Assembly (NCBI GenBank): GCA_022450585.1
Contig: JAKUPR010000007.1
Coordinates: forward strand, 1 to 58,524
Direction: 5' to 3'
DNA: 58,524 bases
DNA from: Anaerolineales bacterium
GTDB taxonomy: Bacteria; Chloroflexota; Anaerolineae; Anaerolineales; UBA11657
A program made the position numbers and the translations under genes. Shown here in pieces: positions 1 through 58,524 of this stretch (position 1 is the stretch's first letter; each line of letters opens with the position of its first letter). The notes under the pieces were generated by a model. It was not told the origin of the DNA. It saw only the letters and a list, made by a program, of their open reading frames with translations, and did no database searches.

Positions 1-673
1 ATGCGGCTGCGTTAGCTACAGTTGGGATTGCGGTTGGTACTAGTGTTGCTGTTGGAGGTGGTGGTTGTGTGGCGGTTGGCGTGGCACTGGGAAGTGCAGT
101 ATTGGTTGCTGTGGCTGGTGGAGCTGTGGTTGCTGTTGTAGTGGCTGTTGGCACCATTGTGTTTGTTGGGATAGTCGTTGCTGCTAGGATTGCCGTCGCG
201 CTTGGCGTTGGACTTGGCGTTGAGCTTGGCGTTGAGCTTGGCGTTGAGCTTGGCGGCACCGAATCTGTGGTAGTTGGCATGATTTTTGCGGCTACGGCTA
301 TTGAAACCACTTCAAGTTTTTCAATATCCCCACTTATTCTTACTCCATCACTTGGTACCCAAAGTGGCGTGCCATGGTCTGGTGTGCGTATCTGAAGCCA
401 GAGATTATCCTGGCTGCGCCCAACTACAGTATATGTATCTCCTTCTGAAATCCTAAGGAGGCCCTGCGAATTCAATGATGGTTCTTTCCGTGCATACTCT
501 GTGCTGGTTGTTACAGTGGCAAACAGTGTCCAGAAAGTTTCCGAATCTTCCGGGCTGAGAATTGCCGCTTCGCCAATATCCTTACTCTGGGATTCTGCGG
601 AACAGCCGATAGAAATGACTACAAACGTAGTAAACAGTATGACTAGGCCAAGGCGAGAGGGATGTAGATTCAT
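1..673 (-). CDS. Lipoprotein with SH3-like domain and Pro/Thr/Ser-rich linker (runs off the window start; absent from the ORF track)
   Basis: Manual minus-strand translation from ATG 673: MNLHPSRLGLVILFTTFVVISIGC (lipobox-like), then TYTVVGRSQDNLWLQIR...LWVP (bacterial SH3-like), then PSSTPSSTPSSTPSPTP...PTATLVPT. No stop before position 1. Confidence 0.8.
   Translation of the reverse strand, partial: MNLHPSRLGLVILFTTFVVISIGCSAESQSKDIGEAAILSPEDSETFWTLFATVTTSTEYARKEPSLNSQGLLRISEGDTYTVVGRSQDNLWLQIRTPDHGTPLWVPSDGVRISGDIEKLEVVSIAVAAKIMPTTTDSVPPSSTPSSTPSSTPSPTPSATAILAATTIPTNTMVPTATTTATTAPPATATNTALPSATPTATQPPPPTATLVPTAIPTVANAAA
201..254. repeat. 12-bp coding tandem repeat (cttggcgttgag, about 4 units) encoding PSST/PSPT
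   Basis: Directly visible; lies within the Pro/Thr linker of the 1..673 gene. Confidence 0.85.
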
Positions 674-775
674 TTGTTGTGATTTTAGCCCCGTGCCGGC
701 GGAGGAGCACCTACAAGGATCGACGGGATAATAATGGAACATACTTCTAATTGTCAAGTGGGCATAGCGATGACG

Positions 776-804
776 TTGACGTCTTTACATCACTATGCTA
801 ACAT
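776..804 (+). promoter_or_regulatory. sigma70-type promoter for leader-lysC-asd
   Basis: TTGACG (776-781), 17 nt, TAACAT (799-804), with extended -10 TG at 796-797. Confidence 0.7.
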
Positions 805-840
805 TGGATTTTCTAGGAAAGAAAGTATTTGAACGCGTCG

Positions 841-957
841 ATGACGAGGACAATCACTATTACTGTCAGGACTACAGCGATGACTACACCGGTTATGCAA
901 AGGTGTGGGCTTCGTTTTAGGTGTGATACCGGCTCGTGGCCGGTAGAATGCCAGTGA
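841..957 (+). CDS. Thr/Ile/Met-rich attenuator leader peptide, 38 aa (MTRTITITVRTTAMTTPVMQRCGLRFRCDTGSWPVECQ); alternative in-frame TTG start at 829
   Basis: 8 Thr, 2 Ile and 2 Met in the first 16 codons. Lies between the promoter and a terminator directly upstream of aspartate kinase. Analogous to E. coli thrL. Confidence 0.75.
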   Translation: MTRTITITVRTTAMTTPVMQRCGLRFRCDTGSWPVECQ

Positions 958-979
958 TTTCGTGAAATGAAATCATCAG

Positions 980-1013
980 ACGCGGAGCCAAAGTGGCTCC
1001 GCGTTTTTATTTT
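980..1013 (+). terminator. Intrinsic terminator (attenuator) upstream of lysC
   Basis: acgcggagcca-aag-tggctccgcgt perfect 11-bp stem followed by ttttatttt. Confidence 0.85.
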
Positions 1014-1046
1014 ATTAAGGAGTTGGGAGATAATGGAAAGGTGATT

Positions 1047-2495
1047 ATGGCAGAGCGAACTGTTGATACAAAAACCTTAGTGATTAAATATGGAGGCACC
1101 TCCGTAGGAAGTGCGGAGGCTATACAGCAGGTTATTGCTCAGGTGCAACTAGCGCGGGAGGAATGGAAACAAGTGGTTGTTGTGCTTTCAGCTATGAGTG
1201 GTGTGACGGATTTGTTGCTAACGGCGGCAAGTGCAGCTGCGGAGGGCGACGAGGAAACTCCGCGTTCGACCGCTTCTGCTCTTATGGAGAGGCACGACAG
1301 TACTATAAAGGGCCTACTGAGTTCCAAAGCAGAACGCGAAATTACGCGCGATCGTGTGGCAGCTCACGTGAATGAGTTTTCTTCTCTAGCTCCGGCAGTG
1401 TACGTGTTGGGAGAAGCTTCTCCTAGGGCTTTGGATGCAATCAGTTCATTGGGAGAGCGAATGGTGGTGCACCTGGTGGCTGCTCGGCTGCGTGAACTTG
1501 GTTGTGTCGCTACCACCGTGTTGTCAAGTGAACTCATTCGCACAGATGCTCAATTTCAGGCGGCTAATCCGGATATGGATGTTACTAGGACTCTCACGCG
1601 CGACATCTTGGTCCCACTGTTGGACGATGGTGTGGTTCCGGTAGTGACAGGTTTTATGGGGGCCACTGATGACGGAGCAATTACTACCCTTGGACGTGGA
1701 GGTAGCGATTACAGTGCTGCTATCTTAGCGGTTGCGGTGGATGCGGACGAAGCTTGGATTTGCACCGATGTTGACGGGGTTATGACCACTGATCCACGCA
1801 TAGCTTCCAACGCTCGTACTCTTCCAACAATCGCATATCGGGAAATCGCTGAGCTAGCATCCGCAGGTGCCAAAGTTGTGCATCCCAAAGCCATTAGCCC
1901 GGTACTGGAGCACGGAATCAAGCTTTCTATACGTAACACATTTAATCCCGATGGGCCAAATACACACGTTCTGACCGACAGTGATACAGGAAATCAAGGA
2001 GCCAAAGCCGTCACGGTAGTGAAAGCACACAGCTTGTTAGCATTAGAGGGACGAGGCATGTTGGGCGTACAGGGTATCGCCGCGCGTACTTTTGAAGTGA
2101 CTGCTCGTACGAATGCAAGCGTGACACTAATTAAGCAGACTTCTTCCGAACAGAGCATATGCTTCGCTGTGCCGCAGTCGGTAGCACAACGTGTCATTGA
2201 AGAACTGGAGCGTGAATTCCGGCATGAGTTTAAGTGGAAGCACATTGACCGTGTGCGTGTACAGCACGATATTGTTATAGTGACGGTAGTCGGAGCAGGC
2301 ATGCGTAACACGCCGGGTATTGCCGGAAAAGTATTCGGTGCTCTTGGAAAGCGTGGATTAAATGTGGTTGCCATAGCGCAGGGTTCATCAGAGTGCAGTA
2401 TCAGCCTGGTCGTGGCAGCTGCAGAGGCCGATGATAGCGTGCGGGCCATTCATGAACTTATCGTTGATAGCCATTTGGAGGATGAATACGAATGA
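1047..2495 (+). CDS. lysC: Aspartate kinase with C-terminal ACT domains
   Basis: KYGGTSV, VLSAM.GVTD, TTLGRGGSDYSA, TDVDGV..DPR motifs and two ACT-like repeats. ATG 1047 has SD gaaaggtg; the track start at 993 lies inside the terminator. Confidence 0.95.
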   Translation: MAERTVDTKTLVIKYGGTSVGSAEAIQQVIAQVQLAREEWKQVVVVLSAMSGVTDLLLTAASAAAEGDEETPRSTASALMERHDSTIKGLLSSKAEREITRDRVAAHVNEFSSLAPAVYVLGEASPRALDAISSLGERMVVHLVAARLRELGCVATTVLSSELIRTDAQFQAANPDMDVTRTLTRDILVPLLDDGVVPVVTGFMGATDDGAITTLGRGGSDYSAAILAVAVDADEAWICTDVDGVMTTDPRIASNARTLPTIAYREIAELASAGAKVVHPKAISPVLEHGIKLSIRNTFNPDGPNTHVLTDSDTGNQGAKAVTVVKAHSLLALEGRGMLGVQGIAARTFEVTARTNASVTLIKQTSSEQSICFAVPQSVAQRVIEELEREFRHEFKWKHIDRVRVQHDIVIVTVVGAGMRNTPGIAGKVFGALGKRGLNVVAIAQGSSECSISLVVAAAEADDSVRAIHELIVDSHLEDEYE

Positions 2496-3538
2496 AGAAA
2501 CGTAAAGTTGCTGTACTGGGGGCCACTGGATCTGTTGGGCAGCGTTTCGTACAGCTGCTTGATGGACATCCGTGGTTCACAGTGACCGCATTGTCAGGGT
2601 CGGAGCGGACAGTTGGTGACACATATCAGAGGGGCTGTCGATGGGTCCTGCCGGGTGACATGCCAGAGTGGGCCCGAGACCTTCCAGTACTTCATTCAGA
2701 GCCTGGAATGGATGCTGAGATTGTCTTTAGCGCACTGCCATCTGCGCTAGCCAAAACGGTTGAACCAGCTTTTGCTAGCGCAGGATACCAGGTTTTTTCT
2801 AACGCGTCTTCTTATCGTATGGATGTTGATGTCCCACTTTTGATTCCCGAGGTAAATCCGGATCACATCGAGTTGGTACATCAGCAGCGTAAACGACGCA
2901 ACTGGAGTGGTTGCATAGTCACCAACTGCAACTGTACCTCCACTGGGGTCACTGTGTCATTAAAGCCACTTTTGGATACGTTTGGTCTGCGGCGGGTTTT
3001 CTTGGTCTCGCTCCAGGCGATTTCGGGAGCGGGATACCCGGGAGTGCCTGCCTTGGATTTGGCAGACAATGTCGTACCTTTTATCCAAGGTGAGGAGGAA
3101 AAACTAGAGTCAGAGCCTTTGAAGATGTTGGGTATGTGCGATGGCAAGCGGGTGTCGGCAGCATCGTTTGGTATATCTGCGCATTGCAACCGAGTTGCTG
3201 TTTCTGATGGCCACATGGTGTGTGTGACTGCAGAACTAGAGCAGCCAACCTCGCTTTCGAGGATTGTAGATGCCATGGAATCATTTGCTCCGGCGCAGTC
3301 TGTGCAAGAATTACCCAGTTCTCCCCATCAGGTACTCCAGGTGCGTAGCGAGAGCGATCGTCCACAACCACGTCGAGACAGGGGTAAAGGCGCTGGTATG
3401 ACAACTGTAGTTGGACGAGTCAGGGAGGACAGCTTGTTGCACTTGCGCTATGTTGTGCTATCGCATAACACAATCAAGGGTGCGGCTGGCGGATCCCTCC
3501 AAAATGCGGAGTTGTTGCTTGCAAAAGGCGTATTCTAG
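2492..3538 (+). CDS. asd: Aspartate-semialdehyde dehydrogenase (archaeal/eukaryotic-type subfamily)
   Basis: LGATGSVGQRF, PLLIPEVN, NCNCT (catalytic Cys), QAISGAG, HNTIKGAAG. ATGA overlap with lysC. Confidence 0.95.
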   Translation: MKKRKVAVLGATGSVGQRFVQLLDGHPWFTVTALSGSERTVGDTYQRGCRWVLPGDMPEWARDLPVLHSEPGMDAEIVFSALPSALAKTVEPAFASAGYQVFSNASSYRMDVDVPLLIPEVNPDHIELVHQQRKRRNWSGCIVTNCNCTSTGVTVSLKPLLDTFGLRRVFLVSLQAISGAGYPGVPALDLADNVVPFIQGEEEKLESEPLKMLGMCDGKRVSAASFGISAHCNRVAVSDGHMVCVTAELEQPTSLSRIVDAMESFAPAQSVQELPSSPHQVLQVRSESDRPQPRRDRGKGAGMTTVVGRVREDSLLHLRYVVLSHNTIKGAAGGSLQNAELLLAKGVF

Positions 3539-3557
3539 ATTTCGCTCGACGTGAGTG

Positions 3558-4007
3558 TTAACTGACAGGATCACGGTTGATCCAAATTGTCATTGGTCCG
3601 TCGTTTACCAGACCCACCTGCATATCCTCACCGAATCTTCCATGATTCACGGATACCCCGCATCTAGTTAGGGCATCAGCGAAATGTTGCACCAGATACT
3701 CTGCTTTTTCCGGCAGTTCTGCGTTGATGAAAGAGGGTCTTCGACCTCTACTTGTGTCGGCGTAGAGGGTGAATTGAGATATCACTAGGGCGGCACCGCC
3801 AACATCCAACAGTGAGAGGTTTGTCTTTCCATACTCATCCTGAAAGATGCGTAAACCGGCACATTTGTTTGCAAGCCATTCTGCCTCGGACTTGCTGTCC
3901 TGCCGACCGACGCCGACCATGATCAACATTCCCGTTTCAATGCGCCCCACAATTTCACTGGCGATGCTTACCTTTGCTTGGCTCACCCGTTGTATTAATA
4001 GGCGCAT
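3558..4007 (-). CDS. dtd: D-aminoacyl-tRNA deacylase
   Basis: MRLLIQRV start (ATG 4007), SQFTL, G.RPSF and NDGP motifs. The upstream extension in the track overlaps trpS. Confidence 0.95.
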   Translation of the reverse strand: MRLLIQRVSQAKVSIASEIVGRIETGMLIMVGVGRQDSKSEAEWLANKCAGLRIFQDEYGKTNLSLLDVGGAALVISQFTLYADTSRGRRPSFINAELPEKAEYLVQHFADALTRCGVSVNHGRFGEDMQVGLVNDGPMTIWINRDPVS

Positions 4008-4039
4008 TTCTTTCTGAGTGAGCGGTCGTAAATCTGAAG

Positions 4040-5029
4040 CTATGTCAGGCCCGCTGCCGCCTTCACTTCTGCGATTGTTTCCGCAGCGACAATGGTTGCA
4101 CGGCGTGCTCCGTCTTCCAGTACTTCCCACACATACTGTGGGTCTTTTGCCAATTCTGATCGTCGTTCTCGAAACGGCTGTAGGTGTTCGTTCAGTCTCT
4201 TGGCTAAAAGATTCTTGCAATCTACGCAACCGATACCTGCTTTGCGACACTCTCGGTCAATCATAGAGATGTCATCGCTGGAAGAGAAGGATTTGTGCAG
4301 TGTAAATACATTGCACACGTCCGGATCTCCCGGGTCATCTCGACGTTGGCGTTGCGGGTCTGTAACCATGGTACGCACCACCTTTTCGGTCTCTTTGGGA
4401 GTGAGAGCGAGTTCAATCTGGTTATCCTCGCTCTTGCCCATTTTGCGCTTACCGTCCGTTCCGAGAACTTTTGGGAATTCAGTGTTCTTCATCTGTGGTT
4501 CTATAAGTACTTGTCGGCCGGTTCGGTAATGGAAAGTGCGTACCACTTCACGCGCAAATTCTAGGTGAGATTCTTGGTCAACTCCAACAGGGACCACATC
4601 CGCCTTGTACAAAGTTATGTCAGCCGTCATCAATACTGGGTAGCCGACTAAGCCATAGTTGATGTTTTGGGGTTGGAGGCGTACCTTGTCTTTGAAAGTG
4701 GGTAGGTCGGTCAATTTTCCTAGGGGCGTAAACATGCTTAGTATTGTGTGTAATTCGGTTACCTGAGGTACGTGGCTCTGTACGAACAGAATAGTCTCCT
4801 CCGGACGCAACCCAGCCGCCAACCAATCGAGGGCCATCTCAGCGGTGTTCAACCTTATTCGATGTAGTTGGTCTAGAGTTGTCATGGCATGAAGATCCAC
4901 GATGCAATAGACGCAGTCGTATTCTGCTTGTAATTCGACGTAGTTTCTTATTGCGCCCAGGTAATTTCCGAGGTGTTGGCGTCCGGTGGGCCGCGCGCCT
5001 GAAAATACCCTACCTTTTTTCTTGCTCAT
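4040..5029 (-). CDS. trpS: Tryptophan--tRNA ligase
   Basis: FSGARPTG..HLGNYLGA, YPVLM.ADI, VPVG.DQ, KMGKS. Confidence 0.96.
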   Translation of the reverse strand: MSKKKGRVFSGARPTGRQHLGNYLGAIRNYVELQAEYDCVYCIVDLHAMTTLDQLHRIRLNTAEMALDWLAAGLRPEETILFVQSHVPQVTELHTILSMFTPLGKLTDLPTFKDKVRLQPQNINYGLVGYPVLMTADITLYKADVVPVGVDQESHLEFAREVVRTFHYRTGRQVLIEPQMKNTEFPKVLGTDGKRKMGKSEDNQIELALTPKETEKVVRTMVTDPQRQRRDDPGDPDVCNVFTLHKSFSSSDDISMIDRECRKAGIGCVDCKNLLAKRLNEHLQPFRERRSELAKDPQYVWEVLEDGARRATIVAAETIAEVKAAAGLT

Positions 5030-5040
5030 TTGAGTATACT

Positions 5041-5292
5041 TTATGAACTAGCGGAGAAGCTTTTCCGAAACAGAGCAATCACCTCGTCTTTTTCTGCGTG
5101 CCGCCCAAGGTTTTTCTTTGAGAAGAGCAGCTCGTCGTTTAGGGTCACCTCAAACACGCCACCACTTGAGGGTATTATGCTCACTGCATCGATATTATAT
5201 TGGAACTCCGTAAGTAGCTCTGACACCAAACTGGTGGCGCGGTCTGTGTAGTTTCAAGATGCGCAGTAGGTTATTTCAACGAGATTTTTCAT
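5041..5292 (-). CDS. SelT/SelW/SelH (Rdx) family selenoprotein, 83 aa, Sec at in-frame TGA 5254-5256
   Basis: ATG 5292 gives MKNLVEITYCAS-TGA-NYTDRATSL, continuing in frame into the track ORF (PSSGGVFEV...LFSKK..GRH). CxxU plus GG.FEV is the Rdx signature. Confidence 0.88.
5222..5244 (-). promoter_or_regulatory. Putative bacterial SECIS hairpin
   Basis: CACCA-GTT-TGGTG stem-loop 18-30 nt downstream of the UGA, with G first in the apical loop and flanking GAC/GTC pairing. Confidence 0.55.
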
Positions 5293-5383
5293 TTACGGTA
5301 CCTTAGAATACTTCTTGCCCAACAAGTTTATAGTGTACTGCCGTTGTATGCAAAAGGCAACGTTCTGCATTTGGCATGTGTGG

Positions 5384-6040
5384 TTATGATGAACGATCCT
5401 CATTTACGTTGGTTGATTTGTTGTGGTTGGCTTGTGATGACGATGTGAACCCAGTGTTGGATTTACCTAATAATGTCCACCCTGTCGGCAGCAAGGCGGT
5501 AGCAAGCAAAATCTTGAGTGCATCACCAGGTAGAAATGGTAGTAATCCTGTGTGAATGACTGCTTCCCAACCAACAAAACGTGACAACCAGGTGATACCA
5601 ACTGCGTAAATGATGACATTTCCAACGATCATACTTGCTGCGGCAGTCCACGGCTTTCGGTCCCATCCTCTTTCACTAAGTGACCCCACAACATAAGCTG
5701 CTGCCAGAAAGCCGGCTAAGTATCCGGCTGTTGGACCAATTAGCCGACTTATCCCGAATGTGCCCCCTGCGAACACCGGTAGATTCAACGCGCCGTATAT
5801 AATGTACGTTATGACAGTTGCTAGACCGCGCTTGCTGCCAAAGAGAGCTGCGATAAGTAGCACAGCGAAGGTTTGGGCAGTGATGGGTACTGGAGAGAAG
5901 GGCAACAATATCTGTAGTTGTGCAGCAACTCCTATGAGGATACTTCCTCCGAGCACAAGAGAAGCCTCGCGTAATATTCCTGCCTTCATCCACACAGCGT
6001 CAATCATAACTATGAAACGCGGATTAGTAGTCTGTATCAA
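5384..6040 (-). CDS. bioY: Biotin transporter BioY (ECF S component)
   Basis: PVPITAQTFAV, LPVFAGG, GPTAGYL.GF, PFLPGD..K. TTG start with SD GGAGG. Confidence 0.92.
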   Translation of the reverse strand: MIQTTNPRFIVMIDAVWMKAGILREASLVLGGSILIGVAAQLQILLPFSPVPITAQTFAVLLIAALFGSKRGLATVITYIIYGALNLPVFAGGTFGISRLIGPTAGYLAGFLAAAYVVGSLSERGWDRKPWTAAASMIVGNVIIYAVGITWLSRFVGWEAVIHTGLLPFLPGDALKILLATALLPTGWTLLGKSNTGFTSSSQANHNKSTNVNEDRSS

Positions 6041-6115
6041 TTAGACCTCCATAAAATAAAATAGTATAAAGTCGTTTGGATTGCAGTTCTTGGCATTAGA
6101 TCCTGTACTGTAACG

Positions 6116-7177
6116 TCAGGTTACTTCCTCTTCGCTAGAAAGGTGTACGGTTTGGGTTGGGAAGGCAAATTCGATGCCTTCCTGTTCAAATTGGCGCAGA
6201 AGCTCCAGATTGATGTTCTGTTGGACGTCCATGTATATGCTGTAATCTGCAGTAGTGACAAAATACACAGTTTCAAAATCTAGAGAGAAATCTCCGAAAT
6301 TCTTGAAATGGGAGCGATCGAAGCGTACATGCTCGTGTGAATTGATGATATCACGCACAATGGTCGGGATGGAAGCCACCGTTGCTGGGGGGGTGTCATA
6401 GGTCACCCCAAAGGTGAACACAGCCCGACGTTCCTCCCGGTCTTGGAAATTTATTAGCCGGCTGTTGAGCAAATCATGGTTCGCGAAGATGATCATTTCT
6501 CCGCTCAGGCTTCGCACACGCGTGGTCTTTAGTCCTATTTTCTCGACTGCGCCCATGTGTTGATCTACGACGAGGAAATCCCCAACCTTGAAGGGTTTGT
6601 CCATCATGATGGACACGTATGCAAGCAGATCGCTGAGAATATTTTGTACTGCTAGCGCTATTGCGATACCTCCTATCCCAAGACCAGTTAGGAGTCCGGT
6701 GATTTCGACGCCTAGGTTGTCGAGAGCGATAAGAAGAATGATGCTCCACAAAACGATACGGCTGGCAAGACCAAGGATGGTGACAGTGTTATTGGGGTCT
6801 GCCTCCGCGTCCAGGGTGTGGCGCGCGTAATGCTGAAGTCCGTAATCAATCAGCTGGTTTGCCCACAGTGCGCCCTGTAGCAGCAAACTGAAAATGACTG
6901 CTGTCTTTACAAAGTCTTCTATCGAATTCGGTATGGTGAGTGAAAGTGTTCCAACATACAGTGACAGTACCAAGAAGAACCAAGAGCGGCTTGAGCGCAG
7001 CATGCTAATGGCGAGGTCGTCGATTTGAGTTGCAGTACTCGGTGCAAAGCGTTCTAGTCGGCGCACCATCAGATTACGAATGCTGCGTAACAATACAAGC
7101 GCTGCCAATGTCAGCAGAAGTGCTAGCAACCAATTACTGACTATATTCCCGAACCAAGTTTGTGATAGAGTTTCCAT
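6116..7177 (-). CDS. Small-conductance mechanosensitive channel (MscS family)
   Basis: GLGIGGIAIALAVQ, DKPFKVGD, G.VE.IG.KTT, FGVTY, GIEFAFPT. Confidence 0.93.
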   Translation of the reverse strand: METLSQTWFGNIVSNWLLALLLTLAALVLLRSIRNLMVRRLERFAPSTATQIDDLAISMLRSSRSWFFLVLSLYVGTLSLTIPNSIEDFVKTAVIFSLLLQGALWANQLIDYGLQHYARHTLDAEADPNNTVTILGLASRIVLWSIILLIALDNLGVEITGLLTGLGIGGIAIALAVQNILSDLLAYVSIMMDKPFKVGDFLVVDQHMGAVEKIGLKTTRVRSLSGEMIIFANHDLLNSRLINFQDREERRAVFTFGVTYDTPPATVASIPTIVRDIINSHEHVRFDRSHFKNFGDFSLDFETVYFVTTADYSIYMDVQQNINLELLRQFEQEGIEFAFPTQTVHLSSEEEVT

Positions 7178-7298
7178 CAGTGTCTTAGCTTGTGCTTTTT
7201 CATCTCTATTCTGAACTTTAGTTAATTATATCCACAATCTTTTGATACGCTACTGGCGTCCATTTCCTGTGTTCTGATAACAGGGTTATACTCCCCGT

Positions 7299-8693
7299 AT
7301 GCGAGTACGTCTTGTCTCACTTGGCTGTCGTTTGAACTCAGGAGAGATTGATGCTTTAGCACGCGATTTTTCTGCCGTAGGTCATTGCGTGGTTGCCTCT
7401 GGTGAGGATGCTGATCTCATGGTAATTAATACCTGTGCAGTTACGCACCGAGCAGGTGCGGAGTCTCGTCGGCTCATCCGGAGATTTCGGCGCGAATATC
7501 CTCAGGCTGCTCTGGTAGTGACGGGATGTTACGCGCAGCTTTCAGCTCACACAGCCCGGGCTTTGGGAGCTGATTTGGTAGTGGGTAATCAGTATAAGGA
7601 TGCGTTGCCACAGATCTTGCATGAGGCCGGGATACTTCCTAGCCCGGAGCCGTTACCATACGAAGGTCTTGTGGGGGTAGGATCAACAGTCCGCACTCGT
7701 GCATTCCTCAAAGTTCAGGATGGCTGTAACAATTCTTGCACGTTTTGTGTAGTTACCTTAGCACGTGGGAGTGCGCGGAGTCGTGCTCAATGTGATGTGA
7801 TTGCCGATGTCAACAAGTTGGTATCCTTGGGATACCAGGAGGTAGTTCTTTGCGGAGTGCACCTAGGTGCGTATGGTCATGACCATGGACGCCTAGACGG
7901 TCTGCAGAAATTAGTTCAGGCCTTATTGTGTGAAACCGATGTTCCTAGGCTGCGTTTGTCCTCTCTGGAGCCGTGGGATTTGCAACCCAGTTTTTTTGGC
8001 CTGTGGCAAGATGTGCGCCTGTTGCCACACTTACATCTGCCTTTACAGAGTGGTTGCGACAGTGTCTTGCGGCGCATGGGACGTCGCACTACATGTACCA
8101 GTTTTAGGGCGTTGCTGCGGTCTGCTAGGTCTGCTATACCTGATTTGGCGATCAGCACTGATGTCATGGTAGGATTTCCCGGCGAGAGTGATGTAGAGTT
8201 CGAACAGTCGCTTGAGTTTGTTGGAAGCATGGAATTCGCGCAGATGCACATATTCCGTTACTCTCGTCGCATCGGAACGCTTGCTGCAGACATGCCCGGT
8301 CATGTACCTGAGGATGTGGCTAAGCATCGTAGTAGTCGACTTCATGAACTTGATAGGCGTATGCAATCTCGGTTCAGGCAACGATTTGTGGGTCGTAAAC
8401 TGAGTGTACTCTGGGAACGTTCGCGTCCTCATGATAATGGTCTGTGTTGGAGTGGTCTGACACCGAATTATCTTCGAGTGGTGACTCACACGACTAAGCA
8501 ATTAGATCTGCATAATGCTGTGACCGAAACATCATTGTTGGCCATGGTTGACGAAGGTATTTTGGGAGAGGTGGTTGCCCCGCTTGACTTTGTTTCCCAG
8601 CGAATACCAGTGGAATTGGCACTCGGGGTCAACGCTGCAAAATACCTACCAAGTGTGCCCCAAGTCCACGAGGCAACAAGTCCTCGAGCATGA
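7299..8693 (+). CDS. mtaB: tRNA t6A37 methylthiotransferase (radical SAM MTTase, MtaB type)
   Basis: LGCRLN, INTCAVT, VTGCYAQ, KVQDGCNNSCTFC (CxxxCxxC), HLPLQSG, VGFPGE, TRAM-like tail. Confidence 0.88.
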   Translation: MRVRLVSLGCRLNSGEIDALARDFSAVGHCVVASGEDADLMVINTCAVTHRAGAESRRLIRRFRREYPQAALVVTGCYAQLSAHTARALGADLVVGNQYKDALPQILHEAGILPSPEPLPYEGLVGVGSTVRTRAFLKVQDGCNNSCTFCVVTLARGSARSRAQCDVIADVNKLVSLGYQEVVLCGVHLGAYGHDHGRLDGLQKLVQALLCETDVPRLRLSSLEPWDLQPSFFGLWQDVRLLPHLHLPLQSGCDSVLRRMGRRTTCTSFRALLRSARSAIPDLAISTDVMVGFPGESDVEFEQSLEFVGSMEFAQMHIFRYSRRIGTLAADMPGHVPEDVAKHRSSRLHELDRRMQSRFRQRFVGRKLSVLWERSRPHDNGLCWSGLTPNYLRVVTHTTKQLDLHNAVTETSLLAMVDEGILGEVVAPLDFVSQRIPVELALGVNAAKYLPSVPQVHEATSPRA

Positions 8694-9342
8694 CTAGTGC
8701 ACGAAACATGAACTCGTTGAAAGCGAGATAAGTCGGATCGCGAATTACTTCCAGCGAAATCAATCTTAGCTTGCTTTCATGCGCTAACCTTTGTATTGTC
8801 GGGATTGTGTTGGCCCGGTAGTACGGTGGGAATGTGTCGTCAGGCATGCGTCCGTATATGCGTGGTACTAGCGCTCGTTGTAGTGCGGGTATCCAGATGC
8901 TCAAACGGTTGGCGATTAGCAGGGGATTGCGTCCGTTGGGTGTCAGGAAAATGAAATGTCCACCAGGTTTTAGTACGCGTCGTATCTCTAGTAATGTGTC
9001 CTGTGGCGTGTCGAGGTGCTCCATTAGCCAAGCAGCGATGACAATCTGGAATGTGCCTGTGGGGTATGGTAGACGTACAGAGTCTCCCGAACATAAGTGT
9101 ATCTGTGCACATCTATATCCGGCAAGCGAGTCCCAATGTGCGTCTACACCAAATATCCCCAAAGGCTCATTGACCAATTTCTCAGGTATACCACCGCGGC
9201 CGCAACCGAGGTCGAGCATGCGCATGTCGGCACCTAGGAACCCGCGTATGGTCGCTTCGTACACCTCCCCGCTGGGAAACCAACTCGGACGTAGACGCCG
9301 ATACCGATTGCGCCATTCGTTCTGTATATCTAACGGCAGCAC
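8629..9342 (-). CDS. Class I SAM-dependent methyltransferase
   Basis: LDLGCGRG motif I, LPY...F, RVLKPGG. Confidence 0.85.
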   Translation of the reverse strand: MLPLDIQNEWRNRYRRLRPSWFPSGEVYEATIRGFLGADMRMLDLGCGRGGIPEKLVNEPLGIFGVDAHWDSLAGYRCAQIHLCSGDSVRLPYPTGTFQIVIAAWLMEHLDTPQDTLLEIRRVLKPGGHFIFLTPNGRNPLLIANRLSIWIPALQRALVPRIYGRMPDDTFPPYYRANTIPTIQRLAHESKLRLISLEVIRDPTYLAFNEFMFRALVMLEDLLPRGLGAHLVGILQR

Positions 9343-9361
9343 TATCTGCCTTTCTCGTTGT

Positions 9362-9772
9362 TCAGTCGTTGGGCGCGAAAAACAGATTACGCCAAAGCAT
9401 CCAGTTTGGTGTCTGTGACTGGGGCATCTCGGAGTACGCTAGAGTATTGTTGGTGCTGGTGTCAAGAGCTGGGGTGATGACAACAAGGTGCGTTTCCTCG
9501 GGGCGACCATACTTCAGGTTTGTGCGTAGCGCACGCTCCACGAAGGCATCCGAAGAAACATAAGCCTGAGTAAGTTTTAGGTCTACCTGTGCCTGGTGTA
9601 GTGCTGTTACGGTGGCGACAAGCTGGCTTTCCTGTGCACGAATCGTATGACCCCTTTCCATCAAGCGACTGAAACTGGAAAGAAACCAGATGCCGGTTGC
9701 AATACCTACCATAATCAGTACTTGAGGTAGGGTTATTCTAAGCCCATTTCGTCTTTGTGTTACTGCTCTCAT
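9362..9772 (-). CDS. Septum formation initiator (FtsB/DivIC-like) protein
   Basis: Single TM helix, coiled coil, S.AFVE..LR..L....P.E pattern and a C-terminal NW..W..LFF. Confidence 0.65.
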   Translation of the reverse strand: MRAVTQRRNGLRITLPQVLIMVGIATGIWFLSSFSRLMERGHTIRAQESQLVATVTALHQAQVDLKLTQAYVSSDAFVERALRTNLKYGRPEETHLVVITPALDTSTNNTLAYSEMPQSQTPNWMLWRNLFFAPND

Positions 9773-9843
9773 CGTGTTTCCGTGACCAATGTCTCAGCAG
9801 GGGATTCTGTCAGGAGTGCCAGTTTTGGCCTGCGGCCTGTAAA

Positions 9844-9927
<84 letters not shown>

Positions 9928-10048
9928 CAGTCGCCCGAATTCTACTGAGTTTTATAGCGATGTCAACGCGATGTTGCAAGAGCTATGCCCATGTTTAGTA
10001 GTATCGCTGTATCCTCCCAGTGTTATAATCGCCGCCCACGGTATTGGT

Positions 10049-11326
10049 ATGTTTATTTTCAATGAAGCGATAGACCTTGTTAGCTCTCCGCCCGGTAGTG
10101 TCATCTACCATATAGTTTCCCTGTTTGCTCTCGAAGCTGGTCTAGCCATGGCACTAGGGCAGTATCGGCGTGATCGCGATTCCGGATTTGGGCGTCTGGC
10201 ATTGGCTGCTGGACTGGCGTTGTTAATGCGTCTGTCGCTTGCTGTCCTGGCTGGCCTAGGTGCTGCCGGAGTAGTTTACGATGACATGCTGCTTCCGCCG
10301 ATTGACCGTGCTGTTAGTCTTGTCACCCTTATGGTGCTTGGTTGGTCTTTGCTGTCTAGGAATGGAGACACATGGGCAGATGGGATATTGGTCGGCTCGC
10401 TAATTGTGGTGATTGTTGGCGTAGTAGTGGCGCTGATTTTGTGGCAGCCAGTGGGCCTGCTTGGCTCGGATTTCAACAATACACCCCATGATCTCTTGTG
10501 GGCTGCCCCTCAGGTCGGGGTGTTGCTGGCTTTTCTGACTTTGTTGGTCGTGCGTCGTTCCGAAGAGTGGGGTATGGTTCTTGGTTTTTTTGTGCTGCCT
10601 CTCTTAGCTACTCTGTATCATCTATGGTTTGCGTTGCGTGAGCCAGTATTGAGCGGGCATGTTTCAGCCTTCATGCGCATGTCAGATTTAGCAATGCTGC
10701 CCATGTTCGCGGTAGTTGTCTACCGGCGTGTACTACGTCAGGCTGTTGTGGTGGTGGAGAGTTACAATACTGGAGACTTTATACCTTTGCTCGAAAGTCC
10801 GGTGGATCCTGGACTTTCCCCAGATTTGGCTTGTGCTTTGGCGAGTATAGGTTTGGAAGTGGACCAGACTTCTGCGATTGAAGCGGTATCCCGCGGGGTT
10901 GGTCAGGCGCTGGGGGCAGAAATAGCCTTGCTGTGGGAGTTCGTTCCTGGTGATGAGTCGGTGACTTGTCTAGGTGGTTACGATCTTACGAGACAGAAAC
11001 GGATCGTAGGGTTTACTTTGAATTCTAATCAATCGGAAGGAGTTCGTACAACTATTCAAAAGAACCGGGCGCAGCAGCTGCGTCCGGCTGCGAATGGAGA
11101 AGAGTTGCGGTTACTGGCTGATCAGGTTGGGCTGCACATTGTCGGTCCGGCGTTAATTGCTCCGCTACCTTCTGATATGGATGTTAGTCTTGCTGTAATG
11201 GTGTTTTCGCCTGACGCTTTGTCAGATTGGAGAGATGACGACGATCAACTGTTGCTAGCTCTGACTGGTCCAGTAGCGCGGGCGTTGCGCAACACGGTCG
11301 GAGATGGCGGACTAGAAATTGGCTAG
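10049..11326 (+). CDS. Multi-pass membrane protein with C-terminal GAF domain and no output domain
   Basis: About 7 hydrophobic segments, then GAF-like ALLWE...LIAPL...W.DDD.QLL.AL. A TGtTATAAT at 10021 supports ATG 10049. Confidence 0.65.
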   Translation: MFIFNEAIDLVSSPPGSVIYHIVSLFALEAGLAMALGQYRRDRDSGFGRLALAAGLALLMRLSLAVLAGLGAAGVVYDDMLLPPIDRAVSLVTLMVLGWSLLSRNGDTWADGILVGSLIVVIVGVVVALILWQPVGLLGSDFNNTPHDLLWAAPQVGVLLAFLTLLVVRRSEEWGMVLGFFVLPLLATLYHLWFALREPVLSGHVSAFMRMSDLAMLPMFAVVVYRRVLRQAVVVVESYNTGDFIPLLESPVDPGLSPDLACALASIGLEVDQTSAIEAVSRGVGQALGAEIALLWEFVPGDESVTCLGGYDLTRQKRIVGFTLNSNQSEGVRTTIQKNRAQQLRPAANGEELRLLADQVGLHIVGPALIAPLPSDMDVSLAVMVFSPDALSDWRDDDDQLLLALTGPVARALRNTVGDGGLEIG

Positions 11327-11430
11327 ATAACAATGCGATTTCAAGAAAAACGTTGTGCTACGGGTGAACGTGACTGGCTAAGAGAGTGATTGGCAGTACT
11401 CGGAGATCTGGGATTAAAATCTAAGGAATT

Positions 11431-13434
11431 ATGTCTGTATTGCGCATTACGATCCTGTTGTTAGTGAATCTAGCATTGTATGCTTTTCTAGTCTCTAGAT
11501 TACTAGGCTGGCGATTGCCTGGATGGGGGTTAGCTACCTTACGCCAACGACTTCTCTCTGGGGGTATGGCGCTCGCGCTGACGGCTGCAATATTGATTGG
11601 TGCCATTACTATTCTCACCAGTGGTCTGGTGAGTGAGGCCGACAGTGTGCGTATATTGCGCAATGCTCTATGGGTTGACGCCGCAGTAATATTGCTGCTG
11701 GTGATACTCTGGGTATTACCGCGCTTGCCGTTGACTAAGTTGCTATCGGAGAGAGTCTCCCGGCGAGTGTTTGTTCTTGTGTTGGCGTTGGCACTTGCGT
11801 CTGGAGTTGCTCTCTTGATATTTATGCTGCTCAATAGCGGCTTTGGTAATACACGTTTGTTGCGTGGTTTCTTGTGGATGGACGGAATACTGATTCTCTT
11901 ATTGTTATTCCTTTGGGGGGTGCCACGTGTGTCTTGGCCAGCATTCGGGTCTCAGACTAAGCGCCAGAGGGCTCTCTCTGTTGCGCTTGCACTTGCGCTA
12001 TCGGCTGCAGCGGTTCTTGGAGGGATTGCGCTTATTGCCAGCGGATCAGTCAATGCTGCAACGAGCAGGCTCCTACTGCGCATTGCTCTATTTGTCGATG
12101 CTGGTATGTTCATGATGTTGTTGGCGCTTTGGATTTTTCCTAGGTTGCCGTGGCCGGTTTACGGTCAGAAACAGGTTAGGCCTCAGGGTGAATGGCGTAA
12201 GGCTCTGGGTGGCTTGGCCGTTGCGGGTATGATAGTAGCTACTATTGTGAGCGGGTTTATTCTTGCATATGGCGAGACTGGCTCACTTGATCAGCCTGAG
12301 GTTGTGGAACCGTATGGGTCAAAATCCTCTACCCTTTCAGTGGTAGCTGTTGCTGATACTGTTGTTCCGCCGACAGCTACCAATAGACTGCCCAAGTCGA
12401 CCGTGACGGCGACGGTTACAAATATTCCGACGATTGGCATAACCATCATACCGACTGCGACGCCTGCTCCAGTGTCTAATAGAGTGCCTACCAATGCAAA
12501 CAGTCCTACTTCAACGATTTCTCTCCAACCCACTTCAACACCCAAGTTGACCTCCACACTTGTGCTAACTGCCACTATGAACCCGACGGCGACGGAGGTC
12601 ATTTCCCCAACTCATTGTGTACCTGGCTTCAGTGGTTGGGCAGAATATGTCGTGGAGTATGGCGATACTCTTGTTGGTCTGGCTAACCAGGTAGGTAAGA
12701 GTAGAGAGGAATTATTGCGGGTAAACTGTCTTACAGACGATCAACTCAATGTCGGTCAGACTATACTGATTCCAGAGACCGAAACAGTAATTGATGGAAT
12801 GGTGCAGGCTTGGCAGAAGGAGGTGCCGCCTGTGATAGAGGGAGATTTGAGCGATTGGGGTGTACTGGAAAATACGGCAGACTCGGTAGTATATGGAGCT
12901 GACAATTGGAGCGGTGTGAGCGACCTTGGCGCCAATTTCTCGTTGGGGTGGGATGCAGCCAACCTGTATCTTGCAGTTTTGGTGCAGGATGATGTGTACT
13001 CCCAGACGCAGAAAGATGAGACTATTTTCAGGGGCGACAGTGTAGAGTTTTTGCTCGATGTTGCTCTGCAGGATGATGGACAGCATGAGAAACTGAGCGA
13101 CGACGATTACCAGATTGGTCTGTCTGGAGGGGATTTGAGAGATGAGACAGTTTTGCCTCAGGCGTATATGTGGTTCCCGGTTGGTCAGGCTGGATCTCTC
13201 TCCGGAGTGCAAGTTGCCGTTCGACTCTCTGCAGATGGTTACGTTTTAGAGGCTGCTATTCCCTGGGGTGCGTTGGAGGTTCAACCCGTGATAGGGAATG
13301 AGTACGGTTTTGCTCTCTCGGTTAGTGACAATGACCTTTCTGAGGTTGCTGTGCAGCAGAGTATGGTTTCCAGTTCTTCTGGTCGCTTACTTACTGATCC
13401 GACCACTTGGGGCATTCTGCGTCTTGAGCCGTGA
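11431..13434 (+). CDS. Membrane protein: repeated TM units, Pro/Thr linker, LysM and CBM9/DOMON-like sugar-binding domain
   Basis: Three LW.D....LL..LW..PR repeats; PTAT-rich linker; YVVEYGDTL..LA...L..VN.L....L.VGQTILIP (LysM); P.IEGDLSDW, W...NLYLAV.V.DD, GD.VE, Y.LEA.IPW (CBM9-like). Confidence 0.75.
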   Translation: MSVLRITILLLVNLALYAFLVSRLLGWRLPGWGLATLRQRLLSGGMALALTAAILIGAITILTSGLVSEADSVRILRNALWVDAAVILLLVILWVLPRLPLTKLLSERVSRRVFVLVLALALASGVALLIFMLLNSGFGNTRLLRGFLWMDGILILLLLFLWGVPRVSWPAFGSQTKRQRALSVALALALSAAAVLGGIALIASGSVNAATSRLLLRIALFVDAGMFMMLLALWIFPRLPWPVYGQKQVRPQGEWRKALGGLAVAGMIVATIVSGFILAYGETGSLDQPEVVEPYGSKSSTLSVVAVADTVVPPTATNRLPKSTVTATVTNIPTIGITIIPTATPAPVSNRVPTNANSPTSTISLQPTSTPKLTSTLVLTATMNPTATEVISPTHCVPGFSGWAEYVVEYGDTLVGLANQVGKSREELLRVNCLTDDQLNVGQTILIPETETVIDGMVQAWQKEVPPVIEGDLSDWGVLENTADSVVYGADNWSGVSDLGANFSLGWDAANLYLAVLVQDDVYSQTQKDETIFRGDSVEFLLDVALQDDGQHEKLSDDDYQIGLSGGDLRDETVLPQAYMWFPVGQAGSLSGVQVAVRLSADGYVLEAAIPWGALEVQPVIGNEYGFALSVSDNDLSEVAVQQSMVSSSSGRLLTDPTTWGILRLEP

Positions 13435-13480
13435 TAATGCTGCCGTTGAGTCCAAGAAAGAAAAAACATGCTAAATACAC

Positions 13481-13509
13481 TTGCGTCTGCGCGGCTTTGA
13501 TGCTATCTT
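13481..13509 (+). promoter_or_regulatory. sigma70-type promoter for the recombinase-like gene
   Basis: TTGCGT, 17 nt, TATCTT with extended -10 TG. Supports ATG 13535 over the track start at 13481. Confidence 0.5.
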
Positions 13510-13534
13510 GCCCTTGGAAAAATCCATTTTGTCC

Positions 13535-14539
13535 ATGAGCCAACAGCTTTCGCTTTTTGACCCTGATAGACCGCCTCAGTCGTCAGAGGTGACTTCACCC
13601 GATAGTCGCACTGCGACTAATTCGCTTGCCCAAATTGTGGCGATTAAAGACCCAGCGCTAGACTCCGTGAAATTGACGGCTAACGCTCCTATTTCAGCGG
13701 CGTTGTCTATGTGGATGGAAAGTCGTCGTCGTGCGGGTTTGTCGGAAAACACGATAAAGAATTATCGCATTGATATACAGCTATTGGCGGAATATGCGGG
13801 AGCGGGGGCATCAGTGGGTGAGTTTACCACCCAAACGCTAAATGATTACTTGGAATGGATGCGTCATAAGCGGAGAGTGCCGTGCTCAAGCAAAACGCTA
13901 GACCGGCGCATAACGTCTCTCAAGTCATTTTTTCGGTGGCTGACACCAGCAGCAGCGCTATCAGTTAACCCGGCGGAGGCAGTGGTTAATGTATCCGTAC
14001 GTAGTCCTCTGCCCGTGGTGCTTACGGAGTTGGAGGTTTCTCAGGCACAACATGCAGCGCGGCAGTTGCTTCAGGGCAAGAAAAAGGCGGATATGCGACC
14101 GCACATATTGCTCACATTTTTGCTGCATACGGGTCTGCGTAAAGGAGAAACAGCGCGTTTAGTTACCAATCATCTTGCGTTAGAAAATCCCAAACATCCG
14201 CATCTGTATGTACGATACGCGGATAAGCGACATCGCCACAAAGAACGGAAGGTCGAATTGGACCCGCAATGGGTACGGGACTATCGCAAATATGCCCAAC
14301 ACTACCAGATATCTGAGCGTGTTTTTCCCTGGTCTGTTCGACTGTTGGAATATCGTCTGGAGGACATTACCGTTGCGGCTGGTCTCAAAAAACATATCTC
14401 CTTTGAAATGTTGCGCTGGACATGTGCCCTGCGGGACTTCCGCGACGGTCTCGAATCTGAGAAGCTTCGACGTAAACTTGGTTTGTCTAAAGTCCAGTGG
14501 GGAGAAATGAGACGAAAAATACGTCGACTGATGGAATGA
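13535..14539 (+). CDS. Tyrosine recombinase/XerC-like fold protein, predicted catalytically inactive
   Basis: Core-binding domain (LSENTIKNY..D, TL.RR..SLKSFF.WL, NPA) and HTGLR.GE are present, but HxLR is EMLR, LGH is LGL and there is no C-terminal Tyr. Confidence 0.85.
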   Translation: MSQQLSLFDPDRPPQSSEVTSPDSRTATNSLAQIVAIKDPALDSVKLTANAPISAALSMWMESRRRAGLSENTIKNYRIDIQLLAEYAGAGASVGEFTTQTLNDYLEWMRHKRRVPCSSKTLDRRITSLKSFFRWLTPAAALSVNPAEAVVNVSVRSPLPVVLTELEVSQAQHAARQLLQGKKKADMRPHILLTFLLHTGLRKGETARLVTNHLALENPKHPHLYVRYADKRHRHKERKVELDPQWVRDYRKYAQHYQISERVFPWSVRLLEYRLEDITVAAGLKKHISFEMLRWTCALRDFRDGLESEKLRRKLGLSKVQWGEMRRKIRRLME

Positions 14540-14655
14540 TTATAGGTTTAATGTCTGCAGTTTATTGATGTATGGAATATCTTTGCAAGTAGTGGCAGTA
14601 TTTCTGGATGATAATATGACTGCGTATACTCCGGTTAGTAAGTGAGGCAATCTAG

Positions 14656-15795
14656 ATGAAGTCATATGGCATTACGACTATCAGTGAGTTTTTAGATGAT
14701 CGAGTTGTCTTCCGTAATCTGAAACCACTGGATCGACGTCTACCTGATTTGGATATGTTGCGTGAAAGGGTCGGGATGACACCGGGTCGTGTGCCGCGTA
14801 AGACCGAACCTGATTATGCTCGAGTGATTGTGCATATGCTGCAGGCAGCGCAGGATGTGGACATGTGTCAGGACAAAATAGAGAGGTTGGTTCTTGTCGG
14901 TGACACGCGCTTTAATGATGGCACTGCCTTTGCAAATATATGCGATGCTAGCGGTTGGATTGGGCGGGCGTTTATTGGATCAGAGAATCTAGGACGGCCT
15001 GAAAAGATGGAACAAACTTATACTGAAAATGGCCATGAACTGAATCTAGGAAATCGCTGGTCATCTTTAGCGGATTTTGATAGTTCCTGTAGGGAACAAG
15101 GCTTTGCGATTTCGGCGGGATGTGCAGTCATTGTTGATGTTGACAAAACTGCTCTCGGAGCGCGTGGGCGCAATGCGCACCTAATTGACCGTGCTCGTGT
15201 ACAAGCAGTAGCTGACACTGTGGAGAATGTGTTTGGTCAGGACTTTGACCAAGAGGCTTTTCGCACGGCATATGATTTACTAAATCAGGTGGAGTACCAT
15301 TTTTTTACAGCGGACAATCAAGATTATTTGGCATACATTTGCCTGATTCTTGGGAGTGGAATGTACACGCTTGATCAAGTGGTTGCGGATTTGAATTGTG
15401 GACGGCTCCATACATTTGGGCAGTTTATTGAAAATGTAGATAAGTATGCCGATGATCTGGCGACCGATCTGTTTTCCATACACGGCGATATTTATTCCAA
15501 AGTGCTTTCTGGCGATCCTACTCCATTCAAGGCGTTTCGTTATAACGAATACCTTACTACCGTTGGGTGTATGGGTCAGTCTAATGGAAAGGTTTCGATG
15601 TCTTGGTTGCTGGATAATGAAATAGTCATCACCCAGGAAGTGCGCGAAATGGTTTTGAGATGGAAGGAGCGTGGCGCCTTGATTTTCGGATTGTCTGACA
15701 AGCCTGATGAAGCTTCTTTGCCTTCAACTGAGCTCCAGGAGAAGGGATTTCTCCCATTACACCGTGTGCCGGCCTGGTCCGTAGGTACGGACTAA
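14656..15795 (+). CDS. Hypothetical protein, probable HAD-superfamily fold with permuted motif order
   Basis: Long clean ORF with SD gagg. Motifs VGDTRFND, VIVDVDKT and GALIFGLSDKP. Confidence 0.7.
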   Translation: MKSYGITTISEFLDDRVVFRNLKPLDRRLPDLDMLRERVGMTPGRVPRKTEPDYARVIVHMLQAAQDVDMCQDKIERLVLVGDTRFNDGTAFANICDASGWIGRAFIGSENLGRPEKMEQTYTENGHELNLGNRWSSLADFDSSCREQGFAISAGCAVIVDVDKTALGARGRNAHLIDRARVQAVADTVENVFGQDFDQEAFRTAYDLLNQVEYHFFTADNQDYLAYICLILGSGMYTLDQVVADLNCGRLHTFGQFIENVDKYADDLATDLFSIHGDIYSKVLSGDPTPFKAFRYNEYLTTVGCMGQSNGKVSMSWLLDNEIVITQEVREMVLRWKERGALIFGLSDKPDEASLPSTELQEKGFLPLHRVPAWSVGTD

Positions 15796-16532
15796 TAAAT
15801 CATCTTGCCGTTCACAAAGGCTTCTACACGCTTATCTCTAGGCGTTTGGAAGAAAGTCTCTGTCTGTGCCACTTCAATCAGTTTTCCTTCCAGTAGCAAC
15901 GCGCACCGCTGTGCCAGACGCCGCGCTTGAAAAATATTATGTGTCACAATTATTATTGTCGCTGCGTGGACTTGGTGATGCTCGCTTATTAATGACTCAA
16001 TTAAGCCAACGTCATGTGGGTCTAGGTTTGCCGTAGGCTCATCCAACAACAGGACTTCTGGTTCAAGAACCAATGCGCGTGCAAGTGCTACCCGTTGGCG
16101 TTCCCCGCCAGAGAGTGTTCGAGTGCCGCTCTCTGCAAGATTGGTGATTCCCACTCTTTCCAGCGTGCGCCAAACCTGCTTCTTGGTGGGTTTTCCACCG
16201 CGTAAGCGCAACCCAAAGGCTACATTTGCTTGCACTGAACGGTTGAGTAATTGCGGGTTCTGAAAGACTGTTGTTACCTTGCGGCGCGTGGCTAGCGATG
16301 GATTGGCAGGTATCAGGCGCCCAGAAAAATACAATTTGCCCGAGTTAGCGGGTTCAATGAAATTAAGCAAACGCAGCAATGTGGATTTTCCGGACCCACT
16401 TGGGCCGACGATTGCGAGAATCTCTCCCCGTTGGACGGAGAGAGAACCAATGTGCAGGACAGTACGGTCATCGTAATCCTTACGGAGTGACCGCATGCGG
16501 TAAATCTTGGTGTACTCAGCGCCGCTGTTCAT
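15792..16532 (-). CDS. tupC: Tungstate ABC transporter ATP-binding protein
   Basis: GPSGSGKST Walker A, LSGGE, LLLDEPT, H-loop. Follows tupB. Start uncertain (16532 vs 16568). Confidence 0.85.
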   Translation of the reverse strand: MNSGAEYTKIYRMRSLRKDYDDRTVLHIGSLSVQRGEILAIVGPSGSGKSTLLRLLNFIEPANSGKLYFSGRLIPANPSLATRRKVTTVFQNPQLLNRSVQANVAFGLRLRGGKPTKKQVWRTLERVGITNLAESGTRTLSGGERQRVALARALVLEPEVLLLDEPTANLDPHDVGLIESLISEHHQVHAATIIIVTHNIFQARRLAQRCALLLEGKLIEVAQTETFFQTPRDKRVEAFVNGKMIY

Positions 16533-17220
16533 TCCAGTTTCCAAACCGAAGCAAGGCGATGTTAGCAATGAATGTCATAGTAAGCAAAATGAGTCCTAGA
16601 GCCAGTGCTAATGCGAATGCGCCTTTTCTTGTTTCCAGAACTATGGCCGTTGTGAGAACCCGAGTTTTCATTTCAATGTTACCACCTACTAGCATAACCG
16701 CACCGACTTCTGCCACAATACGTCCGTACGCAGCTGCGATGGCAGCTAACAACCCGAATCTTGTCTCAGATATGACGGTGATAATGGTCTGCCAGCGGGT
16801 GGCTCCCAGTGCGCGCAATTGTGGCTGTAGTTCTGGATGTGAATTTCTTACCGCAGCCATGGTGAGGCCAACAATCAAAGGGAGCGCGATGACGGTTTGG
16901 GCAAGAATCATCGCTGTGGGAGTGAACAGCCAGCTTAAATATCCAAGTGGTCCAGAACGTGAAAGCATCAAGAAGATAATCAGGCCAACGACTACAGGTG
17001 GCAATCCCATGCCAGTATATAAAGCTGCTAAAAGCAGGCCACGTGCAGGAATCTTGACTGCCATCCCAAGGCTCACACCTATCGGCAGCCCGATCATTGT
17101 ACTGACGGCTAATGATGAAAGGGTGACGCGCAGCGTCAGCATAACCGGGACTAGAACGGTCGGGTCTAAATCAAGCATTAGCTGTAAAGAATCTTCGAGA
17201 GCTTCAATCAGTATTTGCAT
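16516..17220 (-). CDS. tupB: Tungstate ABC transporter permease
   Basis: GLPPVVVGL...LSRSGPLG, EVGAVMLVGGNI..KTRVLTTAI.LET.KG. Confidence 0.9.
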   Translation of the reverse strand: MQILIEALEDSLQLMLDLDPTVLVPVMLTLRVTLSSLAVSTMIGLPIGVSLGMAVKIPARGLLLAALYTGMGLPPVVVGLIIFLMLSRSGPLGYLSWLFTPTAMILAQTVIALPLIVGLTMAAVRNSHPELQPQLRALGATRWQTIITVISETRFGLLAAIAAAYGRIVAEVGAVMLVGGNIEMKTRVLTTAIVLETRKGAFALALALGLILLTMTFIANIALLRFGNWNEQRR

Positions 17221-17441
17221 TGTCTAACGTACCATTATTTCATAACAAGATTGCATGCTCTTGCCTTCTCACTGATTATCTCTTTGCCACATTTGTTTTT
17301 GGTGGCGTGAAGTCAATCCAGTGATGCTCACTTGTGGTTTCTTGTGGGGTTACAATTGCCATTTCGCAGTAGGTTGCACAACATCGACTTGATTGTCTCA
17401 GTTTTTGACATGCGCGGTGCCTAGATTTGCAACCAAAGTCA

Positions 17442-18314
17442 TTATTGTGATTGTCTGTGCGTGTAAAAGAGTTGTTGTCCGAATTCCTCCACGCCGTAGC
17501 TGTTTATGTGTTCTCGTGTCTCCGCTGAAGTCAACCATTCGACGAATTGTAGAGCCAGTTGGTGCTTGATGCGATTATGCTTCTTTGAGTGCACAGGTAT
17601 TATTCCGTAAGGATTGTACAGGGTCGGATCGCTGTTATCCTTGATGCTCAGTCCTCCTACCATTAAATTAAGGAAGGGAAGATGTTCGGACTGAGACAGG
17701 TACGTACCCCGGTCTGTCAGGGTGTATGCATCGGTTTCGTTAGCGTAGTTAAGTGTTGCACCCATCCCCTGTCCGATCGAGTGATACCAACTCTCTGAAC
17801 TGGTCGGATATAAACCGGCTGCCCGCCATAAGGTCTTTTCCTTCACATATGTGCCGGAATCATCTCCACGGGATGCCCAGGGCGATTTGGTGGATGCTAT
17901 GATTGTCATAGCGTCAGTGGCTAAGCTAAGGTGGCGTATGTTGGCAGGATCATCGCGTGGTCCAACGATGATGAAATCATTGTACATTATGCTGTAACGT
18001 GCCGTGCCGTGGCCAGCGGCCACAAATTCTCTTTCCTGTTCGGGAGCGTGCACAAGAAGTACATCGGCATCGCCAGCTTTGCCGAGAGCAAGCGCTTGTC
18101 CTGTGCCCACGGCTACCACTTCCACTGTGGCGCCGGTGATAAACTCGAATTGAGGCAGAATAGCGTTTAGTAGGCCTGAGTTTTCCGTGCTGGTTGTTGT
18201 GGCAAGTCGCAGTATTTGCGACTCTTGTAAATGTTGAGATGGTCGACATCCGACTATAGCCGCAGTAATTAGCGTTAACGCCAACCAGAGAAGCGACCTG
18301 TGTTTTTTGACCAT
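17442..18314 (-). CDS. tupA: Tungstate ABC transporter substrate-binding lipoprotein
   Basis: Lipobox IVGC, LATTTST.NSGLL (TupA TTTS signature), VGTGQAL, SRGDDSGT, YTLTDRGT. Confidence 0.92.
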   Translation of the reverse strand: MVKKHRSLLWLALTLITAAIVGCRPSQHLQESQILRLATTTSTENSGLLNAILPQFEFITGATVEVVAVGTGQALALGKAGDADVLLVHAPEQEREFVAAGHGTARYSIMYNDFIIVGPRDDPANIRHLSLATDAMTIIASTKSPWASRGDDSGTYVKEKTLWRAAGLYPTSSESWYHSIGQGMGATLNYANETDAYTLTDRGTYLSQSEHLPFLNLMVGGLSIKDNSDPTLYNPYGIIPVHSKKHNRIKHQLALQFVEWLTSAETREHINSYGVEEFGQQLFYTHRQSQ

Positions 18315-18420
18315 TGGTTATTTTTTCATAACGAAATAACAACTGTTCGAACTGATTTCCTGTCCACAGGAGTTGCGGATGAGTACTGCCGACGCAAGAA
18401 TGTGGGTTGGCATCACCAAA

Positions 18421-19959
18421 TCAGATGATTGCTAAACTACCAGCTTCATTCCCCAGTTTTTCGTTCACTAAAGACTTCTTGGTCTCATCCTGTGTGGGTG
18501 GCAACATTTGGATTCGCAAGATGCGGCGACTATCTTTACGAACACGCGCACGTTGGTCCAGCCTCCATCCTGGTATCCAGAGCACACGCTCTCCGGCGAC
18601 TAGTAGAGGCAGCCGGTTGCGCCAAGCATGCGGTATTCTGGCGTTGCTCATAAAATATGCCAGTGACTGGCTATTACCCTTCATTCCAAGGGGCTGAAAA
18701 CGCTCTCCTTGGCGTCGCGGACGGACTAGTAAGGGGCCAGGCAGCTGATCCGCATCAACATAGGCCGTCCAGCGATTGTGGTTGGTTTGTATACTCTTCA
18801 TTTTGATATCCTTAGAGGCGTCAATACGCATGCTCCATCCGCATTCTCCTAGGTGAGTATATCCAGGGAATACAATTGGTATGTTGTCTGATATGTCTAA
18901 GAAAGGAATACCATTAGGTTTTCGTGTCTCAGTATCTGTCAGAGACACAATGAAGTGTTGGTAGTCTACAGTCAACGTGATTCCCCCGGGGAGTGAGCGC
19001 TGTTGGCCTACCTCTGCTTTTGTGCAGAAATCTGCGGCCTGCGACACGGTCCTAAAACCAAAATCACGTAGATTTGGTCTCAACTCCATAATTGCATGTC
19101 GTATCACACCGTACTTTAGGCCTGGCAGCAGTTTGGCAAATTTGCTGCGGTGAAGCATCATGAGGTTCTCGTCTTGACTTGATACTACGTGTTTCAAGGC
19201 CGTGCGTGTGGCCTGCTCTACTACGCGCGTATCTTCTCCTAGTACTGTCGCCATTCGTCGCAAAGCAACACGTATGTTAGGCTGTACTCTTTCGAGTACT
19301 GGCAAGATTTCGTGACGGAGTTCGTTGCGGAAGAAAACGGTATCAGCGTTACTAACATCATAGCGAGGATGTAGGCCATGCTCTTTGCAATAAGCTTCAA
19401 TTTCAGCGCGCGTCACTGTTAATAGTGGGCGCCCGAGTTGCAGCGTAGTGTTCTTGAGAGTTTTATCAGTAATGTGTATAGCCGTCATGGGTGTAAGAGC
19501 GTGCATCCCTCGTAATCCAGAGAGTCCAGCCCCGCGCAACAAGTGCATCAGTATTGTCTCGACCTGGTCGTCGGCGTTGTGGCCGACCATAATTAATTCT
19601 AAGCTCTCCTTTTGTGCCACTTCTGTCAGGAAATCGTAACGTGTCTGGCGACCGGCCTCTTCCAGTGAGATCTTGTTCGTGGATGCAATCGTTGCGACTT
19701 CCTTACGCTCAACGGAGATTGGAAAACCCCAACTTTTAGAAATGTTACTAACGAATCTCGCATCATCAGAAGAATTTGGTCGTAGACTGTGGTCTAGGTG
19801 AGCCACATGAATACGTGGCGGTCTGTCTACATACTGGCTTAGGAGGTGTAACAGTGCTAAGCTGTCCGGACCTCCAGACACTCCTACTAGTAGACCCCCA
19901 TCCCAAACGGCATCGTCGGTTTTGCGATGAAATTCCATGACATGGTCTAGTAAACCCAT
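18421..19959 (-). CDS. tilS: tRNA(Ile)-lysidine synthase
   Basis: VSGGPDS.AL PP-loop, H.DH..R, H.ADDQ.ET...L.RG.G, RPLL, RN..RH and TilS C-terminal domain. Confidence 0.95.
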   Translation of the reverse strand: MGLLDHVMEFHRKTDDAVWDGGLLVGVSGGPDSLALLHLLSQYVDRPPRIHVAHLDHSLRPNSSDDARFVSNISKSWGFPISVERKEVATIASTNKISLEEAGRQTRYDFLTEVAQKESLELIMVGHNADDQVETILMHLLRGAGLSGLRGMHALTPMTAIHITDKTLKNTTLQLGRPLLTVTRAEIEAYCKEHGLHPRYDVSNADTVFFRNELRHEILPVLERVQPNIRVALRRMATVLGEDTRVVEQATRTALKHVVSSQDENLMMLHRSKFAKLLPGLKYGVIRHAIMELRPNLRDFGFRTVSQAADFCTKAEVGQQRSLPGGITLTVDYQHFIVSLTDTETRKPNGIPFLDISDNIPIVFPGYTHLGECGWSMRIDASKDIKMKSIQTNHNRWTAYVDADQLPGPLLVRPRRQGERFQPLGMKGNSQSLAYFMSNARIPHAWRNRLPLLVAGERVLWIPGWRLDQRARVRKDSRRILRIQMLPPTQDETKKSLVNEKLGNEAGSLAII

Positions 19960-20066
19960 GCCCGAAATTATAGCATGTGGGGATATGCTAACTAATCATC
20001 GGAAGGTATCCCTGCGTGGTATAATCGCCCGTCACATGACATTAGGTCAAAAGAGGAGAGAATCGA

Positions 20067-21134
20067 TTGTCCTTTAGCCCATTGAACTGGCTGTTGGGCC
20101 TGTTCTCACTTGATATTGGCATTGATCTTGGTACTGCCAACACATTAGTCTATGTGCGTGGCAAAGGTATCGTTATCAATGAGCCTTCTTGGGTTGCGGT
20201 CGACAGGAAGACACGCGTGCCTCTTGCAATTGGCGCGGAGGCCAAGGAGCTAGTGGGACGCACACCAACGAATATTCAGGCAGTGCGCCCGCTTCGCGAC
20301 GGTGTTATCTCAGAATTCGAGATTACTGAGGCAATGCTCCGTTATTTCATTGACAAAGCTCACGCGCAAAATTATGTCCCCATACCACGTCCACGGGTGG
20401 TTGTAGGTATCCCTAGTGGGGTGACTGAGGTCGAGAAACGAGCAGTGTACGATGCTACTATCGCGGCTGGTGCTCGTGCTGCCTACTTGATTGAGGAGCC
20501 GATGGCGGCAGCCATCGGGGCAGGGCTGCCGGTTGGAGAGGCACGCGGATCCATGGTGTTGGATATAGGTGGCGGCACTACAGAAATAGCAATCTTCTCC
20601 ATGGGCGGTATCGTTATCAGCCGCTCGCTTCGAGTAGCTGGAGACGAGATGGATGAAGACATCATTGAGTACGCGCGTTCCAAGCATAATTTGGCGATTG
20701 GAGAGCGGATGGCTGAGAGAGTGAAAATATCTGTTGGGTCCGCCTATGCGCTCTCTGAGGAAAAGATGGTGACTTTGCGTGGACGCAACCTTGTGACTGG
20801 TCTACCCGAAGCGGTTGAAGTGTCTTCAATTGAGATCAGAGACTCTCTTGCTGAGTCTACACGCACCCTAATTAATTTGGTGAAAGAAGCGATTGATGAG
20901 ACGCCCCCTGAAATAATCGCTGACTTGATGGAGGTAGGTGTTTGTCTTGCAGGTGGAGTGTCACAATTGCACGGCCTAGCGCAGCGTTTGCAAGATGAGA
21001 TTAAGGTCACCTGCTGGGTTGCAGAAGATCCACTGACGTGCGTAGCGCGCGGCGCTGGGTACATTTTGGACGATCTTGATAATTTGGCGCGTTTCCTCGT
21101 CGGTCTAGAGCGTGGAAGTACGCGGCATCATTAA
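20067..21134 (+). CDS. mreB: Rod shape-determining protein MreB
   Basis: DIGIDLGTANT, RPLRDGVI, IEEPMAAAIGAG, DIGGGTTE. SD AGGAG and a TGgTATAAT promoter at 20017. Confidence 0.96.
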   Translation: MSFSPLNWLLGLFSLDIGIDLGTANTLVYVRGKGIVINEPSWVAVDRKTRVPLAIGAEAKELVGRTPTNIQAVRPLRDGVISEFEITEAMLRYFIDKAHAQNYVPIPRPRVVVGIPSGVTEVEKRAVYDATIAAGARAAYLIEEPMAAAIGAGLPVGEARGSMVLDIGGGTTEIAIFSMGGIVISRSLRVAGDEMDEDIIEYARSKHNLAIGERMAERVKISVGSAYALSEEKMVTLRGRNLVTGLPEAVEVSSIEIRDSLAESTRTLINLVKEAIDETPPEIIADLMEVGVCLAGGVSQLHGLAQRLQDEIKVTCWVAEDPLTCVARGAGYILDDLDNLARFLVGLERGSTRHH

Positions 21135-21136
21135 TC

Positions 21137-22633
21137 GTGCAAATCGCACAGGGTTTCCTTAATTTAAGACCATTAACTGCATATCGTAATTGGCAAGCAT
21201 TTGGCTTGTTGTCCTTAGGTGTAGGATTGTCATTGCTAGTTTCACTGATCCCGCTGCAATGGGGTGTAATGATTTTGCTAGCATGTGTTGTGGTGATTGC
21301 GGCCTTGTACGAGCCGATGTATGCTCTCATATTTGCGCTGATATTGGGTCCGTCCCGTGCTCTACTGTGGTCTGTGTGGCCTGATCTATCCGTGTATCCT
21401 GGACAGATATTTTTCGGATTGTTTGTGCTAGTATGGATACTGCGCGGGCTTTTCCTGCGTGGTGTCCGTCTAGTTTTTCCATCATTTTTGCTCCCATTGT
21501 TGGTTTACGTGGGTATTGGTACAGTATCATTGTGGGGTTCTGTGGACCCATTAAGCGGAGTTCGCGAACTTATCAAATGGTTGCAGTTGTTATTGATAGC
21601 GCTGTTGGTGCTAGACTGCTGTCGGCGTCGTCACGTAGGCTGGTTGCTTGCAGCGGCACTGGTGTCGGGAGTGTTCCAAGCAATGATTGGTTTGTGGGAG
21701 TACGGACTACGTGGAAGTGGCCCCGAAGCTTTTGAGATTGCACCAGGTCTATATCGTGGTTATGGCACTTTCGAGCAGCCTAATCCTTTTGGTGGTTTCA
21801 TGGGAATGGTATGGCCTTTGGCTTTCGGGATTTTCATCGCCTTGCTTTCAGAATCAAGGCGATTTCGAGCGAAAGCGACCATTGGTTTAAGCTTGGTTGT
21901 GCTTGGATTTGTGGCATTGGTTGTAGGAGGCTTGGTAGTATCATATTCGCGTGGGGCTTGGGTTGGTGCACTAGCAGCCGTTGGTGTGATAGGTTTTTTC
22001 GGTCCTCGTCGCCGTGTTATGGGTTTGGCTGTTGTGGCGACCGTCTTTATGGTTTTAATGGGTTTAGCTAGTGCCCGCGCCTTGCCTGTGAATATGTATG
22101 AGCGCATGGTATCGTTTGCGGAATTTGCGAGTCTGCGAGACGTGAGTGGTGTGGCTATTGACCCTGCGAACTTTTCTGTAATTGAACGTTTGGCGCATTG
22201 GCAGGCTGCTACCCGTATGGCGACTGCCAATCCATGGTTGGGGGTGGGTTTGGGAAATTTCCAAGCTGCTTATGACGATTACCGTCTGCTCAACTGGCAT
22301 TATGCTCTCGGTCATGCGCATAGCGTTTATCTGAACGCTGTTGCGGAGACAGGGGTTGTCGGTCTGGGTGCATATTTGTTAGTATGGGCCAGTGTATTTC
22401 TGGTTACGCTGCGAGCTATTAGGGTTAGTGTTGGCTGGCGACGGGGGGTGTCTTTGGGATTGCTAGGTGTGTGGACACATCTGTCAGTGCATAACTTGGT
22501 AGATTACCTCTTTGTGAATAACTTACATTTGTACCTCGGTGCTTTGCTTGGCGTTCTGGCTGTAATCAATAGAGACAGCAGCGTGCATGAGGTTCCGATT
22601 AGCAGTAAGGATCTTGCGGAGGTCGGTGGTTAA
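21137..22633 (+). CDS. O-antigen ligase / Wzy_C family membrane protein
   Basis: RGYGTFEQPNPFGG, SYSRGAW, ER..HW..A......PWLGVG.GNF, HAHS.YL...ETG. About 12 TM segments. Confidence 0.88.
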   Translation: MQIAQGFLNLRPLTAYRNWQAFGLLSLGVGLSLLVSLIPLQWGVMILLACVVVIAALYEPMYALIFALILGPSRALLWSVWPDLSVYPGQIFFGLFVLVWILRGLFLRGVRLVFPSFLLPLLVYVGIGTVSLWGSVDPLSGVRELIKWLQLLLIALLVLDCCRRRHVGWLLAAALVSGVFQAMIGLWEYGLRGSGPEAFEIAPGLYRGYGTFEQPNPFGGFMGMVWPLAFGIFIALLSESRRFRAKATIGLSLVVLGFVALVVGGLVVSYSRGAWVGALAAVGVIGFFGPRRRVMGLAVVATVFMVLMGLASARALPVNMYERMVSFAEFASLRDVSGVAIDPANFSVIERLAHWQAATRMATANPWLGVGLGNFQAAYDDYRLLNWHYALGHAHSVYLNAVAETGVVGLGAYLLVWASVFLVTLRAIRVSVGWRRGVSLGLLGVWTHLSVHNLVDYLFVNNLHLYLGALLGVLAVINRDSSVHEVPISSKDLAEVGG

Positions 22634-22637
22634 CCCA

Positions 22638-23114
22638 GTGCACAATAACTGGAGAATCGGGCGTTTTAATCGGAAAGAGCTGAAACGCTTTTTCAAATTC
22701 AGTCTGGTTGGCGCGATTGGCTTTGTGATAGATACTGGCGCACTAAATATTATGGTCGGTATTCTTGGCATGTCTACTGGTCCCCTTAGGCTTGTGGCTA
22801 AGGCCATTTCATTCATGCTTGCCCTAACTAGTAATTTCATCTGGAATCGTTACTGGATATATCCAGAATCACGTTCAAAGCGAATTTCTATACAGGCCGT
22901 ACAGTTTCTAGTAGTCAACGTAGTTGGATTGGCACTGAATTTGTTCATCTTCGGTGGGGTGAGTTCTTTCTTGATTCCTGGATTGCAGGTGAGGTACGGA
23001 ACTCATCTAGGACTCATGTTAGGCACAAATGCTGGGCAGGTTTGTGCGGTCTCGATAGTGCTCTTCTGGAATTTCTTCGTAAATCGGTACTGGACTTATA
23101 GCGATGTTGATTAG
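22638..23114 (+). CDS. GtrA family protein
   Basis: FFKFSLVG.IG..ID, NF.WNRYW, WNFFVNRYWTY. 4 TM segments; GTG start approximate. Confidence 0.88.
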   Translation: MHNNWRIGRFNRKELKRFFKFSLVGAIGFVIDTGALNIMVGILGMSTGPLRLVAKAISFMLALTSNFIWNRYWIYPESRSKRISIQAVQFLVVNVVGLALNLFIFGGVSSFLIPGLQVRYGTHLGLMLGTNAGQVCAVSIVLFWNFFVNRYWTYSDVD

Positions 23115-23124
23115 AGGTTGATAG

Positions 23125-24261
23125 GTGAGAATCGGACTCGACGTTACCGCCGCGGTATCTCAGGGAGGAGGTATCGGCCGGTATGTCCGAGAGTTGTTGC
23201 GGGCCCTTACAGTGCTTGATACTGAAAACGAATACAGGCTATTCTTTGCCTCCAAAGACATAAGCACTGAAGTTTTGCCGGCTCTTCCGGGAAACTTTCG
23301 TGCTCGTAGAATTCCATTCCATGATATATGGCTGGCGCGGGTGTGGCACCGTCTACGTGCTCCGCTGCCAGTGGAACTAATTACCGGTCAGGTGGATGTT
23401 TATCATTCTCCAGATTTTGCTCTTCCACCAACGTTTAGAAATACTCCCACATTGTTGACTGTTCACGACTTATCATTTCGTCGTCAACCTAGTTCTGCTG
23501 CTCCAGGATTGAGGCATTATCTAGATGGGGTAGTGTCGCGCTCAGTAGGTCGTGCTACACATGTGCTTGCGGACTCGCAATCTACCAAGGATGATCTAAT
23601 GGAGCTATACCTTACTCCGGAGAATAAAATTACAGTATTGTATGCCGGAGTAGGGTCGGATTTCAGCCCTGTGACCGACCAGGACACAATTGCGGAGGTG
23701 CGTTCACGCTATGGACTAGGAGATAGTCCATATATACTGTCTGTGGGCACTTTGCAGCCCAGGAAGAATCATGTTCGATTAATTGCGGCGTTTGATCGTG
23801 CACTTCGCGATTCTCAGTACAATCTAGTTCTTGCAGGTGGTGAAGGCTGGATGTACGAAGATGTTCGTGATCAGGTTGTGAAGCGTGGGTTGAAGCAGCG
23901 GGTCATTTTCCCCGGCTTTGTTGCAGAAGATGACCTGCCGTGTCTTTACTCGGCGGCCTCTATGATGGTTTTTCCTTCGCTATATGAAGGATTTGGATTA
24001 CCCATTGTGGAAGCCATGGCTTGTGGAGTGCCGGTGATTGCGTCTAATGCTTCATGTCTTCCTGAGGTGGCTGGGAATGCGTCTTTGATGGTAGATCCGC
24101 GAGATGTCAGTGCGATGGCAACCGCGATGCAGGAACTAGTAAGCCAGTCATCCCTGAGGGCAGCGCTGCGTGCAAGAGGCTTGGAGCGTGCTGAGCAATT
24201 TAGATGGGAGAACTCTGCAGCGGAATTGTTGCAAATTTATCGTACAATTGGAGAGCATTAG
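23125..24261 (+). CDS. Glycosyltransferase family 4 (GT-B)
   Basis: GGIGRY, TVHDL, VGTLQPRKN, FPSLYEGFGLP.VEAMACG.PVI.S. Confidence 0.92.
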   Translation: MRIGLDVTAAVSQGGGIGRYVRELLRALTVLDTENEYRLFFASKDISTEVLPALPGNFRARRIPFHDIWLARVWHRLRAPLPVELITGQVDVYHSPDFALPPTFRNTPTLLTVHDLSFRRQPSSAAPGLRHYLDGVVSRSVGRATHVLADSQSTKDDLMELYLTPENKITVLYAGVGSDFSPVTDQDTIAEVRSRYGLGDSPYILSVGTLQPRKNHVRLIAAFDRALRDSQYNLVLAGGEGWMYEDVRDQVVKRGLKQRVIFPGFVAEDDLPCLYSAASMMVFPSLYEGFGLPIVEAMACGVPVIASNASCLPEVAGNASLMVDPRDVSAMATAMQELVSQSSLRAALRARGLERAEQFRWENSAAELLQIYRTIGEH

Positions 24262-24308
24262 TTAAATTAGATGGAAAACTAGGTCTATGAATGAAATGTG
24301 GTTAGAGA

Positions 24309-26045
24309 GTGAATATGTCAGTTAAGATGAGTCGTCGGGGTGGGGACGAAATACATAAATTGAAATCTGATTTCGTCCGAGATGCGGTCTCTCAAGATGT
24401 GCGCTCTAACAAATTTGGGGGGCGTGTGCAAACTCGGTTTCCGCCGGAACCTAACGGATATCTTCATATTGGGCATGCGAAATCCATCTGCTTGAATTTC
24501 GGTATTGCCTCTGAACACAATGGGGTGTGCAGTTTGCGCTTCGATGACACGAATCCCTCTAACGAAGAGTCTGAGTTTGTGGAATCCATCATGAAGGATG
24601 TGAGATGGCTTGGCTTTGACTGGGGACCCCATTTACGATATGCATCCGACTATTTTGAGGAACTGTACCAATTCGCGCTGCAGCTAATCCGATCTGAGAA
24701 GGCTTATGTAGACAGTCTTAGTGCTGATGACATCCGTGCGTACCGTGGAACCCTAACTGAGACGGGTAAAAACAGTCCCTATCGCGATCGCACAGTTGTG
24801 GAAAACATCGAATTGTTCAAGGGGATGCGAGCGGGCGAGTTCCCTGAGGGCAGTCACGTGCTTCGCGCTAAAATTGACATGTGTAGCGGAAATATCAATA
24901 TGCGTGATCCCGTGATGTATCGAATCGTGCATGCGCGCCACTATCGCACCGGAGACAAATGGTGCATCTATCCTTTGTATGATTTTGCGCATGGTCAATC
25001 GGATGCTTTGGAGGGTGTTACTCATTCTGTCTGTACGCTGGAGTTTGAAAATAACCGCCCACTTTACGACTGGTTCTTGGATGAACTTAGTGTGGCACAC
25101 CCGCGCCAGATTGAGTTTGCGCGTCTAAACCTGAGTCATACAGTTTTGAGTAAGCGCAAACTTGGAGAGCTTGTCGCGGGTGGCCATGTGAGCGGCTGGG
25201 ACGATCCACGCATGCCTACCCTGTCAGGTATGCGTCGACGTGGATACACGCCAACTTCTTTACGGAATTTTTGCGAAACGATTGGTGTAGCAAAACGGAA
25301 TACAACTGTGGATATGGCTCTTTTGGAGCATATCGTTAGAAAAGATTTGAATAGTTGCGCGCCTCGCGTGATGGGAGTACTACGTCCCCTGCGTGTAGTG
25401 CTGCTGAATTACCCTGAGGAAAAGGTTGAACATGTGGAGGCTATTAACAATCCAGAAGATTCCTCTATGGGAACGAGAAGTGTACCATTCTCACGGGTTC
25501 TTTATCTGGAAAAAGATGATTTCAATGAAGACCCGCCAAAGAAGTTTTACCGGCTTGCTCCTGGGCGTGAGGTACGCCTTCGATATGCATATTTCATCCG
25601 TTGCGAGAATGTCGTTCACAACCCTGAAACTGGGGAAGTGGAGGAATTACATTGTACCTACGACCCGTCTACACTTGGCGGAATGGCCCCAGATGGTCGC
25701 AAGGTGAAAGCCACACTGCATTGGGTATCGGCCGCACACTCGGTTGATGCAGAAATTCGTTTGTATGAACGTCTATTTTCTGTTGAGGAACCCAGTGCCT
25801 TAACAAGTGAGATTCTGGCTTCCAGTTTGAACCCAGAATCACTGCAGGTTTTGCGTGGATGCAAGTTGGAACCCAGCCTTGCTCAGCCTTCTTCCGACAG
25901 CACATATCAGTTTGAGCGTCAGGGTTACTTTTGCGTTGACAGTATAGAGTCTTCTGAGAATAAGCTTGTGTTTAATCGTACCGTGGCGTTGCGTGATACT
26001 TGGGCGAGGATTGAAAGCAAACGCCATGCAAAGAGAAACAACTAA
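24309..26045 (+). CDS. glnS: Glutamine--tRNA ligase
   Basis: [51 protein letters not shown]. Confidence 0.96.
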
Positions 26046-26060
26046 AGAGTGAAAGGAATC

Positions 26061-26107
26061 AAAACGCGGCGACTATTTTAGCAAACTAGGCTAGGCCACC
26101 GCGTTTT
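26061..26107. terminator. Imperfect inverted repeat between convergent glnS and csp, possibly a bidirectional terminator
   Basis: aaaacgcgg ... ccgcgtttt arms with an imperfect inner stem. Confidence 0.5.
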
Positions 26108-26169
26108 AAGATGTGTCTCAATACAGCTCTAGAGTTTTCCGAGGCAGACGACGGTTGTTTCAGGAAAAG

Positions 26170-26379
26170 TTAGATAATCGCAACGTCAATGGCTTTGGGG
26201 CCTCTGTCTGATGGCTCAACAGTGAATTCAACTTGTTGACCTTCATGCAGTGTCCGAAAACCATCCGCATTGATGGCACTATAGTGAACGAAACAATCAT
26301 CGCCTTCTTCACGTGCGATGAAACCAAAACCTTTGGCATCGTTGAACCACTTTACAGTGCCGCTCTCGCGTTCAGTCAT
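26170..26379 (-). CDS. Cold-shock protein (CspA family)
   Basis: [37 protein letters not shown]-17-TATCAT promoter (26525-26497) gives a 5'UTR of about 110 nt. Confidence 0.96.
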
Positions 26380-26561
26380 AAGACTTAATGCTCCTCTTTC
26401 AATTTTACAGTTTGCCTCTAGTGATGGGTACCGCTTGAGGAAACTACAGTTGTCCTACTATCACTTCTGTCGCCTGCATACTCATTTCTACTTTCCATGA
26501 TACCGTGGTGTTTAAGCATTGTCAAGTGCTGGTAAATGATCTAAATCAGTTCGCGTAATGA

Positions 26562-26819
26562 CTAATAGCGGTTACGCATTACGAACATCTCCGCCTCTGC
26601 TACCTTGGACTTGGCTTTTTTCTGAGCCGATTTTGCTTTAGATACACTTTTGCTCAACTGGTCAAGTTTGCTACTAGCTGCCTCAATTTCTTCTGCTGAC
26701 GCTTCTGCTTCTAGATCTTGCTGTGCTTCCTCATGTTGGGCCTGCAGCTCTTCCAGTTTTGCAGTGGCTTTTGCGAAGTCGCGCTCAGCTTTCTTCAACG
26801 CACGTGTGTGTTTCGTCAT
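26562..26819 (-). CDS. Small Lys/Ala/Glu-rich coiled-coil hypothetical protein
   Basis: SD GAGGAG upstream; heptad-like helical composition. Confidence 0.7.
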   Translation of the reverse strand: MTKHTRALKKAERDFAKATAKLEELQAQHEEAQQDLEAEASAEEIEAASSKLDQLSKSVSKAKSAQKKAKSKVAEAEMFVMRNRY

Positions 26820-26931
26820 ATCCGCATACTCCTCATGCCGCTGTACCGTGTGGTTATGCTATAGGTCAACAGACTAATCCTTGATAGCAGTATAACACAC
26901 TGCACGTTTCAGGCTAAACAAGCTTAGCAGG

Positions 26932-27003
26932 CTGGGGGACCAGGATTCGAACCTGGGCTGGCGGAACCAGAATCCGCTGTTCTACCAACTAAACTATCCC
27001 CCA
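26932..27003 (-). tRNA. tRNA-Gln (anticodon CTG); CCA not encoded
   Basis: TGGGGGA/TCCCCCA acceptor stem, GCGGA-TTCTGGT-TCCGC anticodon arm, GTTCGAATC T-loop. Confidence 0.97.
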
Positions 27004-27038
27004 GTGCTGGATGCATTCTACCATAATGCGCTGCATGA

Positions 27039-28508
27039 TTACTGCTCTTTTAGCAGTTTTATGGCGTTCTTGATGCGTTGGAGTGTGACTTGTTTGCCGA
27101 GGATTTCTAATGTATTAAAAAGCGGTGGACTTACTCGCTGTCCGGACACAGCTACTCTTACCGGAGACAGCAACTGACCCAGCTTTATTCCAAGTCTCTC
27201 TGAGAGTGACCGCAACGCTTGTTCAACTGACTCATGTTTTAAAGAGGGTAGCGCAGCAAGAGATCTATATACATGTTGCAGTACATCAAGCGATTCCGAT
27301 TGGTTAAGTTTCTTGGCAATGAGATCTGCGGGATCTGGGGATACATTTGCACTAAAGAAAAAACCGGCCCATTTAGGCGCATCATCGAAAGTTATCAGCC
27401 GTTCTTGGATTAGCGGTACTATTCTGAGTAGTGTTGCATCGTCTGGGTCCAATCCAGTGTGTTGAAGATATGGTTTTATGCCCGCTGCAACTTCTCCGGC
27501 GGGGAGTAGGCGCATGTGCTTACCTTGAAAGTAGTCCAGTTTGCTGAAATCTACAGTTGCCGGCGAGGGATTAAGTTTCTTCAAACTGAACGTTTGTTGG
27601 AGATCCGCAATGGTAAAATCTTCTTGGTGATCATCAAGACTCCAACCCATCAGAGCCATCCAGTTTATTATTGCCTCGGGGAGGTAACCGAACTTTCTGA
27701 GATCGTCAATAAAAATTGAATGACCGGATGTTTTATCTAGTGGCTGCGAATCTCTTTTACTCATTTTACCTTTGCCCCCGGGTTTCTTAAGTACAGAAAG
27801 GTGGCACCAAATCGGCTCTGTCCATCCGAATGCGCGCATTAGCATAGCGTGTTTTGGGAGGCTAGGCAGCCATTCTTCTCCACGAATCACATGTGTAATT
27901 CCCATGGTGTGATCATCTACCATAGCTGCTAGATGGTAGACGGGAAATCCATCTGACTTGAGCAGTATGAAATCCTCAAGCTGCGCGTTTCCGACCGTTA
28001 TCTCGCCGCGGAGAAAATCATGTACAGTGACACTTCCTTGTTTAGGTGTTCGGAACCGGACAACGTGCTGTTCACCGGATTCGGCACGTTTGCGGGCATT
28101 TGAAGGCGCGAGATGACGGCAGTGTCCGTCATATCCCCCATGAGTTGTCTGTTGTGTTTGTAGTTGGTTTGTATCACAAAAACATAGGTATGCATTTTCG
28201 GATTTTACTAGCTCGTACGCATATTCGCGATGCAGGTCAGCGCGTTCCGATTGGATATACGGGTAAAATTCACCGCCCACGTCAGGGCCCTCGTCCCAGC
28301 GAATGCCTAACCAGCGTAGGCTGTCTATCAATTGCTCCTGCGCCGCGCTCTGAAAGCGTTTGCGGTCTGTATCCTCAATGCGAAGTAGCATCTGGCCGCC
28401 GGTTTGGCGAGCAAAGAGAAAGTTATAGAGTGCGGTTCTCGCTCCGCCTAGATGCAGATAACCAGTAGGGGAGGGCGCAAATCGTACGCGGGCTGGGTCA
28501 GAACTCAT
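27039..28508 (-). CDS. gltX: Glutamate--tRNA ligase
   Basis: RVRFAPSPTGYLHLGG, LRIEDTD, ITHVIRGEEW, KMSKR. Start at MSSDP. Confidence 0.96.
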   Translation of the reverse strand: MSSDPARVRFAPSPTGYLHLGGARTALYNFLFARQTGGQMLLRIEDTDRKRFQSAAQEQLIDSLRWLGIRWDEGPDVGGEFYPYIQSERADLHREYAYELVKSENAYLCFCDTNQLQTQQTTHGGYDGHCRHLAPSNARKRAESGEQHVVRFRTPKQGSVTVHDFLRGEITVGNAQLEDFILLKSDGFPVYHLAAMVDDHTMGITHVIRGEEWLPSLPKHAMLMRAFGWTEPIWCHLSVLKKPGGKGKMSKRDSQPLDKTSGHSIFIDDLRKFGYLPEAIINWMALMGWSLDDHQEDFTIADLQQTFSLKKLNPSPATVDFSKLDYFQGKHMRLLPAGEVAAGIKPYLQHTGLDPDDATLLRIVPLIQERLITFDDAPKWAGFFFSANVSPDPADLIAKKLNQSESLDVLQHVYRSLAALPSLKHESVEQALRSLSERLGIKLGQLLSPVRVAVSGQRVSPPLFNTLEILGKQVTLQRIKNAIKLLKEQ

Positions 28509-29640
28509 ATTTTCTGTGGCGAAGAGCCACACTTTGTACTAAACCAAGACCTATGCTAAGTGTAAGTAATGCGCTGCCACCGTAACTGACAAATGGAAGC
28601 GGTAATCCGATTACCGGAAGGAGATTAAGATTCATGCCGATGTTGAAGAAAGTCTGCGCAAAAATCATAGTTGCCATTCCATAGCAAAGGTATGCACCGA
28701 ATGGATCGCTAGCGATGGCGGATATTCTTAGAATGCGTACTATGACCACGATTAGTAGAATCATGATTATCACTACTCCCACAAGACCGAACTCTGCGGC
28801 CGTGGCGGAGAAAATGAAGTCTGTATGGCGCACCTTCAAGAATCTCAGTTGCACTTGTGAGGCTTGATTGTAACCTTGTCCAAACCATCCTCCTGAACCG
28901 ATACTAATCAGTGCTTGACGAATATTGTACTGTGCACCGGGGTCAGCTGCTGGGTTGAGGAAATGCGCGATTCGGTCTCGCTGGTACTCTTGCATAAGGA
29001 TCCACAGGACTGGAAGAGAAACAAATCCTGTCCCAGATAGCAGCGCCAGATGCTGCCAGCGCAATCCCGACGCCCAGAGAATGCTCGCCCATACGATAAT
29101 TATCATGACAGCCGAACTCAGGTTGGGCTGGGCCATTACTAACGCGGCTGGGATACCAGCGTGGAGAATTGAAACAATTACCCATTTGAATTGATACAAT
29201 TTCTCGCGTCGATGGGCGAAGAAACTAGATACCCATATTATGCTGCCTATTTTGGCCAGTTCTGAAGGCTGCACGAAGAACAGTCCGAAAAAGTCGAACC
29301 AGCGTTGAGCTCCGCCAGCGACTACACCGGAAATGAAGAGTCCTGTTAGCAGCAAGATGCTCACGAAGTACAGTACACTAGAGAGGCTCTGCCAGTATCG
29401 ATAATCTATTGAGGAAACCAGAAAGAAGAGTGCTGTGCCTGCAACTGCATACTGAATTTGTTTGCCTGGTGTGTCTGAGAGATTGGGGTGGTCAAATGTA
29501 CTGGAGCGAATCATGGCAATACCAAAAGTTACCAATAAAGCTACAGCAACTATCAGGCTCCAGTCTAAGTTTTTCCAAAGTCGTCGTCTCGTGAATGTCA
29601 TTTTGGTAGGATTTGTATCGGCATTTAACCGTATGATCAC
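28498..29640 (-). CDS. rodA: Rod shape-determining SEDS protein RodA
   Basis: GAQRW, QPSELAK, QPNL, IGSGG..G, HTDFIF, EFG, GLPLPFVSYGGS. Directly follows PBP2; start may be 29601. Confidence 0.92.
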   Translation of the reverse strand: MIIRLNADTNPTKMTFTRRRLWKNLDWSLIVAVALLVTFGIAMIRSSTFDHPNLSDTPGKQIQYAVAGTALFFLVSSIDYRYWQSLSSVLYFVSILLLTGLFISGVVAGGAQRWFDFFGLFFVQPSELAKIGSIIWVSSFFAHRREKLYQFKWVIVSILHAGIPAALVMAQPNLSSAVMIIIVWASILWASGLRWQHLALLSGTGFVSLPVLWILMQEYQRDRIAHFLNPAADPGAQYNIRQALISIGSGGWFGQGYNQASQVQLRFLKVRHTDFIFSATAAEFGLVGVVIIMILLIVVIVRILRISAIASDPFGAYLCYGMATMIFAQTFFNIGMNLNLLPVIGLPLPFVSYGGSALLTLSIGLGLVQSVALRHRKYEF

Positions 29641-29662
29641 AAAGTATGTATGTGCAGAATGA

Positions 29663-31666
29663 TCAAGCTGAGTTTTCTTGTTCGATTACTTTAAGTTCAA
29701 AATAGGCATTCAGTATTTCCATTACGATAGGTCCGGCCACAGTGGCACCTTCTTCGCCACTGTATACGAATGCTACTACTGCTATTTCTGGGTCTTCGAA
29801 GGGACCGTAACCAACGAACCAAGCGTGGGCCGGCCATGACCCGAATTTACAGCGGTCGGCTTGTTGGGCTATGTTGTCGCAATATTCCGCTGTGCCGGTC
29901 TTTCCTCCAAGGGCGATTCCGTCAATTTTACCGATTCGCTTCCCCGTTCCGTCAACCATTACCTCTCGCATCCCATTTGACACTAGGTCAAGGACTGTTC
30001 GCTTGAGTGGTGTTTGGTGGATGACGCTACGTTCGAAAGGTAGCACGACATTTCCCTCGCCGTCAAGTATTTCACGAATAAGTGTAGGCCGGATCAAGGC
30101 ACCGCCATTCATGAACGGTGTAAATGAATTGAGTACCTGGAGAGGCGTTGCGAGGACGTAACCCTGTCCTATGGAGGCAATGTATGTGTCTCCGGTGGAC
30201 CAGTTTTCGCCGATATTAAGCCGCTTCCAGTCCCGGTTAGGTATAAGGCCTGTCAATTCTCCTGGCAATTCTATGCCTGTGGGATGATTGTATCCGAGCC
30301 AGGTTGCGTACTGATGAACGCGGTCAATTCCTAGTCCTCCATTGGTTACACCACCCTCGTCGTAACCGCCACCGAGAGCGTAGAAATACACATCGCAAGA
30401 ATGTGCAAGTCCGGTGATAAAATCCACCAGTCCGTGCCCGTCTCTTTTCCAGCATACTACCTTGCGTTTCTTACCAGGATCATTAGGGAAATAACGGTTG
30501 ACGATTTCAATTTCTCCGGGGTCAGATACGCGTTGCTCTGGAGTTACTATTTCTTCCTGTAGTGCTCCAGATGCCACGACCAGCTTGAAAACTGATCCAG
30601 GCGGGTGTTCGCCGCTGATAGCCTGATTAAGCAGTGGACGATGGGGATGCTCGTGTAACTCGCTGTAATATTCCACTGGGATGAAACGAGCAAATTGCTG
30701 GTTGTCATATGTCGGTAGCGATACCATTGCTAGAATTTCGCCGGTTATCGGGTTCATGGCGATGACTACTCCGTTCGTTACAGGTTGTCCCCGACGCAAC
30801 TGGTTTTCCTGTTTCATGCGTTGGCGTAGTGCTCCCTCTGCTATTGCCTGTAAACGGACATCTAGGGTCAGAACCAGGCTGTTTCCGGGGATTGCTGGCT
30901 CAACTTGTCCCACCGAGCGTAATTCTAACCCTGCTACATCGTGTTCTACAAGCTTGGATCCATTCTTACCGGCGAGTGTGTTTTGCATGAACGCCTCTAT
31001 ACCCGCGTAACCAATTTTATCTCTGGAAGGTTCGAATCCTTGTTCGAGGTAGAAAGCCTCTACCTCTCTGGTGATTGGACCCATGTATCCCACCACGTGC
31101 GCGGTGAGTGCTCCAGTAGGGTAATCGCGCGTCGGAGATACTTTGATGCCTACACCTGGAAGGGTACGTAACTCCTCACTCAAGGCCATCGCTACGTTAC
31201 GCGGGACGTTGGGCGCGACAGTGACTTGTTCATATGGTGCAAGTGACTGCTGTAAATATACCACCTCAGCTATACCTGGAGGTGGTGCATTTTCACCTAA
31301 CCGGTTGGTGCTTGTGTTGCCAGCATCAAGTGGAGGTGTGTTAATCGGCGCTCCAGTAATGAAAGAAATTCGTTCATAAATCTCATTGAGGCGCAGGTCA
31401 TCTACGGGAAGTTCTGCTGGTGTAATCACCACGTTAAAGGTGGGTAAATTGTGGGCTAGGGTCACACCATTACGGTCATAAATCACTCCGCGTGGCGCAG
31501 GTTCGTTTACTCTGGATTGTCGGTTTTCAATAGCAAGCTCGCTCATTTGAAGATGCTCGAAGACCTGGAGTCGCAATAGTTGGCTGATAACAGAAATTAT
31601 GCCTATCACGATTAGGGCATAAAAGGTTCCCATTCGCGTGGACGATATGAAAGGTGGGGAGTTCAA
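29663..31666 (-). CDS. mrdA: Penicillin-binding protein 2 (class B)
   Basis: APRG.IYDRNG, PGSVFK (SxxK), SCD (SxN-like), KTGTAE. Start estimated at TTG 31666 after mreD. Confidence 0.92.
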   Translation of the reverse strand: MNSPPFISSTRMGTFYALIVIGIISVISQLLRLQVFEHLQMSELAIENRQSRVNEPAPRGVIYDRNGVTLAHNLPTFNVVITPAELPVDDLRLNEIYERISFITGAPINTPPLDAGNTSTNRLGENAPPPGIAEVVYLQQSLAPYEQVTVAPNVPRNVAMALSEELRTLPGVGIKVSPTRDYPTGALTAHVVGYMGPITREVEAFYLEQGFEPSRDKIGYAGIEAFMQNTLAGKNGSKLVEHDVAGLELRSVGQVEPAIPGNSLVLTLDVRLQAIAEGALRQRMKQENQLRRGQPVTNGVVIAMNPITGEILAMVSLPTYDNQQFARFIPVEYYSELHEHPHRPLLNQAISGEHPPGSVFKLVVASGALQEEIVTPEQRVSDPGEIEIVNRYFPNDPGKKRKVVCWKRDGHGLVDFITGLAHSCDVYFYALGGGYDEGGVTNGGLGIDRVHQYATWLGYNHPTGIELPGELTGLIPNRDWKRLNIGENWSTGDTYIASIGQGYVLATPLQVLNSFTPFMNGGALIRPTLIREILDGEGNVVLPFERSVIHQTPLKRTVLDLVSNGMREVMVDGTGKRIGKIDGIALGGKTGTAEYCDNIAQQADRCKFGSWPAHAWFVGYGPFEDPEIAVVAFVYSGEEGATVAGPIVMEILNAYFELKVIEQENSA

Positions 31667-31668
31667 CG

Positions 31669-32175
31669 TTATATATCCATGGATTGTGGAGAGATACGAG
31701 TGGCTATCCATCGTGTAGTGGGAAAGACGATGAGCATTAGAATAGTGTTTAGAGCAATACTCGGTAAAAATATGTTGATCAACGTGTTTCCCCAGTATCC
31801 CTCCCAATTGGAAAACATGAGCACTATTGAATATACTAGATAGTACAGAATGCTTCCGGAGGCTGCTACAGCCATACGGAGAAAGACGTGACTTGCCCAG
31901 ACTCGCTCGCTGGTGAAGTTTGCCAGGACAGTGGCAGCTAGTAATGCTAAAATCGTTGCTCCCATAGGTCCACCGGAAAGTGTGTCAATAGCTAGACCGC
32001 CAATTAGAGCCCACAAGATGTTCTCCGCTTGTGGGCTCGCGAGATTCCAAGCTAGTACCGCTACCAACACTAGATCGGGTTTGGCTCCGATGGACCAAAT
32101 TGTGTGTGGGATCAGCGTACTTTGGACTGTCGCCAACAGGGGTAAAAGCAGTAGAGCCAGGACAACGTTTCTCAT
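31669..32175 (-). CDS. mreD: Rod shape-determining protein MreD
   Basis: Hydrophobic; PDL.LV and GGL..D.LSG.P.G. Located between mreC and mrdA. Confidence 0.88.
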   Translation of the reverse strand: MRNVVLALLLLPLLATVQSTLIPHTIWSIGAKPDLVLVAVLAWNLASPQAENILWALIGGLAIDTLSGGPMGATILALLAATVLANFTSERVWASHVFLRMAVAASGSILYYLVYSIVLMFSNWEGYWGNTLINIFLPSIALNTILMLIVFPTTRWIATRISPQSMDI

Positions 32176-33023
32176 TGGGTTAGCGGCTCTTGGGTTCCCA
32201 ACAGCGGGCTGAGATCAGTGGGCAAGAAATCGGTGATAATCAATGCGATTTCTATAGAGTGGAAATCCACTTCTGGAATCACCTCTGCTTCTTGGAACAC
32301 ATCGTAAGCACGCTTGCGCACTGAGGCCACTGACCCCACAGGGATGCCGGCCGGCAGCGTTCCTCCCAAACAAGATGTTACCGCAATGTCGCCAGCCTGT
32401 AAATTTACATCAAGTGAGATGAAACGGAGACTCATGTCATTGGAATATTGCCCGAAAAGAACTCCCGTTGCCCTTGATGGTTGTAACCGCACATTCACAG
32501 CCATTTCAGAGCTGTTTACCAGCAATACTTTGCTTGCTCGTGGCGTAGCTTCGTTGATGATTCCAAGAAGGCCAGATTGGGTTACCACCGGCATGCCTCG
32601 TTGTACTCCGGCGGTGGTTCCTTGGTTCAGTATAATGAATTGAAGAAAAGCAGTTGGGTCTTGACCAATGACTTTGGCCGCAAGGTAAGTATGTTCGTGA
32701 TGCTTGCGCCCAAAATCTAGCAATTCTGCAAGCATATCGCGCTCGGCAGCCGCGTCCTCTAGTTGTACTTTATGAGTCCGCAGCAGTGTATTTTCAGCTA
32801 CCAATGTCGCGTTGCGATCTAGTAATGCTTGAGGGGCTATTTCTCTTGCATCTGAAACTTTAGGAATTAATTCTGCGAGACCTTGCTGCAAAGGTGTCAT
32901 TACTGTACTGAGTACATCCTGGAGTGCGGCTAGATTCCCTCGTTGACCTAGGGTCAGTAGAAGAACAGCAGCCGCCAAAACAATGATGGTGATGGTGCGA
33001 CTCAGAGATGTCTTACCGGGCAT
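32172..33023 (-). CDS. mreC: Rod shape-determining protein MreC
   Basis: TM plus coiled coil, A.VIG.D, ILNQG...GV..GMPV, GD..VTS.LGG..P.GIPVG. Confidence 0.92.
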   Translation of the reverse strand: MPGKTSLSRTITIIVLAAAVLLLTLGQRGNLAALQDVLSTVMTPLQQGLAELIPKVSDAREIAPQALLDRNATLVAENTLLRTHKVQLEDAAAERDMLAELLDFGRKHHEHTYLAAKVIGQDPTAFLQFIILNQGTTAGVQRGMPVVTQSGLLGIINEATPRASKVLLVNSSEMAVNVRLQPSRATGVLFGQYSNDMSLRFISLDVNLQAGDIAVTSCLGGTLPAGIPVGSVASVRKRAYDVFQEAEVIPEVDFHSIEIALIITDFLPTDLSPLLGTQEPLTQ

Positions 33024-33056
33024 AGCAACTATTCTCGGTAGGTGAGGGTGGGTCTA

Positions 33057-34016
33057 TTACTTGTGGGCAGCAAGTTTATCCTTGTAGAATTTGATGGTTT
33101 TCTGCAGACCCACCTGTAGTGAAATACATGGTTGCCATCGAAGAAGCTCTTCGGCCCGTGAAATGTCAGGTTGTCTCTGTTGTGGGTCGCTGCGGGTACG
33201 TCCATCTGTAAAAACTGTCCCTGCGGTGTTGTTCGTTATCTTGTTGATTGCGTCCGCTAATTCCATTATAGTGATTTCGTGAGGGTTGCCCAAGTTGACG
33301 GGGTGGTGTTCACGGGATTCCAGCAATGCTACAATACCATTCACTAGGTCGTCCACATAGCAAAAGCTACGAGTTTGCTTGCCATCACCGTAAATCGTTA
33401 GAGATGTTTCACGAAGTGCCTGATGAATGAAGTTGGGTACTGCGCGGCCATCATCCATGGCCATGCGTGGCCCGTAAGTGTTAAAAATGCGCACGATGCG
33501 GGTGTCAACTCCGTGTGTACGTTGATAAGCCATAGTTAGTGCTTCAGCGAAGCGTTTTGCTTCATCGTAAACTGATCGCGGTCCGATGGGATCTACATTC
33601 CCCCAATATGTTTCACTCTGGGGGTGTTCTAGTGGATCGCCGTAAACCTCTGATGTGGAGGCAAGCAAAAAAACAGCTGCGTGTTTTTTTGCCACTCCTA
33701 ATGCGTTCAGCGTTCCCAGGGCACCTGCTTTTAGTGTCTGTATGGGAAGCTGTAAGTAGCCGGTCGGAGCAGTCTGAGAGGGGCTTGCGGGCGAGGCGAA
33801 GTGCATTACGGCGTCCACAGGGTCTGAAAAGTTGATGTAATCAGCCACATTGTGGTAAATGAAACTGAAATTCTTATTTTCACTTAGGTGGGAGATATTA
33901 TTGCTGCTGCCGGTGATGAGATTGTCGATTGCGACGACCGAGTGGTCATCTGAAAGTAGACGATCGCAGAGATGCGACCCTATGAAACCTGCGCCGCCAG
34001 TGATAAGTATACGCAT
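33057..34016 (-). CDS. UDP-glucuronate decarboxylase-like NAD-dependent epimerase/dehydratase (UXS family)
   Basis: [54 protein letters not shown]. Confidence 0.9.
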
Positions 34017-34083
34017 TGTGTCTATTGTGCGTCGCTTAGGACACGTAGAAATTTTACCATATAGATAGGGACTGAATCTCGAA

Positions 34084-37000
34084 TTAGATTGTAGTTTCTC
34101 GACTTGATTTTACTAGGTGTTGTGCAAGGGCGATCGTTAGCATGAAGGCGAAGGCCAAATCAACAAACCAGTAGGAAGCATCCACCATGCCATGGGCTAG
34201 AAAATCTACCATTGAGGCCATTAATCCTATTGTGAGAGCGCGCAATCCCGGGTCGGAAAGTATTCGAAGGGCCCGCGCCGTGGTGTTAAAGAATGCGACT
34301 AGGATCCATAACATGGCCCCTAGTCCCGGAAGACCAATCCGAGCAGCGAAATCCAAAATCCAGTTGTGTGCATGGGAAAGATGCGGGTCTTGCCAAGCTT
34401 CTGGTGCTATGTATTTTCCACGATACGCATACAGAAAATTGTCGAGCCCAATTCCGGTGAATGGATTATCCTTAATCATTTTGAGTGTGCTTCTCCAGAG
34501 ATTGAGACGGAAAAAAGTTGGGCCAGTGGTATAGCTTAGCATACTAATTAGTCGTGGGTGGTTTCCGAAAGCGAACAGCACCGAGGTCGTCCCGGTCAGC
34601 AAAGCAATGAGCGCGGCCGCAGCGGTTTTTCCGCCTCGGAAGAGTAAGATGAGTGTCAATGCAGCTGGTACACCAAGCAGAAGCGCCCCTCTCGAGAAGC
34701 TGAGTGCTAGTGCGGCCGCCATGAGAATGACAGCTCCTAAGTAGCTCAAGCGGCGGTAGAATGATCCTCCGAGTAGCGCAACTGCTACAGCGACTGGTAG
34801 TGCGCGTCCGAGGTACAGTCCCACGTTATTTGGTGATCCGTAAACGCTTCTTAGGCGTAGTACACCGCCCTCCGCTGTAATCAGGTTAACACCTAGAGCA
34901 TATTGAACTAATCCAATCACTGCTACTAGAGAAGCGCCTATGATAAAAAAGTCAACTATGCGCCAGAGTTCCTTCTTCTTTAGAGGGAGGCTGCGTAAGA
35001 TTCCATAAAATAGGATTGGTTCTAATACCATTGTCCGTAGTTCGTTGAAAGCTACTCCTCGTAGGTCTGCACTGATAATTGAAGCTGTGGCTAGGAATCC
35101 GAATAGCAGCACTGCGAGATCTAGTGAATTCAGAGAGAAACCGATTCCTGTGGCTCTGATGACTCGGATGCGCTGATGAGATATCCAGCGCAGCGCAACG
35201 GCTGCTCCTAACAGTAACGTAAAAATCTCCACAGCTGAGAAAACGCGCTCAAACATGGGGCGTGGCTGTAGGTAGAAAGGTGCAGCTAACGCGATCAGTG
35301 CTAATCCGATAGCTGGTCGCGCATAAAAAAGCACGAACAATGTTATTAGGCTTGCGAGAGTTAGTAGAAGCCATGGTGAAAGGTAAAATAATCCGGCTGA
35401 GAATGCCGTAAGAGCCAGAGGCAATGCGTCGCTCTGGCGACGGAAAATATGTGGGATACTCTGGCCCCAGGCCATACTGGCGGAAAGCCAGAACAATGCC
35501 GCTAGTCCTAGGGCGGTTAGTACACTGCCCTGGTGGTTGCCAATGGCAAGCAGAGAATCACGCAGTGACAATGAGCGACCTCTTGCGACAATGATTAGCA
35601 TGACAAACAGAATCAGAGCCACGGTGATTAACAGGGATAAATTGCGCGTCAGCGTCGCCCGGTCCGGAGCATTAAGTACTGAAAAACCCGCAATTGCCCA
35701 TTGTTCCCATCCGCGCTCGGCTCTGATTGTGGCGATGTGTTTACCGGGACTCAATCCACCTGCGATTGGCAGCAGGTCTATGCGAGACGAGAGATCCGGC
35801 GAGGTCAGAATCTGGTATGCCTCGCCATTCACATTTGTAGGAAGTTGGTTTGCAGGTTCACCGTCGACTGTGACAAAGAGCGTTGCACGGTAATCACCGC
35901 GTCTAGCTATGATGCCTAGGTCCGTTCCTTCAAAGGCAAAGCTTATTTCTGCTTTACCGAATTGTGGGATATCAGCGCCTAGACCGGAGAATTGCCAATC
36001 TCCTTTGTATAGTGCAAAGGGTGTGGTGGGTGAGTGTATTCCTGGCGGAGCAAAGGTATTGTCTGGATTCTTAAGTCTATGACGTAAGTCATCTAGGATG
36101 GGTAGCGGTTGACCCTCAGGTGTTAGCATGGAAAATCCCCAACGAGGGTCGTTCAGGTTGTCGCTTGGCTGTAGGTTATCTAAAACCAACACACCTGACC
36201 AAGGCCATTCGACCCGGGCTCGTTCGAAGGCGTTGACGGTTCTTTTTGACTGCTGGCTAGCGTCTGTCACTCCCCAAGTATTCTTGGGGTTAGACGCTAC
36301 CTTGGGATTGTACCACCCAAAATTGGTTCCCCAGAGTAGTTTATGTGTGTCGCCGGCACGTTCCATTTCGGCACGAAGAAGGATGAAACGGGAGAAATTC
36401 AGTATTCTTGGATGTAGTCTTCGGTCTTCTGGTGTGCTGCTGAATCCATATGGCTTGCCGGCGGCCGCATCAAAAAACGGACCTGCGCCAGTTTCGTACA
36501 ATTGGCGCAGGAATACTAAATCACTTATATTGTCGGGTCCAGTTTCGATTGTCGGTGCGAGACCAGCTAAGAGTACCGTTGAATGGCTGTCTGATTGGTG
36601 AATGGCGGCGTGGCTTGCCGCTAGTAGTTGTCCATATGCGGCCGCCGAAGGTGTCTCTCCCCAACTACTGAGCAAGTTGGGCTCGTCCCAGATTTGATAG
36701 ACGTCAATGTTATCTCCGTAACGACTGGCGAAGCGACCGGCAAATTTCGCAAAGGCGCTTGGGTCATTCGGCGCTGTTTTCCCGGAAAGCACTGCTATCA
36801 TTCCCAAATTGTTGTGGGTCACAGCGGCCACGAGTTTGTCGGCTGATTCCCAATCAAAGCTGTCCTCTTGCCATTGGAAAGTTTGTCGCACCCAACCAAA
36901 TCCGGCAGTCGAGGCTATGTGTAGAGTGGAAGTCTGCGTATCGGTCGTTGCCGCCAGTAATTCGATGTTAACACCGTATAGGTTCGAAGGTCGTGGAGTT

Positions 37001-37128
37001 AGGTTAACGGTTGGTAGTTGGGACATCTGACCCTTGTTTTGCTGGAGGTGTTGGAACACTAAACCGACCATGCCCAGCAGGCTGGCTAACAATAGAAGGG
37101 CGCACAATTTTGTCAAGATGAACCGCAT
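34084..37128 (-). CDS. Fusion: GH-A clan (GH5/GH39-like) TIM barrel, beta-sandwich module and O-antigen ligase (Wzy_C) domain
   Basis: N-terminal [21 protein letters not shown]; C-terminal [20 protein letters not shown]...MI.DNP..GIG..NF, HAHN. Confidence 0.85.
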
Positions 37129-37131
37129 ATG

Positions 37132-38712
37132 TTAATTTGTCCAGCTAGGGCTGCTAGTCTGCGCATCGTCTGTGAGCTGCTGTGCCAGTATTGATGTCTC
37201 TTCCACAATCCACAGGTCCCCCCGATGGATAAGTGCAATTTGATGGCCTGAGGGAGACCATGCGACTGTTTGAGGTTTTATTCCTGCCTCACCCTCTGGG
37301 GGGAATATGGCAGTTGTGTTGCTTCCGTCCTGATCCATTAACGCAAGCTGATAGCGACTACTTAAACTATGCAGTGGATCGAGTGCTTGCAGAAAAGCGA
37401 TTCGGTAGTTACTCATTGATGATGCATGAATTACCGGGGATGCCCACATCCCGCTGCGTTCTGCTAAAGTTACCTGAAAACTGCCATCTAGCGCAATCGC
37501 GGATAAATTGAATACGGGGCTATGTTCAGGCTGTTCTAATCCAACGGGCGCTGCATGTGTGACTGTATAGAGGAATCGACCGTCAGGTGACCATGACATG
37601 GAAGGGAGCCAGACCCAGTCATCCCATGTTTGCAAGTGGGAGAACGTCGTCAGTCTTTGCAGTGTTGTTTGAGCAGGGTTGCTGATATCTATGATTCCGA
37701 CGGCGTCAGCCTGTGAATAGGCAAGTTGCTGTCCGCCTGGAGCCCATGCGAAACTCATTCCATACCACCCATAACTGCCGCCTGCGGACGGCTCGAGTAA
37801 AATAGTCTCATTCTGGACTGTACCTTCTTCGTCGAAGACAACCAAGCGGAGGTCATTGTTTGCTTGCCAGCCGGGCATGGTGTTGCGCGGTTCGCCTGTT
37901 GACAATGCCAGTGTACGCTCCTCTTGTGGGGTCCAGGATGCCCATAGTACGTTTTCATATTGCAGAGAAAAAGGTACGGGCTGGTTGACCTGGGTGGATA
38001 CAACCCAGAGTTCATTAAATGCCCCGCTAGAATTAGCATCTTCCCCTTTGGGGAGAGTGCGAGTGTACAGCAGATATTCACCGTTACTTGAGAGTTGGAA
38101 AACGCGCCCATCGAGACCACCAGCCACAGTGAGTGGTTTGCGACTGCCACTGGAATTACGCATAATCCAGGCGTTGCCAGTGGAAAGATACGCCAGAGTG
38201 CCCTCGATTGGAATTACGGTGAAAGATGAATGTGCTCCTACCATCACGATTTCATCAAGAGGATCGCTGATGATGGTGCGTCGTAGTATAGCTTTCGAAA
38301 CCTCTACACCGTCTTCCAAAACAATACGGTACGTAATTTCTTCCAATCCGCTTTGCCCGGTTTGTAGCAATCGTGTTTCGCCCACTGGGAGGCCCTCGTT
38401 GCGTACCACTTGTTTTTCAAACGGTATCACCGCCTCTTCCCTTTCCAGTTTTTCTTGTACTCGCCTAACTGTGATTTGCATTCCGTCAGTGAGTGCGGTA
38501 AATTCACTTGGAGAAACGCGGTCGAGTTTTTCAAGGATTATGTTTTGTTCGGAAAGAACATCACGTACGACGTTGCCAGAACTGGTCACCATGCTGCTCT
38601 GTCCGTCATGAATGACTCTGACTGAGACTTGCGCTGGGGCGGGTGTACTGACTGATTGGCATGCTGCTAGACAGAGCAGGGCTGCCAACAGATGCGTTTT
38701 CGTCTTTCGCAC
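37132..38712 (-). CDS. Lipoprotein with DUF348/G5 domains and a TolB-like beta-propeller
   Basis: GTG 38712 gives VRKTKTHLLAALLCLAAC (lipobox); IPFE.....L..GE....Q.G..G (G5); repeated WSPDG/WSPSG/WAPGG. The track's extension to 39168 overlaps rplY. Confidence 0.82.
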   Translation of the reverse strand: MRKTKTHLLAALLCLAACQSVSTPAPAQVSVRVIHDGQSSMVTSSGNVVRDVLSEQNIILEKLDRVSPSEFTALTDGMQITVRRVQEKLEREEAVIPFEKQVVRNEGLPVGETRLLQTGQSGLEEITYRIVLEDGVEVSKAILRRTIISDPLDEIVMVGAHSSFTVIPIEGTLAYLSTGNAWIMRNSSGSRKPLTVAGGLDGRVFQLSSNGEYLLYTRTLPKGEDANSSGAFNELWVVSTQVNQPVPFSLQYENVLWASWTPQEERTLALSTGEPRNTMPGWQANNDLRLVVFDEEGTVQNETILLEPSAGGSYGWYGMSFAWAPGGQQLAYSQADAVGIIDISNPAQTTLQRLTTFSHLQTWDDWVWLPSMSWSPDGRFLYTVTHAAPVGLEQPEHSPVFNLSAIALDGSFQVTLAERSGMWASPVIHASSMSNYRIAFLQALDPLHSLSSRYQLALMDQDGSNTTAIFPPEGEAGIKPQTVAWSPSGHQIALIHRGDLWIVEETSILAQQLTDDAQTSSPSWTN

Positions 38713-38736
38713 GAGCCGAATCGAAGCATACCTTTC

Positions 38737-38765
38737 TTGACGAAAATGGCCAGTCACGCTACAAT
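38737..38765 (+). promoter_or_regulatory. sigma70 promoter of rplY
   Basis: TTGACG, 17 nt, TACAAT. Confidence 0.7.
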
Positions 38766-38893
38766 CAGCGCGCTTCAGGGAAGAGCGCGTGTGCGTCGTT
38801 CGATGGGGCCAATTCCGCCGCATGAGGTGGGAGGTCCCTTTTTGTCCGCCTGCACCAGCTGCCACGAAAGCATTATAATCAAGGTGACACTCG

Positions 38894-39586
38894 ATGGAAA
38901 CCTTATCACTTACTGCGCAGAAGCGCGACACGGTTCGTAAAGGCCTAAACCGGCTCCGCCGCGAGGGTTTTTTGCCTGCTGTGTTATATGGACCAGGTGT
39001 AGAAGCCATACCCTTGCAATTGCCGGCACACCAGGCCGGGCAATTGCTGAATCGCATACGTGGCACAGTGCTACTTGAATTGTCAGTAGATGGCGAGAAA
39101 CACACAACGATTGTACGCGATTTGCAGCGTGACGTATTACTGGGAACTCCATTGCATGTGGACTTCATGGCAGTTGCGATGGATCAGAAGTTGACTATTA
39201 CGGTGCCAATCCGTCTTGTGGGAGAAGCCCCGGCAGTGGCCACTGGAGAGTATGCAGTTATGACTGGGATTAGCGAGGTGGAAGTAGAGTGCCTCCCTAG
39301 GGATATGGTCAACTCTCTGGAAGTCAGTGTCGATTCACTGGCTGAGCTGGGAGACACTTTGACTGTGGCTGATGTAGATGCCCCTCCGGGTGTCACCATT
39401 ATCTCTGATTCCGGAGATAATGTGGCTCGCGTGGCCTATGCTGGCATTCTAGAGACCGAAGAGGAAGAGGAAGAAGATGTATTCGATCTTGATGCCGAGG
39501 ATGTAGAAGTGATTGAAAAGGGCAAGATCGACGAGGAAGACGGAGAAGATGGGGGTGAAGGAGAGCAGTCTCGAGAAGAAGCTTAA
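38894..39586 (+). CDS. rplY: 50S ribosomal protein bL25 / Ctc, long form with acidic tail
   Basis: LRREG..PAVLYG, Q.D......HVDF, VPI.LVGE, CLP. Glu/Asp-rich C-terminus. Confidence 0.93.
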   Translation: METLSLTAQKRDTVRKGLNRLRREGFLPAVLYGPGVEAIPLQLPAHQAGQLLNRIRGTVLLELSVDGEKHTTIVRDLQRDVLLGTPLHVDFMAVAMDQKLTITVPIRLVGEAPAVATGEYAVMTGISEVEVECLPRDMVNSLEVSVDSLAELGDTLTVADVDAPPGVTIISDSGDNVARVAYAGILETEEEEEEDVFDLDAEDVEVIEKGKIDEEDGEDGGEGEQSREEA

Positions 39587-39634
39587 GTATTCTGGTTAGA
39601 ACATTAACCAATCACTCAAGATTTTACAGTCACG

Positions 39635-39665
39635 ACCGCTAATTCTGATGAGTTGGCGGTTTTCT
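39635..39665 (+). terminator. Intrinsic terminator after rplY
   Basis: accgctaattc-tgat-gagttggcggt stem with G-U pairs, followed by a T-run. Confidence 0.65.
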
Positions 39666-39680
39666 ATATGTGTAAACGAG

Positions 39681-40262
39681 TCATCTCATTTCTGCTTTCT
39701 CGAGAAGTGCCAGCGTTATGCGGGCGCTTGCCCCCCATATGACGTGTCTGTCGTATGGTAGGAAATAGAAAGCCGATTGTGTCGTTCCGTCACGTGGGTC
39801 AGTGTAAGGATGTTTGGTCAGGTTTTTTGGGTTAGCCAGCCATTTTAGGGGTACGGGGAAAATCGCTTCTATCTCCCGGCAATTGAATTGGAATGGGTAT
39901 GCCTGTGGAATTATGGCTACTACTGGTGTAATGTGCCATCCCGTGACTGTGCTGCAAGGTGACAGGCATCCTAGTACTGTGGCATCATCTGGGCACAGGC
40001 CGATTTCTTCATGCGCTTCCCGCAGAGCAGTGTCGGTGCGCGTCCTATCATTTTCCTCAACCGCGCCTCCCGGGAATGCGACTTGACCTTTGTGTTCTCT
40101 CACGGTTTTTGTGCGCCGAGTTAATAGCAGATGCCATTTTTCCGATTCATCCCACAGAGCAAGAAGTACAGCTGCACATCGTTCTCCGTCCGTTGATTGA
40201 GAGCAATGATCGGGCGGATGTAGACGGCTACGTAAAACCTCGGGCAGGTTGGGATGTATCAT
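39681..40262 (-). CDS. Nudix hydrolase, CoA pyrophosphatase family
   Basis: AAVL, LLT.R......H.GQVAFPGG, ALREA.EEIG, IWGASA. Confidence 0.9.
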   Translation of the reverse strand: MIHPNLPEVLRSRLHPPDHCSQSTDGERCAAVLLALWDESEKWHLLLTRRTKTVREHKGQVAFPGGAVEENDRTRTDTALREAHEEIGLCPDDATVLGCLSPCSTVTGWHITPVVAIIPQAYPFQFNCREIEAIFPVPLKWLANPKNLTKHPYTDPRDGTTQSAFYFLPYDRHVIWGASARITLALLEKAEMR

Positions 40263-41059
40263 ATATTAGAGTCCTGCTGAAGTTCCTCGGTATGCAGCGC
40301 ACGAGAGAATACGAGGTAGCCGGTGTGCGCGACCATTCTGTCGCTTGGTCTGAACCGTGCCACTACAGTTTTGTAATTGCGCAACATCACCTCAACTACT
40401 TCGGTCATCCCGAATGAATGGAGTTTTAACTCGGCAATCAGGGAGATTACTTGATTGGTGGTTGGCAGCAGTGTGCCGAAAAAGCCTCCTCCGCGCAGCG
40501 CGTGGTGCACTTGTGACAAGTAATCCCACGGATTGGGTACGTCCAGAAATAGTGCAGGGATATCGCGTTCGTCAAATCCTTCCTTGATATCGCGTGTTTT
40601 TAGGTTGACACGTGTGGACAAGCCTACCAGTTCTAGGTTGTTCAGAGCGACATTCTGCATATCGGCACGCGAATCATAGGAGTGCACGAGGCCACTTGGC
40701 CCAACCGCACGGGCCAGAGCTATAGTTAACGCGCCGCTACCGGTTCCAGCTTCAATCACTTCTTGACCTGACTCGATTGAAAGTTTTAGTAGAATCAATC
40801 CTATGTCTTTGGGAAAAATAATCTGAGACCGGCGTTTGAGCGTGCGTGTGATTTCTGCTGCAGAAGGGGTTAGTAGAAGGAAGTCAGTGCCAAGATGGGA
40901 GTGTACGATACTTCCGAAAGGATGCCCTACAAGATCCACGTGATTAATGAATCCATTGTGGGTTTCAAGCCTATTTTCGGGTTGAATGCGGAGTAGAAAT
41001 GATTTCAAGTCGCGCATGCTTACTAGCTGGACTAGATCACCGATCTCCGCTGAGTGCAT
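40259..41059 (-). CDS. trmI: tRNA (adenine(58)-N1)-methyltransferase (TrmI/GCD14)
   Basis: R.SQII.PKD, EAGTGSGALT, LD.P.PW, RP..RMVAHTGYL. Confidence 0.92.
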   Translation of the reverse strand: MHSAEIGDLVQLVSMRDLKSFLLRIQPENRLETHNGFINHVDLVGHPFGSIVHSHLGTDFLLLTPSAAEITRTLKRRSQIIFPKDIGLILLKLSIESGQEVIEAGTGSGALTIALARAVGPSGLVHSYDSRADMQNVALNNLELVGLSTRVNLKTRDIKEGFDERDIPALFLDVPNPWDYLSQVHHALRGGGFFGTLLPTTNQVISLIAELKLHSFGMTEVVEVMLRNYKTVVARFRPSDRMVAHTGYLVFSRALHTEELQQDSNI

Positions 41060-41172
41060 GGTTACTCTCCGTTCTTTATGGGAGGAGGCATTATACTATA
41101 CTGGCATAACGTAGTTTGCCAACTTGGTTGTAGTACACTCTTGAAGCTGTCTGAGGAGCGACCGTCAACTTC

Positions 41173-42558
41173 ATGCGACTGATATACCGATTTTTGTCGA
41201 CTTTATGTGTGTTGATAGCTGTCAGTTCCGTAGCTGCTGCTCAGAATTCCGAAGGACCTTTTTACGACGTTGAGCCAGGTGATACGCTGTTTTCTATTGC
41301 CAACCAATTTGGATTAACAGTGCAAGCTATTCAGGATACTAATGCAATCACTGATCCATCGATTTTAGCAATTGGGCAGCGGCTGTTGTTGCCGGGTTAT
41401 GATGGTATCGTTGGACTGGTGGGAACCCGCCCACTTCTTCTAGGAGAAAGCATACGTACACTTCCCGTGCAACTAGCAAATGAGCGGAACATTCTGGTGC
41501 AACTAAATCGAATTATCAATCCTGCAGCGCTTTACTTGGGACAGCCTTTGATTCATCTTGAACCTGACGAATTGGGAACTGCGCCCACAGGTGAATTTGT
41601 CATAGCAGGTTTGAAGGATACGATGATTGGACTGGCTTTGCGTGCGGGCACTAGCCCATTTGAACTCAAGCTCATTAATGGTTGGCCCACTAAACGTTTG
41701 CTTTTGGCTGGTGATTTTGTCTACCTACCTGGAGGCAAAATACTAGAGAATCTTCCGACACCATTCAGGCATATTAGCATTGTTCCAGAGCGTCCGGAAC
41801 AGGGTCAGACGGTGGTCCTTAGGGTAATGGGGGAATCCGAAGGCACTGTGACTGGACGATTTGGAGAGGATGAATTAAACTTTTTCGAAACAGAAAATCA
41901 ACATGTAGCACTTTTTGGCATTGATGCTATGGTTACTCCGGGGGTATACCCTCTTGTAATGTCAGTGAGTACAGCGGATGGCGACTCGGCGGCATTGGAA
42001 ATACGAATACCGGTATCAGATGCTGGTTATCAAATGCAGAGCATTGTATTACCGCCAGGGAAAGCACAGCTGCTACTCGATGAGGAAGCGCGCACTTCTG
42101 AAGATGTAGCCATCAAGAGCGCAGCGACAGGTTTTAGCTCGTATGGGCATTGGGATGGAAAATTCCAGTCTCCGATAACGTCAGACTATATCACCACGCA
42201 TTTTGGGTTACGGCGCAGCTACAATGGCGGCCCCTTTCAAACACTTCATGGTGGGGTGGATTTCGGTGCTCCGGAGGGTACACCTATACACGCGCCGGCT
42301 GCCGGAGAGATTGTACTTGCTGAAGAGTTGCGTATACGTGGCAATGCTACCCTGATTGATCATGGATATGGGGTGTATACTGCTTATTGGCATCAGAGCG
42401 AGTTGTCGGTCAGTGTTGGGCAGAAAGTGCAGTCGGGAGAAGTAATCGGCCATGTGGGAGATTCCGGTCTTTCCACCGGTCCGCATTTGCACTGGGAAGT
42501 ATGGGTTAATGGAGTACGGGTGGATCCTTTGGAGTGGCTAGGAGCGAAGATTCCATAA
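41173..42558 (+). CDS. Secreted LysM-domain M23 metallopeptidase
   Basis: Signal peptide; Y.VEPGDTL..IA (LysM); H.G.D, IDHG.G..T.Y.H, STGPHLHWE. Confidence 0.92.
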   Translation: MRLIYRFLSTLCVLIAVSSVAAAQNSEGPFYDVEPGDTLFSIANQFGLTVQAIQDTNAITDPSILAIGQRLLLPGYDGIVGLVGTRPLLLGESIRTLPVQLANERNILVQLNRIINPAALYLGQPLIHLEPDELGTAPTGEFVIAGLKDTMIGLALRAGTSPFELKLINGWPTKRLLLAGDFVYLPGGKILENLPTPFRHISIVPERPEQGQTVVLRVMGESEGTVTGRFGEDELNFFETENQHVALFGIDAMVTPGVYPLVMSVSTADGDSAALEIRIPVSDAGYQMQSIVLPPGKAQLLLDEEARTSEDVAIKSAATGFSSYGHWDGKFQSPITSDYITTHFGLRRSYNGGPFQTLHGGVDFGAPEGTPIHAPAAGEIVLAEELRIRGNATLIDHGYGVYTAYWHQSELSVSVGQKVQSGEVIGHVGDSGLSTGPHLHWEVWVNGVRVDPLEWLGAKIP

Positions 42559-42575
42559 AAAAGGAGTTCTAGAAT

Positions 42576-43703
42576 ATGAATGTTGACGGAAAACATTACT
42601 ATGCTATTTGGATGAAACCTGGTAACCATCGAATCGTCCAAATTATCGACCAGCGTTGGCTGCCGCATAGGTTTGTGGTAGAAGATTTAGCTACGGTGGA
42701 GCAAGCGGCTCGAGCCATCGGCGACATGCATGTACGTGGTGCTCCGCTGATAGGTGTGACTGCGGCTTACGGAATGTATCTAGCTGCTCTCGCTGCGCAA
42801 AATGAATCAGCAGATAACTTTGCTAATCAGATGCGTAAGGCAGCAAAGATGCTGCGCTCGTCTCGTCCGACAGCCATTAATCTTGGATGGGCTTTGGATC
42901 GTCAGCTTGAGCATGTGGGGGTTTCCGGCGGTGATATAGAGGTACAAATTCAATCTTTGCTAAATGAGGCTAGAGCAATTTCGGATGAGGAGTTAGAGGC
43001 CTGCCGTCTTATCGGTGAAAACGGAGTGGGTATCATTGAGTCCATCAGTCAAGAAAAGAATGAAGAGACGGTCAATATTCTTACACACTGTAACGCGGGT
43101 TGGCTAGCGTGTGTCGATTACGGTACTGCCACTGCTCCAATATACTGTGCTCATGATCGTGGGATTAAGGTGCATGTGTGGGTGGATGAGACACGTCCAC
43201 GTAATCAAGGAGCACGCTTAACTGCGTGGGAATTGGGCGAACATGGTGTGGCGCATACAGTCGTAGCGGATAATGTAGGTGGGCATCTGATGCAGCATGG
43301 TTTGGTTGACATGGTAATTACTGGTACTGACCGAACCCTTTATACCGGTGATGTGGCCAACAAAATTGGTACCTACCTGAAGGCCCTTGCTGCACATGAT
43401 AATGGTATACCTTTTTATGTGGCACTACCCTCTTCTACGTTTGACTGGGAGCGCAGCGATGGTGTTACGCAGATTCCTATCGAAGAACGGGATGCATCTG
43501 AGGTGAAGACCATTCGCGGACTTAGTGAGGGTGAAATCCACTCGGTACTGCTAACTCCGGAGGAAAGCCCGGCTGCAAACTTTGCCTTTGATGTGACCCC
43601 CGCTAGGCTAGTGACATCTCTTGTTACCGAACGTGGCATATGTGCGGCCTCCGAGGAGGGCATAAGAGGTCTTTTCCCAGAGCACTTCTTGGAGAAAGTC
43701 TGA
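42576..43703 (+). CDS. mtnA: S-methyl-5-thioribose-1-phosphate isomerase
   Basis: [44 protein letters not shown]. Confidence 0.95.
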
Positions 43704-43909
43704 AGCATGAGCAACAAGGATATAAATCATGTTGGGAGATAAATAAGCATTTCGTTTCTGTAGATGCTTACGTTCTGTCGATGGTGCAGATAATTATCTA
43801 CATTCTCGGTTACCGAATCTCATCTGATAAATGTCAGACTACAGCGTTGGAATAGACTATGGATTTGATGGGAGTGAGCCAGATTATAGACTAATGTTGG
43901 CAGGTAAAT

Positions 43910-43939
43910 TTGACATTTTCTGGGAACTGAACGTATAAT
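43910..43939 (+). promoter_or_regulatory. Consensus sigma70 promoter for the 43991-46091 operon
   Basis: TTGACA (43910-15), 18 nt, TATAAT (43934-39). Confidence 0.8.
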
Positions 43940-43990
43940 ACGAAAATTCCAAACACTGATTTGCCACGTTCTTAATCCCCTTAATTCCCT

Positions 43991-45601
43991 GTGAAAAAAA
44001 CGCAAAAACGAGTTGTTGCGGATTGGGTCGAGTCATTTTGTCTCCACCCTGATGATTATGATCATCTTGCCGACCGTTTGCTGGAGTCATCGACTCCATG
44101 GAGTAATGAGGAAGTAGCCCTGTCACTCTTAATTTTCAAATTAATGCAGGAGGAAAGGTCGCAAGGAAAAACGCAGCGAGGTAACGGAAATGTGGAAATC
44201 TATCGTCCGGACAAGGGTTATGAACCTGGTCAGGCTCTGCGTTTCCCGGTGCTTGAAGATATTGAAGGCAAGGTAATTTCGGTACGTAAAGGCTTTAACT
44301 GGACAGATGGAGAATTCCGAGTAATTGTGGTTTCCTGTGATGATAACTGTACCCGTGAGTTTGCAAGTATGTTGCCGAAGCATGCCCTCAGCACCGATGA
44401 TTTAGGCTTGTCTGGAATCGAAGGACAAACTGTCGATGAATTTGCACGGTTTTTACTGCGTGAACACGGCACCCATTTGTGGGGTCAGATTAAGAAAGAC
44501 TTGATCTCGCGCGGAGAGATTGTATGTTTAGCTGGGTACTGGTTTCCACGTGATTTGTTGGTTGAGATAAGTAGTGGCCACTTGAACTTGGTAGAAGCAA
44601 TCCTAGATGTATCCGCCGGTGGCCCGCTTACACCAGAGGAGATTCTACAACAGCTGGGGGTTAGGGCAGACGGGGACCGTCAGTTAATGATCTTCTCTCT
44701 CAATTATGCACTTCAGCAGGATCAGCGTTTTGACGAGGTAGGTCCTTCAGGGAGCGTACTATGGTTCTTGCGTAGCATGGAACCTACTGAAATTATCTTT
44801 CCTCCTGAGCGACTGCGCTGTCAGCCTGTGGTACCGGATGTTCATTTGCTCTCGCCTGATTTAGAGCAACTGGCGTTGCATTTGCATGACGAATTTAGTC
44901 CAGAAAACGAGTCTTATGGTGCCGAAGGACCGGTGGAGATGGTTCTCTCTTATCCTCATCGGTGCACTGGAACATTGCCGCTGGGTGCGAACACGGCACA
45001 TATTTTTCCAGAGGCGCAAATATCGCCGCGAATTAAGATCACGATTCGTGATGCTCTGTCTGGAGATCAGCTGCCGGGATGGGTGGTGCAGCATGAGAGA
45101 TTTGTCTCTGGTCTTGGCCCACTGTATGAGAAATATGAAGTTCCAGCTGGTGCTCGTATTACGCTCCTTCCGTGCGCTGCCTCGAGTGAGGTGTTGGTAC
45201 AAATAGACCTGCGCAAATCAGTTCGAGAGTGGGTCCTCACTGCGTCGGCAGTGGATGATAAACTGCGCTTTCGTATGAGTAAACGCTTGGTCGGTGTACA
45301 TTATGCGGAAGAGCAAATTATTGCAGTGGATGACGTAGAGGACGTTGAGGCAGTCTGGGAGCGGCTGCATAAGAATAGGGTCGCTCTAGAGCATACTGTG
45401 CTTGAAGTATTCCGTGAACTAGTCCAACTTACCCCGCAGGGGGCTGTGCATGCGAAGACTCTATATAGTGCTGTCAATGTGGCACGCCGTACCCCTCCAG
45501 AGCCTGTTTTTGGAGAGCTTTTGAAGCGCTCTTATTACCGGCACGTTGGTGAAGCTTATTGGACACATGATTCAGATAGTGAGGATCGTTACACCGATTA
45601 A
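43991..45601 (+). CDS. Hypothetical multidomain protein with predicted nucleic-acid/RNAP-interacting modules
   Basis: 536-aa clean ORF behind a consensus promoter. Tudor-like, winged-helix and B3-like segments recognised by eye. Confidence 0.75.
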   Translation: MKKTQKRVVADWVESFCLHPDDYDHLADRLLESSTPWSNEEVALSLLIFKLMQEERSQGKTQRGNGNVEIYRPDKGYEPGQALRFPVLEDIEGKVISVRKGFNWTDGEFRVIVVSCDDNCTREFASMLPKHALSTDDLGLSGIEGQTVDEFARFLLREHGTHLWGQIKKDLISRGEIVCLAGYWFPRDLLVEISSGHLNLVEAILDVSAGGPLTPEEILQQLGVRADGDRQLMIFSLNYALQQDQRFDEVGPSGSVLWFLRSMEPTEIIFPPERLRCQPVVPDVHLLSPDLEQLALHLHDEFSPENESYGAEGPVEMVLSYPHRCTGTLPLGANTAHIFPEAQISPRIKITIRDALSGDQLPGWVVQHERFVSGLGPLYEKYEVPAGARITLLPCAASSEVLVQIDLRKSVREWVLTASAVDDKLRFRMSKRLVGVHYAEEQIIAVDDVEDVEAVWERLHKNRVALEHTVLEVFRELVQLTPQGAVHAKTLYSAVNVARRTPPEPVFGELLKRSYYRHVGEAYWTHDSDSEDRYTD

Positions 45602-45611
45602 TTAATTCTCT

Positions 45612-46091
45612 ATGACTGAAGCATCATCTATTACATCTGTCTTGTCTACTGCACTGCGGATGAAAATGGACACGCCATTCCATATAGATTTCGACTGGTG
45701 GGAACATCAGAGGCGGGAATATGTATTCTATATGCGCAGCCATTTGTGCGAAGAGCATCAGTACAAGTTTGTGTCAGAGGAAGATGATGATGACCAGATG
45801 TTGGACTGGGTGGATTCGCGTACAGGGCAGGTGTGTCGCCTCGATTACCTGCATTACACGCTACGCACCCATTGTGCTATCCATCCGGAATTCTTGACTA
45901 AGCGTGCCTCACTGGTTGATGTAATTTTCCGCCTTTTCATTGCGAATGGCAATCAGCCACTAACGGTGACAGAACTGGCATTGCGCATTGGTCGTGAAGG
46001 TCAGGAAAAGACCATTTTTCGTACTCTCGCGGACGAGAGCTTGAGCAAGGGACTGCGTCCAGTGCAGTCAGGTAGCGGTACTAATGTGTGA
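45612..46091 (+). CDS. Hypothetical protein with Cys/His cluster and C-terminal winged helix
   Basis: 10 nt downstream of the previous gene. DTPFHIDFDWW, HLCEEH...HC, SLVDVIFR.F.ANGN.PLT..ELA..IGR. Confidence 0.75.
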   Translation: MTEASSITSVLSTALRMKMDTPFHIDFDWWEHQRREYVFYMRSHLCEEHQYKFVSEEDDDDQMLDWVDSRTGQVCRLDYLHYTLRTHCAIHPEFLTKRASLVDVIFRLFIANGNQPLTVTELALRIGREGQEKTIFRTLADESLSKGLRPVQSGSGTNV

Positions 46092-46354
46092 GCAGGATCA
46101 AAGATAAATCTAGATTATTAGCGACGATTCGATTGCGGTTATGTGATGAGTCACCATCTTAGCAGCAGAGTTTATGACGTGTCGTGATATAATTCACAAT
46201 GTATTAAGGGTGTCTTGGCGAGACCTTAGCGCGTTGTACTCCGGCACTGTGGCAGAGTCCTAATATCCCTTGCCTGATGATTGTCATTTTTGGCTTACGC
46301 CTTACAGATTGCGGTGATCATCTTGATAAAGAGCTAAGGAAGGAACAAAGCAAA

Positions 46355-46774
46355 ATGAATCTGTTGTTGTGGGTCCTGCAAGTAATTTTTGGAATCTATT
46401 TTTTCATTGTGGGAATTCTCCATTTCGTTATGCTCGTTATGCCGCCGAGATTGCCCGCTGCTATGGATTGGATGTACGACCTGTCTCCTGGACTACACTA
46501 CTTTAGTGGAGCGGCCGAGATTTTGGGAGGACTAGGGCTAATATTACCCGGAATCACTAGAATTCAGACCCGGCTTACTTCGTTAGCTGCTGTTGGCCTT
46601 GCGATAGTCATGGTCGGAGCAATCTTTTGGCATGCTCAGCGAGGTGAATTTCAAAACTTAGGACTGAACTTCATCCTTGGTGCACTAGCCTGCTTTATTG
46701 CTTATGGTCGCTGGAAAATACAACCACTCGCTGCTCGTGATACTCGTGATACTCGTGATACTCGTGATATATGA
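46355..46774 (+). CDS. DoxX-like family membrane protein
   Basis: LW.LQ......F...G..H, G.AEILGG.GLILP, LAA.GL..VM.GA...H. SD aaggaagg before ATG 46355. Confidence 0.85.
   Translation: MNLLLWVLQVIFGIYFFIVGILHFVMLVMPPRLPAAMDWMYDLSPGLHYFSGAAEILGGLGLILPGITRIQTRLTSLAAVGLAIVMVGAIFWHAQRGEFQNLGLNFILGALACFIAYGRWKIQPLAARDTRDTRDTRDI
46734..46769 (+). repeat. 9-bp perfect tandem repeat (ctcgtgata)x4 encoding the RDT-RDT-RDT-RD tail
   Basis: Directly visible. Confidence 0.95.
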
Positions 46775-46891
46775 ATGGATCATTGATAGATTATCAGAAG
46801 AGAATTTGCAAGTAAGACAAGGGGATAATATCATTGGTATCTCTAGTCTCAAAAGAGGGAGAAGCTTCAAGACAGACATGGAAATTTCATT

Positions 46892-48190
46892 GTGAATCTT
46901 TACGCAGACCGAACCTTTCGGATTGACACAGAAAACGCATTCAAAATCGGGACGCACGTCGCAGGTGTGGAACAGAAATTTGGGGATGTTGTAAAACTCA
47001 CTCTTGGTGAACCGGATTTTCCCGTACCGATACACATAAAGGATGAGATCAAGCGCCAGCTCGATTTAGACAACACTCATTACTGTGACCCTAAGGGTGT
47101 ACTAAGTTTGCGGCAGGCAATTGCCCACCAAGTGAGTGCCACGCGGGGATTGGACGTTAATCCCGAGAGGGTTGTCGTATTTCCTGGTGGTAAACCACCT
47201 ATAGGGTTTGTTCAACAGGTTTATTGCAATCCTGGAAACGAGGTGATCTATCCAAGTCCTGGATTCCCGATTTATGAGTCCTTTATCTCCTATGTCGATG
47301 GAGTGCCCGTGCCATTACACTTGGACGAATCCTCCAATTTTACTTTCTCATCCGATCAGCTTTCGCAACTGATTTCACCTAGTACCAAGCTGATCTATCT
47401 CAATTCTCCTTCAAACCCGACAGGTGGCGTAGTATCACCAGAACAGCTGGAAGCCATCGCAGCGACTATCCTGGATCAATGTCCTGCGGAGGTCAGAGTG
47501 TATTCAGACGAAATCTATGAAAACATTATGTTTGATAATAATAAGCATCATTCAATTGCATCCTTGCCAGGGATGGAAAGTCGCACAATCATTGCCAGCG
47601 GATTTTCAAAAACATATTCTTGGACAGGCGGTCGAATTGGGTATGCAGTTTTTCCGACTGAATCGGAAGCAGATGTCTTTAAGAATCTTAATATCAATTA
47701 TTTTTCCTGTGTAACACCGTATAATCAGGAAGCAGCTCGACTTGCATTGGAAAGTCCTTTGTCCGTGCCTGCTGTCAGTAAGATGGTTTCCACTTTTCAA
47801 GAACGCCGAGACGTTATCTGGGAGAGATTGAATCGTATGGACGGAATCACCTGTCAAAAACCTCTTGGTGCTTTCTATCTCTTTCCAAACATAAGCGGAA
47901 TTTGCGAAAACCTTGGCCTCATTGATTATTACCAGGGCATGAGTGCTGCGGATAAGGAACTAACCTCGCCAGCCGGTCTGTTTCAAATGTTCGCCCTTTA
48001 CTGTCACCGCGTGGCTGTTATGGATCGAAAATCTTTTGGTAGGCTAGGTTCGGAGGGTCAACATTATATCCGTTTGTCGATTGCTTCTGATTTGGCAGTG
48101 CTAGAGGATGGCATAGCTCGCTTGAATGACGCTGCGCAAGATAATGAAGGGATAAATCATTTCTTGGATACCCGGCCTGATCTGCAATGA
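46892..48190 (+). CDS. PLP-dependent aminotransferase class I/II
   Basis: GEPDF, NSPSNPTG, SDEIY, SGFSKTYSWTGGRIGY, P.GAFYLFP. Confidence 0.92.
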   Translation: MNLYADRTFRIDTENAFKIGTHVAGVEQKFGDVVKLTLGEPDFPVPIHIKDEIKRQLDLDNTHYCDPKGVLSLRQAIAHQVSATRGLDVNPERVVVFPGGKPPIGFVQQVYCNPGNEVIYPSPGFPIYESFISYVDGVPVPLHLDESSNFTFSSDQLSQLISPSTKLIYLNSPSNPTGGVVSPEQLEAIAATILDQCPAEVRVYSDEIYENIMFDNNKHHSIASLPGMESRTIIASGFSKTYSWTGGRIGYAVFPTESEADVFKNLNINYFSCVTPYNQEAARLALESPLSVPAVSKMVSTFQERRDVIWERLNRMDGITCQKPLGAFYLFPNISGICENLGLIDYYQGMSAADKELTSPAGLFQMFALYCHRVAVMDRKSFGRLGSEGQHYIRLSIASDLAVLEDGIARLNDAAQDNEGINHFLDTRPDLQ

Positions 48191-48438
48191 CAATGGATAT
48201 AGCAAAAACCCGATATTTCTCTAAGTATCTTGTGGGACAAACATACATGTACTTTGAACATAGAAACATGTTCGGCAAGGGGTAACAGAGTCCTAGTTTA
48301 CTGGTCAGATTCGGTAACGTTCTCTGTTCAGTCTCCAAAGTAGTTACTGTCCCAAGTTTGTGTGCATCTACGTATGTAGAGTAACGTAGTATACTGTGCA
48401 CTTGGTTTATTTCTCGAGGTAACCAAACGGGAATAATT

Positions 48439-50064
48439 ATGAGACAAGTAATCATCGCGGTGATGGCCTCCCTACTTCTTTGGTCCTGCGTCCCATCTAC
48501 AGAAGACACCGATGATATTGCAGGGGACATCGCAACAACTTTGGTTGTGGAAACTGCAGAAGCGGACGCTAAGTTTTCTCAATCATTGCAGCAAACAGAG
48601 ATAGCTACATCGACTAGTGCTGCTACTGGAACTGTCCCTGCTGCTCCAACACAGGCATCTGTGCCTACTTTTACTGAATCCTGGACTTCTACACCAACCA
48701 GTACAAGTACTGCTTATCCTACTCCTAAGGCGACTCAAAATACAATAGCAACGGCAATTCCTACAGGTGATGTAGAAGTAGTTGAGGACTCTGTATCGGT
48801 GGGTCAGATAAATGTTCTTCTTGGCAATTTAAGGTCCGGTCCTGGGACTGAATATGATGTCGTTACTCAGTTGCCGACTGGCACCGAGTTAGATTACATG
48901 GGACGTTCCAATGACTCTGAATGGTTTAAGGTTTCCGTTACATCAACAGGAGAAATTGGATGGGTGTCGCAAATAATTGTCGAACTGGATTTTGAGATTG
49001 ATACACTTGACGAGGTGGTAGAGATACCGCCGTTGCCCACAGCCGCTCTCACCCAATCCCCTGAGCCTACTGTTACTACTGCGCCGGTTGTCAGTGGATC
49101 TACTCAGTTCAGTTTAGGTGGCCAAGTGATTCACGGGGGTCTACTAGCGATTGACAAAATGCAGGCCATGAAAATGAGCTGGGTAAAGCTTCAGAATTAT
49201 GACCTAGGTGGTGCTACAGTGGAGGGTGACATCCAGAACGCGCATAATAACGGCTTGAAGATTCTGGTGAGCATTAAGGACAACGCGGGTCACACACGCA
49301 TTGCGTCTCCGGATTATCAGGAGCAGTTCATACAGTATCTTGAGCGGGTGGCTACGCTTGGTGCAGATGCTATTGAGGTGTGGAACGAACCTAATCTTGA
49401 TCGCGAGTGGCCGGCAGATCAGATGGGAGGCGCGAATTATACTGAGTTGCTAAAGAAAGCATATCCGCGCATCAAGGCGGCGAATCCTAACACGATGGTT
49501 ATAAGTGCTGCCCTATCACCCACGGGAGCATTTTCTGGAGGGTGCGGATCTATTGGTTCTGTTTATGGATGTGACGACAAGCCTTTTCTACAGGATATGG
49601 TCAATGCCGGTGCTCTTAATTATCTTGACTGTGTTGGCATGCACTACAACGAGGGTTTGCTTGCGCCCAGCGCTACTTCTGGTGATCCGCGCGGAAACTC
49701 GGGGCATTACACTCGTTATTTCCGCGGTATGTTGGACACGTATGGGGCTATTCTTGGGGGTGCGCGGTCAATTTGTCTGACTGAGATTGGTTATCTAAGC
49801 GGCGAGGAATGGGGCTATCTGCCCTCAGCGTTTTCTTGGAATCCCGCTAGTCCGGTAAACATGAGCGTGGCGCAGCATGCTGATTATCTTGGCCAGGCGG
49901 TTACTCTGGCACGTCAGACTGGCAACATTCGCCTGATGATAATTTTCAATGTAGACTTTGCTATACTGAAGAGTATGGAGGATGACCCGCAGGCGGGCTA
50001 CTCACTGATACGTCCTAATCAGAGTTGTCCTGCTTGCAGTATAATTTCTGCCGCCATGCCGTGA
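48439..50064 (+). CDS. Lipoprotein: Pro/Thr linker, SH3b and GH-A clan glycoside hydrolase
   Basis: Lipobox LLWSC; NLRSGPGT.Y...GWVS (SH3b); EVWNEPN (acid/base) and LTEIGY (nucleophile). Confidence 0.85.
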   Translation: MRQVIIAVMASLLLWSCVPSTEDTDDIAGDIATTLVVETAEADAKFSQSLQQTEIATSTSAATGTVPAAPTQASVPTFTESWTSTPTSTSTAYPTPKATQNTIATAIPTGDVEVVEDSVSVGQINVLLGNLRSGPGTEYDVVTQLPTGTELDYMGRSNDSEWFKVSVTSTGEIGWVSQIIVELDFEIDTLDEVVEIPPLPTAALTQSPEPTVTTAPVVSGSTQFSLGGQVIHGGLLAIDKMQAMKMSWVKLQNYDLGGATVEGDIQNAHNNGLKILVSIKDNAGHTRIASPDYQEQFIQYLERVATLGADAIEVWNEPNLDREWPADQMGGANYTELLKKAYPRIKAANPNTMVISAALSPTGAFSGGCGSIGSVYGCDDKPFLQDMVNAGALNYLDCVGMHYNEGLLAPSATSGDPRGNSGHYTRYFRGMLDTYGAILGGARSICLTEIGYLSGEEWGYLPSAFSWNPASPVNMSVAQHADYLGQAVTLARQTGNIRLMIIFNVDFAILKSMEDDPQAGYSLIRPNQSCPACSIISAAMP

Positions 50065-50095
50065 ACCATCTGCGAACTAACCATATATCTTGCGT

Positions 50096-50126
50096 AAAAA
50101 GCCGCCAATTTTATTGGCGGCTTTTT
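50096..50126. terminator. Bidirectional intrinsic terminator
   Basis: aaaaagccgccaat-ttt-attggcggcttttt. Confidence 0.85.
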
Positions 50127-50326
50127 GTTGGGTTGACTATTGGTATGGCCACTTTTTTGTGGCCTGATTAAGTGGTATTGGGACGTGCATCTTCTTATGA
50201 TTGACACGATGATGCTGCTCCAGCACGTTGTATACTTGATATAGAGAGGAGTGTCGAGTAGCTTGCGTTAATATTGTAAGTACCCACTTGCGCAAGAGCA
50301 ACTTGGTTCATGGTATTGATCTGATT

Positions 50327-51715
50327 ATGCGTCTTATGAACGCTGTCATCCTGTTCGGGGCCATGCTGTCACTGGCTGTATCTGTGGCCACGGCTGGTGT
50401 TGCAAATGCGGCGCTAGAAACACCGGATCCGGTAATCCATGTGGTGAAGTCTGGTGACAATCTCGGGCGACTTTCAGAGCGGTACGGAATTAGTATAGGT
50501 GCTTTGGCACTTGCAAATGATTTGACCAGCTCAGTTATCCATTTAGGCCAACATTTGGTGATTCCAGATCATGACTCGCCTACGAATCCCGAAGCGAGGG
50601 GTAGTGATCCTAGCCAAGCGATTACCTACGTGATAAGGAGCGGCGATTACCTAGGGCACGTGGCGCAGGAGTATGGTACTACGGTCAAGGCGATAATGGA
50701 CGCCAACAATCTTGCGTCGCCACTAGTCATCACTGACCAGTTCATAAATATCCCGCCTAGGTCAGGCTATGACAATGGAGCTGTGGTTACAATGGATGTG
50801 GCGGAGACCGCAGCTGATAGTGGGGATGAGATCGTAGAACTTGACGATGAAGTCGATGAGCTTGAAGCACGGATGCGTCAGGAGTTGGACAACGCCAATT
50901 ACCCTTACGCTTTCACGGAGTCATCGGCCGAGATAACTAGGGTGTATCAGGATACGGTCACCGGAGAAACGGCCGGTCCGGTTAACGTTGTCGTGGAATA
51001 TTGGACACACGTTAGTGAAAAGCGGTATGAGGATGCATGGGGACTCCTCAGCGACGGTTTTAAGGCGCGGGCACACGATACTGTTTTTGAGGATTACGTC
51101 AATAGTTACCGTGATATGTCACTGTGCAGTGCGGAGGCAAAAAATGTGGAGGTCGTCAGCTATGGTATCGTCCAGACCATTGTTAATACTGATGTGACCT
51201 ACAGGACCGGTGCAGATTGCACTACTCTAGAGTTCAAACTTACCCTTACCTTGCAATCGGTGCAGACTTCTGGAGAATGGAACATAGAGAGGGTTGCAGT
51301 TACCCAATCTGTGGATGAATATGCACTGGAACTGGATCCTAGCAATGGAGAATTGAAGTGGATTGACGTCGATATTAGTGCCCAGCGCGTGTATGCTATG
51401 GTGGGAAACCGCCGCGTGCGTGAGTTCGTTGCATCGACTGGGATTGCTCGCTATCCTACTGTAATCGGGCAATTCGAGGTCTGGGTGAAACTCAGAACGG
51501 ATGATATGCGGGGTGTCGATTTAGGGGTGCCTTGGTACCTGCCTGATGTTCCATATGTGATGTACTTCTTCAGTGATTATGGTATCCACGGCACTTACTG
51601 GCATGACAATTTTGGTACTCCAATGAGTCATGGCTGTATAAATCTGAGCATAGAGGATGCAGAATGGCTTTATAATTTTTCCGAAGTGGGAACAGCAGTT
51701 AACGTACATTATTGA
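50327..51715 (+). CDS. L,D-transpeptidase (YkuD) with two LysM domains and a central alpha/beta domain
   Basis: Signal peptide; HVVKSGDNL and YVIRSGDYL (LysM); WIDVD.S.Q, STG, IHGTYWH...G...SHGCIN. Start uncertain (50288 vs 50327). Confidence 0.9.
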   Translation: MRLMNAVILFGAMLSLAVSVATAGVANAALETPDPVIHVVKSGDNLGRLSERYGISIGALALANDLTSSVIHLGQHLVIPDHDSPTNPEARGSDPSQAITYVIRSGDYLGHVAQEYGTTVKAIMDANNLASPLVITDQFINIPPRSGYDNGAVVTMDVAETAADSGDEIVELDDEVDELEARMRQELDNANYPYAFTESSAEITRVYQDTVTGETAGPVNVVVEYWTHVSEKRYEDAWGLLSDGFKARAHDTVFEDYVNSYRDMSLCSAEAKNVEVVSYGIVQTIVNTDVTYRTGADCTTLEFKLTLTLQSVQTSGEWNIERVAVTQSVDEYALELDPSNGELKWIDVDISAQRVYAMVGNRRVREFVASTGIARYPTVIGQFEVWVKLRTDDMRGVDLGVPWYLPDVPYVMYFFSDYGIHGTYWHDNFGTPMSHGCINLSIEDAEWLYNFSEVGTAVNVHY

Positions 51716-52033
51716 ATTGTTGAAATGGGAAATGGGTATCTATAACATAACGTCCAACGACTTCAAGCCATGGGAAAATGTTGTATTGTCGCTTAGCCAA
51801 TGTTTCGTGCTTTTATCAAGTTGGAATTCGAGCATGACTGCTAACGAATCGGCAGTCACAGAGGATGGGAGAATGGTTTTTTTCTCAGATTCTTTCTAAC
51901 TTTGTCACAGCGGATTACCATGCTCTACATTTTGCTAGATGTCAAATGCAGTTTTCTTTTTGTGTATACTACCTCTTGCTGCCAGAGTAGTGTTTTCCCG
52001 AATTGGTTCAGGCGTGAGATAATATAGATATAC

Positions 52034-52240
52034 ATGGCAATGGCAAGAGTTGAGTGTGACCGTTGTGGGCTGATGTACGATGGTGATCACTGTCATTCTC
52101 GTTGTCCAGGTTGCGGGGCAGAGGTGACGTGCTCAGATGTGACTATATATCTGACTCATCAGGAAAGATTAGGTGTTAGTGCATCCGCGAATAGTAAGGG
52201 TAACGACGGGCGGCACCTGTTCCTGCGTGATCTGCAATAA
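52034..52240 (+). CDS. Small Cys-rich zinc-finger protein
   Basis: CDRCG...HC..RCPGCG....CSD. Confidence 0.6.
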   Translation: MAMARVECDRCGLMYDGDHCHSRCPGCGAEVTCSDVTIYLTHQERLGVSASANSKGNDGRHLFLRDLQ

Positions 52241-52336
52241 GCTGCACCCAATAAATATGCTATCAGTTTTATTTGTTGATTTGACCTCTTTTTTTGAAGT
52301 ATAGTGACTCAACCAACGGGAACATAATTTGAAGAA

Positions 52337-52744
52337 ATGGCTGCATTGGAATTGGAAGAGATATTGAATAAGCTTGCATCTGGGGATAGTATGATTGGGA
52401 TCGACCTGAGTGCGGTAAATTTCAGAGGGGTTGACCTGAGTGGGTCCAACCTATATTTTGCGATGCTCAAGGATGCTGATCTAAGTAAGGCCAACTTACA
52501 GTCGTGTATCCTAGATAGAGCCAACTTAACTGGGGCTACACTGGCTAGGGCTAACCTATGTGGAGCTAGTCTTGAAAAAGCTAATCTATTAAGAGCTAAT
52601 TTTTGGCACGCCAAGTTGGAAGGTGTACAGTGGCAAGGTGCTAACTTAGGATGGACTATTTTCACCGGGGCCACATATGACAAAATGACAAGTTGGCCTG
52701 AAGGGTTCAATCCTGATAAGGCAGGTGCGGTGTTGGTGGATTAA
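52337..52744 (+). CDS. Pentapeptide repeat protein
   Basis: A(D/N)LXX repeats ending in A.YD..T.WPEGF.P..AGA. Confidence 0.9.
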   Translation: MAALELEEILNKLASGDSMIGIDLSAVNFRGVDLSGSNLYFAMLKDADLSKANLQSCILDRANLTGATLARANLCGASLEKANLLRANFWHAKLEGVQWQGANLGWTIFTGATYDKMTSWPEGFNPDKAGAVLVD

Positions 52745-52753
52745 GTTAGGCTT

Positions 52754-53005
52754 ATGAATTTCATGGCGTTTTTCCTAAAAAAATTACTTATATTCGTGAG
52801 GAAATTTGGCAAAGTTCATTTTGCTGCTGGCGTTCTGGATCAGGATCGGGTTTCACCTGGTCCAAATCTGTCTGTCGTGAGGCAAACCAAAGAACAGACC
52901 CAAGAAGACAATTATGATAAGGATTTGATAAAAAACATTGACCGAGTGATGCCGTTTCTTAGCAAGAACGCGGCTATCTTAGATTCGGAGAAGGGCGAAG
53001 AATGA
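52754..53005 (+). CDS. Hypothetical protein
   Basis: ORF 9 nt downstream of the pentapeptide gene; no recognisable motif. Confidence 0.4.
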   Translation: MNFMAFFLKKLLIFVRKFGKVHFAAGVLDQDRVSPGPNLSVVRQTKEQTQEDNYDKDLIKNIDRVMPFLSKNAAILDSEKGEE

Positions 53006-53196
53006 AATAGGGGATTATCAATCCAATTCTTACAAACATCTGGAAAGTTTTCAGGCTCTTTACAATCGAGGACACTGAAGATTTACAGACGTGTGCGGCA
53101 CTGCTTGTTCTTCACCAGACCGTTATAGACTAAAGTACTGGAACCGGGTTGCTCCCTAGAAGTTGAGCAAGCGTGTCTTATACTTTCTCCACTGGC

Positions 53197-53841
53197 TTAT
53201 GGCACTCGATAGGCTATCAAAAGTCCGTCGCGAATAGGAACAATTGAACTGATCCACTTTGAGCTAGCGTTTACAAGGGCGGTAAGCTCTCGGACCCCTT
53301 TTGTAGCTTTCGAATGGTCACTTTCTTCTAATACGTGACCCCCTCGAAACATGTTGTCCACAATTAATATCCCTCCGGGGCGAAGGCGTTGTTCAATAAT
53401 CGGCAGCGATTTTGGATAATCCTCTTTGTCTATGTCATTGAAAATAAGGTCAAATTGACCTGGGGTAGCATCGAGTGTTTTCACTGCTTCTGCCACATGG
53501 TATCGTACAATTTTCGCGTAACCAAGTCGACTCAGATGCGTGCGTGCTTGACCGCTTAGGTCCTCGTCCCAGACTACGTGGTGTACTGTTCCGCCGCCGT
53601 TCTCATGAATTGCTCTAGCGAACCATGCTGTTGAGTACCCATAACCTGAACCCAGCTCGAAGATGTTCTTGGCACCAATCATTCTGGCCATTTGGTAGCA
53701 GATGTTGCCTGCTATGGGTCCAATGATTGGAAATCCAGTCTTGCTTGCTTCCTTCTCCATGGTATACAGCTCATCCGCACGCTCAGGAAGCTGCTGGAGC
53801 ATGTAATTCTGTATATCAGAAAAGTCAAGTGAAATAGTCAT
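53197..53841 (-). CDS. O-methyltransferase (Methyltransf_3/YrrM-like)
   Basis: FPIIGP..G, ELGSGYGYS, FDLIF.D.DK..Y, LRPGG...DN, P.RDG. Confidence 0.88.
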   Translation of the reverse strand: MTISLDFSDIQNYMLQQLPERADELYTMEKEASKTGFPIIGPIAGNICYQMARMIGAKNIFELGSGYGYSTAWFARAIHENGGGTVHHVVWDEDLSGQARTHLSRLGYAKIVRYHVAEAVKTLDATPGQFDLIFNDIDKEDYPKSLPIIEQRLRPGGILIVDNMFRGGHVLEESDHSKATKGVRELTALVNASSKWISSIVPIRDGLLIAYRVP

Positions 53842-54016
53842 ACACTAACTATACACCGCCCTCCAGTTTGTCTGCAAGCATGGCAATGTAAGGTTTTGTG
53901 GAGGAAATACCAAGAAAACCTATCACTCAATTTCCTTGGTGTTTGAAGGCTACTGCCTTTCATACAGTAAGGGCACAAACTCAACCTAGATCTCTGATAG
54001 CTACTGCTTCCTCCGA

Positions 54017-54055
54017 AATAAAACAGCTCTGGGTATTTCCCAGAGCTGTTTTATT
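54017..54055 (-). terminator. Perfect 17-bp inverted repeat; intrinsic terminator
   Basis: aataaaacagctctggg-tattt-cccagagctgttttatt, 6 nt past the stop of 54062..54691. Confidence 0.85.
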
Positions 54056-54061
54056 CTCCAG

Positions 54062-54691
54062 TTACATCTTTTTCGCAAATGCCCTACTTACTCCGTAAAT
54101 AGAAAGTGGCCACAAGATAAGCCCGCCTGCCAACCAAAACGGAATTGCTATGTTCGGGTTAAGTCCAAGTGATTGACCGAAGAAACTAAGTACATGAAGC
54201 AGGATAAACAGGCCTGCGGCAAGTCTCCCAGCGATGACGGCATATCTCGGCAGCAGTTCACCGCCATCAGCATCTATCGCCGTCCACCACCAGATAGACA
54301 ATAGCACAAAGCTACCAAAATTAAAAAGATTCATGATCTGATCTACTTCCGTTGCAGAGATTGGCGCACTCCATACGCTTTGTGCCGCTGCAGTTGGTGC
54401 CAAATCCCTTATGGCCCACATGGTGCCAACCACAATCATTATCATGCTCATCACTCTAAACACCGGCTTGTCGTCAGCCACTAATAGTTTCATCAATAAA
54501 ACAACTGTGAACACCGTTGCGATGTCTTGCACGAAATTAACAATGTTGCTGAGTGGTCCCCATGTGGGGTTGTACCCATTTCCGCCGTCAATGCCTATTA
54601 GAACCACTGGAATAAGAATACTCAATATCAATCCTGCTGCGGCTACTACAGCCATATTTCTTCCCAACTTAGCTTCTGCTGATGTAATCAT
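54062..54691 (-). CDS. Hypothetical membrane protein (about 6 TM)
   Basis: SD GAGGA, hydrophobic helices, own terminator. Confidence 0.75.
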   Translation of the reverse strand: MITSAEAKLGRNMAVVAAAGLILSILIPVVLIGIDGGNGYNPTWGPLSNIVNFVQDIATVFTVVLLMKLLVADDKPVFRVMSMIMIVVGTMWAIRDLAPTAAAQSVWSAPISATEVDQIMNLFNFGSFVLLSIWWWTAIDADGGELLPRYAVIAGRLAAGLFILLHVLSFFGQSLGLNPNIAIPFWLAGGLILWPLSIYGVSRAFAKKM

Positions 54692-54863
54692 GTGTTTTAT
54701 CCTCTTAAGTGTTTATTGTGTCAAATTGGCAATTCAATTGCATTATATGAATGAATTCTAAACAGCACAAATCCGGAGTCAGTCCTATAGGTGAGGTGCA
54801 CTTTTTGTTATACTCTTTTCGTAAATACTGTTTCTCATGCTGATATTTAGGACTGGAGACAAC

Positions 54864-54992
54864 ATGAATACATCGATTGTGTTTGGACTTCTCGCTTGTG
54901 TTTTGCTTGGTCTGGAACAATATATCCGAAAACTCCCGGGTGCAAATTCCGTCAATGAACATCTGGCAATTCTTATGCTAGAGGTGAGATGA
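54864..54992 (+). CDS. Putative small single-TM protein, 42 aa (MNTSIVFGLLACVLLGLEQYIRKLPGANSVNEHLAILMLEVR)
   Basis: SD GGAG, upstream TGtTATACT (54806-14), ATGA overlap with the next gene. Below the track cutoff. Confidence 0.45.
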   Translation: MNTSIVFGLLACVLLGLEQYIRKLPGANSVNEHLAILMLEVR

Positions 54993-55339
54993 CGCTCATG
55001 TTTTGCACAGAATGCGGAAAAAAACTTAAACCAGACCATCGATTTTGTGGTAATTGCGGCTATGAAGTTGGCGAAACGACTTCAGGAATAGCAGTCACAG
55101 CGGCAGATGTTTATGAAACTGGAATCGCCAAAACTAAGGGGGGTATGTGGCTGTTTTTACTATTAGTGTGGGTTGTTATTTGGGGAGTATTGCAGCTCCT
55201 GAGTGGACTAGTATGGCGAGCTATGTCATATGTGACAGATTTGACCTTGCTAGAACCTAGCGGAGAATTTGTGGTGCCGTTAATCACAGCGTTAGGCGCA
55301 CTGTTTCTAACGTGGAGGGTCTGGCGTAAGCAGATGTAG
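54989..55339 (+). CDS. Zinc-ribbon domain membrane protein
   Basis: MFCTECGK.L....RFCGNCG followed by two TM helices. Confidence 0.8.
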   Translation: MTLMFCTECGKKLKPDHRFCGNCGYEVGETTSGIAVTAADVYETGIAKTKGGMWLFLLLVWVVIWGVLQLLSGLVWRAMSYVTDLTLLEPSGEFVVPLITALGALFLTWRVWRKQM

Positions 55340-55559
55340 TCCACCACTATAACCCATTATTTGGAATTGTTAATGAGGTAAAAAATTAATGGCGCTAAAC
55401 ATGTCACAGTGTCGTCAATGTTCCAAGATTCGCGACAGGAAGAACAAGTGTTTCTTCAGAGCATTCGTTGGGAAGATGACGTCCTAGAAATGGAGGTAAA
55501 TACAGTATTTGCGATGAGGAGGATGAGTGGGATATTGCATAAAGCAGGCACCTAGTGCA

Positions 55560-56033
55560 TCATATGACTTTTTCACCCGTCTGCTCGAGCATGGAGGATT
55601 GGATGACCGCATGCAATTTGACTGGTTCATCCGTCCCAACTCTGTGTTTTCGCCCATTCGAGAGCTGAATCTCGATTGCGTCCAACCCTGAGACATTGTA
55701 CAGCCATCCGTGAGGTGTCAGTCTAATGCCCCAGCCATAGTACCATCGATTCTGGACGATGGTGACTTTTTTTATGTCGGCAATAGCAAACCGCTTTCGG
55801 ATTATTCCTATCCCGAATGTGATGCTAACATACGTGCGTGAAACTTTCACGGTCATAGAATCAAAAAGAAATGCGCAAGTTACCAAAACGACCGAAGATA
55901 GCAGCATAGGTAGAGCGTGACGGAGAGTGGTCCTGAACGCAGTGATAATTCCACTGCCACCAGCAATCACAGCCAATCCGTTCAGGAAGACCCTCTGTAG
56001 TTTTCCTACTTGTGTGTGCTGATATTTGTTCAA
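55560..56033 (-). CDS. Hypothetical membrane protein (2 TM plus PH-like beta domain)
   Basis: Y.HTQ.G, two TM helices, WYYGWGIR....GWLYNVSG.DA.E, GTDEP. Confidence 0.75.
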   Translation of the reverse strand: MNKYQHTQVGKLQRVFLNGLAVIAGGSGIITAFRTTLRHALPMLLSSVVLVTCAFLFDSMTVKVSRTYVSITFGIGIIRKRFAIADIKKVTIVQNRWYYGWGIRLTPHGWLYNVSGLDAIEIQLSNGRKHRVGTDEPVKLHAVIQSSMLEQTGEKVI

Positions 56034-56151
56034 AGTAATATGTATTTAGATAGATGCATATAATTTATTACTCACTCTATGCACTCGACACTTGTTGCTG
56101 ATGGTCATCTCGCTTGCATTGGAAAATCTCAGATCAACCAGCTTTATTGTA

Positions 56152-56646
56152 CTATTTCCATCCTTTTCCAAGACTTACAAGCGCCAGTTCGCGCAGCGCG
56201 TTTAGTTCGCCGACGTGGTGGGTTTCGTGCCAACACAAAATGGTAAATTGCTCGACCACCGTCGCGCCCCTTCTACGGGCGATGTCATGCGGAGTTTTCT
56301 GCTGAAGTCCTTCTGGGTTACTTTCCAGCCATTTACTTAGTGCTTCGAATTCTTGTACTAGCAGCTTTAGCAGCCGTTCCAAGCTAGATGATTTGCTCGC
56401 AGTGGTGATCGGTTTCGAGTTCACTGAATACAGCTTAACCTCGGCTGCGCTCATCTGTTCTTTCTGTCGAATACCAGCTAGCATTTCATCACGGTATAAG
56501 GCGATATGGCCGAGCACCCAGTTCATGCAGTTACTTTCACCGGGCAACTGCAACACGCTTTCAGTTTGGGATAAGCCATCTGTAGCCTTGGCGATAAAGT
56601 CCTGATTGCGCTGTAAAATATAGCTGAAGATCTCTGCTTGATTCAT
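56152..56646 (-). CDS. DinB/YfiT-like protein
   Basis: N...W..GH and HE.HH.G metal-binding pattern; SD GGAG. Confidence 0.85.
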   Translation of the reverse strand: MNQAEIFSYILQRNQDFIAKATDGLSQTESVLQLPGESNCMNWVLGHIALYRDEMLAGIRQKEQMSAAEVKLYSVNSKPITTASKSSSLERLLKLLVQEFEALSKWLESNPEGLQQKTPHDIARRRGATVVEQFTILCWHETHHVGELNALRELALVSLGKGWK

Positions 56647-56717
56647 GTTTGTTTCTCCATATCTGCTCTAATCCATTTTCCTCGGATAAAAAAAGCTCCT
56701 TCTAGAGAGACCGGTTT

Positions 56718-58010
56718 CTAATGTACTTTCCAGGTTAAGCTGCCGTCGGGGTTAAACGGAATCGGTGTCGGTGCACCATCTTGCGATAATGTTGGGTTTC
56801 CGGCCAGTGTTGCCCATAGTGCCTCCGAGGCGTAGAACACGCCCAATTCTGCGGTATTGTGAATCCATGCTACCTGCGCTTGACCGAAATCTGCCTGCCC
56901 GCAGGTTTTGATAGCCAACTGAATTGCAGCGCGATCATGAGGCATAAAAATCGGGATTCGTGAATTAGGGAGTGCTCCCGAAGTAGTCGCATTCACCCAC
57001 ATCGCGTTGAGGTCAATTTGGCGCACGACCCGTTCGGTTGTCACGTCTGCCATACCAATGCCCTGTGCGTTGCCATGCGTCGCGGGCGTCAGGTTCAGTA
57101 CCACTATGCGCTGTACCTGCAGATCGCTTTCAACGTCGTTGAAATAGCGACCGGTTATGTTTGGGTCCATGCCAACACCGGAGATGTTTTTTCCAATTTC
57201 GTATACGACCAATACATCTAAGTGTTCCATTGGTAGCCTTGCCATCCAGGATCGTGCCAGCTGTAGTAGTTGCGGTTCACGTGTCGCCAAAGCGAGTGCC
57301 GGTATAGCCTCTACCAACGATGTCTGTTTGTAGGCATTCTCCACCGCGGCGATCCCGAAACCGAATGGTGTGTTGCGAAGCAAAAGTTCCTGGGCTTCTA
57401 GCAGGTGTGCAGCCATCATTTTAAAACCCCGTTGGTGCATGGCTTGTGCTCCGATGTGTTTGCCGAAGCCAATGCCGAGCATTTTGGTTATTCCGCTTTC
57501 AATCCCACCCCGAAAACCAGTGTGTGGCTTGATGCGACAGATTGGTACCACCAAGTCGGCGGCCAGTGCATGCTTATCGAAATACAGTGGTAGCCCGGTG
57601 CTTAGTTGACCGATCAGTTCCGCCTCCATTGTGGCTCGGATAGGTACGCCCATTTCTTCTTCTGTAACCCCATAGTCTGCCAGCAGTGCGACTTGCCCTG
57701 CTGCGGTCGCGTTCCCATGACTACCCATAGCGGGCACGATAAAAGGTGCACAATCCGCCGCTTTTAGTGCGTCTATTGTTTCTTTCACCAGTGTTGTGAG
57801 CGAGGCAATGCCGCGGCTGCCGACGCCTACTGCTACAGAAAGCCCAGGTCGTAGAAAGTCACGTATTTTCGGTTTCGCAAACTCATTGCGGACACTTTCG
57901 GCGATGTTTATTCCAGCGGGGGCATCAAATCGCTGTCGTACCCGTATCCAATGGGGCATTGGAACTGTAACTAGCTTCTCCCAATAACTGCGCGCGGGTT
58001 TTGTAATCAT
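56718..58010 (-). CDS. Lactate racemase (LarA)-like / DUF2088-type protein
   Basis: VGSRGI, PFIVPAMGSHG.AT..GQ, RIKPHT.F...ESG..KM..IG.GK, GKNISG.GMDPN, HGNA.G.G.AD. Confidence 0.8.
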   Translation of the reverse strand: MITKPARSYWEKLVTVPMPHWIRVRQRFDAPAGINIAESVRNEFAKPKIRDFLRPGLSVAVGVGSRGIASLTTLVKETIDALKAADCAPFIVPAMGSHGNATAAGQVALLADYGVTEEEMGVPIRATMEAELIGQLSTGLPLYFDKHALAADLVVPICRIKPHTGFRGGIESGITKMLGIGFGKHIGAQAMHQRGFKMMAAHLLEAQELLLRNTPFGFGIAAVENAYKQTSLVEAIPALALATREPQLLQLARSWMARLPMEHLDVLVVYEIGKNISGVGMDPNITGRYFNDVESDLQVQRIVVLNLTPATHGNAQGIGMADVTTERVVRQIDLNAMWVNATTSGALPNSRIPIFMPHDRAAIQLAIKTCGQADFGQAQVAWIHNTAELGVFYASEALWATLAGNPTLSQDGAPTPIPFNPDGSLTWKVH

Positions 58011-58144
58011 TGTAATTCACGTCAACAGACTAAAGGAACAAAGTCGGATTGAGCGTTGGTACCTCCTGGGTGGGTAGTTTCACATGTTCAGTGACCACTA
58101 TAGAGCTCCTCGACCTGACAGATATCTGAAATATTTACTAGAAT

Positions 58145-58177
58145 AATAGGGTAAACTGCCAACGGTTTTACCCTATT
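58145..58177. terminator. Inverted repeat, terminator-like
   Basis: aatagggtaaa-ctgccaacggt-tttaccctatt. Confidence 0.5.
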
Positions 58178-58524
58178 CTATCCGGCCTGTCAAAACAAAC
58201 AAGCGGACAGCAACGCGTGTCATTATCGATCTTGTACAATTGTGTCTACTGGTATTTATGCTAAGTCATTTGAGAGAACACACAAATATTAGTGGAAGTG
58301 CTAGGATATCCGGATGGTATGAAAATCGTCTTTATGGACAGTGCCGTCCTTTCGATTCCACTCCTTATACCTATAGAATGTGCCGTAAATGTGATTTTGC
58401 GGGTGAGCTTTCTAGCCTGGGAATGGAAGTATAGGAGGCCGGATTCTTTAGCGGCGCCTTACTTGATTTGTGGTGCTGTTGGTGGCAGAAGTGACCCACA
58501 GTTATTTGTCTATGCCAATTTCTT

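Follow-up and report, generated by a model that had tools for sequence, protein, structure and literature searches.

A two-gene unit of Anaerolineae encodes a B3-type pseudobarrel between winged helices and a small partner with a putative zinc site

The window, that is, the whole 58,524-nt stretch of Anaerolineales DNA analysed here, contains two adjacent genes that encode a large protein with a B3-type pseudobarrel between two winged helices and a small partner protein with a conserved Cys/His site. We regard it as an even call that the pair is a non-enzymatic, nucleic-acid-binding two-protein unit with a housekeeping and most likely regulatory role in Anaerolineae. The family is new, and its folds are known. 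DNA binding by the pair is suggested by the folds of the predicted models; B3 and winged-helix folds can bind protein too.

The two ORFs lie on the forward strand, are separated by a 10-nt gap (45602–45611), and are preceded by a sigma-70-type promoter (Table 1). This arrangement, given in a preliminary description made from the sequence, was confirmed, and the promoter is the only perfect copy in the window: the pattern TTGACA-N16–18-TATAAT occurs once in 58.5 kb, compared with 0.04 occurrences expected from shuffled sequences, 4 of 100 of which contained at least one. Both hexamers are invariant in the 5 of 5 aligned upstream regions (the window and four relatives), and their flanks have diverged. 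Among 97 related loci, a promoter-like site within 260 nt upstream was found in 24 when no more than 1 of the 12 positions was allowed to mismatch (against 0.4 on average over 20 shuffles) and in 55 when up to 2 were (4.3 in shuffles); these counts are not independent because the loci are kin. A second element, the 5'-UTR box, is kept in the window and in loci L058, L059, L060, and L061, with diverging adjoining bases. Its core was found upstream in 5 of the 97 loci and is therefore confined to close relatives and one other locus; the box is a candidate operator or RNA element. One marine oligo-dT RNA library contained two 151-nt contigs that map to 44388–44538 and 44679–44829, which is too little to speak to transcription, the start site, or an operon.

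Table 1. Positions in the window of the promoter region, the two genes, and the domains that they encode
Feature	Position	Strand	Basis or detail
Sigma-70-type promoter	43910..43939	+	−35 TTGACA (43910–43915), 18-nt spacer, −10 TATAAT (43934–43939)
5'-UTR box CTGATTTGCCACGT (core TTTGC[C/T]AC; written also TTTGCCAC)	43956..43969	+	~20 nt 3' of the −10 hexamer
Large gene, 536 aa, GTG start	43991..45601	+	Without recognised enzyme domain
N-terminal helical region, aa 1–64 (helices 2–14, 20–33, 39–64)	43991..44182	+	AlphaFold model
Small β-barrel, aa 68–126	44192..44368	+	Strands in model; Tudor/SH3-like is the label of the preliminary description
Long helix, aa 148–174, and β-hairpin, aa 177–186, leading into WH1	44432..44548	+	Model
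Winged helix 1 (WH1), aa 192–264	44564..44782	+	Model and structure matches; most conserved motifs
B3-type pseudobarrel, aa 309–446 (core 312–409)	44915..45328	+	Structure matches
Winged helix 2 (WH2), aa 449–536, ending ...HVGEAYW	45335..45598	+	Structure matches
Small partner gene, 159 aa, ATG start	45612..46091	+	ORF list; 493 homologues
Partner N-domain, aa 17–90, putative metal site C46, H49, H87, C88	45660..45881	+	Alignment
Partner C-terminal small winged helix, aa 97–156, FRvFlANGNQPLT..EL motif	45900..46079	+	Model, weak

Searches of Pfam, NCBIfam, and PADLOC with both proteins returned no match above noise, and PDB sequence-profile searches with both alignments returned nothing (best E values of 1 and 0.07), which bears out the earlier impression that the pair has no recognisable catalytic domain. 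The ESM Atlas yielded unnamed Chloroflexota clusters only, Foldseek against viral models yielded none with E ≤ 0.001, and literature searches found no paper on the large or the small protein family. The two families show no real similarity to each other (hhalign, 15% probability). The large protein has 1910 homologues, and none of the 120 listed carries a functional name.

The pair is kept throughout the class. One match each was found in 27 of 27 genomes of the same order and 6 of 6 other genomes of the same class (33 of 33 other Anaerolineae), and 568 of the 599 candidate stretches from GTDB species genomes encode a relative. The 80 loci kept are nearly all titled Anaerolineae-type or Chloroflexi, except for two titled Pleurocapsa and two titled only "bacterium". 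In 29 of 29 loci, and in all 78 loci with room for it, the small gene comes directly 3' of the large one. Their co-occurrence thus has no exception among the loci that allow the test, in agreement with the proposed lineage-specific two-protein unit.

The AlphaFold model of the large protein (pLDDT 88.0, pTM 0.71) was obtained with the sequence of the cluster representative P0001, which has one difference from the protein of the window (H323P). It contains (i) a barrel at residues 68–126; (ii) three helices and a wing at residues 195–260; (iii) a barrel at residues 312–446; and (iv) three helices and a wing at residues 449–536. These are the four parts that had been discerned by eye, and each is located where it had been placed. 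The helical region ahead of them bears only a slight resemblance to HTH domains (24.8% probability when compared by hhalign with real HARE-HTH domains).

The second barrel is a seven-strand open barrel that superposes on B3 domains over most of its length. Its core has the B3 domain of FUS3 (6j9b) as best match (Z 11.0, rmsd 2.5–2.6, 96/106 residues aligned), the 17 top structure matches are all B3 domains (Z 9.4–11.0, 92–99 residues, rmsd 2.3–3.4), and Foldseek matched it to plant B3 domains with a probability of 0.99–1.00 (E 0.016–0.1). The B3/EcoRII-N pseudobarrel of the preliminary description is thereby upheld. Restriction enzymes follow the B3 rows, namely the N-terminal domain of LlaJI.R1 (Z 9.1–10.1), the C-terminal domain of BfiI (8.2), EcoRII-N (7.4), and the B3 domain of NgoAVII (7.2). 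Structural comparison with the plant B3 factors FUS3, VAL1, and ARF revealed that the barrel superposes over nearly the full B3 length, and it begins with an L-P-L...F-P pattern, a likeness to the B3 motif that was judged by eye only. It differs from B3 domains in that extra strands lengthen it to about residue 446 and in that Pfam B3 (PF02362) has no match at E ≤ 10 in the large protein, nor elsewhere in the genome of the window. B3 domains are known from plant transcription factors and from a few restriction enzymes, in which they recognise DNA; it is from such enzymes that B3-like domains are known in prokaryotes. By contrast, the present barrel is neither part of a plant factor nor fused to a nuclease, and lies between the two winged helices of a class-wide bacterial housekeeping protein.

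WH2 consists of a three-helix bundle with a β-hairpin wing. It matches Fur (9ire; Z 9.3, 63 residues aligned, rmsd 2.1) and the C-terminal winged helix of MCM (2ma3; Z 9.0, 64 residues aligned, rmsd 1.7), which substantiates the further winged helix ending in YRHVGEAYW; linker histone and forkhead domains (Z 8) and the winged helix of DpnI (4esj; Z 7.2) are also among its matches.

WH1 and the small barrel bear on a different reading, in which the pair would be a general factor associated with RNA polymerase (RNAP): the barrel would correspond to the RNAP-interacting domain of CarD/TRCF and WH1 to the N-terminal domain of the Firmicutes delta subunit, so that the pair would dock onto RNAP, and the B3 barrel and WH2 would touch promoter DNA. 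We consider this reading rather unlikely. Class-wide retention and a strong promoter would suit a core transcription factor. The preliminary description had likened WH1, whose motifs are GHLNLAEAvLD..GGPL and FSLNYALQ.D.RFDEVGP.G.VLWFL, to the HARE-HTH domain of the delta subunit. A winged helix is indeed located there, and three delta entries are among its best structure matches: after 5fyw_X (Z 8.3) come 8x6g_E (Z 7.9, 74 residues aligned, 18% identity), 9a6y_A (RPOE, Z 7.7), and 6zfb_D (Z 7.2). The entry 8x6g_E is probably the delta subunit, as judged from its residue range and from PMC11156646, in which the delta winged helix is described as binding RNAP, not DNA. The HARE-HTH label, however, is weak. 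The delta entries (Z 7.2–7.9) are tied within 1 Z unit with TFIIE-beta (8.3), Z-alpha (7.7), forkhead, and MarR types; PF05066 (HARE-HTH) has no match in the large protein at E ≤ 10, the single match in the genome of the window being on another contig; and hhalign against 17 real HARE-HTH domains gave a probability of 10.8% for the large-protein profile and only 11.7% for the WH1 sub-alignment. In the latter alignment, 62 columns are in register, and D.RF..VG of WH1 stands opposite sRF.r.GrG of the HARE-HTH profile. At 1e-6, PF05066 was found in 0 of 22 f2 and f3 genomes, and real HARE-HTH domains occur in 22 of 251 genomes. The RNAP delta subunit has a long acidic C-terminal region and binds the beta-prime subunit of RNAP. 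According to its sequence and model, the large protein lacks such an acidic tail, and folded domains come after WH1 instead.

The assignment of the small barrel fared similarly. A small five-strand barrel is present in the model, whereas the label of a Tudor/CarD-like module is weakly supported, by one Foldseek row to the CarD N-terminal domain of M. xanthus (2lt1; probability 0.93, TM 0.49, E 0.34, 60 columns), beside which PetP (2n5u) scored a probability of 0.75 with E above 0.2. PF02559 (CarD_TRCF_RID) had no match in the large protein at E ≤ 10; in this genome, it matched only a 1054-aa Mfd-like ORF. Across 151 Chloroflexota genomes, nearly all have one PF02559 match, all but two of the matches listed lie inside long ORFs of the length expected for Mfd, and no stand-alone CarD was seen in most. 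This last observation could favour an RNAP-associated factor, but CarD is missing throughout the phylum and not just in Anaerolineae. There is therefore no complementary pattern between CarD and the pair, and the idea of such complementarity was rejected.

The restriction-enzyme matches of the B3 barrel are in turn consistent with a pair that serves as the sensor of a DNA-modification defence or restriction system, which would recognise DNA that is methylated or foreign and call in effectors from other loci. Two full-length relatives, P0322 and P0327 (2 of 150 listed representatives), carry a C-terminal N6 DNA methylase, and P0327 lies in a restriction-like operon with a DinG/DpdF-like helicase, a type I specificity-like subunit, and a second methylase. 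These fusions recall HARE-HTH domains, for which fusions with restriction endonucleases and with N6A methylases are reported (PMC4738411). The reading of DNA modification put forward in the preliminary description thus finds an echo in a few relatives, but the pair of the window is universal, behind a strong promoter, vertically kept, and not in a defence island. In the scanned Anaerolineae loci, neither a nuclease nor a methylase family was observed beside the pair, PADLOC has no match for it, and its single copy in each of the 33 other Anaerolineae genomes, with an orthologue-like divergence already observed across the class, is not the patchy distribution that defence systems usually have. 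The real HARE-HTH domains of the phylum are patchy and belong to different proteins. A role as a defence sensor is accordingly very improbable.

We return to the two-protein unit and to its smaller member. In the AlphaFold model of the partner (pLDDT 81.2, pTM 0.75), the N-domain has no clear fold match in the structure search (best Z 4.2). Its residues C46, H49, H87, and C88 (C-x2-H...H-C) are invariant in 48 aligned sequences, and of 10 homologues from other classes, 9 have CxxC...CC at these columns; the ligands are missing from the partner of G290 and from one homologue from another class. Four conserved Cys/His residues that exchange at fixed positions are the signature of a structural zinc site, and the partner probably binds zinc, as read from its sequence. 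The C-terminal region is modelled as three helices (101–111, 119–126, and 132–140) and a strand (148–150), and aligns weakly to Z-alpha, MarR, and IclR-type winged helices (Z 3.0–3.5, 50–57 residues, rmsd 2.1–3.3). Both the Cys/His site and the winged-helix-like tail noted beforehand are thus retained, the tail less firmly. A search with the partner profile (A2) for longer fused forms found none, which is weak evidence, and the partner domain was not found within the methylase-fused large forms.

Two short forms of the large protein, in G210 (266 aa) and G290 (251 aa), stop directly behind WH1, with the partner gene next; the C-terminal half was not found elsewhere in these two genomes with the query used. 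Because two deep lineages keep only the N-terminal half and the partner, we infer that this half, consisting of the small barrel and WH1, holds the partner.

Gene neighbourhoods bear on the process that the unit may serve. In the window, the pair is surrounded by genes for an M23 peptidase with LysM, a G5 protein, an SH3_3 protein, and a LysM-YkuD transpeptidase. A LysM and M23 peptidase gene lies upstream of the pair in 20 of 98 Anaerolineae loci, a linkage that is counted over related genomes and therefore may be inherited synteny; MreC-MreD-PBP2 lies upstream in L031, and FtsZ is nearby in L044 and L048. The neighbours outside the pair vary by lineage (Lon/Hsp20/redoxin, rnpA, or the M23 peptidase). 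One neighbour cluster, "unk117", was set aside as an apparently spurious ORF, which, as judged by eye, may lie antisense to rpmH.

In other Chloroflexota classes, distant homologues of the large protein occur as the unnamed protein X (540–736 aa) of [ROK]-X-HEAT-[PIG-L]-FemAB-[Mur ligase] operons. In the 8 loci checked with Pfam, HEAT and FemAB were found in 8 of 8 and PIG-L and Mur ligase in some only; in a ninth, PIG-L and FemAB occur but HEAT does not. The homology of protein X to the large protein extends from the long helix through WH1 and the B3 barrel to WH2: the large-protein profile (A1) matches these homologues from about position 145 on, that is, from the long helix (HMM E values of 1e-10 to 1e-21), and hhalign gave a 97% probability over 240 columns. 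Protein X differs in that (i) its N-terminal region is another; (ii) no Cys/His partner adjoins it, the HEAT-repeat gene being next; and (iii) it is embedded in a peptidoglycan-precursor operon. In the genome of the window, the FemAB genes are on contig C63 and the only HEAT_2 match is on C1, both apart from the pair, and the link to the peptidoglycan operon is therefore not kept there.

Other neighbours have suggested to us a site-specific DNA-binding complex that would act together with the replisome or repair enzymes in replication, repair, or chromosome maintenance. Four distant homologues precede a gene with a BFN nuclease domain, followed by DnaB in L052, L053, and L184 and by uracil-DNA glycosylase in L056, and L052 has a DnaD-like gene too. 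Stand-alone partner homologues in other classes lie beside YebC in 2 of 10 cases (one with RuvA) and beside Macro-domain genes in 3 of 10, with exonuclease VII and an HhH-GPD glycosylase also among their neighbours; the genes upstream of two of them (L139 and L143) were considered as kin of the large protein and rejected as unrelated. In addition, rnpA is among the three upstream genes in 13 of 98 Anaerolineae loci, mostly on the opposite strand. Such neighbours are found in a minority of loci, in related genomes, and the peptidoglycan operon is a commoner context of the distant homologues than BFN-DnaB. Upstream of the pair, the 98 loci show no enrichment of DnaA-box-like 9-mers, so that proximity to the origin was rejected; the excess of such 9-mers at +900 to +1500, within the gene, is probably a coding effect. 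On balance, a role in replication or repair is improbable, though less so than one in defence.

For the nucleic-acid-binding, regulatory unit that we prefer, the following arrangement may be proposed. The B3 barrel and WH2 would contact double-stranded DNA, as is suggested because their structural relatives do so, the N-terminal half would hold the small partner, and the complex would mark or regulate specific chromosomal sites. Since the distant homologues head peptidoglycan-precursor operons and the pair of Anaerolineae is often beside cell-wall genes, we tentatively suggest that the targets are linked to division or to the synthesis of the cell envelope, which is possible without being the likelier outcome. 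A broader and more doubtful proposal concerns the whole Chloroflexota-wide family of B3-plus-winged-helix proteins, which might be a DNA-binding master regulator of the synthesis of peptidoglycan and the envelope, or couple the chromosome to the cell wall. It would head the ROK-X-HEAT-PIG-L-FemAB-Mur ligase operon in Chloroflexia-type lineages; in Anaerolineae, it would have left the operon, acquired the Tudor-like N-terminal half together with the zinc/winged-helix partner, and turned into a stand-alone unit that is universal there; and the methylase fusions would represent a module drawn from or lent to DNA-modification systems.

A B3 domain is found here in a single-copy protein of a whole bacterial class, with homologues in the phylum that lie within cell-wall synthesis operons, and the pair illustrates parts common to DNA-reading modules of the defence type and to housekeeping regulators. 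As both proteins belong to large families without a functional name (1910 and 493 homologues), thousands of genes would be annotated by a function for the pair. Anaerolineae, which are abundant and filamentous, are poorly tractable, and a class-specific core DNA-binding complex would be a handle on the regulation of their growth or envelope.

Adjacent genes 10 nt apart encode the pair, a large protein of 536 residues and a partner of 159 residues, and no terminator-like site was found between positions 43400 and 46500. The preliminary description had placed both ORFs behind TTGACA-N18-TATAAT, and both the spacing and the promoter were confirmed: an exact TTGACA-N16–18-TATAAT occurs only once in the 58.5-kb window, against 0.04 expected from shuffling (4 of 100 shuffles had at least one). 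When the window is aligned with 4 relatives (L058–L061; large proteins 46%–65% identical), neither hexamer varies, whereas the bases around them do. Upstream sequence of 260 nt was available for 97 related loci: 24 have a promoter-like site with no more than 1 of 12 positions mismatched (mean of 20 mononucleotide shuffles, 0.4) and 55 have one with no more than 2 (shuffle mean, 4.3). These loci are kin and thus not independent events; even so, a strong promoter has clearly been retained. The window and L058–L061 also share a 5'-UTR box, CTGATTTGCCACGT, which may be an operator or RNA element; its core lies upstream in 5 of the 97 loci, 4 of which are close relatives. RNA evidence for the locus is negligible.

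Features of the window, of the large-protein model, and of related loci
Feature	Location	Strand	Remark
G5/DUF348 protein	37132-39168	-	window
M23+LysM peptidase	41173-42558		window, flanks the pair
MtnA	42576-43703		window, flanks the pair
Promoter	TTGACA 43910-43915, TATAAT 43934-43939		18-nt spacer, upstream of the pair
5'-UTR box	43956-43969		about 20 nt past the -10 hexamer; core TTTGC[C/T]AC
Large ORF	43991..45601	+	536 aa, GTG start
Small partner ORF	45612..46091	+	159 aa
SH3_3 protein	48439-50064		window, further out
LysM-YkuD L,D-transpeptidase	50288-51715		window, further out
Helices	aa 2-64		large model
Beta-barrel	aa 68-126		large model
Disordered loop	aa 137-144		large model
Long helix with hairpin	aa 148-174		large model
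Winged helix 1 (WH1)	aa 195-260		large model
Barrel	aa 312-446		large model
Winged helix 2 (WH2)	aa 449-536		large model
~141-aa gene, examples	L032:6482-6991	-	14 more loci
	L075:5014-5451
	L077:5016-5438
Restriction-like operon with P0327	L175:3-9089		metagenome contig
ROK, 540-736-aa homologue, HEAT-repeat, PIG-L deacetylase, FemAB, Mur ligase	L177:541-8115	-	tightly packed operon
Homologue-BFN loci	L052:4330-6937
	L053:449-2319	-
	L184:722-2592	-
	L056:3976-5075

The pair is class-wide, single-copy, strictly paired, and strongly promoted, consists solely of folds that usually read nucleic acids, and has no enzyme domain. In line with the two-protein system of the preliminary description, the small gene lies immediately 3' of the large gene in 29 of 29 loci and, among the 80 kept loci, in all 78 that extend 480 nt or more past the large gene; the remaining 2 end too early to show a downstream gene. 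Among 301 Chloroflexota genomes sampled, all 27 of the same order and all 6 others of the same class have the large protein exactly once, and beyond the class this sample gave only weak and partial matches. A relative was encoded in 568 of 599 candidate stretches from GTDB species genomes; the 80 loci kept carry the titles Anaerolineae, Anaerolineales, Aggregatilineales, Thermoflexales, Phototrophicales, or Chloroflexi and include cultured Longilinea arvoryzae, 2 bins labelled Pleurocapsa, and 2 merely called "bacterium". Of 8000 scored candidates, 1910 are homologues of the large protein at E ≤ 0.001, and the partner has 493; among the matches listed (120 per protein), every source name is "hypothetical protein" from Chloroflexi or Anaerolineales. 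Against 1.84 billion cluster representatives, the large-protein profile retrieved 1004 with E ≤ 0.001, of which 638 pass 1e-10 and 291 pass 1e-30. Pfam, NCBIfam, and PADLOC gave only rows far under the cut-off for both proteins, in keeping with the earlier statement that no catalytic domain is recognizable, and profiles of both family alignments found nothing among PDB sequences. Our literature search found no paper on the two-protein family, which is no claim of absence from print.

AlphaFold2, run on family alignments, yielded a large-protein model with a pLDDT of 88.0 and a pTM of 0.71; the folded sequence (cluster representative P0001) differs from the window protein solely by H323P. A Foldseek search with this model returned nothing at E ≤ 0.001; its best rows above that threshold were plant B3 domains (probability 0.99–1.00, TM 0.54–0.64), followed by LlaJI.R1-N (0.97), CarD-N 2lt1 (0.93), BfiI (0.75), and an RPOE-RPOC model (0.54). 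Comparison with 48,161 chains by VIA-align revealed that (i) the barrel matches the FUS3 B3 domain (Z 11.0, 96 aligned residues, rmsd 2.6, model residues 312–409), then LlaJI.R1 (9.1), ARF1 (8.9), BfiI-C (8.2), EcoRII-N (7.4), and NgoAVII B3 (7.2), and in a second look the best 17 rows were all B3 domains (Z 9.4–11.0); (ii) WH2 matches Fur (Z 9.3) and the MCM C-terminal winged helix (Z 9.0); and (iii) WH1 is closest to the TFIIE-type 5fyw_X (Z 8.3), then 8x6g_E (Z 7.9, 74 aligned residues, 18% identity). Across 98 loci, DnaA-box-like 9-mers (at most 1 mismatch to the consensus; 30 and 16 matches in two 300-nt bins) occur at 5–10 times the flank frequency between +900 and +1500 nt of the large gene, probably reflecting conservation of a motif in the encoded peptide.

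Structure matches and family-model tests together make the predicted B3 fold and both predicted winged-helix folds solid, and the B3-like barrel and C-terminal winged helix that had been read by eye were borne out. Two more specific labels remain leads. For the proposed HARE-HTH-like winged helix, the winged helix stood; the second VIA-align look placed 3 entries of the RNAP delta subunit near WH1: 8x6g_E (7.9), 9a6y_A (7.7), and 6zfb_D (7.2). We infer that 8x6g_E is the delta N-domain from its residue range 13–89 and from PMC11156646, which describes this domain as resolved in a sigma-B complex and bound to beta-prime between shelf and jaw; 6zfb_D is presumably delta as well. However, an alignment of 17 bona fide HARE-HTH domains gave a probability of 10.8% against the large-protein family and, despite 62 columns in register, 11.7% against WH1 alone. 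For the proposed Tudor/CarD-like module, the beta-barrel stood and the CarD label has the 2lt1 match. PF02362 (B3), PF05066 (HARE-HTH), and PF02559 (CarD/TRCF RID) found no match to the large protein at E ≤ 10 in searches of its own genome. Of 251 Chloroflexota genomes, 22 encode bona fide HARE-HTH domains, none of which is the large protein; genomes flagged unpublished enter only the PF02559/PF05066 surveys (G038 and G145) and the partner tally (G227), and no other claim uses them. As a rival reading, a putative RNAP-bound general factor seems unlikely.

The partner model (pLDDT 81.2, pTM 0.75) drew no clear fold match from either Foldseek (best E, 0.75) or VIA-align (best Z, 4.2). Its suggested winged-helix-like tail was recovered only at Z 3.0–3.5 (residues 97–156 against small winged helices), and its suggested Cys/His site proved invariant in 48 sequences (C46, H49, H87, and C88). 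The partner profile found homologues in 34 more genomes outside the class, bringing the total, G227 included, to 68 of 301. In the 10 loci retrieved for these other-class homologues, the gene stands by itself: up to about 4 kb away there is no homologue of the large protein. Nine of the 10 show CxxC...CC in the 4 ligand columns. Cys and His replace one another in these fixed columns, as in a structural zinc site; the ligands are missing in one other-class homologue and in the partner of G290, a deeply branching genome. The neighbours of the 10 are mixed, with Macro in 3, YebC in 2 (accompanied by RuvA in one of them), and nucleotidyl transferases in 3. In the 3 Macro loci (L140, L141, and L142), the Macro-domain gene lies directly 3' of a Cys4 homologue.

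In 2 of 7 long family members scanned, P0322 (979 aa) and P0327 (1105 aa), an N6 DNA methylase follows the complete module; a third, P0323 (671 aa), has an extension without a known domain. The P0327 methylase matches type I and mad2 models. In its restriction-like operon, P0327 comes after a helicase exceeding 1504 aa with DinG-like and DpdF/RecQ-like parts and before a 289-aa type I specificity-subunit-like protein and a second N6 methylase. These fusions fit those of prokaryotic HARE-HTH domains with restriction endonucleases and N6A methylases that are reported in PMC4738411. A defence sensor would agree with the methylase-fused relatives but is at odds with the pair's universal and vertical distribution, and we consider it very improbable.

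Proteins of 450–736 aa from other Chloroflexota classes also match the large-family HMM (E 1e-10 to 1e-21); the match covers the long helix, WH1, and the B3 barrel, plus most of WH2 in about half of them, and hhalign gave 97% probability over 240 columns. In 8 Pfam-checked loci (L049, L050, L054, L176, L177, and L181–L183), the homologue is followed by genes for a HEAT-repeat protein and FemAB, with PIG-L in 6 and an upstream ROK or downstream Mur ligase only in some. From homologue through Mur ligase, the L177 genes overlap or lie at most 66 nt apart, and a large lamin-tail-domain protein is encoded upstream in L176 and L177. L179 has PIG-L and FemAB without HEAT, and L178 and L180, not Pfam-scanned, have the same gene sizes. 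In 4 other loci the homologue precedes a bifunctional nuclease (BFN) domain gene, followed by DnaB helicase in L052, L053, and L184 and uracil-DNA glycosylase in L056; L052 also has a DnaD-like gene nearby. A replication or repair factor, another rival reading, appears quite unlikely.

Within the class, gene context past the pair is not kept (98 loci; such counts are over related genomes). A LysM+M23 peptidase lies upstream in 20 loci, and the other commonest neighbour clusters are Hsp20 (15), BamB-like (14), RNase P protein (13), and Lon (8). A well-conserved, unnamed protein of about 141 aa (MGRVIN.DS.GK.RNQ.MR...WEKRDYWMKAEE) is encoded directly 3' on the same strand in 17 of the 98; its cluster representative had no Pfam match, and its gene is a possible third member of the operon in Phototrophicales-/Aggregatilineales-type lineages. 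MreC-MreD-PBP2 lie immediately upstream of the pair in L031, and FtsZ is nearby in L044 and L048. Positions 37132–51715 of the window are rich in cell-envelope genes and also include NUDIX and TrmI/GCD14 tRNA methyltransferase genes; a DoxX protein and a class I/II aminotransferase flank the pair. The DoxX-like ORF (46277–46774) ends in the peptide repeat RDT ×4, implying tandem 9-nt units at the 3' terminus of the ORF. FemAB genes of this genome are on another contig than the pair.

In two deep lineages (G210 and G290), the large protein is short (266 and 251 aa), ends right past WH1, and is followed by the partner gene; a search with the query used found no C-terminal half elsewhere in either genome. 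Because these short forms keep exactly the N-terminal half (beta-barrel and WH1) and the partner, that half would hold the zinc/winged-helix partner. DNA contact would fall to the B3 barrel and WH2. We put the chances near even that the pair is a DNA-binding complex with a housekeeping, probably regulatory, role. The most specific lead, from gene order in related genomes, is that the pair may be tied to cell-wall synthesis, a possible but doubtful connection seen in 2 very distant branches, each with different gene sets.
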